Assembly (NCBI GenBank): GCA_038496445.1
Contig: JALMLS010000562.1
Span: 62,001-126,000, forward strand
From: Trichosphaerium sp. ATCC 40318
Taxonomy: Eukaryota > Protista > Tubulinea
DNA: 64,000 nucleotides
Direction: 5' to 3'
The first letter of the stretch is position 1, and each line of letters starts with the position of its first letter. Below are positions 1 through 64,000 of the stretch, piece after piece. The notes beneath the pieces were generated by a model, which saw nothing but the letters and a program-made list of their open reading frames with translations, did no database searches and was not told where the DNA came from. Made by a program: the position numbers and the translations under genes.

Positions 1-1796
1 CATATACATTTGATAGAGCTCTCACAGTAGCGGCCACAAGCCAAGGGAGACCGAAAATTGACACAACACCTTTAAAAAATGAGTAAGGAAAAACAAGAAG
101 CATGAGTATAGCTACGTACCAATCGCAATACCAACAAGGACCAAGTCCCAATGGAATCCAGGCCGCTTTCTTAGTTTATGTTTTCCAGCATTAACGATCC
201 TAGCAGTGATATTTTGATCCTGAAACGACCAAGTCAGAACAGATAATAGTACAAAAAACAAGGAACCTACCAAATAGACCAGCAATGTTGCAAGGAGCGC
301 AGGAAGTATTGTGGCGAAAATGACCCATTTTTCAATTTTAAAGATGTCAATAAGCCATGGCCTTCCTACAAAAGGGTTTAATATTCATTAAATGAGAAAA
401 TAAAAGGAAAAGTACAGTACCACTAGTTGTTTCAAATGTTTCAGGAATCTGTAGTTTGTTTGTTTCAATATCCCTGAATACGTAGTCCGCTACTGTCAAT
501 AGTATTAACGCAATAACAGGCGCAAAATCTGATATCACAGAGCGGAATAAAGGCATGAGATAACTAAGAAAATCGTAAGCATTTGTGTTGCTACCAAAAA
601 GTAAAAACGTACGGTGACTTTTTGAACTCCTTCAAGAAAACAATCAAGAAATAAGTAACAACAGCCAATATCAGACTCAAAAACGCCTTTGCATTAATAT
701 CTACACCTCCTTCAACAGGCTTCTCCTTAAATCCCTTATAGAGGGCAGAACAAGCTTCATATATGAAAATAATGGATATAAGCGCAGCGAATATCTCATC
801 TGTAAATCGAGTAAAGTACTTGATTAGGTTGCTAGAAAATCACATGTCAATCTTTTTTTTTTGAAATGAAAAAAAAGTAATGACGCCTCACCTCGCATTC
901 GTTACGCCGAGAATAACGCAAAATATACCCGTCCATAATCCCGTCCATGCATAAGCTGGTAAGAAATCGACGTCTAGGGTTTCACAAAGTTGATATAATA
1001 CTTGAGTAAAGAGCAATAGAGGCCCAGTACCTAATTTTAAAAGTTAAAAAAAAACCAACATAGTCTTTGGATTTTTGCGGAGAATTTCTTACCGCCGTAT
1101 ATCGTCAAGGGTTGGGTTGAGAATAAAGCCATAAATACGCCTACTACTGTAGTAGCTAATAACATCTCTATTGTACCGATAGCTTTATGTGTAACCTCTC
1201 CCATTAGACCGCCTAGCGCACGCGTGAGTTAAAAAAAAACTAATGAATACCAAAAAGGATAGTAAAGTTCAACTACGTACCAAAAGCGATAGCAGGCGTA
1301 ATACAAGCGAAGAAAATGTAGAAAATAGAGGCAATCTGCTGCCTTCCCAAACCATCTGTAATGTCAGTCCAATAAACATGAAAACGGCTCTAATCAAGTT
1401 TAGTCACGTGAGCCCACGAATAAAGCAGTTTGGTACACAAAACGCTCCGTAAAGGATAAAATGGTTTGACACGCACGAAATCCTCAAATATGCCTTTAAG
1501 CGGCATCCACGTTGTTCCAAGTACATCACTATTCGTGTAAAGCTTCTGACCAATCACTATAGCGAATGTAAGCTGAGGAAGAACATAAAAGTAACTGTAA
1601 ATTTCAGGCTACATTTGTAGTCGGCATAAAAGATACATTTTAGCGTGGTAGTGCGCTACGTGCCTACTATGTTCATATCATCGTCTATGTCGCTATTGTC
1701 GTCAAGTTTAACTACAGTGCTATCGGCAAGTAAAGCCTTTCGTTCACCGGACGAATCAGAGCTACTGGTGGACTCCTTAGCGTCAGTTGTTGCCAT
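1..1796 (-). CDS. SLC4/BOR1-family bicarbonate/borate transporter, multi-exon, 3' end beyond window
   Basis: Spliced translation gives YWTDITDG..QQIASIFYIFFACITPAIAFGGL, QPLTIYGGTGP and NLIKYFTRFTDEIFAALISIIFIYEA, which are HCO3_cotransp motifs; ATG at 1796. Confidence 0.9.
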
Positions 1797-1960
1797 GTTT
1801 GTTAATAACGCCTTTCAAATCAGAAGTGAGGATGTATGAGAGCCGCAGCGTGAGGTGTACTAAATTCTGCAAACAGACGAATAAATTAAATTGTTTTCAC
1901 GCAATCCTAAAGGTCCACGCTTAGTCAAGAACCATAAATTGTATTCTTATAACCTCTAAC

Positions 1961-2924
1961 ATGGATCCCAGTGGCTGTTACCCAAATCCGTACTCGGTAT
2001 GTACATAATTGTAAATTTGCTCTAAAACTCTTTAAACCTCTGTATTTTATCTTAATTGCTGTAGAGAGGACCACCTCCTCAATATCCACCGCCTGCGTAC
2101 CTGCAAGGACGCGTAAACCCTGGTGCACTCCCTCCGCTTGGTCCACAAGTAGTACCTGCTCCAAAGCCTGCAAAAAGAAAGGGAGGCAAATCTCAAGTCG
2201 TTTTAGGCCCAGACGTACGTCTCTACACTTTTCTTTGCCAAAGCGTTATTTCATTATTTTATTCACCAAAAACAGATACCGTGACTAAATTTCGCGTCCA
2301 GTAATTGTATTAACGAATAATTTAGGGTAAACCTGAAAAAAAATATTACCGCAAAGGAGGTGAAGATAAATGGGAGGATTCATCTCTTTCCGAATGGCCA
2401 GAAGGTATGTTTAAACAATCAACCACATTTGCAGCGAAACAGATTTGTTTATGTAGTGTAGCTGACACTTTGGTAAAATATTAAAATTATTTACTAACTG
2501 GTACTGTGCAGATGATTTCAGGATTTTTGTTGGTGATCTTGGTAACGATTGTACAAATTCCATGTTATACGAAGCATTTGAAAAGTATAAGTCTCTTGCA
2601 AAAGCCAAAGTCGTGCGAGACAAGCTCACACGCAAAACAAAAGGCTATGGCTTTGTAAGTTTCTTGGATCCGCATGATTTTGTAAAAGCGCTCAGAGAAA
2701 TGAATGGTGCGTTACTCAAAAAGCCTTCAATTCGAGATTAGAATTGTACTTGAAAACTCATTTTATGCATTGTAGGTAAATATATTGGCGCCAGACCATG
2801 CAAATTACGCAAGAGCCGATGGCAAGAACGCACAGATAGTACCAGAGTAACAAAGTATAACAAATGGGCGAAACGAACAGCTAGACGCTCCACAAAACAA
2901 AAGAAACATAAACCTTTATTCTAA
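1961..2924 (+). CDS. RBM42: RRM protein RBM42 (tri-snRNP associated), 5 exons
   Basis: WEDSSLSEWPEDDFRIFVGDLGND...KTKGYGFVSFLDP...ALREMNGKYIGARPCKLRKSRW after removing 4 GT-AG introns. Confidence 0.9.
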
Positions 2925-3155
2925 GTTGCTTATTAAAAAAAAAAGCGGCCACGTGACTGTAATAAAGCTTGTACAGTAAAGATATTCTTCTCGAAATTTT
3001 GACACTTACTTTACGCTCAAGGGGCATTCTAGCTGTGTAAGTGCATTAAACTGCAAAACAATGTTTGTAGTGTTCTGTCCGACTCGTTCAAGCACGCATT
3101 AAGCAGCAACACGTTCACTAATAAGTCACTTTTAAGCAAACATTTTACAATCACC

Positions 3156-3470
3156 ATGGAAGAGCGTGTCAAAGCTGCTGAGCGCACTATTGTCGAACAA
3201 AACGAACAAATCAGGCAATTGGAGGATATGGTTGCAAAATTGTCGCATTATGAGTTACCAGCGGTTCAAGTAGCGCCTGCCAACAATGAAGTACGTATTT
3301 ATGGCAAAATACCGCTTATTAGATTTCAGAATGAGGAAAAGCTCAAAGAGCAAATACAGAAGCAAAAGAGGAGAATAAAGCACTTAATACGCTCATTAGA
3401 GGTAATTTTTTTATTCCACACTTTAATAACAATAATATAGGCTGAGGAAGCTAAAAACCAAGGCAAATAA
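3156..3470 (+). CDS. Small two-helix coiled-coil protein resembling the N-terminal leucine-zipper extension of arginyl-tRNA synthetase, 3 exons
   Basis: MEERVKAAERTIVEQNEQIRQLEDMVAKL...EEKLKEQIQKQKRRIKHLIRSLEAEEAKNQGK*; introns start at 3291 and about 3402. Confidence 0.6.
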
Positions 3471-3723
3471 GTAAATTGTAGCGTTAAAAACATCTTTAAA
3501 CACTCTTTTTGGTCTTGTGATTAAAGTGGACTAATGTTCGACCGTTAACAATTGTCAGTCTTGTTTTATTGCGCTAGGCGCATGTCAATTTAATTGCCTG
3601 TACCATTACCTGTCAAATGTCAGAAATAACATGAGCTTTTGACAGACAAAGTCATGCGAAGATTTACATTGCCAAAAACTTAAAAAGCAAAAAAAAGGCA
3701 GTACTCGCACCAACTAAAACCCC

Positions 3724-6417
3724 ATGTCGTTCCAAATATTCGACATAAAAGCCGACGGTTTAGTCTCTGGACCAGGCAAAAAGAAATGTACTACATGGAC
3801 CTTGGCAGTTTTGATGAATGGGGAGCGTTGGTCTTTGGGGCATTTTGTAACTAAGTCCGACCTCAAGCGAATTATGAATAATAAGAAATTAAACAGTCGC
3901 CTTGACAACCAAGCAAAGAAACGAGACGATTCGAAAAACGAGAACTGGTACGCCCCATTTGTAATGTAAACGCGCCAATATTATGGTCAGAGCGTTTTGG
4001 GTATAATTTAAGGGTCAAAACGCCAAAATATTTGTTTAACAACACGTTGCAAAGATTACTAAAACAGACTTGAATTTTTACATTATGTAAGGTTTGAAAT
4101 ATTAAAGTGGAAACGAGACGATTGTGCAAATGGAATTAGTGTATACGAAAAGTTGAAAAAAAACGATGCTATATGCCCTCAGAACCCTGGCACTACAACC
4201 TTTCTTCGCTTGAATAAGGCAGTTGACATTCTCAATGGGAAGTTTAATTTGCAGGTGGATTTACAACGGAGTACGTCTTAAACAGCGTTGGTCTGTTATC
4301 TAAGGTATTCTTTAGCGCCTATTCCTGGATTTACACCTGATGATCCACCTTTTAACCCAAACACGTCATTTCGTGGTACGTCAGTGCACCTCAGCGCGTA
4401 AAAATGTAAAGATAAATAATTCATCCTAAAAGGTCACAACACACTTCGCAATAGCATGAATCAATATGTTGGAAGTGATTGTGCATCATCTCCGTCATCG
4501 CCAGACTCTATGGGTACATTCTCTTTTACCAATTGTTTTCTTTCTTGCCTGATTTGCTCATTTTTTCGAAATTAGACTTTGTTGACGCGTCGTGGGGTCA
4601 AAGTAATACGTTAGAGCAACCTCAAGATAATTTGGACGCTTACAGACGTGATACGTTTTTATCAGATGTTTGTCCTTATTTCCCACCGCCTGTTTACACT
4701 GGTACGAGTTAATGGTCAGATATTTTTCGGTGAATATAGCCACTCGTGTCACCGAGTTTGTTTTTGAAAATTAAAACTAGGCCTCCGTTTTATGCAATTA
4801 AACGTTTTTTTTGCATTTTTCATAAAAACTCGCTTTGTGTTAGCACTTTTTTTGTGTTTATTTCTCAACCGTTAGAAAGCAAAATTTATGTCTTCTAATG
4901 TATGGTTTCTATAAATAACAGTTACTTGTAGAAGGACCAAAGGTGGAGACTCAACAAGAGATGCACGCTCGTAAACGTCAACGTGTTGAATATAACAAGC
5001 ACGTGCTTACTGCATTAATTAATTTAACATTTTATAGCGGGTATGGTTTGCTCACACCAAAGCGAGAGTTCACAAGTAGAGAAAATGTCTTTCACGTGCA
5101 GGTACGTTAAAGCCAGTGCAGTAAAAACGAAGCCATTTGGTGAAGAGTTTTTTTTTCTTTCGATTATTTTGCTTAATTGTCTGTCAGGATAAAGCAGTGT
5201 TTGAGAGAACCGTACAAATTAATGATATTGTATACGCTCACAACTTCAGACGTACTTCAGATATGAGAGCAAAGACTGATATTGTTGGTATAAAGAATCC
5301 TATGGATACAGTTAGACAGTTGGAAGGAAAGTGGGCCTCTTGGAATACTGAAAGATTTCCAAATCTTCCAGCAGATAAGCGTTTTATGTGTTTCATAGCA
5401 CAAGACTTGAAGAAAGTAGTACCTGAACTCGTGGAAAAGGATCCTGAAACTAAACTATACAACGTTAATGATCAAGTATCGCCACTTTTAGTGGAAGCTG
5501 TTAAGCATGTTGACAATGATGTTGAGCACTTAAAACAACAGGTTAAAGATGCTAGGCGAGAGCGTGATGCTATGAAAAAGGAAAGGGATATAATGGCTTT
5601 AAAGGTTGATCAAGTCGTTGAACAAGTTCAACAACAGAGTACGTTCTGTTTTTTTACAACAAAGTTTTACTAATTTTCTTCAGATGAGCGTATGGCACAG
5701 CTAGAAGATCGTATGGCTACACAAGGTCAACCTTGGAACACTAAATCAGTAGGCCGGTTGTATAACAACAACTGGATCTTTTTACTTCGCGTTTTTGGCA
5801 TTGTACGTTTAAGAGTCTTTCAGCACAACCAATAGTTTTGGCTCGCAATTCTGTCGTGGTTGACCACTGCGACGAAAACCATTATTTTTTTACATTTGTG
5901 GTTAAATGACACGTGCTAATTATGTGTTTAGTTGCTTCTACAAAAATCGAGCAATGGCATCTCTAAGGTTGCTACAAACCCATTCCAACTTCTTGCTTTA
6001 CTTGTCTTCAATATTGTTTTATGTGCGTTTTGGATATTCCTCAAGTTCAGGAAGAATAGAATGGATAGAGAAGAACCTGGAAAGAGGGAACCTCATAATG
6101 TTTTCTCGTTCGCTTTTTATAATATTCTCATGACTTTTGTTATTTTGAACGTTTTGGGCTTTGCTATAATGGGTGGCTTTAAGTTCTATGCTGCAGTATG
6201 TTGTTTGGTTCTTGGTGGTTTATTCTGGGTTATATATAACCTTTATACTGATAAGAAGATGTTTTTCGGACGGTGTTGTTCTGTCATTCTTGATTTGAAT
6301 TTCTTCTTTTTTATGAGTACGTATCGTCTTTTCTTTCTCGTTTTCTTCGAGTTCTCCTTTGGTTATAGTTTGCTAATTTTTTTTTTAGTGTTTGTTTAAG
6401 GTCATGGATCAGGTTAG
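3724..6417 (+). CDS. Peptidase_S74 (intramolecular chaperone autoprocessing) domain membrane protein with MYRF-like layout
   Basis: All introns splice in phase. Order: basic N-domain, Ser/Pro linker, RKRQR, FRRT-SDMRAK...CFIAQD..VPELV...LLVEAVK, coiled coil, about 4 hydrophobic segments; stop at 6415-6417. Confidence 0.8.
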
Positions 6418-6753
6418 GATTTGGTGCTAGTTTGCTGATTGCAACTTAACTTTTTTTTTTGTTGATAAAGTGTGTAAATATAATTAATGGTATAAGAAAA
6501 TGTTGCTGTTTTGTAATTACTTCTTTGTTCCTTTCTACATCCCTCAAGTGTCAAATGACACTTGTGCGCCATGCAATCTAAAGAGTGCCAAACCAAAGGT
6601 CAAAAGGTTTCGTAAACTGAATAATCTCTGAATTGATAAGCATTCTTCTTTTGGTGAGCGGCTTCCTTTTACAACAAGATTTACTGTCAAAGAGACTGAG
6701 AAGGACTGCGAATACTTCCCTTTTGGAAATAACATCACACTACAACACTAAGG

Positions 6754-9098
6754 GATGTTTTGGAAGCACCGTGCTTTGTTGAACAAAACAACAAAAGATG
6801 ATGATACGCCAACGCCTGGTTACCTCTACAACGACATAAATAAGATATCCTTTTGAATAACGCTGTAGAACCGTTTTATAAAACCTTTTTGGATCCTTAA
6901 CACTCACAAATCACGTTTGAAAGCCCATTAGAATGCACAAAGGTTATAAACTTCTTACTGACGAAGGTGACGAAGAACAACAGCGGTCGACGAAGGTTTG
7001 TGGTTAAAACTAACTCTAAAATGCCCTAACTACGCTCTCATAGTCCAGCCGTCAACCTAAAATGCTTGATGATAATGCGGCATACACTACAAAATGGCAG
7101 TGCGCAATTCCATAGAGAACTATCGTCGCGATCCGATGTTATACGACAGTGCTCAAGTACGCACTAAAACACTCTGTCCTTTTTTGCTTAATTTATTTTT
7201 TCTAGCTTTCCGAGGACCACCACACCCATTGCATGGAGATGCACCGTACAAGATGGTTAGAGAACAAGCTCAGGTACATAATATCAGCCATTCGGTGTAT
7301 ATTGACTTTTTTTTTTGAAAAGCTTGTGCTGAATTTGTTGTTTGCGAGTACCCCTACGCGTGCAGATCCAAACCAAGGCCGTCCAACACAATATCAACCC
7401 ACAAAACAGATGGACGCCATGGGAGGCGGATATCCAAGTGGTGCTGGCAAAGTAAGTAATGGCTCACAGAAAACGTACTCTGGTATTGGAAACACCAATT
7501 TTAAACCCAATGGAGACAGTTCATTACGTGGTAAAATTCAAGAGGGTATAGACAGAACAGGTCGCATGCTACATAGATCTGTTACAAAGTCATCTTCCCG
7601 TAAGCCAGGTAGCAATATTGGAGGCTCACCTAGCACGAATTATACTTCTCCTCAAATGCGTGGTGCGTCTGCGTTTACACAATCCAACAGCGGAAGTATT
7701 CATAATGTAGTACCACCAAGTGCACAATTACCAGAAGTTGGTACGTCGCCCAGTTGTCAAAAGAGATTTTTTTTTTGTTTATTGTTATCCTCATTTTGTG
7801 TTAAAGGACCAAGATCAAAAGGACAACCTATGGGCGGTTGGGGCGCCGCACGTTGCTCACATACAAACATTGAGGCTTCAGGGTCGTCACACTTGGAAAC
7901 AACTATATTAAAGATGACTGGAGCGGGTGGTGTTCGTAGCACTCCATCAACAAGTGATATGAATAAATTTGCTCGTCTTCTTGCTGAGAATACAGAACAT
8001 CTTGAAATCCTTGATATACTTATTAATATCATAGAAACAAGCCGCAGCTGGCAATCTAAATTAGTACGTTTTACCGTTTTGTTCTTAGCCTATGCATTCA
8101 GCTCCTAACAATTTTTTAACAGAAAAGTTTACACTACTTAGAACGCATGACACGTGTATCAACAGACATAGATTACTCGTATATTATTCCAGTACTACAA
8201 GAGAATTCTACCAGTGTACAGAAATCCATATGTGAAAAATGTAAAAAGGTAATGCAATGGAAGTACAATTTTAATCAAAACCCAATACTAACATTGCGAA
8301 GATCTTAAGGCGAGTTTCACCAGATCAACACGCTGTGCCGGATGCCACACCACCAGATATTGGCGTACTCAACGTGGGTCCAGCTCAAACCACTGCACCA
8401 GTGGTTGGCACTATGGAGTATCAGCTTGATGATCCTACAGATGAATTTGTACGTCTTGTCATAAGTTCTAGAAAAAAGTTTTCTCATTGACAATCAAGAT
8501 TGACGAGGAAGCCTCTGAAGCAGCTGAATTATTTGCTGGACTCAGCGTTGGCGATAACCAATCTCCTTCAGTACAACCACCTGTAGTAGCACATCAAGTT
8601 GCTAAGCCTCCACTGGCTGCTGTCGTACAACCAAGAGCTGTTGTACACACTTCGCCTTCACCAACTCCTCCAACAAACGCAGAAAGTCTTATATTATTTC
8701 ATGACGACGTTCAGACAAACAACCAAGTACAGACACCAACTACCCTACCTGCGGATCTTCAAGGATTACAATTCGATCCTCTCCAACAACAAACACCTAG
8801 TTATGAACATAAACGCAACTCAGTTCAGAGCCTTATAAATGGAGGAATGACTGCTCCTCCGCAAGTGGCTTATGGTGGACAAGTACAATACAGTCACCAT
8901 CCTCAATATACACAACAACATCAACAACAACACAACAACCCACAATACTCCAATTGGCAACGCATGAATGTCGTTAAAAATCGTCAAACTTCTACTATCA
9001 GGTTACAAGTCAAAGGAGACTCTAATGGTGTTGGTGGCACAGCGTCATCTCTAAACTCTTTTTCTTTTGTTCAAGATGAACTAAAGGCACACCAATAG
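6754..9098 (+). CDS. TEPSIN: Tepsin (AP-4 accessory protein, ENTH + VHS-like domains)
   Basis: LLNKTTKDDDTPTPGYLYNDINKITFES...FRGPPHPLHGDAPYKMVREQAQ; second domain contains TGAGGVRSTP. Confidence 0.85.
6845..6909 (+). other. U12-type (minor spliceosome) intron in tepsin
   Basis: 5' ATATCCTTTT at 6845 and branch box TCCTTAAC at 6894-6901; removing 65 nt restores NK-ITFES. Confidence 0.85.
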
Positions 9099-9354
9099 GC
9101 ACTGTGCACGCTGTTATATTCTTGTACTACAAAAAAAAATACCCGTTTACTATTTACCCGTTTCTTCCCGTCAATGTCGTCATTTTAACGCTTGACCACG
9201 ATGTTACCCGAATTTCAGTGCACACGATACCCGTAAAGCAACTACGGAAGTGTTTGCCGTTATTTTACGTATAAGTCACAATAAAACTACAAATCCAGCG
9301 CCGAGTTTGTCGGCCAATTTCATTTTTTTTTGAATCATTATCCAAAAGCAACAC

Positions 9355-12347
9355 ATGTCGAAACAGGGCCAGGTGCACATCGTAGTACAGAGAGCCAACG
9401 GCGCATTCGGCAAAAACACGGGTACGGCCCCAAATTTTCCCGTATATTATCTAAATGATGCCCAAAGAGCGTCTTAAGTACTGTATAATATCTGTTGGTG
9501 CTCCTGATCAAAAAAAATCTAAAAAAAAGGCTAACCTAAGCACACAGCAAAGAAAACAACCTAGAGCACGTATTTAAACTGTATAAAATAACACTAACAT
9601 GTTTTTGGTAGTGGAACGAGTCCTTCTATATTTATGCGGTTGACAGACGCCAACCTATATTCATTCAACTGATGGCGGCCCACACGCTCGATCTCGTATC
9701 CAGAAAAGACCACCTCGTTGGAGCAGCAATAATTGATACATCAAGACTCCCTTCTAACAAAACTAAGTCCCTCACACTAAAACTTCGCGTAAGCAACACC
9801 ATTTGTTACCCCTTTTTGAATTTTTTTTTTTTTCACGTGGGTGTACACTATGTACTAACATACTTTTCCCAAAGGACAATAAACGTGGCGGTGAGTTACT
9901 TGTAAAAGTGAAATATACGCCATGGAAACTGGATATCCCGTCATCTGTAAATTTTACACCCCAAGTGCCACTGTGGTCAGTATTCACTACGGGTAACTGT
10001 TACACTGTTGGCAAGGTATTGGAAATTCATTTCTAGCTATAAAATAGTTACTAACCTGTCAAAATAGCCTATCACTGGTTACATCGCATTTCATTGTTTC
10101 AAACCTATAAAGATATCAGGTGTTGGAGGTACTTCCCTTATTTATTGGAGGGTTGTGTTTAATTTTTATTTTAGTTCATTGGCTTGGCTGCAGCCTAGAT
10201 AAAACTCGTGTACCGACCCACTATCATTTAAACACAAGGTTTCTACTTTACAACCCTGGGGACACAAAAGTTGTACGTACAATGAACAAGATTAACAAAA
10301 AAACTCTCAAAACCCATAAAACGAAGAGAAAAACAAAAAGTAACCTCTGACAATTGTTTTAGTGTGGATTAGATGTAGGCACATATATCTGGCCTTTCAG
10401 CTTCACAATACCGCATACAATGCCTCCAACCTCTTCTACTATTGCTTATAGATGTAAAATATTCGTTCAAGTTGCAGGCAAAAATCCTGTTGAGATCAAG
10501 TCTAGCGTACAAATTAATCTCACTTAATCCTTAAACTAATGTCAATCTTTAGACGTTTTTGAAAGTGCTAGGTGCTCCTCCATCCGCTCAGTTCGATACA
10601 AGTGGTGCACTAGCTGTACCAGCTGCTCAAGGGCGACAACTAGCCCAAGCAAGACTTTCTTCAGGTCCTAGGCAATCATCTCCTAAGCGTGTAAACTCCA
10701 CTCCAAGTAAATCACCTACTCGTGGAATGCCGCTAGCAAATAAAAATCCACTTTCTATTTCAGTGGATCATTGTACGACATGATTGTTTTTTAATCGAAT
10801 TATTTGAGCTGACAAGTTTGTTAGTTGATGCTAGCTTCATTATAGACCCATCTGAACTTGAACTTGGTCATGTAATAGGTCAAGGAGGTTACGCTTCTGT
10901 TTATCAGGCTTCTTGGCGTGGAACAGGTATTTTTGGAATTTTTGTTCAACCACTAAAGAGGTGTTGTTTTCTTACGCAGTTCTTGCTTAGATGTGGCTGT
11001 AAAAAAGCTCGTATTTCAAAACGCTATGAACGATATTGTCCGTAAGGATTTTATAAATGAAGTGTCTTTAGTTCAAAAGTACGTAGTGTTGAAAGAAAGA
11101 GGCCGAGGACCTCTTTATTTTCTTACATAAAATTATGATCAAATTCTCATATTTTAAAAAAAAGGCTTCGGCATCCAAATATAGTTCAATTGTTGGGCGT
11201 TAGCGTCGTTGGCAATGAAGCTTGGATTGTTATGGAGTGGATGGTAAAAGGCTCTCTATACAACATATATACCTCACCTAATTACGTACGTTTAACTATC
11301 GAACTAAACAAGATTTTTGGGTTTTTTATCTGACAAGTTTATAAATAGGTGGAATGGGCTACAATGCTTGCCTATCTTATTGATGTTGCAAAAGGAATGT
11401 GTTATTTACATGGAAACAAGCCACCTGTTATACATAGGGATTTAAAGTCTGTTAATTTGTTGGTGGATGACGGTAACAGAGTAAAGGTAAGGTTTTGGTT
11501 TAAAACAGAGGTCAAAGAGCGTTTGTTGATTAGTATGTGGTAGATTACCGATTTTGGGATTAGCAAGAGCGTTACTCAGAAAAATATGCTTACTGCACAG
11601 CGTGGAACCTACCATTGGATGGCCCCAGAGGTATTTAATGGGAGTGGTACGTCATTGTTTATAGTCTTTGTTCCTAATGGATTTATTTAGCATACACACT
11701 AAAAGCCGACGTGTTTTCTTTTGCAATAGTATCGTGGGAGCTACTCAACAGATCGGTACAATATAATAAAACTAAACGCGAATACTCACGCCTCAATTTA
11801 GCTTCCGTATCTTGGTATGGAACCAATCACAGTTGTTAATCAAGTATCTAATGGTTTGAGGCCACCAAGGAATTCATGGGTAAGAGAAGCCTCATTCTCT
11901 TACAATGAACATCAGTTGTTAACTTACTATTCTTTTAGCTACCTCCTGACATGCAAAACCTAATGGAAGAGTGTTGGGCTCATGATCCAGCGGACAGACC
12001 ATCATTTCTTGCTATCTTGAAGAGATTACTTGCTCTGGAACCTACAGCGCACTACTTTAGACCGCCACTTCCAGGGAGTGAACCCTTTTCAAAGGTGCCT
12101 TCACCTATAGACACACCACCAAAAGGGCCACCAAAAGTACCGCCAAGGGTAAGATACAAACCTTTTCTAATTGCTCGGCACATCCCTTACTCACAACCAT
12201 CATTAGAAGCTTGTTAAAGTTTCTCAGATAATCTCCACTGGCGATATTGCAACTGAGGAACCAGAACCTCCGCCAAAGCCACAGCCTCAACATAAGAATC
12301 ACAAGAAATTACAAAGGAAAAAAGGTATAAAGCGCCTTTCAAATTAG
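9355..12347 (+). CDS. C2 domain + arrestin-N-like domain + tyrosine-kinase-like (TKL) protein kinase
   Basis: C2: [11 protein letters not shown]. Arrestin-like: [18 protein letters not shown]. Kinase: [33 protein letters not shown]. Pro-rich tail. Confidence 0.85.
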
Positions 12348-13264
12348 ACGAATGTGAACGCTATTTAAAAAACTAAACAAATAACCCTGTAAATAAACGT
12401 TATGTGTACATACAAATCATTCACTTATGCAGATTGTGCATTTGTAGACAAAGTTGTGAGCACTAGTGAAACAGACGGGTTGCAAATAGCGATACCGTTT
12501 TTTTTGCGCGCGTTTAGCGCGGGAATGTAAGAATTTTGGTGTAAACGATGCGAAATGAACAGTTGGAGAAAAAGATGTTACACGTATCGCAGTTTAATGC
12601 GTGTTTGTTGTTACCGCTTGTGCACAGTGGCTTACATATCTAAACAGATAAATGTTGCCATTTAATACCAAAAAAATTGTATTTCAAGCCCTCACACTCT
12701 CGCTCGCTCTGAATATAATTTTACTACGCGTAGTGGTGAATTTTAAAGCATATATAGCGAAACGAGTAGTGTGGTGGGTGGAATTCAAAAGCAAGTTGGT
12801 TTGTATTTTTAGTACGTATTTTTGTATGACGGTGTGTAAACGCGGTATATACGCGTAAACTATAGTTGAAGGTATCGTGGTTTGTATAATCGGCGGAGTT
12901 ACTAATTTGGTGGCAGAGCCATCGAAGTTGAGGCAGTATACTTTGCCATGCAAATCTGTGCAGCGTAAAGATGTATTTTACGCTTGTTTTATCGCTAAAG
13001 GCACCTCTGGGCGGAGAGGAATGTGGAATTTGCTGGGGTAATTTCAGGTTTTGCGTGTCAGAGTTTTAAACAAACAAAACTACCCGAGACGCATATCAAC
13101 GCTTCCTCAGGTACGATACCTTCCTTTAAACCAAGTTTGCTTTAAACCGTTTCGGTAGTTTACACTAACGGCAAACGGGTGTTTCTAAACCACTTCTCTA
13201 CTTATTATACATACTTACAACACATTAGGCTACAGTTTACATTTTTTACTAACGAACTGAGATC

Positions 13265-14753
13265 ATGTCCTTCACCGCTTCCCTTCTGTACCCTATCTCC
13301 TGTGCGAGCAGCTCCAAGCGAAAGTCAGTTACTCAAGGTCGCCGAGACGCTCTATCCAACGATTCCCTGCCTACGAAGAGAATAAAGGTTACTATATCGT
13401 CTGGTACGCTTTACATCTACGCTCAAAAAGTAGAATTCTAGTGTTTGTCAGCCGTCAACTTTGCTTGTTCGCACAGTTTGGACATGTAGGAGGGAATTTC
13501 TCTTTTCACGGTGAACCATACCCAAAAAATCACTTGTTCAACTCTCCACCCGATTTTTCGTTCTGTTTTTTTTTTGACAACCTAAAAAAGTTTTCTCCTG
13601 AATCTTGACTTCCATTTACGGTGTTGTAGTGAAAGTAAGCTCCGATGACGCACCAAAGACTGAGTTTCGTGACCTACCAAGTGAAATCAATATCGAAATA
13701 CTACACTTCTTGACGTGGGAGGAGAAAATGCCTATTACCACTGTATGTAAAAACTGGAATAAGTGGATCCACGAGCATACAACTCATATTAAAGTAACAA
13801 GGGAGTTTAATAACTTGGTACGTATAAATTTCCATTTTCAGGCGAAAAGTTGTACCGAAAAAAGAAAAAGGTTCTAATTTGTCTACTAGGTTTGTGCTTT
13901 CCCTCATATTACCCATTGTAAATTCCTAGTTGAATGCGATGAGTATGAGATACTCACTAGATGGAAACGCCTACAAGTAAGTTTTTTTTTGAGTCGAGGA
14001 GTAACTTTTTTATTTTTCTTTTTTCTCTTTGCCTTTACGTTGAGTTTTCAAAGAGTTTTCCTAACTTTTTGTTCTAAAAAAGGCAATATCTTGGGGAGGC
14101 ACTTCTGATATGACTTTTGGTCAGTGCCCACGCGGATTGCTTGATGTTATGGGTAGAATATCCTCTCTTCGCCATGTACAGTATGTGCAGATCACGTCGA
14201 GCGTCTTTCCTTGGATTCTTATTTTTCATTTAGTATGCACCATAAAGAAGGAAGTTGCAGTACTTGCGCTGAGCGATACGGCTGGTTAAAACAGGTACTT
14301 TTGATAGCGCTTTTTTCAAGCTATTAACGAGTTGGCTTTAGTTGAAGACCCTTAAGCTTGAGAGCATGGGATCGTTGAGAACTGACATTAGATCTAATAT
14401 TGTGACCCTCAAAAATTTGGAACATTTAGCACTTATTGACTGCCGATTTGATGCAACAATCGTAAGATTTTTTAATTTTCTTCTGAGTACTTACAACACC
14501 CTAAAGGGATTCCAAGACGAAAATTTCTTTGATGATGTATGCAAACTTGATCATTTGAAGAAGTTATCTGTATCCGAAAATGCTTTTACTGCATGGGAAC
14601 GAAAGCAACTGAAAAAGCAATTTGGGAAAAAGTACACAAAAAAACCGTACAGTGGTTTTCCTGTTTACTTACAGTTTCACCTTTAGGATGTTACTAACTG
14701 CACCATACATCGAAGATCAAGAGGATGCTGCTACAGAGCCAGCTCAGGAATAA
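13265..14753 (+). CDS. F-box + leucine-rich repeat protein, multi-exon
   Basis: FRDLPSEINIEILHFLT...TTVCKNW F-box; LKTLKL/LKNLEHLAL/LKKLSV LRRs; first coding intron about 13404-13629. Confidence 0.75.
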
Positions 14754-15031
14754 ACGTCATGACAGCACATTAGAGCACGAAGCTACCGAAATCAAAAAAT
14801 AGTGCTTTTTTGTTTTTGACGCGCAAGCAGCGCGCCCCTTACCCCGCGTGTTGGTTGCATAAAGACGCACACCTCGGCTGAAAGACTCTACGGAGAATTC
14901 GTCAATATCAATGACTGTATGGGAGGAAAAATTTGAACTGAAAACTTACAAGACTTTTGTACAACTAAATTATTTTATTCCTATTAATACTCCGTCTACA
15001 GTTCTTTTTCTCTGGTATTCTTGAGTTTGTT

Positions 15032-16243
15032 TTAAGTTTTGATTAAACCACCTGATACTCCTATTATGCGCTTGACTTTGGTTAGTCTTGCTATTCCTTC
15101 TGTTGTCACGTGTAGGCATCCTCCTAATTTGAGTGTATGTACGTTGGTCAAAAAAGCCAAACCTTCGTCTGTTATTAGTGTGCGTGACAGGTTGAGGAGG
15201 TAAACTTTCGATAGATATTGCATCCCATCATCAGTAACATGCTCGCAATGGCTTATATTAACGCTATATGCCTTGGTAAGAGCCTTGATGCCGTCATCCG
15301 TGATTTGACTGCAGTAGCTAAGATTAATAGTATGAACTTTACAACAAATAATCTTCAAGGTTTCGTCAGTGATGTTGACGCATCCACCCAATTCGAGAGT
15401 GTGAGCCCCAGAAAGTGCTCGTATGCTTTCATCGAGTATACCATAACACCCAGTAAGATCAACTGTGTGCGCTCCAGCAAGCGCTTTCACATCAGTGACT
15501 TGAGTAAAAGACAAATCAATTGTATGAATTCCAGCCAAGCTACTCAAATCAGTGATAGCTGTACACCCAGCGTCAAGTGTATGAATACCAGCCAGATTAG
15601 AGATTGACGAGTTAGTGAGACTCGCGCATGCCCGACAGTATAGCTTTTTTACGCCAGCCAACGCTTTTATGCCTTCATCAGTTACTAAGTCTAAAGATAA
15701 AATATCGATAGTATGCACACCAGCCAAAGCCTTAATGCCTTCATCAGTTACCTTTCTACAGCAAGCCATGTGAATCTCATGAACGCCTGCTAGCGCTTTA
15801 ATGCCTTTATCAGTTACTTTAGAGCAGCCAGTGATATTTATAGTATGAATTCCAGATAAGTGTTTGAGAGCTTCATCTGTTATGTTAAAACAACCGGCAA
15901 TGTTGATGACCCTCACACAAGAGAAGCTTTGGATGAGCTCATCAGTTATCGACGACTTTATACAACTCTTCAAATCGATATTCTTTACATCCCTTAGATG
16001 CCCAGCCCCTTCTGCTGTTGTAAGAAATATACGAGAGTTACGAACAAGAGCCGGACATGAACTAACTACTCTCGCTCCTTCACTGCTTCTCACAATAACA
16101 TGCTCATACCCAATCCTCTCGTGGATAACTTTGGATAGTACACTACAGCTCTGTACAGCATTACAGCGCGCAGTATCTGGGAGGTGATTCAAGATTTCAC
16201 CAATAATTTCGTAAGGAAGACTCAATAATATAGCAGTCGCCAT
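15032..16243 (-). CDS. Intronless F-box + ~22-aa LRR protein (403 aa)
   Basis: LLSLPYEIIGEILNHL F-box followed by repeated (I/V)TDEGIKALAGVHTI units in a single ORF. Confidence 0.9.
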   Translation of the reverse strand: MATAILLSLPYEIIGEILNHLPDTARCNAVQSCSVLSKVIHERIGYEHVIVRSSEGARVVSSCPALVRNSRIFLTTAEGAGHLRDVKNIDLKSCIKSSITDELIQSFSCVRVINIAGCFNITDEALKHLSGIHTINITGCSKVTDKGIKALAGVHEIHMACCRKVTDEGIKALAGVHTIDILSLDLVTDEGIKALAGVKKLYCRACASLTNSSISNLAGIHTLDAGCTAITDLSSLAGIHTIDLSFTQVTDVKALAGAHTVDLTGCYGILDESIRALSGAHTLELGGCVNITDETLKIICCKVHTINLSYCSQITDDGIKALTKAYSVNISHCEHVTDDGMQYLSKVYLLNLSRTLITDEGLAFLTNVHTLKLGGCLHVTTEGIARLTKVKRIIGVSGGLIKT

Positions 16244-16487
16244 TGTAAAACAGCTTCAGCGGTGTTGTACTACAAGACAAAGTAGCGGTTACACCTTTTG
16301 TCGGTTAGCACGTGATTAATAGTTTTTTGTAGTTAAAACATCGCACCTGACGTAAATATGATGTGTAGTTGCTGTAATTGAAGTTAACGTTTTGTTTTGA
16401 CTTTACAAGGCAACAGTTCTTTGTACAACTTATTCGTTCAGTTTAAGTCGTATTTTGAAGCAATTAGCACTCTGTGGTAAGCCCATC

Positions 16488-17653
16488 ATGAATATCTTAC
16501 CACACAAGAGTTGGCATGTATGGAAATACGATAATAGGCTTAAAGTATTACGTGACGAGAAAGAACATAAAGAAAAGGTCAAAGAAGAACGTAAACGTAA
16601 ACGGGCTGCAGTATGTGAAATAAAACTACAATTTCGACAATAACGGCTCTAATCATAATTCCATAGGATCAAGAAGCGCGATATAAGCGTATACGCAAGA
16701 AACACAAGCCAAATGACCCTCTCGAAGAAGAAACAGCAAAACAAGCAGAAGGAGTGGTGCCACCTGGTATGGATGAGCCTGCGCCTATGAGCTCGTCGTT
16801 ACATGAACACGTTAATTTATTTGGTACGTTACAACAATTTTTTCGCCATGCCTTTTCCCTTATCCCGTACGTAGGCCATTTGGAGAAAAAAAGCATACAC
16901 GGAAAGAAGTTTATAAACTCGAAGAAAGCTGCACCTCATCCGGATAATGTTGCTGAGGAAAAGTATAAAACAGATAAGCTTGAGAGACGGTGGACAACGT
17001 ACTTGGGTCAGAGCTCTGCAGAGATGAAAAGTACGTGGTCTGGATTCAGCAATGCCATTTTCTTTTTGTTGATCTTTTTTTCTCGTTTTGTTGCAGTTGT
17101 TATGAGGTTTAATGTAGCTTATACTTTTTATTAAGAGGTTAAACCGTGGTATTATGAAGAGTCAGCACCAAAAACCTCTTGGGAGGTTAGAAAATCTGAG
17201 AGACGTAAATCAGAAATAGATCCTTTGAAAGACCTTCAAACGTTTTTAAAAGCAACAAAAGACTTCAACGAAGACGAGAAAAAGCGAACTGAAAGAGATA
17301 AAAGATATCAACAACGTCTCACGCCTGGGAGAAGACAAAGACGTATTGAGCCACGCCGTGATAGGCGTAGTGAAGATAGAGATGTAAGAGATAAGGAAAC
17401 AGATAAGTCAAGCAAGAAGAAGGACAAGAAAGACAAGAAGAAAAAGCACAAAAAACATAAACTTACAAAAGAAGAGAAAATACAAAAAATGCGTCAAGAG
17501 AGACTTGAACGAGAGAGTAAAGAGAGACAGCGTATACTTGATATGAATAAACCACAACCAAGGAATAGAAGGAATAATAACAGGAGACCAAATGGTTCAC
17601 GACGAAATATTCGTTTAGAACGTGGTGGTGCAAAGTTACGCAGTGATTACTAA
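16488..17653 (+). CDS. LENG1: LENG1-like spliceosome protein (Cir_N domain)
   Basis: MNILPHKSWHVWKYDNRLKVLRDE, YLGQSS, PWY, DPLKDL, K-rich tract, IQKMRQERLERE. Confidence 0.85.
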
Positions 17654-18573
17654 TTCCTTAAAGTCGTCTTGATTGTAAATAAGTTGTAAATAAAAATCAA
17701 AACCCTCAAGCTTTTTTGTAGACAAATACAGTACACAAAGACATACGAATTTGATGTAGTAGAAAATTTCTTTGCAAAATGAATACACGTGATCGCGCGT
17801 TATTGAGGTAAATTCATTACCTCACAAGTTATGCAACAGGATAGTGATAAAGGGTCCTAGTTTAATTGAAGGACTACAAGAACGTTTCTTTTCTGAGTGT
17901 TCGACATCTTAAAAAAGCGCCATTCATTAATTTGATATGAGCTCTAGTACTAGCACAGTGCATCAGTGTGAATTGTTCAGGGATCTGAGCTAGGTATAGC
18001 GTTAAACTACCTTTGGACTGGATTTGGGAGGTATATTCTTAGCTCGCTGTAGCAATTGCCACAACCCTGCACTATGTAAGTTACGGTAACAACGCTGAGG
18101 CATCCACAGTTGTAGAGATAACTGAACAGTGAACGCTTATCCTCGCGTCTTGTTAGGACTGAAAATTTCTGTAAACTGCTTTGTGATTGCGGCAACTACA
18201 AGGACTGGCTAGTTACTCACGTGCTCAACCTACAAGCCAATGTAACTGAATTACTTGCGACTGTAAGCTGACGCAAACTTCATTACGGGTAGGAACCAGC
18301 GCTTTCATTGAAATAGCTATGACGTTACCAACAAGTTTATGCAAAATCGGATTTTACCCAACGACTAGTACTGTCTCTCAGAAGATACAAATTATTGCAG
18401 CAAACGTTTCGTGACGTTTGTGTTGTGAGTCAAACATCGCTACAGTGATGTCATAACACGTGATAAAAAAAAAGAGCAAATACTACAAAAGTTGTGATTC
18501 GTTACTTATCCAAAAGAATCATAATCACAACCAACACAACAACACAACTTATCTACGACTCTAAAAGCAAAAC

Positions 18574-18987
18574 ATGGGAAAAAACGAGACCACACTCAAG
18601 GCAGCGCTCGGCGGGAAAATATCTAGTAACTACGAAATTCTGGTGGATGGCACTGCATCACATACACCACCAAATAGCACAACCGGATACACTTGTTTGC
18701 TTGTGTACACAACAAACAGCACAAAAGCAATAGTCGCAAAGGGCGGCACTTTCGACAATGGTAGTCAACAATCTGAGCACGAAAAGCTCTTCAGGTATGC
18801 ACAAACGCACGGTTGGATCCCACAGAACACGAATCGAGCTCATGTTAGTGGATGGAGTATTGACTCAAACGGGGTGTTTGGGTATCATTCTAGCACTTTC
18901 AACATAGTTCTTGGCAGTACCGGGATTGAAGCGTCTAGAAACATGGCCCAATTCGAAAAAGACTTGTTGGAAGACATGTTTACCTAG
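18574..18987 (+). CDS. Intronless 137-aa hypothetical protein
   Basis: Clean ORF with an A/C-rich leader (aaaacATG) and AATAAA downstream; no family recognised with confidence. Confidence 0.7.
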   Translation: MGKNETTLKAALGGKISSNYEILVDGTASHTPPNSTTGYTCLLVYTTNSTKAIVAKGGTFDNGSQQSEHEKLFRYAQTHGWIPQNTNRAHVSGWSIDSNGVFGYHSSTFNIVLGSTGIEASRNMAQFEKDLLEDMFT

Positions 18988-19432
18988 GCAGCTCATACAT
19001 CCATCCATAGTGTAGTACATTTGAATAAATACAATTGCAACTTCAACATGTGTCAAAATAGTTTGGACAATTAGCTTATCTTTGTATTCCGCAGTTGAGC
19101 CAAATGAGGCTGAACTTCACCATTGTGTTGCAGTCATGGCCTTCTGATAGCGAATATCAAGAGGTCAGTTCACTAAAAGGTGTTATTGTAACTGTTGATG
19201 GACTGCCACTGATTGAAAACAGTTACTATGATTAAGGTTATTGTTTATATAATAAAACCAACACCTAGCAATATATATAGAGATGGCCGTTAACAGCTTT
19301 AGCCGTTTAAGGTTCTAAAATCCGCTAAAAAAATAAAGGTGAAAAGTACAAAGATTCTGAGGTTGCGTAGATTTACAAGTGAGTGCTCTGATACTCCAAA
19401 CATAGAGGGAAAAGCTTTTATACTTTTATTGG

Positions 19433-21532
19433 TCACACATTCTTGGCATATGTGTCACCAAGAGCACCGCTACCAGTAATAAGGTTACAGTGGGTAATAT
19501 AGAACAAATTGCATATAGAGTTGTCGTAGCTTGTAAAGAAATAACATCTGGAATCAGCACTGCAAAGAGCCTGGCATTCGGCTTTGGTTACAGAAGTGTC
19601 TCTAGGGAAAGCACACTCACCTGCACCACCAACCCAGTCGCAGTGGGTTACAGTTGAACCTGTATAGTAACCGTCACAGTAGACAAACTCACCACGATGC
19701 ATATCTTTACGACATCCTTGGCAAGTTGCTGTAGAGCCTATACGAATTGCAGAATATGCACTAGCAATAGTAGGCGCAGTAGATGGAGCATCGGTTGTTT
19801 GAGCTGGTGTTGGAGCATCAGTGGGGGCGTCGGTAGGAGGTGGCGTCGTTGTTGGATGTGTATTTGGGGCGTCGGTAGGTGCTGGTGTGGGACATGACTC
19901 TTTCGTTAAGAAAAAGTTTGATGCTGGAACTACGTGAATCGACGTAGACGATGGAAGTTCCCATTCCAGTTTGCCTTCGGCATGTCCAGTTTGATCGTAC
20001 ACCTCATATACAATTGTATAGTAAGACCCACCAACCATGTATCTACTTCCTGACATAACCTTGGAACCAGGAAAGAACCTACAAGAAATTATTAGAAAAC
20101 AACTTTGGATACTGACGAATTCGCACGTGTCAATTATTAGCTTATCTCCGATGTACAACTTTCCTCCATCATTTGATGTTGTGGTAAACTTATACTCACC
20201 AGTTATAGGAGCTTTAATATAGCCCTAGAATATCATAAGAAATATTGTTGGTTTTGAGTGACAGTGTACACTCCATCTAGCTGCAAATCGATCTGCATTA
20301 ACACCAGGTGCTGGCGATGCGGTTTGCCAGTTATTGTTGATTACTGAAGCTTTCTCAGTACGGACTAACGTGTAAAAGACAGTACTTGTATCGTATGATC
20401 CTAGATAGTTATAAAACTCCAAACGAAGTCCGTTTGCCGATAGTGCAGCTTGGCAAGCTAAATAAGAAACAAGTAAGAAATCAGTCAAAAAATGGTATTC
20501 GTCATACCAGACTCGATTGGTCTACAAGTACGAACCGATAGTCCCAAGAAATTGCTTGATGGGCAGTTTGGAAACGCTGAAACTCTTGCGGCAGTCTCGG
20601 CCCACGATTTTCCTGGAAAAGATATGAGGAGCCGAATTTTGTAAGAGAATTGTACCATCGCAAAGCTTGCTTCTACAATCGGCACAAACGGTTGTCATGT
20701 CAGTTTCAATAAAACCTTCAGGACAATCAGCAGGTGTACCGAATCCTCCAAAACATTGAGTGTCGTAGCAGTAGTTGTTAGGAGCTGTAGCGACTTTGAA
20801 AACAGCATCTATAGATGGTGATTACGAAGCAGGTAGCAAAGTGCGCACCATAGCAAAGAGCGTTGTCATGCCAAAATGCTTCTTCTTGTGGCCCTGCATA
20901 CCATGAAGCGCAAGTCCAATCAACTTAAACAAATTAGAGATACATAAAAGGGTAAGATTTGACGTACAAGGGCGATTGGTGTAGTCGTATGTCCATTGGA
21001 AGTTCAAATCAATGCTGCTGTCCCAGCAAAGATAGCTACTATCCCACGAATCAGGATCGAGTGGTTCATGTATGCGCTCACAACTTTTGCCAGCAATTGT
21101 GCCACTGGTACTAAACTCAAAAGCATCTAGTAGAGATTAGTCGAAGAGATAAAATCTATTGTATGTACCATAGGCTCCTGTATGAGCTGTCCAACACCAA
21201 TAGTTATCATCCCAAGAATGAACGCTAGGCTCGCTACTTGTTGCGAGAGATACACAGTACATGTTCTCGACTGGGCCGCGGTATGAAAATTTGAACAAAG
21301 GGTGAGCGCCAATAGAATTGGCTGCTTCAGCCTTGCGTTTTTCAAAGGCTTGCTGTTCGGCTGTTGTAGCAGGATAGTCTAGAAAAATAGACAAAGTTAG
21401 ACCTTGTTTTTGATGATCAGTTGAAGTACCCGCCACTATGCAGTATGTGAGTGCAAGTATTATCAAACAAGTCAATGTCTATGCTAGAGTCAGTGGTGCG
21501 ATATACAGCAATACACGTACAGTTGTTGTCAT
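19433..21532 (-). CDS. Secreted modular protein: W-x-D-N-x-x-C repeats + Cys-rich segment + PA14 + Pro/Thr stalk + PAN/apple-like C-terminus
   Basis: Signal peptide TLTCLIILALTYCIVAG; SWDDNYWCW, SWDSSYLCW, FWHDNALCY; PA14 GLRLEFY..DRFAARWSGYIKAP..NDGGKLYI; PTDAPT repeats; ECQALCSADSRCYFFT. Confidence 0.8.
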
Positions 21533-22764
21533 GCCTGTTAGACTTTGATAACTGTCTTAAACCTTGGTAGAAATCTCATGATTTTTTTTCCAGTTTTTTT
21601 CATCCAGCGCTTGTTTTGTCGAAAAAATTGCTCAAAGCCTCGTAGTCGATTCATATTGTGTCCTAGCGATTCACAACACAAAACCCTCTTCTACGTCAAC
21701 TATCGAAAAATGTTCTGTGAAAATGACACTTTGTTGCTTACTTTCGTCTTCGTTTTCGCTTGCCGTTCGTTGTCATAGCTATGTAGCCGCAAACTATTTA
21801 CTGTGACGAAACCAGTGAGTTCAACTGACTGACTATGTTCTTTGATTGTTTTGTACGTATGTTCCTCATTCTTTAAATCAAAGTACAGTTACGTCATAAC
21901 CTATGAATGTCAATACATGCGTGTTTGGTACCAATCGGTTGCATCATGTCGAAACACAATTTCCTGTTTTATTTGAAAAGCACGAAAAAAAAAGGAACGG
22001 AAACTGCGATTTTGTTCGGAGATAGGATTTTTTCGCATTAAAGTAACAAAACAAAAACTAACAAAAAACATGCCCAACAAATGTTTACGTCGTTTACTAA
22101 TTCTCAGTGCTACTGCGTTATTGTGGCTGTAATCAATTACTTAATGTCTTTGCGCATTGTGTTTTCGAAAGATAAACAGCTGCCAGAGTAGACTAGGTGA
22201 ATAGGCACTAGTATCTCAGGTTTTTTTGAAAGCAACTTTTTTATTATGTTGCTACTATGGAATGTTGTAGGACTTACAATGGGACTCTGTCTAAAGCTAA
22301 ATTTTGTTTCAAATACGACGCTCGTATTAACTGTGATACATTGTGGCAAAGCCAAATACCAGAGTCATGTTACTCAAACTCGAAATAAAATTCTCAAAAC
22401 AGCAAATAACCATCATGGCACGTCTTGAAATTGGCCGACAACCTCTGTAATTGTTGTGTTAACTTTTGTTAAAAAACTTAGCACCCTTTACCGTAGGCAG
22501 ACAAAAGTTGTACCTTACTATAGCTCTAAATACTCTTAGTATCACGTGACAATGTATTACACTATCAATTACTGGTACCAATCTTGCTGCAAACAACACT
22601 TGAAAGAGAGGGAAACTGTTACTGTTACAATCAACGAACTTAAGTAATGCGAGAAGGGTTAGTTACAAATGAGGGTTTTATTGAGTTGTTGGGTCACTTT
22701 ATTTGGAGTTTGACAGTACCTGTCAAACAAAATGACTAACAGCTTGTAGTACACATTTGGAAAT

Positions 22765-23824
22765 TTATTTTCCATTTTGCATATCTTGAAAAGCACTTGT
22801 AAAGCTAAACTTCTTCTTAGCGCCACCTTTAGCTATAAAAAAAATAGTAAGGAATAAGTAATAGAATACGCTATTATTACCTCTGTTTGCTTCTCTTCGT
22901 TTTCTTGCAGCTTCACGTGCTTTCTTATCTTCTTCTGCCTTTCTTTTTTCTTCTTTTATTCTATTTTGCTCTATTCTAACCTTTCTTCCTTCTTCTTGTT
23001 TTACCCTTTCCTACACCAAACAAAGACATTAATAACAAAGTTCAAATTGTGACAACAAGCTAACCTGTTCCATTTGCTGTTTCCACGAGCTGACAGCACC
23101 GTCTCTGCGTACTTTATTCTTATCTTCTAGGGCACGTTGTTGCTCAAGAGCGGCAGCTAGAATATTGATTAGCAATAATTCACAAAGCTAGCTGGCATGC
23201 CTTTGTCTGCTGCTTGGTGTCTTTGCTTTTCCTTGGCTTGTGCATCCATATTTTGTCTATGTTGCTGCCAGAGTTGTGCTTCTTTTTTCTTTTTCTGTTC
23301 AGTTGCTGCTTGTCTACGACGCTATTGAACCGTTAAGGGGTTCAAATAATACACGGTTTTTTAAATAACGCGTACTTCTTTTTCTGCTTGTTCTTTATCC
23401 TCTGCCATCTTTGCTTTGCGTGCTTCTTCAGCATAAGCTTCAGTCATTCTCGTTTTACGTTCTTCCTTTTTAGGCATTAGGTAAGTCAACTAACACGCAG
23501 GTTAACCTCGTATTTCGCCCATTCTTCGGGTTCAGCGTTAGCAGCTGGCTGGTTTTGCTTCTCGAGTTCCAATGCTTCTCTGTGCTTGCTAAATGATGTT
23601 GGTGCATACGCTAGGCGTAGGCAAGTACCGTGTAGCTTCTTTTGCTTCGGCTTGCTCCCGCATTATTTGTTCGTGCATTTCTTGCTCTGAGCGAGCTTGT
23701 TCGCTCTGGCGTTCCTAATAACAAATTTGTACTGGTACATTTTACGGAAGCTAACCTTTATTGCTTGTTGCTTTTCCAACGTTAATTTCTCCCAGTTCTT
23801 ATCTAGCTCGTCGTAAATATCCAT
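22765..23824 (-). CDS. Charged coiled-coil protein, multi-exon
   Basis: E/K/Q/R-rich exons splice in frame. RRDGAVSSW weakly recalls the DNAJC8 C-terminus, but no J-domain is present. Confidence 0.65.
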
Positions 23825-23934
23825 TTGGAAGCGTACTATTTGTAAAATCTATGGTTTTAAAACAGGTCAGGCAATTTCTTTGTCTTGCAATTACACCTAT
23901 ACAATTAGCTTGGTAGACTACAAGGACTGTAAAA

Positions 23935-26514
23935 ATGGCTCAATTCGCGGACGCAACTACTGACAATTCCGTTGCGTTGTATGAAGAGCCTAAAAGGGTA
24001 GCTGAACCTGTTAAACAAGATGAATGGCTGGAAGATGACGCTGACGACGGAAATTTTGAAGAAGATTACGTAGATGACTACTACGATTATGACGACTACG
24101 AAGGAAAGGACTTTAAAGTAGGCGCATGTAAGTAAATGTGTAAAAACAACCATTTCGATTCTAAATCGCCGTAGCGCATAATGTAAAGCACTACCAACCC
24201 ACCAAAAATGTTAAAAACTTGGACAGATACCAAAACAGAATTAACCTTGAGAAAATTTCCATTATTCAAGACAGAGGCGAACTAGGCTCCAATGTAGTGA
24301 ATAAGCTCATAAAACAACAAGTTCGCTCACAAAAACAAAGGTAAGTGTTAAAACAACGATCTTGACGTACAATACGCCGCTACGACGCGTAACTGGTGCT
24401 TTTATGTCATTGTTAGTGATTTGACATTTATTCTTCGTTAGAATTCGTGTTAAAGACGTTAAAGATCGCGCAACCACAGAAAACGTAATGGATCCCAAAA
24501 CCAGAATGATATTGTTCAAATTACTTAACTCTGGAGCGATATATGAGATCAATGGATGTATTAGTACAGGAAAAGAGGTTCAACGAATTTTACATTTTTT
24601 TCTCAACTCAAAATATCCTAGGCGAACGTATACCATGCGTACACAGAAGGTATGTTAAAGTTACATCGCATTACAGCAAAGAATTGCACTAATAAGCTCA
24701 TATAAGCTCCTAAAAACCTGTTTTCTCTATGTGTCATTTTGTTAAACTCTTGTCTTTTGTTGTTTCTGTTGGTTCTCTTCAAATGATATATTAGCTCATA
24801 CAAATAATAGATAGACAAGAACGTGCTGTGAAAGTATACAAAACATCAATACTGCAATTTAAAGATCGTGACAGATACGTTGCTGGAGAGTTCAGATTTA
24901 GACATGGTTTGTTTTTTATTCTCGTTTAAACCTTTAACTTACCAACAACAACAGGTTACTGTAAATCTAACCCAAGGAAGATGGTAACAGCATGGGCTGA
25001 AAAAGAACGTGGTAATTTAAAAAGGTACCATGTACATCAAATCACAAATCCAAAGCTTTTTTTTTTTGATGGTTGAAAAACTTATGAAAAAAAATAGGCT
25101 GTATGACAATAGGATTCCTTGTCCTGAGGCATTGTTTCACAAAAGAAATGTTGTAGTTATGACTTTTATTGGTAAAAAGGGCCGGTAAGTAACAACTGTA
25201 TACACTCAAACGGCTTTTATATGTGACATACATCGTCGACTAATATTTGGAAAAATAGACCTGCACCTAAGTTAAAAGATGTACAATTGAATTTAGAGGA
25301 ATGGAATAATGCTTACTTACAAGTTGTTAAAACAATGAGACGTGTATATCAGCGTTGTAGATTAGTTCATGCTGATCTTAGCGAGTATAATATGCTTTAT
25401 TATAAAGGAAGAGTATACGTTATAGATGTTAGTCAATCTGTAGATAACTCACATCACAATGCACTTAAGTTCTTGCGTGTACGTATTTAAGTAATCGCAC
25501 AAACAATATCTTTTGTTGCATCAAATGGAACTACTTTTAATAGAATCACGTGTGACATTTAAAAATAGAAAGATGTCTTACTTATACTTTTGCTTAGGTT
25601 GATTGCACAAATATTACAGCTTTCTTTAAGCGAAAAGGTGTTAATCCTATGAATATTAGGCACCTTTTTAGCTTTATAACAGATCCAACTATTTCCAACG
25701 AAAACGAGGATGAGTGGTTAGAACAAGTATGCATTTTATATGATAGCATTCCTGTAGCCTTTCTTGCCTAATGTATCTACTACTTTAGATTCAAACAATG
25801 CCTGAAATGACTGAACAAGAAAAGGTTGAAGAAGAAGCGTTTAAAGATATACATATTCCAAGGACACTTATGGGTATTAAGGATGTCGAAATGGAAACAT
25901 TTGAAAAAACTGGAATGGAGGTATGTGAAACCAAAAAAAACAACAAACACGTGAAGCACACGTGAAAAAATACCCCAAAAGTTATGATGAAAATTTAACC
26001 CTCTAGCATAATTCTCCGTGTTGACAGAGTGCTACTGACGCTTTTTTTATTAATTTACTTGTTTGCGTTTTCCTTCAAACCAAGTTGCTGTTTGACTAAT
26101 ACTCGCATTTTGTTAGAAATATCACATGACAATTTCTGGTCTTGATGCTGCTGGTAACAAGAAGAATCTTCCTGATCTTCTACAAACACTAGAGCACAAT
26201 GACGATTTAGAAACTGAGACTGAGAATGAAGAAGATTTTATGGAAGAGGATGATGATGTAGAAGTAGATGAGGAAGAAGGTGAAGAAGGCGAAACTTCCA
26301 AGAAAGGCACTGCACATATAAGAAACAAGAATGAAACACTGGAAGAAAAGAGGGTACGTTAGAGAGTCTGTTATAACAATTAAACTAATCAATGAAATGG
26401 TAGTTAAGAAAGAAGCTTGTCAAGGAACAAAATAAAAACAGACGCAAAACAAAAATACCAAAACATGTTAAGAAACGAAGACAAAGACTTTGTAAAAAAC
26501 AAGGAAAACGCTAA
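23935..26514 (+). CDS. RIO1: RIO1 atypical Ser/Thr kinase
   Basis: [85 protein letters not shown]. Confidence 0.95.
25977..26045 (+). ncRNA. Candidate intronic box C/D snoRNA in a long RIO1 intron
   Basis: Box C ATGATGA 25984-25990, box D CTGA 26035-26038, terminal AAAAG/CTTTT stem, and a 13-nt element complementary to conserved 18S UCAACACGGGGAA. Confidence 0.5.
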
Positions 26515-26689
26515 AAAAAGAAAAATGTAATAAAAAACCACCAAAATAAACAACAATATAACAAATAACAGCTACACTCTCCTGTTAAAAAAGCTTGGTG
26601 AGGATACCCGTGATGAAAAGACAACCCTCTTCAAAATGTTACCAATTGCGGTTTTTTGTATTAGATTGTTTGACATGTTACTGTTTTGT

Positions 26690-29600
26690 CTACAATGATT
26701 GCTCTAAGCCATCTAACAACGCTGTTCCCTCATTCTCTTTCGTAGTTTCTTTCTTCTCAGATGGTCCTCTAAAGAATAATCCAAGTGTAAGGACTGAGAT
26801 GATCGGTGAAACGGATGCCATGCTAAATACATGTCACGTTTCAAGTCTTTCTTATGTTGTGTACGGATTACCTGAGAATACCAAAGCCTTCTTGGGCTTC
26901 TACGCTCTCTGCAAATGCTAGACCAAGAGCTAGCACCAATGGTACAGTTATCTAAAGTGTAAATTAGTCTACAATTAAAACAGGAAAGTACAATCAATAC
27001 GCACAGCTCCAGTAGTTACACCTAAAACACGTGTTAAAAAAATGTCAATAAAAAAATACTCAAAAACTGTCACTTACCAGCACCTACAAAAAATGTCAGT
27101 TTACATTGATTCTACGAAGCTTTTGTATTAAGACGTACAATCAAATGCAATGTTTGTTATTGACTCAGTAGAGAACATAGTAAGGATACAAGCAAATGTA
27201 TACAAAGGAAATAAGAGGTAGAATAAGTTAATACTGAAGGTTATCTTAACTAATCCAATAACAATTCCAAACCCCACAACAACGTTAGACCTCACAATAC
27301 ACATTTAACTTACCGACACCGACGCTACTCGGGTGTTAGAATAAACTAAAAATAATTATGTCTTATGTACATACCTGACAGTGTATATGAGCATGCTCTT
27401 TGTGCTTTTTAGAGTAAGACAAAATAACATGAAAGATTCTTTTCGTACAATTTTCCTTTGCTCAAATCTTCTACTTGCCTATTATTAAATCAAACGTCAA
27501 CAATTTAACATTAAAGACATACATTCCCATAACTTGTAAAGCTGGTTCTGCAATCGTCGCTCCTGAAGCTCATGTCAAGATAAAGCTAATTCAACAAACT
27601 TACCAAACCCGAGAACTAGAAGATATGTTAGGTAAATAACTTGTGCGTTGTAAGTGTACTTACTGAATCCAAATAGTAAAGAAATAAACAACCCTAATCC
27701 ATAACCGAATAAAGGAGAATCTTCGACACCTTCCACGTCGGTAAAGCTTGTAGGGGCAGCGCCACCTGAAGAAACACCTAGTTTTTGTAATCCGTACTCT
27801 AATCCAAAACTAGCTGAAAGTTAGCAGTTGTTCGTTGACACTTGTTTAAACACGAACTTGAAGACAAGAAGTCCTAAATATAATTGTTAATGGTATAAAC
27901 GAAATTAGACTAAAGGTTGTACTAACCGAGAAAGACTAAAAATAGCATGACGTAGAGTAAATTAACTCTTTTCCATTTTGGGTGGTTCAACTTTTCTAAA
28001 TTTAGCTCATCGCCTCTAACCAAGAATGTGTCAACACTAACCGAAGTATATTTCGCACCTCAAAATAATACTGATATCCAGGAATGTAACTCTAACTTTC
28101 TTAGATACCGAGAAAATACGAATAGGATTACCTTGGAAGTCTCTCACGGACAACAACAAGCATAACTAGAATCAAAAACACAATCAAAGGGCCAACAGCG
28201 CGCACTTGTAAACATAATCAGAAATCACGTGATTACTCAAAAGAAAAATACAGCGTACAGCTCGTAATCAGTTGTACCATTGGTACCCTTTCGTGCCAAG
28301 CTTCATTTGTCTTCTCACCAGTACCCCAACTCAAAATATCCTTTCTAATAGTGTTGTTAGTTCTATTTGAGTCTCGTTGATTACCTATCATAGATAGCCC
28401 ATATAACCAAGCCAAGGATTTGAACCATGAACTAGCAAGTTCATATTAAGATATACTGTTCTTAAAGAAGCAAACGTAATGATGTACGTACAACTGGAAC
28501 CAAACTCGCTAGAGTTACAATTCCAAATCCAGGTAGTTCTGATGACTTTTTCGAACCTTTGGCAGAACTGGCTCCCATACCTAGAGCTAGGATGATAGGT
28601 ACACTTACAGGTCCAGTAGTACTATATCATAGATTAAAATGGTTTTATACTAATCGCTTGTACATTGCTCCCGAATCCCTAAACAACGACTGTAAATAAT
28701 GTGAACTACAAACTACTTAAAAAAGAAAGTTACGCACCATGCTAAACCTATTACTGGTCCTAGATTTTGTAGCAAGAAAGTTAGTAAAACCTATGAGTAC
28801 TCAACTAATAAGCCGTACTTAGATCATCAATGACATTGAGAACAGCTGTTAGAACAAGAACTGGAATAAGGCACATAAGCCTAAACTCTATTATTGTTTA
28901 GCTTAACCAATAGTCCGTACATTAAAGGCTTTAGAGGCCATGCTTGTCTCATCTTAAGAATTCCGAGCATTGTAGCAATACCTACGCCAACAGCTACCAT
29001 AACAACAAGGTATATGTCCAGGCTGTTTAGCATTGCATGTAAAAACGGTGCTTTTGTTATGCTCACAAGCTGCCCCATAGTTTGAAGTGCAGCTACACGA
29101 TTGTTATATTTCTTACTATGTAAAGTGATGTACCAATGGCCGGCTCTGAAACAACAGTTAGTTATTCGCATTCAGTAACACAATAATGATTTGGAAAAGT
29201 AGAAATAATATTTTTTGACACGTTACTCACCTGCGAAAGTTACACCACAGCCAAGGAGAAAAGCAACCAAGAATACCCATCTATGCGTTGTTGGTATTAA
29301 CAAGAAAATTACATGGCACGTGCGTACATAAGATTCACTTTCTGCGGCATTTTCTTGCCAACAATTTCTCCGAGCGGCCTACCCCTTTTTTAAGTCCAAA
29401 ATCACGTGATTTATGCACTTACATGAGCCCAAATTTTAATCCTTCTAAAAACAGAAATAGCCCAACAATGACAGCTACCAAACCTCCTATAACAATACCG
29501 ATATCTTCAAAAGGTTGGCGAAAAACAGCTTTTTACAAAACCATTTGGTAAGTTTAAACTGTTGAGACATTCTTGTGACATTTCCGTACCAACTTGGCAC

Positions 29601-30045
29601 AACATCAAGTATACTGCTATAGGCACTAATAGTCTCGTTCATGAGAAGGAATAAATTTTAAAAGAGCGTACCAACAGAACGCACTTGGTCCATTAACGCC
29701 ACAAAGAAGTACTAAGAACTTTAGATTTCGAGATGGTACGAAACCGGGTATTTCCTACTACGTACTTTGCTAATTCTGATTCTGAAGGATGGAGACCTCC
29801 ACCACGCTTGAAAGCCGTTAAGATTACGCATTAATACATCATTTGACACGCACCACAGCACTCAAATTTCTTTTTACACACTTCAACTTCAGGATCTCCC
29901 TGAAGCGCCTTATACGCTTTTTGATTACCCCAGCGCGTATCCCGCTCCGCTGGAAAAGTTGTAAGTGTCAAAAAAAAGTAAATGACATACCGTCATTAGC
30001 GGTTGGCGCTGGTGGCTCATCTTCGGTCAGCAATGACATTTCCAT
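26690..30045 (-). CDS. DUF1538 tandem-domain membrane protein, very intron-rich
   Basis: Two repeats: AWDSGAITTGPVSVPIILALG..GFGIVTLAS and TIAEPALQVMG..AFDCAGVTTGA..VPLVLALG..EGFGIL. Confidence 0.85.
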
Positions 30046-30161
30046 GGTTAGTGTTGGCTGTGTTAAATTATTTACACATTCGGCGTTCAGATGGTCAATT
30101 TTGGTAGTAAAAAGCGGATTTTACAAACAGGAGCCTACACAACGCAAAATTGTTTTACAAG

Positions 30162-31980
30162 ATGGCGCTCGATCCGTCAGCGGATATGAAGAAGGAGTTG
30201 GAGCAACGTGGTATTTCATGTTTGCTTGATTACGGCCAAGCATCACGCTTTCTGGTCAGAAACTCAGCGTTACACGAAGTACGAGCGACAATAACGGTAA
30301 TTAACGCTAACTTACTCAATAGAACATAACAAAGACAGCTAAGATGTTTGCGTCGTACGAGAGCACAATTAATGCCACCTCTGACGTACGACACTATTAA
30401 AAACTCTATACTAACCTGAATAGATGCTGAGACAACTCGACCTCATCATGCGCGATCTAAACCATCAGTACGACACATAACATTAATTCTAGAATTGACA
30501 TTCGTTTAGATCTGAACGTGTCGCTGTAAGGTAACCTCTAAAGTACTTAGCAAGCATCTATATAACCCTATCATAGCGTCAAAGGCATACACACGTTACA
30601 TCAGGGACTAGAAAGCTGTCATAAAACAATACGCATAAAAACTGAAAACCCTTTGGATAATGTCGAAGCTAAAGGCTCTATTGATGATGCTATTGATAAA
30701 GAAATGCAACTGGTCAAGGAAGCAGAAGAGCTAAAACGTAAAATGGCATCCTTGACTGATACAGTGAGCAACGGAGGTACAGCCGCCACACCGACTCCAA
30801 CAACTGCAGAGAATGGGATACAAACTGGTGATGGTAAAGACAACACAGCACCAAAGCAAGAACAAACTACCAACGAAGCTGCTCCTGCTAAATCAGACGA
30901 TAAAGAAGCTAAAGAGGGTGACAATACAAAATCTGATTCTACTGGCGTTGCCCAAGGCCCAACAACGGCAAATGGAAATAGCACAGCCGACACAACAAAC
31001 GAAAAGAGCTCAGCCGAAGCAAATACTGGTGCGAAAGAAAGTAAAGAAGTAACAGAGCCGAAGGCCGGCGAGAACGAAGGGGAGAAGGAAACCAACACGG
31101 AACAAGACAAACCAGCTGATACAGACACACCTGTACCAGAAGCGGGTTCAGATTCTGTGGATGGAAACCTAAGTGAAACTGCCACAGAAGCTGATACACC
31201 CAAAGAACAATCTGAACCTAACGCCACTCAAGAATCTACTAAAACTGAAGAGGCTAGCGAAAACGCTTCTGTTCCTGAGTCTAAGGCGGTCACTGACCAA
31301 GCGAATGAAGCAACTACTGAACCTGTCGAGACTGATACTGACGCAGAAGATAAGGAATCTGAAAATGTACAACCTGAAGGTGAAGACTCTAACATTGAAG
31401 ACAACACTGCACCTGATGAAAGTGCAGCTGTGCCTGAGATTGCCAGTGAACAAACAAATGAAACAGCCACTGAAGCTGATACTCCTTCAGAACTAAAGGA
31501 GCCTGAGGTTGCCAATGACCAGGTTCGAGACGATGTAACAAAACAAGAGAACACAGATACTGAAGCCCCAAATACTGACGCAGTAGATAATGAACAAAGC
31601 ACCGAGCCTGAAGCCCCTGAAGTTGAAACAACTGAAGACAGCCCTGAGGTAGGTTCTGAAGTTGAACCTACAGACAACACGGCTATATCAGAACCAGAGC
31701 AGGTCAGTGTTGAAACAAGTATGGCTAGTCCAGACAGTGATACCACAACACAGGAATCACCAAATGAAGAAGTTGAAAATGTAGACACGCCTGAGTCCAC
31801 AATATGAAGGACGACATTAAAGATGTAGTTGCACAAAGTGCTGGCGCCACAAACCCTAGTATTGGCGCTAATCCAGTAGAACAAACTCAAGAACCTGGTT
31901 CCAGCCCAGAACCTGAAGTAGGCTCTGAAGTTGTGAATGTAGACACAGAAACAACTGAAGTGAACCGTAAACAAAGCTAA
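30162..31980 (+). CDS. Protein with a short helical N-terminal region and a long acidic T/E/P low-complexity tail; apparent frameshift near 31800
   Basis: ORF 30653-31807 plus small upstream exons (first junction uncertain); the same repeat motifs continue in another frame to TAA 31978-31980. Confidence 0.6.
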
Positions 31981-32036
31981 AAACACTTGAAATAAAAAAC
32001 AAAATATTGATGTACAAGGGATTTAGGTTTGCGAAC

Positions 32037-32681
32037 TTATTTTTTCTCCTTTTTCTTGAACACGTGAAATCTGTATTTCGCTCCTTTTTCTTCTGTTTCT
32101 TCTGATGTTGATACTAACTCATATTCGTCCTTGTTGTACTCTGGTAGAAATGTGTCACAAGGGTATTCTGGTGTTTCAATAATTGTTATATGAAGTGTCG
32201 TGCACATCTCGTGTTTAAACGCTTCTTTCCATACAGTTGCTCCACCAATGACGAATATCGATTCTGTATTAGGGCTGCTAGCTTTCTCTAGAGCATCAGA
32301 GAAGGTATGAGCTACCAATACGTCTTTTGGTAATTTCAATTCTCTATGTCAAAGGTTAAAACGTGTAAGGTAGGTAGTATGGTAGTTACGTGGCTAGATT
32401 GGTGTTTCGGGTGAGAATGATGTTTTGTCGGTTTGGAAGTGGTCGAAACTTTTTAGGTATTGATGCATAGGTCTTTCTACCCATAATAACAACGTTGGAT
32501 TTGTTTTGATCCTTAGTCTCTGTTGTTACTTTTTTAAAGTATGCCATATCGCCACGAAGGCCTATTTTAACGCATAAGGAGATAATCTTATAGCTTTTAA
32601 CGTACGCCAAGGTAATTTCCCGTCCTTGCCAATACCATTTGTTTTTTGAGTGATAGCCACTACGACAGAGAAAGGGCGCAT
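32037..32681 (-). CDS. DHFR: Monofunctional dihydrofolate reductase, 3 exons
   Basis: [62 protein letters not shown]; ends at KKKEKK* with no thymidylate synthase. Confidence 0.95.
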
Positions 32682-32918
32682 CGTATGAAACTGTAATATT
32701 TATTGTAGCAAAGTTCAAAATTTGGCGGGCAAAGATAGGCCTACTTTTTCACCCAAAACTGCCTTCCTAATACTTGAAATACAAAATGTCAAGTACTCGC
32801 AGTGTTCCTAATTATATTGACAGTTTTTCGCGAAAACTAGGTGTATTTTAATCAAGGTAAAAAGCAAACTAATTTTACAACATTTTTATTTCGTTTCCAG
32901 CTTTCTTCTATCTACATT

Positions 32919-33729
32919 TTAACGTTTTGCTCTGTTGACAGAACCTAATCTTTGTTGATGAGTGTCAGACCTACCAGCAACTTGAGGAGGTTCAGCACCA
33001 TTGAAACCTGGTACACGCAGCTTATAGTGTGTCTCTAAGAAAGACATTAATAGCTGCAGGTGTATAAATGTTTAAAAAAAGGAGAAGCTGGATCAACAAG
33101 TTGACAACAGCTGTACAACTCTATAACACGTGATTTTCTCGTACCTGCGTATAATTTTACATCAGTAATATCTACGTTATCTGAAGCCCTGTGTTTTGCC
33201 AAGCCAATAGCACCAGCCATAAGATCATCAATAAAGTTGTCTGCCACTACCATTAACAACTCTTCAACCTCAGGATCTAACTTCTCTCCAGGATGAATTT
33301 GATCGAGTAGCTCTTGCAATTTTACTGGCGTCATGACGTGACTCACAGGTCTATGAAGAGTATTGATCGAATTAGGATCTGTATGTGGAATAACGGAAGA
33401 CCTTAACGAATCAATGTAAGCTACCGGTATACGCAAAAAACCCGTACGGTACAGGCATTATCGGAGGCTTGTTCGCTATTTGACTGTTTTGTTCTGTTTT
33501 ATAGTTAATTAGTAAAAATATGCTTGTATACGGCTTCTAGAGCCATATTGACGCGTTATGAATGCGCGTAGAGAATGTAAACTGTAAACGTGCCATTATT
33601 TGTAATTGGTTGTCTAACCTGGCCTGCATTCGCCAATTGTGGTGTAGAGCTTAACGTAGGAGGTAAAGACTGCGTATTTTTTGTCATTTCTGCTCCACCG
33701 AAACCAGGTCCTCTATTTGGGTCCGCCAT
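32919..33729 (-). CDS. TAF12: TFIID/SAGA subunit TAF12 (histone fold)
   Basis: KLQELLDQIHPGEKLDPEVEELLMVVADNFIDD..LAKHRASD..DVKLY..VPGF..HQQRL. Confidence 0.9.
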
Positions 33730-34142
33730 TCTTCACCAGAGTATGAACTGCTTTTTCAACAACAATTCTAATTGGCGCGACTTTTTTTTGAAAGTCGTCT
33801 ACGAGAAAAAACATCACAGTCATTTTTTTGGGCCTGACAGAAAGGCTCTGGGTTTTATTTTGCTTTGCAACTTATTGTACAATAGTGAATCATAAACTCA
33901 ATAGTTCATGATTATATTTCCCCAGCTTCTTAACCGACAAAGAGTCATGTGATTGTTTGTTTTAATTAATCACATTTGTTGGAATGCTGGTTTATGTTAC
34001 AACAACCAACTAACAGCAACGCTTACTTACGATCACGTGTCTGTGACCGCTTTTGACTAAAACAGGTGCGAAAACTTTTAAGCAACACTGATCTAACAGG
34101 CGGACGTTCAATTTATCCGGCGACCTTTACACGTATCGAACT

Positions 34143-35361
34143 ATGCTTTGTACCATCTCTCATGGAAATTTTCTTTTGACATGGCTTGTAATGGCAGCAT
34201 TGGGTCTTTTCTTTGTCTTTATACTATCAGGTTATGTTGTCCAGTATTTCTTTTGTAACACTAACCGCCAAACAGGTGCGTTATTTTTAATGCTGTATAT
34301 AAAGCCTACATATGCTCTATGGCGTTATAAAACCAACGCTAAATACCCTAGTCCTGGAAAAGTACGTCAAGATCTTGCTGAAACTGAAAGGTAACTAACA
34401 AGTTTCCAAGGTACGGGACGAGATTGTAATGATGGTTAAAGGCATGATGGCAGCGACAATATGCCCAGCCTTGTCAATATGGCTTTCAAAACATGGTTTA
34501 TCTCAAGCTTATTGTGGGATTGGAGAATATGGTTGGAGGTACACTATTGCTACAGGAATCATAGCGTGGATAGCTTCAGACTTATTGTACGCCTCAATCT
34601 TTTTAACGTTGAAATCTATTAACACCCTCCTGCCAAGTGAGTTTATGTATCACCGGCTTGGGCACGTTCATAAGTTCTTTTGGCACCTACACCAGGCACG
34701 TGCCCAGTAAATAAAAGTCGGTTATATATTCGTTTACATCTCTTAGGTTCATCATAAGTTCTATAATCCTAGTCCGTTTTCTGTAATAGCCGATGAATAC
34801 TTTGATCAATTTGCACGCGCATTACCTTTACTACTATTTCCTTTGGTCATGCCAGGTAATTCCAGCGCACTATTCCTTGAAACCAACTGAGCTTATAGTC
34901 AACATGGATATGCTTTTCCTTATGTATGGTGTGTTTTTCTACGGGTATGGAGTATACCTCCACTGCGGCTACGGTACAAACTCTATTATCTTATCACGTT
35001 TTCTTATTGACTCTGTTTCAAGAACTTCCTTGGTTAGACGCTCATCATCCTTTCATTAACACATCATTTCAACATTACTGTCATCACGCAAAATCAGTTA
35101 TTCATAAACCTTATCATACAGGATTCTTCTTCAAAATATGGGATCAACTCGCTGGAAGCATGTACGACAAGGAATGCTTCTGTTGTAAATGTGAACAGAA
35201 AAAGGTACGAAAACAATGTTCAAGTCAGAATTAGCTACTAAAACAACCAACCGCAGGGCAGACGTACAAAAAAACAGTTTGAAAAGGTCGTAGTGCCTGA
35301 CTATACAGCACTATTTAAGCCAAAATTTTGGCTAAAATCAAGCATGTGGCAAATAATGTAA
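34143..35361 (+). CDS. Sterol desaturase / fatty-acid hydroxylase superfamily protein (5' end probably extends upstream)
   Basis: His boxes YHRLGH, HQVHHKFYNPSPF, YLHCG, HYCHH, then TGFFFKIWD. Confidence 0.85.
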
Positions 35362-35448
35362 GCCGCTACAGATGTTGGCAAAGTAAAGTGCTACATCAAA
35401 CTTTGTACAAACAATTTATATGTGAGTTTTTTTTGAGAAGGTTTTTTT

Positions 35449-37547
35449 TTATTTTCCGTCTTCTTCAATGACAACAGGGTGGCCTTCAGACTTTAATGTT
35501 TCAATTCTATACAATGAGTGTTCTTCCAAGTATGGGTTATGTTCAAATATAAAATCGTGGTAATGCAACTCATCTTTATCACTTGCTCTTCTTAGCCCTC
35601 TACCAACCTTTTGAATTAGCAAACTTGCTTCTTTTCCGCCTAATACGTAAATCAACCTACACAGCCACTTTCTCTAAAGAATAACGTACCACAGGCATTG
35701 ACGAGGTGATGAACGTAAACGTTGATACCAAGGAAACCAATAGGACTTTTTCAGGTTAGTTGTAAACAAGAAAACACTCAAAAAAAACAAACAAGAGGTC
35801 TCGCCAGCGCACCTGATGATAGCAACAACTTTTTTCTTGTCTGTTTCACGCAGTTGGGAAAATACATAATCCCTAGTTTCCGCACTATCTTCTCCCTTTA
35901 CCCAGTATGCGTCTGGGATTAAAGCTTGTAGTGCATCACCATGAGCTATCCTAAACAAAATAAGTGAGCTATTTTTACTCAATAACGCCATAGCGCCTTA
36001 CCTCTTTACAAGCACAAGAATACGTCCTAGTAAAAAACCACAGTAAGTATAATATATTCCAATATTCATTAGATATAAAACATGCACATACCCTCTGGAA
36101 CGGCATTTACAATTGCAGCCACTTTTTCATGAAATGGTTCATTTTGAACAATCCCGAACTCTTCAGCTTCTATCCAAGGCAAGTACTTTGGTATTACTAC
36201 ATAAATACATTAAGAACAAAATGAGAATACTAAGACAATTTTGCCTTCACAAGTAATACGTACTAGAGCAATCAATTTTATAAAAATGAGCTGTACTTTC
36301 TGAAAGCACCTTGACACTTTTAAGCTCAAATGTCGATATATCACAAAGCTCTGGTCCAAGCCAACTCTTCACTTGCCAATTATGTAAAGGATCATCAGCT
36401 TTCCATGGTGTAGCTGAAAATCCAAGTCTGTAAAACACTCAGGAAACAAAAATAGAAAATGATCAAAACTTACCTAATAGAAGCATTTTTAAACATTTTC
36501 ATCCATTTCGCTGATTCTTTAGAAGCAAATTGATGAACCTCATCAACAATTAGCACCTATACATTTACTATAAATACGACATTACACGCGAAGGTATGTC
36601 ACTGACTTGTGTATTTTTAATAAGTTCTTTGCTGAGTTTATGCAACGACTGGATTGTTGAACACGTGATCAATGTTGGGTTAAAGTGTTTACCACCTACG
36701 CTAGAACATATTAACATCTCCTTACTTCATAATGCGTATAGTTACCGTCCAATATTTTGAATACCAGCCTTTTCAAACACCTCAAAAGTTTGATCAAGCA
36801 GTGAAATACTACGCGTTAGAACAACTGTTTGGTATTGGTTTTTAAGAGCCTTCAAGATTGCGGTAAACATAAGCGTCTTACCACCGCCTACAAAGAAAAC
36901 GATAAGGCGTTAACTACACTTCACCTCGCTTACCTGTAGCGCATTTTATTATTCCTCTACGCTCTTGGAGTGCAAGATTTGCTACTTGGACTTGGTAATC
37001 CCTGAGCGTTAATGGATTCTCTTTGGTTGAGAGTATATCTGGCGTTACAACATCAGGCTGGCAGGGTTTCGTGTTAGCATTTTGCACAACGTTAAGTTTC
37101 TTTCTACCTCTGGATACGTGCCCTTGAACCCGCGTTCATCTTGTTCTTCCCAGTCGACGTTATTGCTTATCAACTGCGACCGTTAGAAACGTTATTTGTT
37201 CAGACGACTTTTTCGATGTCTAATGCTTGAAAACGCGATTATTAAACGTACAAACGTTTTTACATCAGCTATTAGGCCTGTTGGAAACCGTCCAGATTTT
37301 GAGTCGAAAACATTGACAAAACCCGCCCAGCGATAGTGAGGGAGTTTATTCACCTGTACTGTACCGCCTTCAACTTTCTTTTTCAACGCATAAAACTTTG
37401 GGTGAACGTAGCTGCAAAAACTAAGCATGACAGCGCATTTCACGTTAAATGTACGCGCCTAAAGTGGTGTTGGAGGCCTCTGCGTAACTTTGTATCCTCC
37501 GTCAAGACATGAGAGTGTATGTTCCTCAAACGAAGCACTATAGACAT
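35449..37547 (-). CDS. Superfamily-2 DExH helicase of the phage/prokaryotic UvsW/SSL2-like type, intron-rich
   Basis: GRFPTGL, LRDYQ, CATGGGKT, IVDEVH, GFSATP, QKVGRGLR, HDFIFEHNPYLEEHSLYR. Confidence 0.85.
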
Positions 37548-37993
37548 GATAATGTCAAACGCGTCAAACTCAACACTTGCTAGTGAACCCAACAACAAAA
37601 TCAGTGGCAAAGTCAGAATAATTCATGCACGTTTTACAATTGGTGTCACGTGTCTAACAACATACAGTTGGTCCTGAGGGTTTGTGTATGCGAGAGACTG
37701 AACTTCCCAAAACGAGATTTTATCAGCGCTAGCGCACAACACCCATTCTCATAATAAAAATCAAAGCCATTTACAATAAAGCGCCTGTGCAGGTTTGCAG
37801 TTAATAACTACGAAAAGTTTTGTTTGGGTATTTAGATATATTTACAAATTGATTTTTTACAACTACTTTAGCAGGCAAAGCAATGCGTACTTCAAGCTTA
37901 CTTTGCATGTGCTGTTTTTCGTGAAAGCGGCGTGTTCAGAAAATAGCACGAGATGTTTTACTTGTGGTGTGAATAGTAAACTATTGGCAAGGT

Positions 37994-38904
37994 TTAAAAC
38001 CGAACCACTTTGTCAGCTACGCAACCCTCAACTTTCTTTTCAAGTTCGTTTTTGTCGAAATTCTTGAAATCGAAGGTACATTCATGATCTTCAGGTAGAC
38101 GATGCGCAGGGCAGAATTTCTAAATTGGTATGAGTATTTTGCTTGCGTTTTTATGAAGTATTTTTAAATACTGCACGGTATTATACGTACCACACCACAA
38201 CGGCACTCTATGGCTGTAAAACTGAGCTTCTTACGGCAATTAGGGAAATTGCAGCGACGTTTTCGCTTTCTTGGGGTCAAAGACTGCAAACGGTTAGTTT
38301 ACGCTTAAAATGGGTTGTGAACGGCGTACAGCAACTGCTGGCTTTGGTACAACCGCGGCTTGTACTGGTTGTTGAGCTTGTATAGAATTTTCGACATTTC
38401 GTCGCTGTGGTTTTTTATTGAGAGCTTCCGAGAGGTCATTTTTATCTACAGGCCTTCAAGAGCGTCAGTAATCCGTAACTTCGGTATTTGTGGAAAAGGT
38501 GGTAGCGAATGTTTGGCCGGAATGTCGTAAAACAGCCGTGACTAAATATTTCTACAAAGTGGAACTCAAGCAAAGTAATTTTTTCCGGGCCAAAACGTAT
38601 ACTCTTGGGTAATGAAAGGGGTTTTTGGAGTTACGCTATTTTAGATCCACCAAAACTTTCCGGACGAGCGAAAATTCAACACCAAACGTCACCAACAGCC
38701 AGTAGCGCGTTGCTTGCGTAATTTGGACTGCATTTTACTTGAAATTGCGTATCCGGGGATCCTTACGCGTTACAAGCGACTACGCACTGCGGAACTTGCT
38801 CTTATAGCACGAGATTGATTTTTGATTGAAGCAATTTGAAGAAGTGGTTTAACGTACGTAATTTCAGCTGGTTTTTCGGCTTGAATGTCTCCTCTGTTTG
38901 ACAT
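37994..38904 (-). CDS. AN1-type zinc finger protein
   Basis: RCNFPNCRKKLSFTAIECRCGVKFCPAHRLPEDHECTFDFK; 5' exon structure uncertain. Confidence 0.85.
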
Positions 38905-39097
38905 GATGTGTTGTGTTGTAATGGAGTAAAAGGGGGGAGTTATTGTTGATGAGGTGTTGCGTGTGTTCGCGTTTTAAATTTTTGGCCTGAGAGAAACTAT
39001 TCTGTTCAAAGAAATTCACAATCAGGTCAAGTAGATTCCTGATAGCGAGATAAGTTCACTCAACTGGTTTTCTGCGCTGTGACTTTTACGACAGGTT

Positions 39098-41875
39098 ATG
39101 CTTTCGTCATTGCGCCTATACGCGCGCGTCGAGAGGACGACAGCGTTACGCGTCAAAAGCGTTTCTAGACGCTATTGCGTAAAAACAAAATCTGAACCGT
39201 TTGAGTTGCCTAGCAGCTTTTTAAACCAGTACAAAAACCAGAAGCCACCTTTTGGTACATGCTGCAGCTTTGGAATTTTGTTTTTCTTACATGATGATCT
39301 AGGATTTAATGGCCTTGGCGAGGTTGTGTATAGGCGCACATACAGTCGAGTTAAAGATAGCGGAGGAAATGAACAATGGTGGGAAACAGTGCAGAGAGTG
39401 CGTCAGTCGCTGTAAATATATTCCCTGACCACTATGTAGGTAGTAAATGGAACCTACAATATGCAAGTGAGTAAATCGGAATAAAAGTGTATAATACCAT
39501 TTGTAATACTTGCTCGTAGCGTAGGTGGATAGAGGGACATTCATTGGGTTGGAATGGTGCGTAATTGATTTCAAGCCACATTCTCACGCTGCCAAGCCGA
39601 TAGAGCTCAAAAGTCAGCTCAGGAGATGTACAGGCGCATCTTTTACATGAAATTTTTACCTCCAGGCCGCGGTTTATGGGCAATGGGCTCGCCGTTAACG
39701 GAACAAAAAGGACTCTACGCTGCGTTAAACAACTGGTCCGTCAATTCCTCCCCTTTGTTTTATATTGACATAATTGTCATTATAGTGCATTTGTATCGAC
39801 TGAGTCCATGGCAGAAGATCCTTCGGGCCCATTTTGTTTTTTAATGGACGCGTCAATGTTGGGCGTAGGTGTTGGATTTGACACGAGGGTATTTCATCAT
39901 TCTTTAAGAACAATAAGTAATAAATGGTGTAGGGAGAAAGCAGTATACATATCAAAGAACCAGCAAGTGATGTCACAGAGACTTACGTTATCCCAGACAC
40001 CAGAGAAGGATGGGTTGAATCTGTTAGGCGTTTACTCAAGTACATTAAAATGACAAAACCAAACAAGTATTAACAACACTATAGAGCTTTTATGGAAGGA
40101 GGAGCGATGCCAATTTTTGACTATTCAAAAATACGACCAAAAGGCAGTCCTATCATTGGTAAGTACATTTGTGTTTGTTGTAGTTGTAATAATTCTCGAA
40201 GAATATAACATTATGAAGGGTTTGGTGGAACTGCTTCAGGTGCTGATCCATTACGACAGCTTCATAAAGACATCGAAGCTGGTTTAAGACAAGCTTCTGG
40301 TAAACCAATTACCATCACAACAATAGTTGATATTATGAACTTTATTGGTCGCTGTGTTGTTGCAGGTAATGTCAGACGTACAGCAGAGATTGCTTTTGGT
40401 CCTCCTTCACCAGAGTATATTGACTTGAAAAACTACGACAAAAATCCACACCGAATGCCATACGCGTAAGTAAACAAAATAGTAATGTCAACAAAGAATT
40501 AAAATACATAGGTGGACTTCGAATAATTCTATATACGCTGAGCATGGTATGGATTATGGTCCTATTGCTGATAGAGTACAACAAAATGGTGAACCTGGAT
40601 TTGCATGGCTCCATAATATGCGTGCGTATGGAAGAATGAAGGACCCACCAAACTGGAAAGATCACAGGTACTTGGCTTTTTTTTTGCCGAGCAACACATG
40701 TGCTGTTTGTTGACTTGAGGTGTTTTTAGAGCTAGAGGAGGTAATCCATGCTTAGAACAAACTTTGGAATCTTATGAGTTGTGTTGTCTTGTTGAGACAT
40801 TCCCTAATAATCACGTTGATTGTGAAGACTATCAGAAGACATTAAAATACGCGTATTTATACGCTAAAACAGTCACACTTGGAAAAACACATTGGCCAAA
40901 TGCTAATCGTGTCATGCTTCGTAATAGACGCATTGGGTGCTCAATGAGTGGTATTGCACAATTTGTAGCAGAAAGAGGTATCAACACACTCAAGCAATGG
41001 TGTGAAGAAGGCTATCAAGCTATTCAAAAGTACGTTTAATGAAGAAAAAAGAAGCGATTCCAAATTGCTGATATTTTGTAGGTACGATAAGGACTATTCA
41101 AGCTGGCTAGCTATTCCTAATTCTATAAAAACGACATCTATAAAGCCTTCTGGCACTGTTTCTCTACTTGCAGGTATACAAAATCTTGAAGCTTTAAAAT
41201 TTAAGTAAATTTATTTAGGCGCAACACCGGGCATGCACTGGCCTCTTTCTCGCTTCTATATCCGGCGTATACGCCTTGCTTCGGATTCTACACTTATAGA
41301 ACCTCTTCGAAAGGCAGGATACCCCATTGAGGCGTGCAAGCAAGGTAGATCTTTTAATCTATTTACTTTTGAACTGACAAGAGAATCCATATAGATCCTA
41401 CTCAAACTACTATTGTTGAGTTCCCTGTTGATTGTTGTGAGGGTGCAAACGTAAACTTAAGACGATTGGCTGATGTACCAATGTGGGAGCAATTAGAGAT
41501 GGCTTCCTTTCTACAAAATCACTGGGCTGATAATCAAGTCAGGTAAGCATCCCTGCATTTGACAATATTCGGAACTACTCCCCAAAAACAAGGAAATTAT
41601 GTTTTCTTACCCCAACTTTTAGTTGTACGATTTCGTTCGACCCACAAAACGAAGGGCATCAATTACAGAGGACATTGGAGTACTTTCAGTATAAATTAAA
41701 GGGTGTGAGTTTCCTTCCCCTGTCAAAAGATTCATATCCCCAAATGCCTTATGAGGAGATAACACAAGAGGAATACGAAACGCGCAAGTCAAATATTAGA
41801 CAATTCAACTTAGACGCTATCGATTCTACACCTGACCCTGAAAAATTTTGTGACAATGAAAAGTGTAACTTGTAA
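39098..41875 (+). CDS. nrdJ: Class II (adenosylcobalamin-dependent) monomeric ribonucleoside-triphosphate reductase with a mitochondrial-type presequence
   Basis: VYRRTYSR, FLPPGRGLWAMG, ALNNCAF, MLGVGVGFDT, VVAGNVRRTAEI, GGNPCLEQTLESYELCCLVE, IKPSGTVSLLAG, C-terminal FCDNEKC. Confidence 0.95.
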
Positions 41876-42270
41876 AACTAAACATATCATTTCATTTGAC
41901 GTTTGAAATGTAATACAAAAAAAAAAAAGAGAAAAAAAGACTTGTCGTGTGTTGTGGTGGAAGTTTTTAATATGTTCAGGGAATGGCACCTGTCAGTTCG
42001 TAAGGTCTCGCTTACAGGGCATTCGAATGTATTGTTCATGTAGAGTGCTGTCGGGGATTGAGCCAAAATTTTAGTGGTTCCCACGCCACTTCTCCGTGAA
42101 AACTGCACACTCTGAAAAACTTACATCCTCGGAGATATAAAATCACCCATCGACGCGTGTCATTGCACAAAGGGGACTTAAGAATTTTCAAGTCAAATCT
42201 CAGTCGCAGATAATCAATTTTCATGAAATAGCCTTTACTGTAAAGCAGCGGTGGCCACAGCGTACCAAAG

Positions 42271-43318
42271 ATGCAAACCTCATACAGTCGATTAATATTC
42301 GGCCTTCTCGCCACCGTGTTTGTAGTCTTAGCTTTAAACTTCCTATGGCCAACACCGGGCAAACAACCAAATAAAACAGCGTTATGCGAGACAAAAACCG
42401 ATAGAAAGAACATAGTTGATTCAAAAGGTTATATATGCGATTGGAAGGTACGCTATTATCCCAATAACATGAGCTTTTCAGCAGATTCGCTTTTTTTTAT
42501 CGCCTTTCACTAATTTCGTTTGTAGGATTTAAACTACACAACCAATTGCTGCCCTAAAAAACCAATACAGTACGTTAATAATTTTATAATCTACAAAAAC
42601 CTGAATTGGGCTCTACTTGCGGTATTTGTTCTCATAAAAGCTAAGGTTCTCATGCGAGTCTTGTGACCCTACTGTGCGATGTTGTAAGACGTATTCTAAT
42701 TGCGTAGCGTGTTGTCTTACGCCCGACAACCATTTGAGAGTACGGACATTTTTAATTTATCGGAAAGTATTGATTATCGCCTCTAGACTACAACAATTGC
42801 GCGTTTACCAACAAAAATAAAAGAAACATTGGAGCACAGAGTACGATTTTTTTTTTTGATTTTTTGCGTTGCTACAAACGATACAAATACGCTCTAAATA
42901 AGAGTACCCATATAATTAGTATCTGACGGAAAAATAGGCGTCTAAATTCAAGTACTGCTCTTCTTTGTGTCAAACGGCGTCGGTTTCAGTTTTGCTTGAA
43001 CATAAGTTTAAAAGTCATTTAAAACACTGTTATGGAGCTCAAGGACCTCCTCTTGATGAAGTTCCAACTGAAACCGTTCAAGACGAAAGTACAGAAGATG
43101 AAGACATGGCTCTCACACCTCTTGCGCCTTCTTCATTCAATAACCCTCAGGGTCAACAACGTCAACTCGAAGAAGACGATAATAATACAGAAAAAGACGA
43201 ACAAATCGTTTTTAAGCCAGGTTTATCCTCGGCTTCCTCAACACGCCGTAACTACGTCATGACATTGCTTTATACTGTAGCAGCGATTGTCATGTCGTGG
43301 TATTTTTTTGTGGGTTGA
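42271..43318 (+). CDS. SPRING1: SPRING1/C12orf49 (UPF0454) family Cys-rich membrane protein
   Basis: N-terminal TM; DSKGYICD..NCCP..FSCESCD..CCKTYSNCVACCL..CSSLCQTASVSV..KHCYG; extra C-terminal TM. Confidence 0.75.
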
Positions 43319-43824
43319 GCACTATGAACAAAAAAGAAAAAAAGAAAAATTGTACAGTAAACTTTGTAATATATACCTCATTGATGTTGTTTTTTGAACG
43401 TTTACGAAGAATCGTAATTCCCACTTGAAAAGTTTTGAGAGAAGCTATTTTTACCCTTTCTATATTTTCGTACTATCCGACATTTGCATCAATTAACATC
43501 TAATGTGAAAGAATGTGCCCGAACTTGTATTTATATTTTGACTGGAAGCTTTTTGTTTCTCCGAGAATGTCAACCAAAAAAACTAATTTGGTACAAACGG
43601 TTTTTGGTATCGAACTCAGTTTGCGCTGCCTGGGTAGGTAGACAATAATAGGTTACCCAATAACTTTCGGGCTTCGACTGTACACTTTGGGAGAACGTGG
43701 TCACAAAGCGAAACACGTGACATTGTTTTAGTTGAAAGCCGTTGAAACAGTCGTTGCTTTGTTTCTATACTAGCAAAAGAGGTGATATTACCTTGCCAGT
43801 AAAGGTGTTCTAACGCAGCTTGCT

Positions 43825-45097
43825 ATGTCTACAGACAGAATCGAAGAGAAAGACACTAGCTCAGTTGATCATCTACAAAAGCTTCCAACAGAGTTACACT
43901 ACTTGTTTTACACGCTAGACACTACACTCTACAAAATTTGGCCTCTTTTGTCTCGCTACACTGCTACAACGTCTCGGTTTAACGTAATAACACTCTAATA
44001 AACAAAAAATAACGTTTGCTAGAACTCACTGAACAAACACTGGCTTTGGAAAGCTTGGGGTGATCAAAACAAGCTAAGACGTTGTTGTAGGTTTAATGAT
44101 GGTTCTCCTTGTGAAGAATTAAAGGAGTGGTATGGCAACGGCTTATTGAAACATCATTCTCACTATAATGACATCGGCCAACTTAACGGCTCAACACAGG
44201 TACCAATAATAAAGTAGTTTTCACAACGTGACATTGATTCTTTAGAAGTGGTATCCAGAAGGTAGGTTGTGGGTCGCTTGTACTTATAAGAATGGAAAGT
44301 TACAAGGTAGGTTTAAGGAATGGTTTAGATCGGGCAAAATAAAAACGCACTGTGTCTACAAAAATGGTGTCAAGCATGGAAACTACGCTGATTTCTACCA
44401 GAATAGTTTACGTAAAACTCAGTGCGAATACAACAATGGCGTACTTGACGGTGTTTATACTACTTATAATGAAAGAGGACAAACCAGGGTGGCGTGTATG
44501 TTCTTGAATGGATGCTTAGAAGGACGCTTTAAGATTTTAAATGATACAACAGAGAAAGAACATCGTGACCTACTTGTTTGTTACTATAAAAATGATAAGA
44601 GACATGGACGTTACATGTACAACTACTGGGGCGATATTATACTATGTAATTATGATGATGGTGTACTCAATGGTGAATATAATGTTTGGAAAACAGTACG
44701 TGATAATGTCAAGATAAACACTCTTAGTTGTTTCTTCAAAAATGGCGTCCTTGATGGCCTACTTAAAAAATCAGATCGACAAGGACATTGGAAAGTTGAA
44801 GCACACTTTAAATATGGAGTGTATCATGGCGAATATAGCGAGTTTATACGTGATCAGAGAGTGTACAAAGTGAATTATGTAAATGGTAAAAAACATGGAA
44901 AGTTCACAACATGGTATGAATCAAACAAGATAAAATCAGCTGGCACCTTCAAAAATGACAAGAAAGACGGCAGATACAAAGAATGGCTTGAAAATTCTAG
45001 AATGATAGTATCCTACACATATTCTAACGGCGTACTGTCAGGTCGTTGCAAGGAGTGGGATAGAAATGGCAATCTGCTAGTAAATTGTATTAGATAG
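43825..45097 (+). CDS. MORN-variant (YwqK-like) repeat protein with an F-box-like N-terminus, 3 exons
   Basis: LQKLPTELHYLF.. followed by many YKNGKLxG/WYxNG repeats. Confidence 0.8.
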
Positions 45098-45389
45098 TAA
45101 CTTGAAAGTTTGTTTTGTTGAATAAACATGCAGCTACGGTGGTTAAACAGTTTTTTGCTTTCACAAATGAACCTATTTCAGATTCTTCAACTGTTTTTTA
45201 TTTCTACAGTCCTTGTGGCGTTTGATTATGCTTATCTTCCTTCTACGTTTAGGCTCAAATTCTGTAGGCTCATTTTACTGCGACATTTGGTTGTTGGCAA
45301 GCGTTAGTTAGTGTCTTTGTGAACTTTGATTCTTTGTCGTTTGATTTTTTTTCTCCAAGCACGTGTTACTTTTCCAAGCTATATTGCGA

Positions 45390-45978
45390 CTATCTGAATG
45401 CATTGCGCATAAACCGTAATACAGTATCAGCTTTAATGCCTAACTGGTTCATCTGTGCAGCAGGATCAACCAGTTTTTGTGTGCCTAAACAGAGACTATA
45501 CCTTCTCCAAACGTGCTTCCTAAGAGTTGCAATTAAGAAAGAGTGTCACCAAATGACACATACCAACTTATGTTTTCCTCTACTGTTTCTGATATTACTG
45601 CTTGTAGCTGCTTTTTAACGCTTCTCACTGTTGTGTTGAATGTCACAATCAATCCTTTTGGTTAGACTTAGTTGGTGTTGCAGTAAGGCAATTGTCGTAC
45701 GTATACGCTCTCCTGTGAACTTTTCTACGTAGATTGGAAAGGCTTGGCCTGTTTCGATTTTTATCAGGTCGTCTAAGTATTCCACAGTGACATTAGAAGG
45801 TATTGGAGCTAGTACAGGGTCCAAAAGCAAGGTATTAAGCATTTCCTTATGGCAACATGTTAGATAACCATTCATAGCGCGTAAATAGTACTTTTTGGGC
45901 GTTCGGTTCAAGTGCCAATGAAATTGCAAGCAGTTTGTCAAATTCTTTCGATAATTTGCCTTTTTTCTGTTCTGCCAT
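45390..45978 (-). CDS. SNRNP25: U11/U12 snRNP 25 kDa protein (ubiquitin-like)
   Basis: DPVLAPIPSNVTVEYL..IETGQAFPIYVEK..ISWKHVWRRYSL..LGIK..LRF. Confidence 0.85.
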
Positions 45979-46078
45979 CCCGCACAGTTGGGACATACGT
46001 TGTGCTTTCAATAATACAATAATAAGTATCTAAACGTTTAGTCAAACGAGGTACTTTGTTCATATAACAAAAAACAGC

Positions 46079-46336
46079 ATGTGCGTGCGAGTGTTACTAC
46101 TATTCGCGATATGCGCCTTGATTAATGCTACTTGTAATGTGGAGGAGTCAGCTGATTGTGTTACACGTTTTATAGACTGTGTGAGGGCGGTAGTGCGGCC
46201 CACAAAGCCCCTGATGTGTGAATGTTGGAAAACAGAGCTATCTTGTATTAATAACGCTGGCTGCCGTGGAGATTCTGTTTGGGTTCAAACTCTTGGCCAA
46301 TGTAGCCGTATATGTGGCGCAGAATGCACAGATTGA
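46079..46336 (+). CDS. Small secreted cysteine-rich protein (85 aa, intronless)
   Basis: Hydrophobic signal peptide and 10 Cys in the predicted mature part. Confidence 0.75.
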   Translation: MCVRVLLLFAICALINATCNVEESADCVTRFIDCVRAVVRPTKPLMCECWKTELSCINNAGCRGDSVWVQTLGQCSRICGAECTD

Positions 46337-46425
46337 ATACCACTCAAGATAACGATGACAGACCACCGTTTAATTGTAGTGTTATGTAAGTAAATACAAG
46401 ATCTTTTTAGCTCCTTGGACGTTTT

Positions 46426-49400
46426 TTAATCAAAAGGAGACGATTCCGACTCGTCTGGTGTCTCTTCACCGCTAGCAACCAAGAAGTTATCATCTTCTTC
46501 ATCAATCAACTGTGTACCACCTTGTGGTAGTTGAATCCACTCAGGAGCTTTTGTAATCCATGGACAAGTCCTGCACGTGAACAAAAAAATTAACTTTCTG
46601 CCAGCAGCAAAAAAAAAGTTTGTAAAAGCAAGCTGTTACCTTCTGACGAACTCAGACCTACCACCAAGTACCATGCCTACGCAAGTAAACACTACTAGCG
46701 CTAGTAGTACACCCAAAACCATCTACATATTTCATTAATCAAAAAATGACTATCACGTGTTTTGGCGTACAAATACACGTTGCACTGTTGTAAAGTGGCG
46801 GTGATGAGAAGGACATGATTTTACGGCTGGCATAAATCGTGTGACAGTGTTGTTTGTTTTTGCAAAGAAACAAGTATCTCCTGGGATACGACGGAATCCA
46901 GACGTAACAGTGTACGTCGTTCCAGCTTTACAAGGTGATGGAACAGCTACAACGGCTTTTTTGTTCTTGTTAATACACTTTCTAGCACAGTAAGAGTGTT
47001 ACGTACTGTTATCAACTACGGCGCAGTTTCCTGATAATGTCTCTTCAAAACCGTAATCACATTCAAAATCCTCAGCAATACATGAACAATTACGGATAGA
47101 AACCACGTGATTAGTAGCCTACATTCAAGTTACATTGAGGAAAAAAATGAAAAGAAAAAACAGCGTTTTTTTGCTTTATGTACCGTATCTGAGTAGCAGT
47201 CTGCCGATCGAGAACGTCGTTTGTATGTTATTTCGTGACCAAGCACGCACTTTCCATCATTCCTTCCGTCTCTGGCTGACCTAAAGCATAAAATAAATAG
47301 TGGTTCAAAGGGATAACCTTACCATGTCTCATAGTCTGATTCTTCACATTGTTTCTCATGCACATTTGTGAAATCAAGTCCCCAGTATGCGCTTGTACCA
47401 TCTACACGATTATATCAATTATAAAAGCAATAATTTGTCATCTCGTATACCTTCAACCTGACCAAATATAGCCATACGTTTTCCAGAAGCAGAGAATTGA
47501 AATACATTGATTATCTTTATTGGTTTATCTTTTTTGTATTAGTTAATTCCGGGCACCTTTTCAGATCTTTGGCGTACCAGTGAAGTTAAATCCTGTCCAA
47601 GTAAGACCTTCATCAAGCGAGTAATAAACTGTTTTTGTCAGCACTGTATTGTGAGCAACTACAAGAATTCCTCCGTGATCACCATACTCATAAATAGTTG
47701 GACCTAGTTATCAACAATCAATATCAATATCCGCAAGAATAAAACTGCGTGCCTTTCATTATTTGATCCCAAGATAAGCCACCATCACGTGATAGATATG
47801 TATTAATTTTACTCTCATCAATTGTGAGGGTATCACCTACATTACCTGTACCAATTACAAGGCCTGCGAGTAATATGTTAGAGCCTAAGTTAATGATAAA
47901 ATTTACATACCAACAGCTTCAGGTGCTGAGTAAAAGTTGCCATAGAATCCACCTCCTACGCCAAGCCATGTGGTCACTCCAAAAATATTCAAATGACAGC
48001 GCTCACATCCAGTAGTATTAGAGCCTTCTGGGGCCTGTAAACGTCTCCACTCTTTACCGTTATCATATGTTATAAACGTTTGTAAAAGTGTCTCTCCACC
48101 AGGTGTTATGTCATCTTCCCATGTTGTTAAGTAGTTTACAATATAGTGTCCCTGTAACAGTAACATCAATCACGTGTTTCGTTTAGAAATGGGAAAGTAA
48201 ACAAGAAAATTACAGATAATACAAGGTAAAATTAGGACACAAGAGCTTAAGATCAAAATACCTCCAAGGAAAGAATCGGAGCGAAATCCCACCAATTATT
48301 AAAGGAATTACAGTGTTTGAATGCCAATGCAAATTTAATACCATCAGCATCGCTAATATCGTCAGTTAATGGTTTGAAACTATTTTTATGTTGTGCTTAC
48401 GATACATAAATATCACCTGGTCGAGGTACACCAGATGATCTGTCACCATGATTTACTAGTAGAGGTTAGTAAAACTCCCAATGGGCTATTACTAAAAACG
48501 CACCAGCAATCCATATAGCGCCTGTTCTATCATCTAAAATTTGCTCTTTTCTAAGCACAGTCTTAGCTAAATGGGATACAAAAGAATTATATTGAACCTC
48601 AAGGTAGGCACGTTGATATTAGTTGGAAGGAGTGCATTTTCGAAAGATTCACCATGATCTCTGCTCACATAGAGGTCTTTTCTGATTGGTAGAATAGGAT
48701 CCTGGCCTAGTAGTAATAAGTGTTTAAAGTACAGCTTATTAGTACTGACCTATAAGTAGCAAGAATTTTGTATGATCAAGGAAGTAATCAACGTGTTTAA
48801 CAACTCTACATGTAAATAAGTCATCTATAAACAGCTGTCGAAAGGTCATACACTCTCCATGTTACTCCTAAGTCGTTACTGACTTTAAATTGCTGATGTT
48901 CATCTACAACACATATATGTTCATTCTGTGTATGTGTACCAGCGTGACACCATGAGTATTGGGTTGCTTTATCAGCGATTTTCGTCCATGTAGCACTTAA
49001 ATAAATGTCTGTTAATAACCCGAAGTCAAAAGTGGGTAAAAACCCTTATTGGTACCCGCTATCTTTAGTAATGTAGACATCATATATGCTACCACCTACA
49101 TGACCCAACGCCCATCCAAATACTTTCGGATGCCACACAAACCCCTTTAAGAGATTTACATTAACACGTACAGACTCAATTTGTCCACCTAAGCCACGTG
49201 TTAAGAAAGAGGTGAAAAGATAAAAAAAAATCGTATTCCTTGCTTACCCAAGTCTGTTGTGAAGTAACTTGTTTTACCTGCACCCAAGAAAAACGCCACA
49301 GCACTATTTACAGGAGACGGGTGAATTGCAATAACGTCTTAAAATAAAAATAAGAAAGTCATCACGTGATCAATACTAAACGTCATACTTGTAGCGTTTG

Positions 49401-49898
49401 TAGGTTCCCACGTTAACATTGCGTCCCAAGATACGTATACTCTTCGTCCCTTTTAAAAAATGAGTTGTGTAAGGTTAAACGTATATTACAGCTCTTGCTA
49501 GGCCAAATATGATGTCTGCAGTCGCGCGTTTAAACGCAATAAACTGTATTGGATTAAATGTTACGCTGACACCTAATTTGCTGTAAGGAAAAGGCCTTTA
49601 GCATATTCGTAGTACCAGAAGCTTGCACACTTCGATGCACAATGTTGTTTTGGAGTAATGGGGTATGAACTCTTTTGTAATATCGATCAGATGCTTACAA
49701 ACCACATTTTTACGTACGTTGTAGGCTGTGCCATGGTTCTTTTCGTGCTGGTAACAGTAATCGGGAATTTATCTTCCGACCAGTGCGCTGATCACGTTAG
49801 CACTGTTTTCAACGTCTAGACGTACGTGAAGAAGGGGATATGGACAAATTGTACGAAATAAAGGCGAGGAAACACAAATACACGATAAACAAACGCAT
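46426..49898 (-). CDS. VPS10: VPS10/sortilin-family sorting receptor, very intron-rich
   Basis: Asp-box repeats (TYDNGKEW, SRDGGLSW, SLDEGLTW), YEYGDHGG, CEESDYETW, CVLGH, DFECDYGF, GFRRIPGDTC, a TM and an acidic tail. Confidence 0.9.
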
Positions 49899-50106
49899 GG
49901 CACTCACACGCGTAGGTACGTTGTGTTTAGTTACTGTTAATGACTTCAACTGAATTTTATTTACACATATTACAGATTTTACTGGCTAAAAAGATTGAGT
50001 ACCTAACTGATGCTATTGTACACAATACGATAGGCGTGCGTTCAAAGTGTCAAGTAACCTTAAGCATATTAACACTTTTTACAGCTGTGAGTTTGAGTTA
50101 GCAACA

Positions 50107-51725
50107 ATGAGCACGCCCAAGCGCAAATTAGAGCATAGTACACCATTAACGCGCAAAAAACAGCGCACAGGAGTATGTAAACCTTAAAACGTTGTCTCAA
50201 CCACGCCAGGCAACTGTATCAGTCATAATACCAGTATATAACGCAGAAAAATGGTTGGATGAATGTTTAGCATCTGTGATAGCTCAAGACTTTGATTTAT
50301 CTCGGTTACAAGTCTGTATATTCGACGACAGTAGTACAGTACGTATTTGACGCAAACTGTTACAGCTTACAGTGCAGGACTCGTCCCAGAAAATTATTCT
50401 AGATTGGAAAGACAAATTTTCAGCAAAAAATATTGATGTTGCTTTTGGAACTAATGACGGGTACTCCGCGGATATTACATTTATTGCTGAGATATAATAG
50501 GAGTGGTAAAGGATGTGGCTTCGCCAAAAATAAGGCTGTGGCTCTTGCAACAGGCGACTACCTCTGGTACTTTGGACGCGTTTTTCTTCATCCATTCTTC
50601 TTATTCTCACGTGCCTTACTCCTTAGCTTTCTTGATTCGGATGATATAATGCTACCATCACGTATAACCATGCAACTCAAAAAGGCTGAGGACAATCATA
50701 AGGCCATTATAGGTTCCAACTTTATTAGGTGCAACCATTGCACTAGTAGTGAGTTTTTATTTCAGTTACAGGGTACCAGAAGATGCCACCCCTAGATACA
50801 CACAGTGGTGCAATAGTCTAACAAACGACCAATTAGTAGCGCATGCGTTTAGGTAATAACTTATACCAATACATTACTAATATCTTGCAGGGAAGTTACT
50901 ATAATTCATCCCACTTGGTTTTACCATAAAAGGTAGAATATAATAAGAATTAATTGATTCTTATGCTAAAAATACAGTGTCTACGATAAGGTTGGTGGCT
51001 ACGACAATACTACCGATGCACCAGAGGACATGATATTCTTTTATAAGCACTTAGTAGGTGGTGGTAAACTGTTTAAAATCAACAAACCACTCTTAAAGTA
51101 CTGTACATAGTACATTTTAAGAAACTTAGAATGGTTGCTAGGTATCGCTACCATGGAGACATGACGTCGCACAAGATTGATAAAAAGCATTAATGACAAT
51201 CAAGGCAAAGGCGTTTGAAGCGCTCATACTACCAAAATGGGAAAGTTTTATGATATGGGGAGCGGGCAGAGATGGTAAGCTGCTGTATAAGAAGTTATCA
51301 GTTGAAGCACAACAAAAGGTGTGATTGTTATAATACAATATTGACAATAACGCAAACAAGGTTGCAGCTTTTTGTGATGTAAATGAAAAGAAAATTGGCA
51401 CAGACATGGTTTTAAACCACACTACAAAACAAAAAGTACCAGGTGCGTTCAACCAATCTATCGTTAATTAACGAAGCACAGTAAAATCATGGAAAGAAAT
51501 AACATCTCCATTTGTCACGTGGTATGTCGCACCCTTCGCGTTTCAACACACGTTGCGATTTCATTGAACTGACGTAGTAAATATAGCGTAACACTGGACA
51601 GGTTTTCTCAATTTGAAAAGAACCTTGAAATATCTGGATACAAAGAAGGTACGAGCACAATGTTACACTGATCTAGATCTATGAATGACACAAAGATAGG
51701 GGCAGATTATTATCCCCTGGTGTAG
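50107..51725 (+). CDS. B3GNTL1: GT2 glycosyltransferase B3GNTL1/QTGAL (queuosine-tRNA galactosyltransferase-like)
   Basis: VSVIIPVYNAEKWLDECL, GCGFAKNKAV, FLDSDD, IHPTWF, PEDMIFFY, IWGAGRDGK, VAAFCDVNEKKIG, PFVTCV. Confidence 0.85.
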
Positions 51726-51984
51726 CATTGGCTGTCGTTGCCCACTCGGTAGTTGCAAGCGTAAATGTACAGAAGTAGAGCGACAAAAAATAAATACCGC
51801 CTTGGCACATTTGAGAACAGCGAAAAAAACCAAGTATCACTGAATTGTAAAAAAAGTTGTATTTAACACCTATAACGTGTTTGAGCTGGTCTACTTGAGC
51901 GCTCAGGCCTTTCTTAAGAATGTAATTAAGTTACACTAAGTCATTTCCGAAACATTTGCGATATCATAATTCAGGAAAGCTAAA

Positions 51985-54900
51985 ATGCAAGAGACCACAA
52001 CCTTCTTCCCTGAGTCGCTTGAAGACGCCGACCTGAAAACAGAGGATTTCTTCTCGCAGCCACCGCAGCACCCTGAATATTTAAATTACGTACAGCATAC
52101 AGATATTACAACAGATACATCACAAATGCCTGGATTACCCACAGTTCCACAACTCGACCCAAATAACCAATGGTACCGATATTATATGGAAGAAAAACAA
52201 CAGCGGGAGAAAATGCAGCAAACAATGGCTGGTCTAGAAACATTATTGTACGCTAACGCCAAAAATTTCGTTTCCGACGCCAACGCCTATTACAATAATA
52301 TAGTTAACCATCAAATAAAACTAAATAAATATTTAGACAACGTTACCAAGGCGAACTTTCGCGATTACAGACGCTACCAATGCCTGGACTAATGCAAGAT
52401 TTATCTAAACCTCAAATGTACTAGCTTTTAACTCAAGTATACAATTCTGCTGACACCGCATTTTCAGTTTACCGAACGACAGTTTGTTAGAAATCATAGA
52501 CGATGAAGAATATCCCTTCTGTAGATACATGGTATGCTTGCTATACACAAAAAACCTGAATATTTACGAAAAAACGTTAGGTAACGGAGGGTACTGTAAG
52601 ACCTTTCCCTGTTCTCACAGTCAATCTCAAAGAGAATCTAAAGAGTGTTTTAATCAAAGCCGAGCCAGCAGCAAACTACAAGTGAGTTTTAGTTGATTTT
52701 TAGACAAAACTGAAATCCCGGTGACTAACTTTTTTTGTAGATTCAAAGTAGAGAACCACATTGCTTTTTATAAAGCTAAAGACCAAAAGGTTATCACCCA
52801 CAAGAAGGTACATGCTTTCGCAAATATTTGCGTAGGTTTCCGCCGCTAACGCCCTCAAAAGGTTGGTAATGTAATCATTTTCGACGATTTGCGTATCTCT
52901 GGTGTTGGTACAGCCGATGGAGACATTATTCAGATTGAATTCAAACTGTACAGCATTGATGGTCCTAACTCTACGCTCCTTGCCACCAAAACATCCCCAA
53001 ATATTCAAGTATACAACCACTCACAGTATTTCCCTGGTATGCTTTCTTTTCTCCCTACATCTATCTAATTTGTACCTACTAGCACCTTGTATTACAAAAC
53101 TACTTCCAAACTGGGCTACAGTAGGTGAGAGACGTAAAATAGACGTATTTGGGCCATTGTTTTTGAAGAAGAAAATTTTGGAGTGTCAATTTCTTGAAGA
53201 AACAGGAAAGCAATTCTCCCTCCTAAGGTATGACGGTCTAACAATTAATCCGAATCTTACTTACCTTATAACCTTAGAAAAGCAGAGATCCAACGTAAAA
53301 GAAACTGCTTTCACAGCTTTTCCTTCACAGCTCCAGATCACCCTCAAGGACGTGTTTTCCTTCGCTCTCGTTACGTAAACAGAGATTTTGGTACTGGCAA
53401 ACCTTTCTTCTACCTTGGTACGACACAGGCTTCCTTGTCTTTTTTGTTGTTCCTTCCACTCTAACATTATCTCTAGTACCACCTACCAGCGGTAAATTAC
53501 CTCGTGAACGCGTAATTACAAGCGGCGAGTTCCGTAAAAACGCGGACGGCGGTTTTACACACCATTCATCATTCAGACCTCTCAATGAGAGCAGTGGTAC
53601 TGATTCGCTTGGTTTCTTCCAAGTTTTGGGAGATTCATACGATGGTAACTACCAATCCCTTAGTGTACGTCAAAGCTATTGTTTAATGTGAGGAATAAGT
53701 GCTTACTGTTATTAGAAACTCATGAAAAACGCAGTTGCTCGCGAATGCGTTAATAAAAGAGATGTGAATGGATGTACAGCCTTGTTCTGGGCTTGCTACC
53801 GTGGACACGAAAAATGTGCCAAACTTTTGTTAGTTTGCAAAGCGAACCCAAACTGTGCTAGTTCCCGAGGTCAAACTCCACTACACGCAGCTACGCTAAG
53901 CAAGTCTGATAAGATCGTAAAAGAGCTTCTTAAATACCACGCCAAACCCGAAGCAGCTGACCACGAAGGTTGTACTGCTTTACATCTTGCTTGTGCAACT
54001 GGTGCCACAAAGTGTGCCAATATTTTGATGAAACAAATGGAGGATCTAGATATGATCGATAATGATAAAATGACACCATTGCACTACGCTGCAATGACAC
54101 AAAGCGAAGGTACGCTAGAACGACTCTTGGCTTTCTTTTTTTTTTTCGGAAATTTTGAAGACTTACTCTCTTGCTTAGAAACCTTTTTATCTATTGCCGA
54201 AGAATCCGCTGCAAGAGGAGAGGAACTCGATATGGTTGATAGCAACGGTCTTACACCTTTGCATTGGGCCAGTGCTTCTGGAAGCAGTCGAGTAGTCGAG
54301 TTTTTATGCAAGCAACCTGAAGTCAACATAAATGCTGTCAACTTCGACAAACAATCTGCTCTATTCTTTGCTGTTCAAGCAGGTGAAGAGAAGATTGTTC
54401 GTACTCTATTAGAATACAAAGCAAATCCAAACCTTTGCGATACTTTGAAGGAAACACCTCTATTCACTGCAGTCCGCGAGGGGAACGATAATATTGTCGG
54501 CATGCTCATGGACAACAAGGCTGATATGTCAGTTACAAATGTTTTCGGTCTTAACCCTATGGAAGCAGCTGAGAAGAAAGCAGTAACTGCTCCTGTTCAA
54601 AAGAAGAAGCCTGTTGTACAAGAATTTAAAACAAGTAAGAAATCCGAGGAATCTCCACGAAGTGGCAAGTATGAAGTTACAACCGGTCCTGTTCTTCTAC
54701 GCGATACAGATGATAGTCCAATCGATGAAGAGACTCTAGAGTTCATTGAAGGTCAACTACAACCTCAAACAGGCAACGCTGATATGGCTCCACATAAGAA
54801 GGGTACGCACAAACTCTTGGGTTTTTTTAAGTTGTTTGTCGATCTGTTTTCTTACTTTTTTCTTTTAGAAGTCATGAACAAACAAAGTTCTATGGTTGTC

Positions 54901-55092
54901 AAATATTTGAAGAGGCTTGAGTCTAGATTCAATGAAGAACAAGCTGCAAATAAGAAGAATAAAGAAAGAATTGGTCGCCAAGATATGGTCATTGATGAGC
55001 AAAAGAGGCAGATTAAGATATTAGAAGCACGTATGAGCGATTTGACGAATAGCATTGCTGTACTCAGAGCTCATATTGGATTAAAATCTTAA
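51985..55092 (+). CDS. Single gene: acidic/Q-rich N-terminus + Rel/velvet-like Ig-fold domain + IPT/TIG + ankyrin repeats + C-terminal coiled coil
   Basis: Exons splice in phase: LEIIDD..RYMVTEG..RPFPVLTV..VIIFDDLRI..IEFKL..SPNIQVYN; APCITKLLP..IDVFGPLF..FTAPDHPQG..PFFY; multiple TPLHxA ankyrin repeats. Confidence 0.8.
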
Positions 55093-55400
55093 AGAGCTTT
55101 TAAAACAACCAACAACAACAATTTGTTCATTATTAACCCCTCCTTGTATTCTTACTTGTATTTTACAATTTTTTGCACTACCCTGTATAAAATGTACATT
55201 AACCCTCTACACCTGTTCACTTTTTTTTTTTGTTGCGAAACCAAGCGCTATGTGCTACTGCCCAAATTGAGAAAGTTATATTTATTACACAAGCTATTTG
55301 TACAGTTTTTTTATTTGTTTTTTTTTTTTTACCAACTTAGGAAAACGAAAATGTGATGTACTTTCACCTACCTCCAAAAGAGAAGACTTCGCGTTTTTTG

Positions 55401-57369
55401 CTAGTACGAATTTTCGTTATGTCCTTCGTCTGAATAAGAACGAGAATTATCTTCATCATAGCTATCAACGTAATTACCCTCTGGAGAGTAATCATAGTTA
55501 TCACTGTCATCAGAATCTGATGACCTGTAGTAATCATCATTAAAAAAATCCGGTGGAACTTCTTGCATTTGCACAGAAGGCGCAGTCTAAGACAATAATT
55601 AGCACGTGAGTGTAAGCAAGCAAAAAAAGAGGAACCAGTCGTGGCACGTACGGATAAGCGCTTTATGTTCTCCAAAATAGAGTTACGTAATTGATCTAAG
55701 TACTGTTTGTGATTCTGGTTCTCTATTGGTGGATATTTAGCTTTTCCATTTAATAAGAAATCTGGGCCATAGAATTCATAATATGATGACTTCTTTGGTA
55801 TTTCATTTGGCACAGGTGTATTTAATATGACAGATGTTTCATTTACCCTAAGCATTTATGTCAACTCAAAAAATTTCACAAGGAAATGAAGACAAAGAAA
55901 AATGGCAACCACTTTAAAGGTGGATGTAGCGTACCAACATCGTGCAACGTTACGTATTGTATAACCTCCACCTCCAAGAACAAGTAGAGGTTTTCCCAAT
56001 CCCTTCACAAACTCAACACAATCGGCATGACCCTACGAAACAGTTAAGAAAATCGAAATGTACCAAGATTAAGTTGTGCTTTTTGTTAAACGACAAGGAT
56101 TGAACTTACTTTCAGAGTTAAATTAAAATTACCAATCCTATCATCTCTGAGCGAATCAGCACCACATTGTAAGACAATTGCTTCTGGTTTATAACACTGC
56201 ATAATAGCTTCAATTGTAGGCTTGAATAAGCACATGTAACTACGATCATCAATACCTAAACCATTAGTAAACACCCCACAGCTATCCAATTATATGGTGA
56301 AATTTACGCACCATCTTTCAGCGGTACATTAACAGAATAATACTTTCCTCTCAAAGTACCAACTTCGGTTGCATCTCCTTAAACTTTAATTTAGAAAACC
56401 GCCCCTTACAAAAACAACAAAATAATGTTGCCATCCCACACCTGTGCCTGGAAAGAACCCGTTGCCATATTTATGAAAACTAACAGTGAGTACTCTATCA
56501 GTTAAATAAAAAGCGTCTTGGACCTACACAAAACAATTAAAAAGAAACCCACCAGAAACGGTTGCTGCAGCAAAACTTCACTGTCCAAAAAAAAAAAAAA
56601 AAGCTTCATAAAAATATTATCACGTGCCCCATCTCCATGGTGAATATCTATATCGATATACAACACCCGAGGGTGATATTTAAGAAGTTCTTGTATACCA
56701 AGTACAATATCATTAACATAGCAAAATCCTGAAGCCTCATCTTTGCGAGCATGATGAAGACCTCCAGCCCAATTGATAGCCACATCACAATGACTGTTAT
56801 AAAACCCGTTAATTTAGTTTGCTTGTGGCGGTAAGTACCCATGATTTAACATCTGAGCGCCGTCTACAGAGCCTCCAGCGTATAATTGACAGAACTTGTA
56901 GAGTCCTGGGAATCCTGACGTTTTTTGTTAACGTTAGAAGATTGTAATTGCTTAGTTTACCTGGACAGTCCATGAACACGTTAGCAGACCGATTTTCTGA
57001 TGTTTTTGGTGTCAACCTTTATGTTGCAAGGTTAAGAAGTTAAATTATAGGCACTAAGTTGCTGTAAAGTACCTTTTAAGATACTGTACGTATTCTGGGG
57101 TGTGGAATTTCGCTAAATCTTCGTCTGTTGCTCTTCTTGGTTTAAACATATCCATTTTCTCGTGGAGACCGTAGGTGAGTATGAGATCATGCGTTAGAGA
57201 AAGTCTGTGTGGCTATACCAATATAAGGAACTACTACTGAAGCAAACTACGTCGCACGTACTTTCATAGGGTGTCCTTCGCCGTAGTGGAAATTACCGAC
57301 CTCATTGTCATGAAAATACACTATCCTCTTTTTACTTGGTGGTCGCCTGTTCGTAGAGTCTGTGGTCAT
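55401..57369 (-). CDS. HDAC3: Class I histone deacetylase, HDAC3/Hos2-like
   Basis: [81 protein letters not shown]. Confidence 0.9.
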
Positions 57370-57454
57370 CTTGCTAGTACTAGCGCCTTTAAAGAGACTA
57401 CGGTTGACAAATTGTCACGATAATTCCGTTGATAAACATTAAATCGATTGAGAA

Positions 57455-58266
57455 ATGCTCAAAGCATGTTGGTCTCGCTCTTCTATGCGTATACCTACCC
57501 GGAGAGTATCTATTGAGAATGTACTATTACAATTAGTCCCTTTGCATTTAACACCTGTCTGTAGCGTAGAAATAGACGTAAATCTGTGGTATACTACTCT
57601 ACGAGGCCAATGGTTGTTAAAAAAGACGAACTGGCTGACATTCGACGTTCAATTAGCGCTGGCAGTCATAAAGCAAAGCTAACATTCGTTTGGACAGCTT
57701 TGTCAAGTATTCAAGATCAAGGACCAGGTAACTAACGAAATCGACTCTATCGGCTTACAAACATACCAAAAGGATGGAAAGAAGCGTTCGAAGTACTTTC
57801 TGAAGCACACATGTACATGGAACACGTACAAACCTAACTTCAGCTGTTATGTATTTGTAACATCAACTAGTTAATACTAGACAAGGACTTTATTTCCGCT
57901 CGCACTAGCTATAGCCTGTCAAAAGAAGAACAACTCAGTACATACCGTGATTTGGGCTTACAGCGAGAAAAGATCAAACGGTCTCCAAACTACATAAAGC
58001 CATATTTAAACACCGTCAAACATTACTATAATTTACATCAATACAAAGAGATGCAAGAGAGCCTCGAAGCGGCAATTAACGTTGCAAAACAACAACATTA
58101 TTTTCTTCAAGGTGTCAATCTCGAGTACAAATACTTAGATACAGAACGAGCTAAGCTAGCTTACGATAGTGCAAACGACGCAAGTAAAAGTTCGGTGTCA
58201 AGGTTTGATAGGACAACAGCTAAACAGAACCTTTGGAAAACGCATCCTGACATAGAAGTAGTGTAG
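57455..58266 (+). CDS. Hypothetical protein with an Arg/Ser-rich mitochondrial-type presequence
   Basis: MLKACWSRSSMRIPTRR N-terminus; short GT-AG introns join to ORF 57952-58266; no family recognised. Confidence 0.55.
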
Positions 58267-58466
58267 TGTAATGTAAATAAAATTTTGTGGTTTTTTTTTA
58301 TTTTACATTCTGGTGAACTGGGATAAATAGTTGGGATTTTTCGTTGATGTGCCAGTACCGCCTTTTGTATACAGCGTTTTGTTTGTTTTTGCAAGATATG
58401 TAATTTGTTTATGTCACCAGAGATTGCTCCTTTTTTTTTTCGTTTTTTTTTTGTTGTTGTGTTTGT

Positions 58467-59052
58467 TTAAGAGTCCAGAGTTGGTCTGTCAGGCATAGGA
58501 TCATAATGATAGCTAAATAGACATAAGTACTTGGTTACAATTTGTGTGTGGCATACGCTCGCGTTCTGTATTCTTGACCTAGTGGAATGTAATCTGGATC
58601 ATCGCCTAATAACTCCATTTCATCGTCTATTAGAGCTTGTTTAACGCGCAAAAACCTACAAACGATGAGAATAAGCGTGAAGAGCGATGATTGACCTTCT
58701 ATCCTCTTCTGCTTGTAGTAGAGGCATTAAATTGATACGCATTTCCCTGCATTCGCGCTCATCGTCCCTATAGAGTGTTACAGCGCCAATTTTAATGGAT
58801 CATTACCTTTGTTTAACACCAGCAAGGTAAACTGAATACCTACCGACTGCAGCAATAGTACAATATAATCCTACCCAAGCAACACCGTTGAGCAATCGCC
58901 CTTTTGCTTTTCTAAATGGCACATATACTTTTGGTGGCTTCCAGCGCCCTAAGCAGTGTTATATACGACTCTTAGTGAATTATTAAATTACCAACTAATT
59001 GTAGCGCATTAGATTGTTTAGGGACACGTAGTCTGTCTCCAGCGTCAGCCAT
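58467..59052 (-). CDS. NDUFA13: Complex I subunit NDUFA13/GRIM-19
   Basis: Single TM followed by RINLMPLLQAEEDRRFL. Confidence 0.75.
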
Positions 59053-59298
59053 TGTGTAAATAGGCTATGGAACTGAGATATAGTAAGTCAAAACATGTCT
59101 TTCCGCCTGTTTTTTTTTTCTTCAACTCAATTTTCTTTGGTGACATACTTAAAGTTTACAATGGCACAAAAAGAAAATAAAACGTGAAATACATAACGGT
59201 ACCTCAGTGACAGTTGAGCAAACAAAACTTGTACATTTTTTAGTAATATTTTCACTTTATTTTCAAAATACAATTAGACAACCATGGCGTTTTCTTGT

Positions 59299-62200
59299 TT
59301 AAAACTCATCATCTTGGCCGGCTTTTTGTGTTCCAGCAACGGCAGCGCCTAGGAAGCCACCAGCTTGTTGGAACAAGTTGATTGGGTTGTCACCGGATGT
59401 GATCATGTAACCTTGTAAGCCCAAGGATTGCAAGAGTTTTACTTGCATTTCTGGTCCGGCTTGAGCGATGGCTTTGATGGTATCAGCACCAATGGCATCG
59501 ACAACGCTGGAGAATTTGCTGGATTCAATCTCAGCCAATTCGCGAGCACGCTCTACTTCCAAGTTGTTCAAAGCAGATTGATGAGCAACCTCTGCTGTGC
59601 GGCGGGAAGTTTGTTGTTTGAGCTCGGAGGCGGCACGGATCTTGTTGGCCTCGGATTGAAGTTCAGCTTGTTTGACAGCGGCCTCACCTTCAATTTGAGA
59701 TGCGGCGGCACGGGCGCGAGCCTCGGCTGTGGCTTGACCAGAGGCTTCAACGACGGCACTCTTGGATTGGAGCTCGAGCAAAGATGTACGAGCTTTTTCG
59801 GCCTCAGCTTCATCGGAAATCTTTTGACGTTCGAGGCGACCACGGGCTTCTTGTTCACGGCGCTCTGCTTCGTGTCTGGCAGCGGCTTCTTGGGACTTGG
59901 TTGTGATCTCGATGGCCAATTGGACGGATTTTTGAAGAGCGTCACGGGTTCTTTGATCGACAGGCTCGACGGATTGGATATCGATGTTGGTGATAACCAA
60001 GTTGTTTGAAGAGAAAGCGAAGACATTGCGGACCTTGCCTGTTTCTTCGTCTCTACCGAAGACGGATTCGCGAATGATAGTGGCGGATCCTTTGTGGAAC
60101 TCATCGAAAGAGTGAGCGGCTACAGCACCACGGACACGTGAAGCGATAGCTTTGCAGGCATCACCAACGAAATCTGGAACTTGGAAGATTTTCTCGGTGT
60201 CTTCTGGGTTGCTTTGGTCTACCTCGAAATGCCAGTTGTATGATAGTTTCAAGGACAAACGGGCGTGATCACCAGTTTCTACTACTACGACATCGGTCAT
60301 AAAGTCAGGACCAAGGAGAAGGGCGAGAGATTTGATGACGTGTGCTCTCTTTGGTACTTCACCAGAAAGGGAGAGCACGGTGAATTGCTCATCAGGACCG
60401 AGCAATACGAGTTCTGGGCCAAAGACAACGCGGGCCTTCTTGGATTTGTAATCGTAGATTTGGACGGCAGAGTTGTGTGGAGTTCTGAAGCTGACAACTC
60501 GTGTTCTGTCGCGAGTTGATGAAGATACTTTGCTGTGTTGTTGTTTGCGGTCACGTGAGGTTTCGTCACGGGCCAAGAGTTTCTCAACAACTTCAGGCAA
60601 GAATTTCTCCCACAATTGCTCGTTAGGCTTCAACATGTAAGCTTCACCTACGACAGCACGAACTTGACCGGTTGTGATGTCACGAACGTAGATACCTGTG
60701 AGGAAAAAAAGTAAGGATAAAGTCGAAAAGAACAAAAAAGAAAACGCGAGCAAAAAAAAAAAGCAACTCTTCGTACCTTCGTTCTCATCTAATGGGATGG
60801 CTTTGCGTTTCTCAACAATTTCTACGGACACTGGTGGAACGTAGTCGCAAGGACCGTAGATCATCCATCTGTCACCAGGTTTTCTTTCGGTTTCGCCTTC
60901 AGTGACGGATTCGCGAGAGCGGAGCAACAAAGCTTCTTCGGAATCGAGAACATGGACGTTTTGGATGCCAGATTCGAGTCTCTCACCAGGACGCAAGAAG
61001 AAAGAGAGTTCTCCGCGGCGGAGGAGACGACGTCCCATTTGTGGTTTGCCGTTGGCGCCAATTGGGTCGAGGATGACGCAGTATTGACGAGAGTTCAAGG
61101 TTGTGATTTTTACCTCACCAACTACCTTTTCGTTAACGTCAGGTAAGTGGGTCTCAGCGTCATCAATTGTAACGAGCCATTCTTCACCGGCTTTTCTTTC
61201 TTTGCCGAAAACATCTACACGAGGTACAAAGTTAGAAAGGTGATGTGGCAAAAGAAACACTTTCTGTGAAAACAAACAAAAAAACACAAAGAGCTTATGG
61301 CGAAGCAGTTGTGCATGTGTCGTGTTTTAGTAGTTAGAGGACGTACCAACAAATGTGCGGGTTGCTCTCAAGTGAAGAGCTTTCTTCTCTGTTAGAACGT
61401 AAGCGGAGATTGTAGCAACCACTTGTTCTTCTACAGCAGGCAAGAAAGCACCAGAATCACGGACTAACCATTCTTCACCGGCCTTGCGCTTGTTGCCGTT
61501 TCTGTCTGTGAATGTTTTGTTGGAACGCAAACGAAGGGCTTGATTTTCAAGGACGATCTTTGCGCGAACGATTTCTACAACTTGAACCTCTACGCGTGGT
61601 TTGTATGTGCCAGGACCCTCGAACATCCATTCGTCACCAGCGCTGCGTGTAACCTCATCGCAGTCTTGGAAATCTCTGATTGCTCTCAAACGAAGAGCTG
61701 TGTTTGGTGCTACGACCTGGAGTGGAGATACTTTACCGTACAACTTCTCACCTAAGAAAATAGGTTAAACGGTTTATTCCAAGAACGACAAAAAACCGAA
61801 AAACTTTTTCTTTTGGTTCTCAGGCACCACCAAAAAAAAAACAGGGCGCCACGTTATTTGTATGTGCACGAAGTTTGAAGAGCGAAAGTGCAAGGTAAGT
61901 TCAAAAAACTGCATCTGCAAAAAATAGAAACTTAAAGTTGAGAATAACGTACCAGGATACAATGGGAAAGGCTCTTGCTCGAAGCGGATCTCTTCGTCAC
62001 CGTGACGCAACTTTACGGCGTTGCGGTCTAAAACGAGTTCTCCTTCTTCGTCGCGCACAGCAGGATTCTGTACGATGCAATCTAGTGAAGGTGAGCTAAA
62101 AATAAAGGCAAGTCTTTGTGTTGGCACAAAAAATTTGTGATGTGTAACGTCTTTTCTTAAACAAAGGCAAACGACTACGTACAGTGACGAGGAGGAACCA

Positions 62201-62354
62201 TGATCATGCTGGTTGGTCCAGACACTACAACTTCATGATCTTTTCTGGTAAAGGTCTGTGGGCCGACCTCTACGCGGGTAACATTGAGATTGTTGTCCAA
62301 CACATGTACGTAATGGTATGGTTTGATTCTGATTACGGCTGGAGCTCTTGACAT
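59299..62354 (-). CDS. MVP: Major vault protein
   Basis: [32 protein letters not shown] vault repeats, [44 protein letters not shown]. Confidence 0.97.
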
Positions 62355-62621
62355 GTTGTGTTTGTACTTGAGTTTATCCTTACTGATGGTTTTGGGCGCA
62401 ACAAAAATACGGTTTTTCCCCTAAAAACCGAGAATTTTCTATGAACGTTTTTACATAGTGACGTGCATATTCAACGCTAACAAAGCACCAGATACATTTG
62501 CAAGGCTGTGGGCATACTTACACAAAACTTAGACGAAAATTACTGCAATTTTCTTTTTTTGTGGATGAAAACAGAATGAATTTTAAACTTTAATATTCCA
62601 AAACCACTTTCCTATGTTTTT

Positions 62622-63310
62622 CTAGTCCATTTTTACACCAACGCGCTTTTCCCAAGGACAACCGTGCCAAAAGCGAAAAATAGACATGAGAGGGAATACA
62701 ATATAGCCACCATAGGCCGCTAGTATGAGATCCGGGCGCGGTGAGGCGAGTTCGCCATACACGCTTTCAATTATTGCGCCTACAACCACCAAAATCATGC
62801 CGTACGCCCACATTAGCATTGGGACACGTATCCACGCTTGCTCTGAGTTCTGTTAATTGTTTTATGTGGGCTTGGCAAACCGTACTGTAAATAATTGCGT
62901 AGATTGCTGCTAAATAGAAGGGAGTGTACAATGGAGATAGTGTCTAGATTACAAGTTAACATGGCAATGTACATTCTTTTGTGTACCATCAAAAATTTGA
63001 ACAAGACAGTGTTGTTTGTGAGGGCTGGATCAAACTGTGCCCAGAAGTGAAATAACTGACATAGTTCCTAATGAGTAGATGTTTAGTGTGTTTTAGGTTT
63101 GTTGTGTGTACTTGTGGTGGCCACGCCATGTTGGCTGTTGTTTCTTGGGTTATTGTGCCCACAGGCGCTACAAAATAAAGGTGAGCATGCTTTTACGCGT
63201 ATGCGCGCACCGATTACGTTGATGATGTCCATAAACCATGCGATGAACAGAAACAAGACAAGAAACACGACAGAAATAAAATCACCTGGTCTTGAAGCGA
63301 TAGACGGCAT
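62622..63310 (-). CDS. EXPERA/EBP-TM6SF family membrane protein
   Basis: RPGDFISVVFL.., FWAQFDPAL, WIRVPMLMWA, AYGGYIVFPL. Confidence 0.7.
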
Positions 63311-63390
63311 TGTGATGGTTCTAAAAATTATATTGCTTAGTTTGGTGTCGGTCAACGCGTTAAGGTTGTTATACGTACTCTAGTCGCTCA

Positions 63391-64000
63391 ATGTTCGGTC
63401 GTTACGTGACCTGTGTTACGGCTAGAGCTTCAGGTGTTAATAAAAAGGTCATATTAACGCCATCCATTATTATGCCTAACTGTACTACTATAGGTAGCGC
63501 CGCGCGCTCGTGTAGCCATTTACAGCACAAAGTATTTAGTACGCAAATGTTCGAGTGCATCAGCACAAGGAGAGGAAGGCTCCAGCGTACCAGAGGCAAT
63601 TGTCGAGCATACACAGAGTGAAACAGATGAGTTAGTGAAGGAAGCGTTGGATACTGCTATAACAACAGCAATTAATTCAGAGACAATCGTGGAGCAGTCT
63701 CAGAGCGAAAAAGGCGAAGTAGTGGGCGAAACAGCAAAAAACGCTACAACGGAAACAGAAGTAGAAACAACTACGGCTGATAAACCAATAGAAACAGAGA
63801 ATTCGGATGGTGTGAATGACATTCCATACGAGTCCATGCCTGGATGGATTGAGTCTGGCAATGTAGGCAAGGTATTAGAGCTATGGGAGCAAGTTCAAAA
63901 CCAAGATGGCACGTTACATAACCTTCCCTGGTGTTAACTAATTCTTGACTGACACAGAGTCACGCAATCCACTAATGTACAAGAACCTAATAGACCTCAT
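63391..64000 (+). CDS. Hypothetical protein, 5' part, possible mitochondrial presequence
   Basis: MFGRYVTCVTARAS.. splices in frame to the acidic ORF 63635-63937 and runs off the window. Confidence 0.5.

Follow-up and report, generated by a model that had tools for sequence, protein, structure and literature searches.

A transcribed gene of the amoeba Trichosphaerium for a protein with predicted Rel/velvet-class β-sandwich and IPT folds followed by seven ankyrin repeats: an analogue or very distant relative of NF-κB p100/p105

The genome of the marine amoeba Trichosphaerium sp. ATCC 40318 contains a transcribed gene whose 821-aa product combines, on one polypeptide, a predicted Rel/velvet-class β-sandwich, an IPT-type domain, a Gly/Ser linker and seven ankyrin repeats. 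The gene is located in a stretch of 64,000 nucleotides that was analysed as a whole and is called the window here (assembly GCA_038496445.1, contig JALMLS010000562.1, positions 62,001–126,000). The encoded protein is analogous or very distantly related to NF-κB p100/p105, and a place in the Rel family could not be demonstrated for it. In the initial annotation it was described as a divergent Rel-like factor; the fold and the layout were borne out, while membership in the Rel family was not, there being no match to the Rel-homology profile, a mismatch in the recognition loop and an N-domain that is acidic in most members.

The gene occupies a single strand and is divided into 12 exons (Table 1). 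Its 11 introns are 46–89 nt long, every one of them begins with GT and ends with AG, and 9 of the 11 start with GTA[CT]G or GTGAG. In a three-frame translation of positions 51900–55200, the peptides quoted in the initial annotation fell in alternating frames with short GT..AG introns between them, and an in-frame TAA was found five codons upstream of the ATG. All 11 intron joints were present in spliced contigs from four public runs of three studies (region 51800–55300), and the contigs of runs X1, X2 and X3 agree with the X5 contig on the gene structure. In a protein search, the long ankyrin ORF matched P0001; this 741-aa protein, derived from transcriptome MMETSP0405 of the same strain (Trichosphaerium sp. 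ATCC 40318), is 100% identical to residues 81–821 of the model. P0001 begins at Met81 because the first base of the MMETSP-like contig is at position 52066. The gene, its sole mRNA and the entire 821-aa frame are thereby confirmed. ORF fragments that look separate had been proposed to splice into one protein, and all of the quoted peptides are indeed present in one open frame. One spliced mRNA spans the whole frame and carries both parts, which excludes a gene of its own for the ankyrin part. Note that P0001 (residues 81–821) or single exons were the queries in the database, fold and profile searches, with residues 1–80 covered via exon 1; the joined 821-aa model was used for translation, for composition and motif checks and for a tblastn search against the paralog locus.

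Table 1. Positions in the window of the gene and of the regions of its protein
Feature	Position	Strand	Remarks
mRNA (transcribed region)	51968–55207	+	2602-nt spliced contig, run X5, all 11 joints
CDS	51985–55092	+	12 exons, 2466 nt, 821 aa + TAA stop; ATG at 51985, TAA at 55090–55092 (gene model)
Exons 1–6	51985–52247, 52337–52417, 52468–52531, 52581–52681, 52741–52807, 52862–53036	+	
Exons 7–12	53083–53227, 53278–53417, 53477–53664, 53716–54109, 54179–54802, 54869–55092	+	
Introns 1–6	52248–52336, 52418–52467, 52532–52580, 52682–52740, 52808–52861, 53037–53082	+	
Introns 7–11	53228–53277, 53418–53476, 53665–53715, 54110–54178, 54803–54868	+	
Acidic N-terminal region, aa 1–115	51985–52468	+	pI 4.5, D+E 15%
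N-domain, aa 116–251 (P0001 36–171)	52469–53084	+	predicted β-sandwich, velvet/Runt/Rel/STAT DNA-binding Ig-fold class; exons 3–7
IPT/TIG-fold domain (predicted), aa 250–346	53033–53478	+	basic
Gly/Ser/Thr-rich low-complexity linker, aa 347–394	53479–53622	+	composition
Ankyrin block, seven repeats, with conserved pre-ANK helix, aa 395–680	53623–54600	+	Pfam
Lys-rich low-complexity tail, aa 681–747	54601–54801	+	no domain match
C-terminal coiled coil / leucine-zipper-like heptads, aa 748–821	54802–55089	+	heptad pattern

The ankyrin block was the sole part of the protein recognised by Pfam: Ank matched seven stretches (3.9e-43, 143 bits) and Ank_2 matched as well (2.3e-45, 153 bits), above the curated cut-off. 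The first 346 residues, including the N-terminal region (aa 1–115), gave zero Pfam matches even at E ≤ 10, and an exon-by-exon search found ankyrin alone, the remaining exons being too short to score. Each of 15 family members was also scanned, and no Pfam match to RHD, velvet, Runt, STAT, TIG, CG-1 or COE was obtained at E ≤ 10. Comparison of P0001 residues 1–340 and of the family profile with PDB sequences returned nothing meaningful. In the genome-wide scans the TIG HMM gave 33 matches elsewhere and none in the 821-aa gene; the RHD and Velvet HMMs gave no matches and no positive control rang, so that absence is not implied by these two scans.

The other regions were delimited by composition, pattern and fold. 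The acidic N-terminal region, which is kept in the paralog, has a short helical/heptad stretch at its end, ahead of the N-domain fold. Low-complexity linkers are common; the present one contains 12% G and 22% S+T (P0001 267–330, a 64-residue stretch overlapping the start of the ankyrin block), with G rising to 20–22% in the relatives P0125 and P0136 and the linker of P0124 being Gly-rich too. The entire 141-residue C-terminal tail (P0001 601–741, coiled coil included) is basic, with a pI of 9.2 and 19% K+R. The coiled-coil segment (aa 748–821) can be aligned across the family, and in seven members L, I, V or M occupies 0.50–0.75 of the a/d positions of the last 56 residues. The order originally read from the sequence therefore stands, with the acidic N-terminus, the run of ankyrin repeats and a terminal zipper-like heptad pattern directly recognisable, the linker moderately Gly/Ser-rich here and strongly so for Gly in relatives, and the β-rich and IPT domains visible in the predicted folds.

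Modeling with AlphaFold2 was performed for the head alone (12-sequence alignment; pLDDT 87.1, pTM 0.84) and for the head together with the IPT-like domain (15-sequence alignment; pLDDT 85.9, pTM 0.75), and the fold evidence consists of predictions from these shallow alignments of 12–15 sequences. The N-domain is predicted to have a velvet β-sandwich fold, velvet ranking first in three structure searches. Its best structural neighbours were the velvet domains of VosA (score 10.9) and VeA (10.1), the Runt domain of RUNX1 (three entries, 8.9–9.8), RelA/c-Rel (9.0), p52 (8.9), p65 (8.8), TonEBP (8.4), STAT1 (8.4), p65 (2o61; 8.1) and Dictyostelium STAT (8.0), with Runt within about 1 Z unit of velvet, which is a tie. 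All 12 of these best neighbours are DNA-binding domains and are set apart from generic sandwiches, which score from 7.4 down; RBPJ reached 7.3, p53 6.9 and MYRF 6.5. Foldseek with the N-domain alone returned velvet, STAT and Runt, and no RHD among the best 50 matches. In the ESM-Atlas shape search a velvet cluster came first (TM 0.72), followed by LAG1 (0.65), and the Atlas feature search with the N-domain alone gave a weak pointer (0.81) to PF28397 DG1062_N.

Directly after the N-domain, the model predicts an IPT/TIG fold. The nearest neighbours of this second domain were EBF3 IPT (11.7, rmsd 1.7), EBF1 (11.3), CAMTA1 TIG (11.1), the RelB/p52 dimerisation domain (10.8), NFAT1 RHR-C (10.6) and p65 (10.4), scores that are ties among the EBF, CAMTA and Rel types. 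When both domains were searched together in Foldseek, the best 25 PDB matches were all Rel-homology regions and covered both domains (p50, E 4.4e-8; also NFAT1, RelA, p52 and TonEBP), and generic two-Ig proteins came next at about 3e-6. VIA gave ties for the same model, namely EBF1 10.9, p65 10.8, TonEBP 10.8 and p52 10.5 over 195–209 residues. Protein-language-model features, which provide no more than a lead, also placed RHD clusters closest (0.87, with 171 features in common). The confident models and the all-Rel best 25 Foldseek matches allow us to conclude that the Rel/velvet-like + IPT + ankyrin layout is real at the fold level. A pre-IPT domain with an Ig fold of the p53-like/Rel/velvet class, as initially suggested, is thus what the models predict.

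The family to which this protein belongs is small and has no sequence relatives outside itself, and it is expressed in Trichosphaerium. An exhaustive HMMER scan with the head (P0001:25-270) among 1.84 billion protein representatives found 15 clusters only, and a word-indexed search added two more close relatives. All members of sufficient length, including P0121–P0129 and P0136 from Cavostelium apophysatum, share the head, the IPT-like domain, the linker and the ankyrin block, and the C-terminal heptad segment closes all full-length members except P0136. The latter carries a C-terminal SH2 domain as well (28.2 bits, Pfam cut-off 21). Members with a named organism come from Trichosphaerium and Cavostelium, both Amoebozoa, and the others from metagenome or Logan contigs; one of them is located on a contig of 192 kb with eukaryotic-looking, intron-split genes. 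A profile search of the organism's own 70-Mb genome revealed the 821-aa gene and one paralog only (contig C133). The paralog has a head with about 55–70% identity, together with the IPT and four or more ankyrin repeats.

The most likely function is that of a latent dimeric transcription regulator, to which we would give about an even chance. The Ig-fold head and the basic IPT would contact DNA, the IPT and/or the zipper would dimerise, the acidic N-terminus would activate, and the ankyrin block would restrain the head or dock partners. Activity would then require that the protein be released or processed in response to a signal; we infer such IκB-like self-inhibition and proteolytic processing from the layout alone, and both are putative. 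A regulator of this kind is supported by the head and IPT folds, the seven ankyrin repeats, the charges of the IPT and the N-terminus, the C-terminal heptads and the conservation of the architecture in the family. Against it stands the result that neither sequence nor profile comparisons connected the protein with RHD, velvet, Runt, STAT_bind, TIG or a PDB chain.

The main rival, which is less probable, is a scaffold or signalling adaptor that does not bind DNA, in which the Ig head, the IPT and the ankyrins bind proteins, the zipper oligomerises and the likeness to transcription factors reflects reuse of the fold. The charge argues both ways here. The N-domain is acidic (pI 5.1–5.9) in 7 of 9 members, and a conserved D/E run is located immediately ahead of the would-be recognition loop; on the other hand, the IPT of those same seven members is basic (pI 8.9–10.1) and the N-terminal 115 residues are acidic, as in an activation region, a combination that suits an activator. 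A classical NLS was not found in the protein, which also favours a scaffold. The SH2 domain of the Cavostelium member points to phosphotyrosine signalling, but SH2 is known in STAT transcription factors too. In addition, each of the 12 structures closest to the N-domain is a DNA-binding domain, this set being separated from generic sandwiches, and the best matches of head plus IPT among solved structures are transcription factors (Rel, NFAT and EBF), which argues for a regulator rather than a scaffold.

As to the origin of this candidate regulator, several known systems come close. NF-κB p100/p105 consists of a Rel-homology region, a Gly-rich region, seven ankyrin repeats and a death domain; RHD-N is about 180 aa long, and the Rel recognition loop has the motif R-x-R-Y-x-C-E-G. 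The claimed parallel to this layout holds, since the amoeba protein has an s-type Ig domain of the DNA-binding class, an IPT-type domain, a Gly/Ser linker and seven ankyrin repeats in the same order on one polypeptide. However, it has no sequence or profile similarity to p100/p105, its N-domain is shorter (about 135 aa), is acidic and lies closer to velvet and Runt, and a zipper occupies the place of the death domain, for which no Pfam match was found in the protein. The Rel recognition loop is not kept either. The initial annotation had cited RY-x-CEG as a signature of Rel-homology domains; the family loop is P-F-[CP]-[RK]-[YF]-x-V-x-E-[GS], with a single basic residue, an additional residue separating Y from E and the acidic run ahead of the loop. 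The loop has disappeared in P0129 and P0136, which are the most distant members.

A true but extremely divergent p100/p105 homologue, whose RHD-N + RHD-C + Gly-rich + ankyrin arrangement shares an ancestor with that of holozoan NF-κB, is very unlikely. Such descent would agree with the all-Rel Foldseek matches of the two-domain model, with RHD clusters being closest by language-model features, with the same number of ankyrin repeats as in p105, with the Gly-rich linkers of P0125, P0136 and P0124 and with the existence of a loose 'F-x-R-Y-..-E-G' loop. In contrast, RHD_DNA_bind (PF00554) gave no match at E ≤ 10 in P0001 or any of the 15 members, the profile search against PDB sequences gave no match, and in searches with the N-domain on its own velvet and Runt come before Rel. 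The IPT matches EBF and CAMTA equally with Rel. Rel membership is thus unsupported: profiles give no signal, the head of about 135 aa is nearer to velvet/Runt and the loop is only loosely similar. In addition, the source is amoebozoan, whereas NF-κB has so far been reported from holozoans only, the group in which Rel-homology factors are considered to have originated (PMC6040629).

It is just as improbable that the protein is a divergent, non-fungal velvet homologue to which an IPT, ankyrins and a zipper were added. Velvet factors are considered to be essentially fungal (PMC10845976). Complete velvet domains are also on record from other organisms, e.g., Capsaspora (PMC10845976), and the N-domain is compact, as velvet is. 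The fungal velvet regulators include VosA, VelB and VeA, and velvet has three conserved signature motifs (PMC10845976). The structural neighbours of velvet, namely Rel, Runt and STAT (PMC10845976), are also the same set as those of the N-domain. However, Pfam Velvet (PF11754) was unmatched in all members at E ≤ 10 (the genome scan, with no positive control, was also blank), the identity to VosA is 12–16% only and velvet ties with Runt. Neither an IPT nor an ankyrin addition to velvet was found in the velvet survey, in which the word 'ankyrin' has no occurrences (PMC10845976), and dimerisation of velvet proteins is reported to be mediated by their velvet domain (10.1101/2025.02.27.640524, PMC12614781).

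The CAMTA, Spt23/Mga2 and EBF families were considered and rejected, since parts that define them are missing. CAMTA proteins consist of CG-1, TIG, ankyrin and IQ, and like the amoeba protein they have a head of the DNA-binding class, then TIG, then ankyrin; with two or three ankyrin repeats, they differ from the seven found here, and neither a Pfam match to CG-1 nor the IQ pattern is present in the protein. Spt23/Mga2 proteins are likewise presumably latent factors with IPT followed by ankyrin, which are processed by the proteasome and have a C-terminal membrane anchor. The amoeba protein has a zipper in place of this anchor and seven repeats, and no TM segment was found, since the maximal 19-residue Kyte-Doolittle mean (1.02) lies within an ankyrin helix and there is no hydrophobic window of this length outside such helices. 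The initial annotation had set the protein apart from Spt23 and CAMTA on the same grounds. EBF/COE proteins share an Ig-fold head + IPT, but their DNA-binding domain is of the zinc-knuckle type and is followed by HLH; COE1_DBD and HLH were unmatched by Pfam in the protein, and EBF is not known to have ankyrin repeats.

Rel and velvet factors are linked only by fold. In the expressed amoebozoan family described here, the head alone is velvet-like, the head + IPT is Rel-homology-like and the ankyrins number seven, as in p105. It is conceivable, although rather unlikely, that this family is the surviving amoebozoan branch of ancient, Amorphea-wide Rel/velvet-type regulators composed of a velvet-like sandwich, an IPT for dimerisation and a built-in IκB-like ankyrin inhibitor. 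If this is true, the p105-type design of a self-inhibited precursor either is older than the divergence of Amoebozoa from Opisthokonta, forming a bridge from the velvet of fungi to the Rel of holozoans, or evolved on two occasions, and the SH2 domain of Cavostelium would add STAT-like phosphotyrosine control. Transcription-factor censuses based on profiles miss such families entirely. Thus, the Trichosphaerium protein provides a concrete object for asking whether this regulator class is older than Opisthokonta and whether a DNA-binding head with an in-cis ankyrin inhibitor is a recurrent solution.

In the 70-Mb genome of the amoeba, a single paralog of the gene encoding the 821-aa IPT-ankyrin protein was found. 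The paralog comprises the head, the IPT domain and the linker, followed by about four ankyrin repeats, with 55–70% identity over these parts, and no match to the last repeats, the tail or the zipper of the 821-aa protein was found downstream of it. Within the window, a class-I-type histone deacetylase gene is convergent with the 821-aa gene, with about 150 nt between the 3' ends.

Positions of the paralog and of the gene adjacent to the 821-aa gene
Feature	Sequence	Position	Strand	Evidence
Paralog of the 821-aa gene	amoeba genome (G000), contig C133	35518-37185 (2019-3685 in locus excerpt L011)		
Histone deacetylase gene, class-I-type	window	55364-56300	-	Pfam Hist_deacetyl, 1.3e-10 on one exon

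Low-depth contigs from the transcriptome runs X2 and X3, which carry the same organism label and come from other studies, differ from the gene by single bases at window positions 52065, 52646, 52948, 53544, 53547, 53607, 53769, 53808, 53830 and 54636, and the last of these (T>C) is present in both runs. These differences are probably strain or allele variants.

The family member from Cavostelium apophysatum (P0136, 1114 aa) contains a C-terminal SH2 domain (residues ~1007-1081; 28.2 bits), which is placed after the ankyrin block. Such pairing of an Ig-fold head with an SH2 domain recalls STATs. Another member, 753 aa in length, is encoded by an intronless gene at positions 10001-12262 of a 192-kb metagenome contig (L013, JGI 3300073880). 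Since the adjoining genes, namely XPO4 in pieces and a PurK/AIRC fusion, look eukaryotic, it appears that an unsampled relative carries the family gene without introns.
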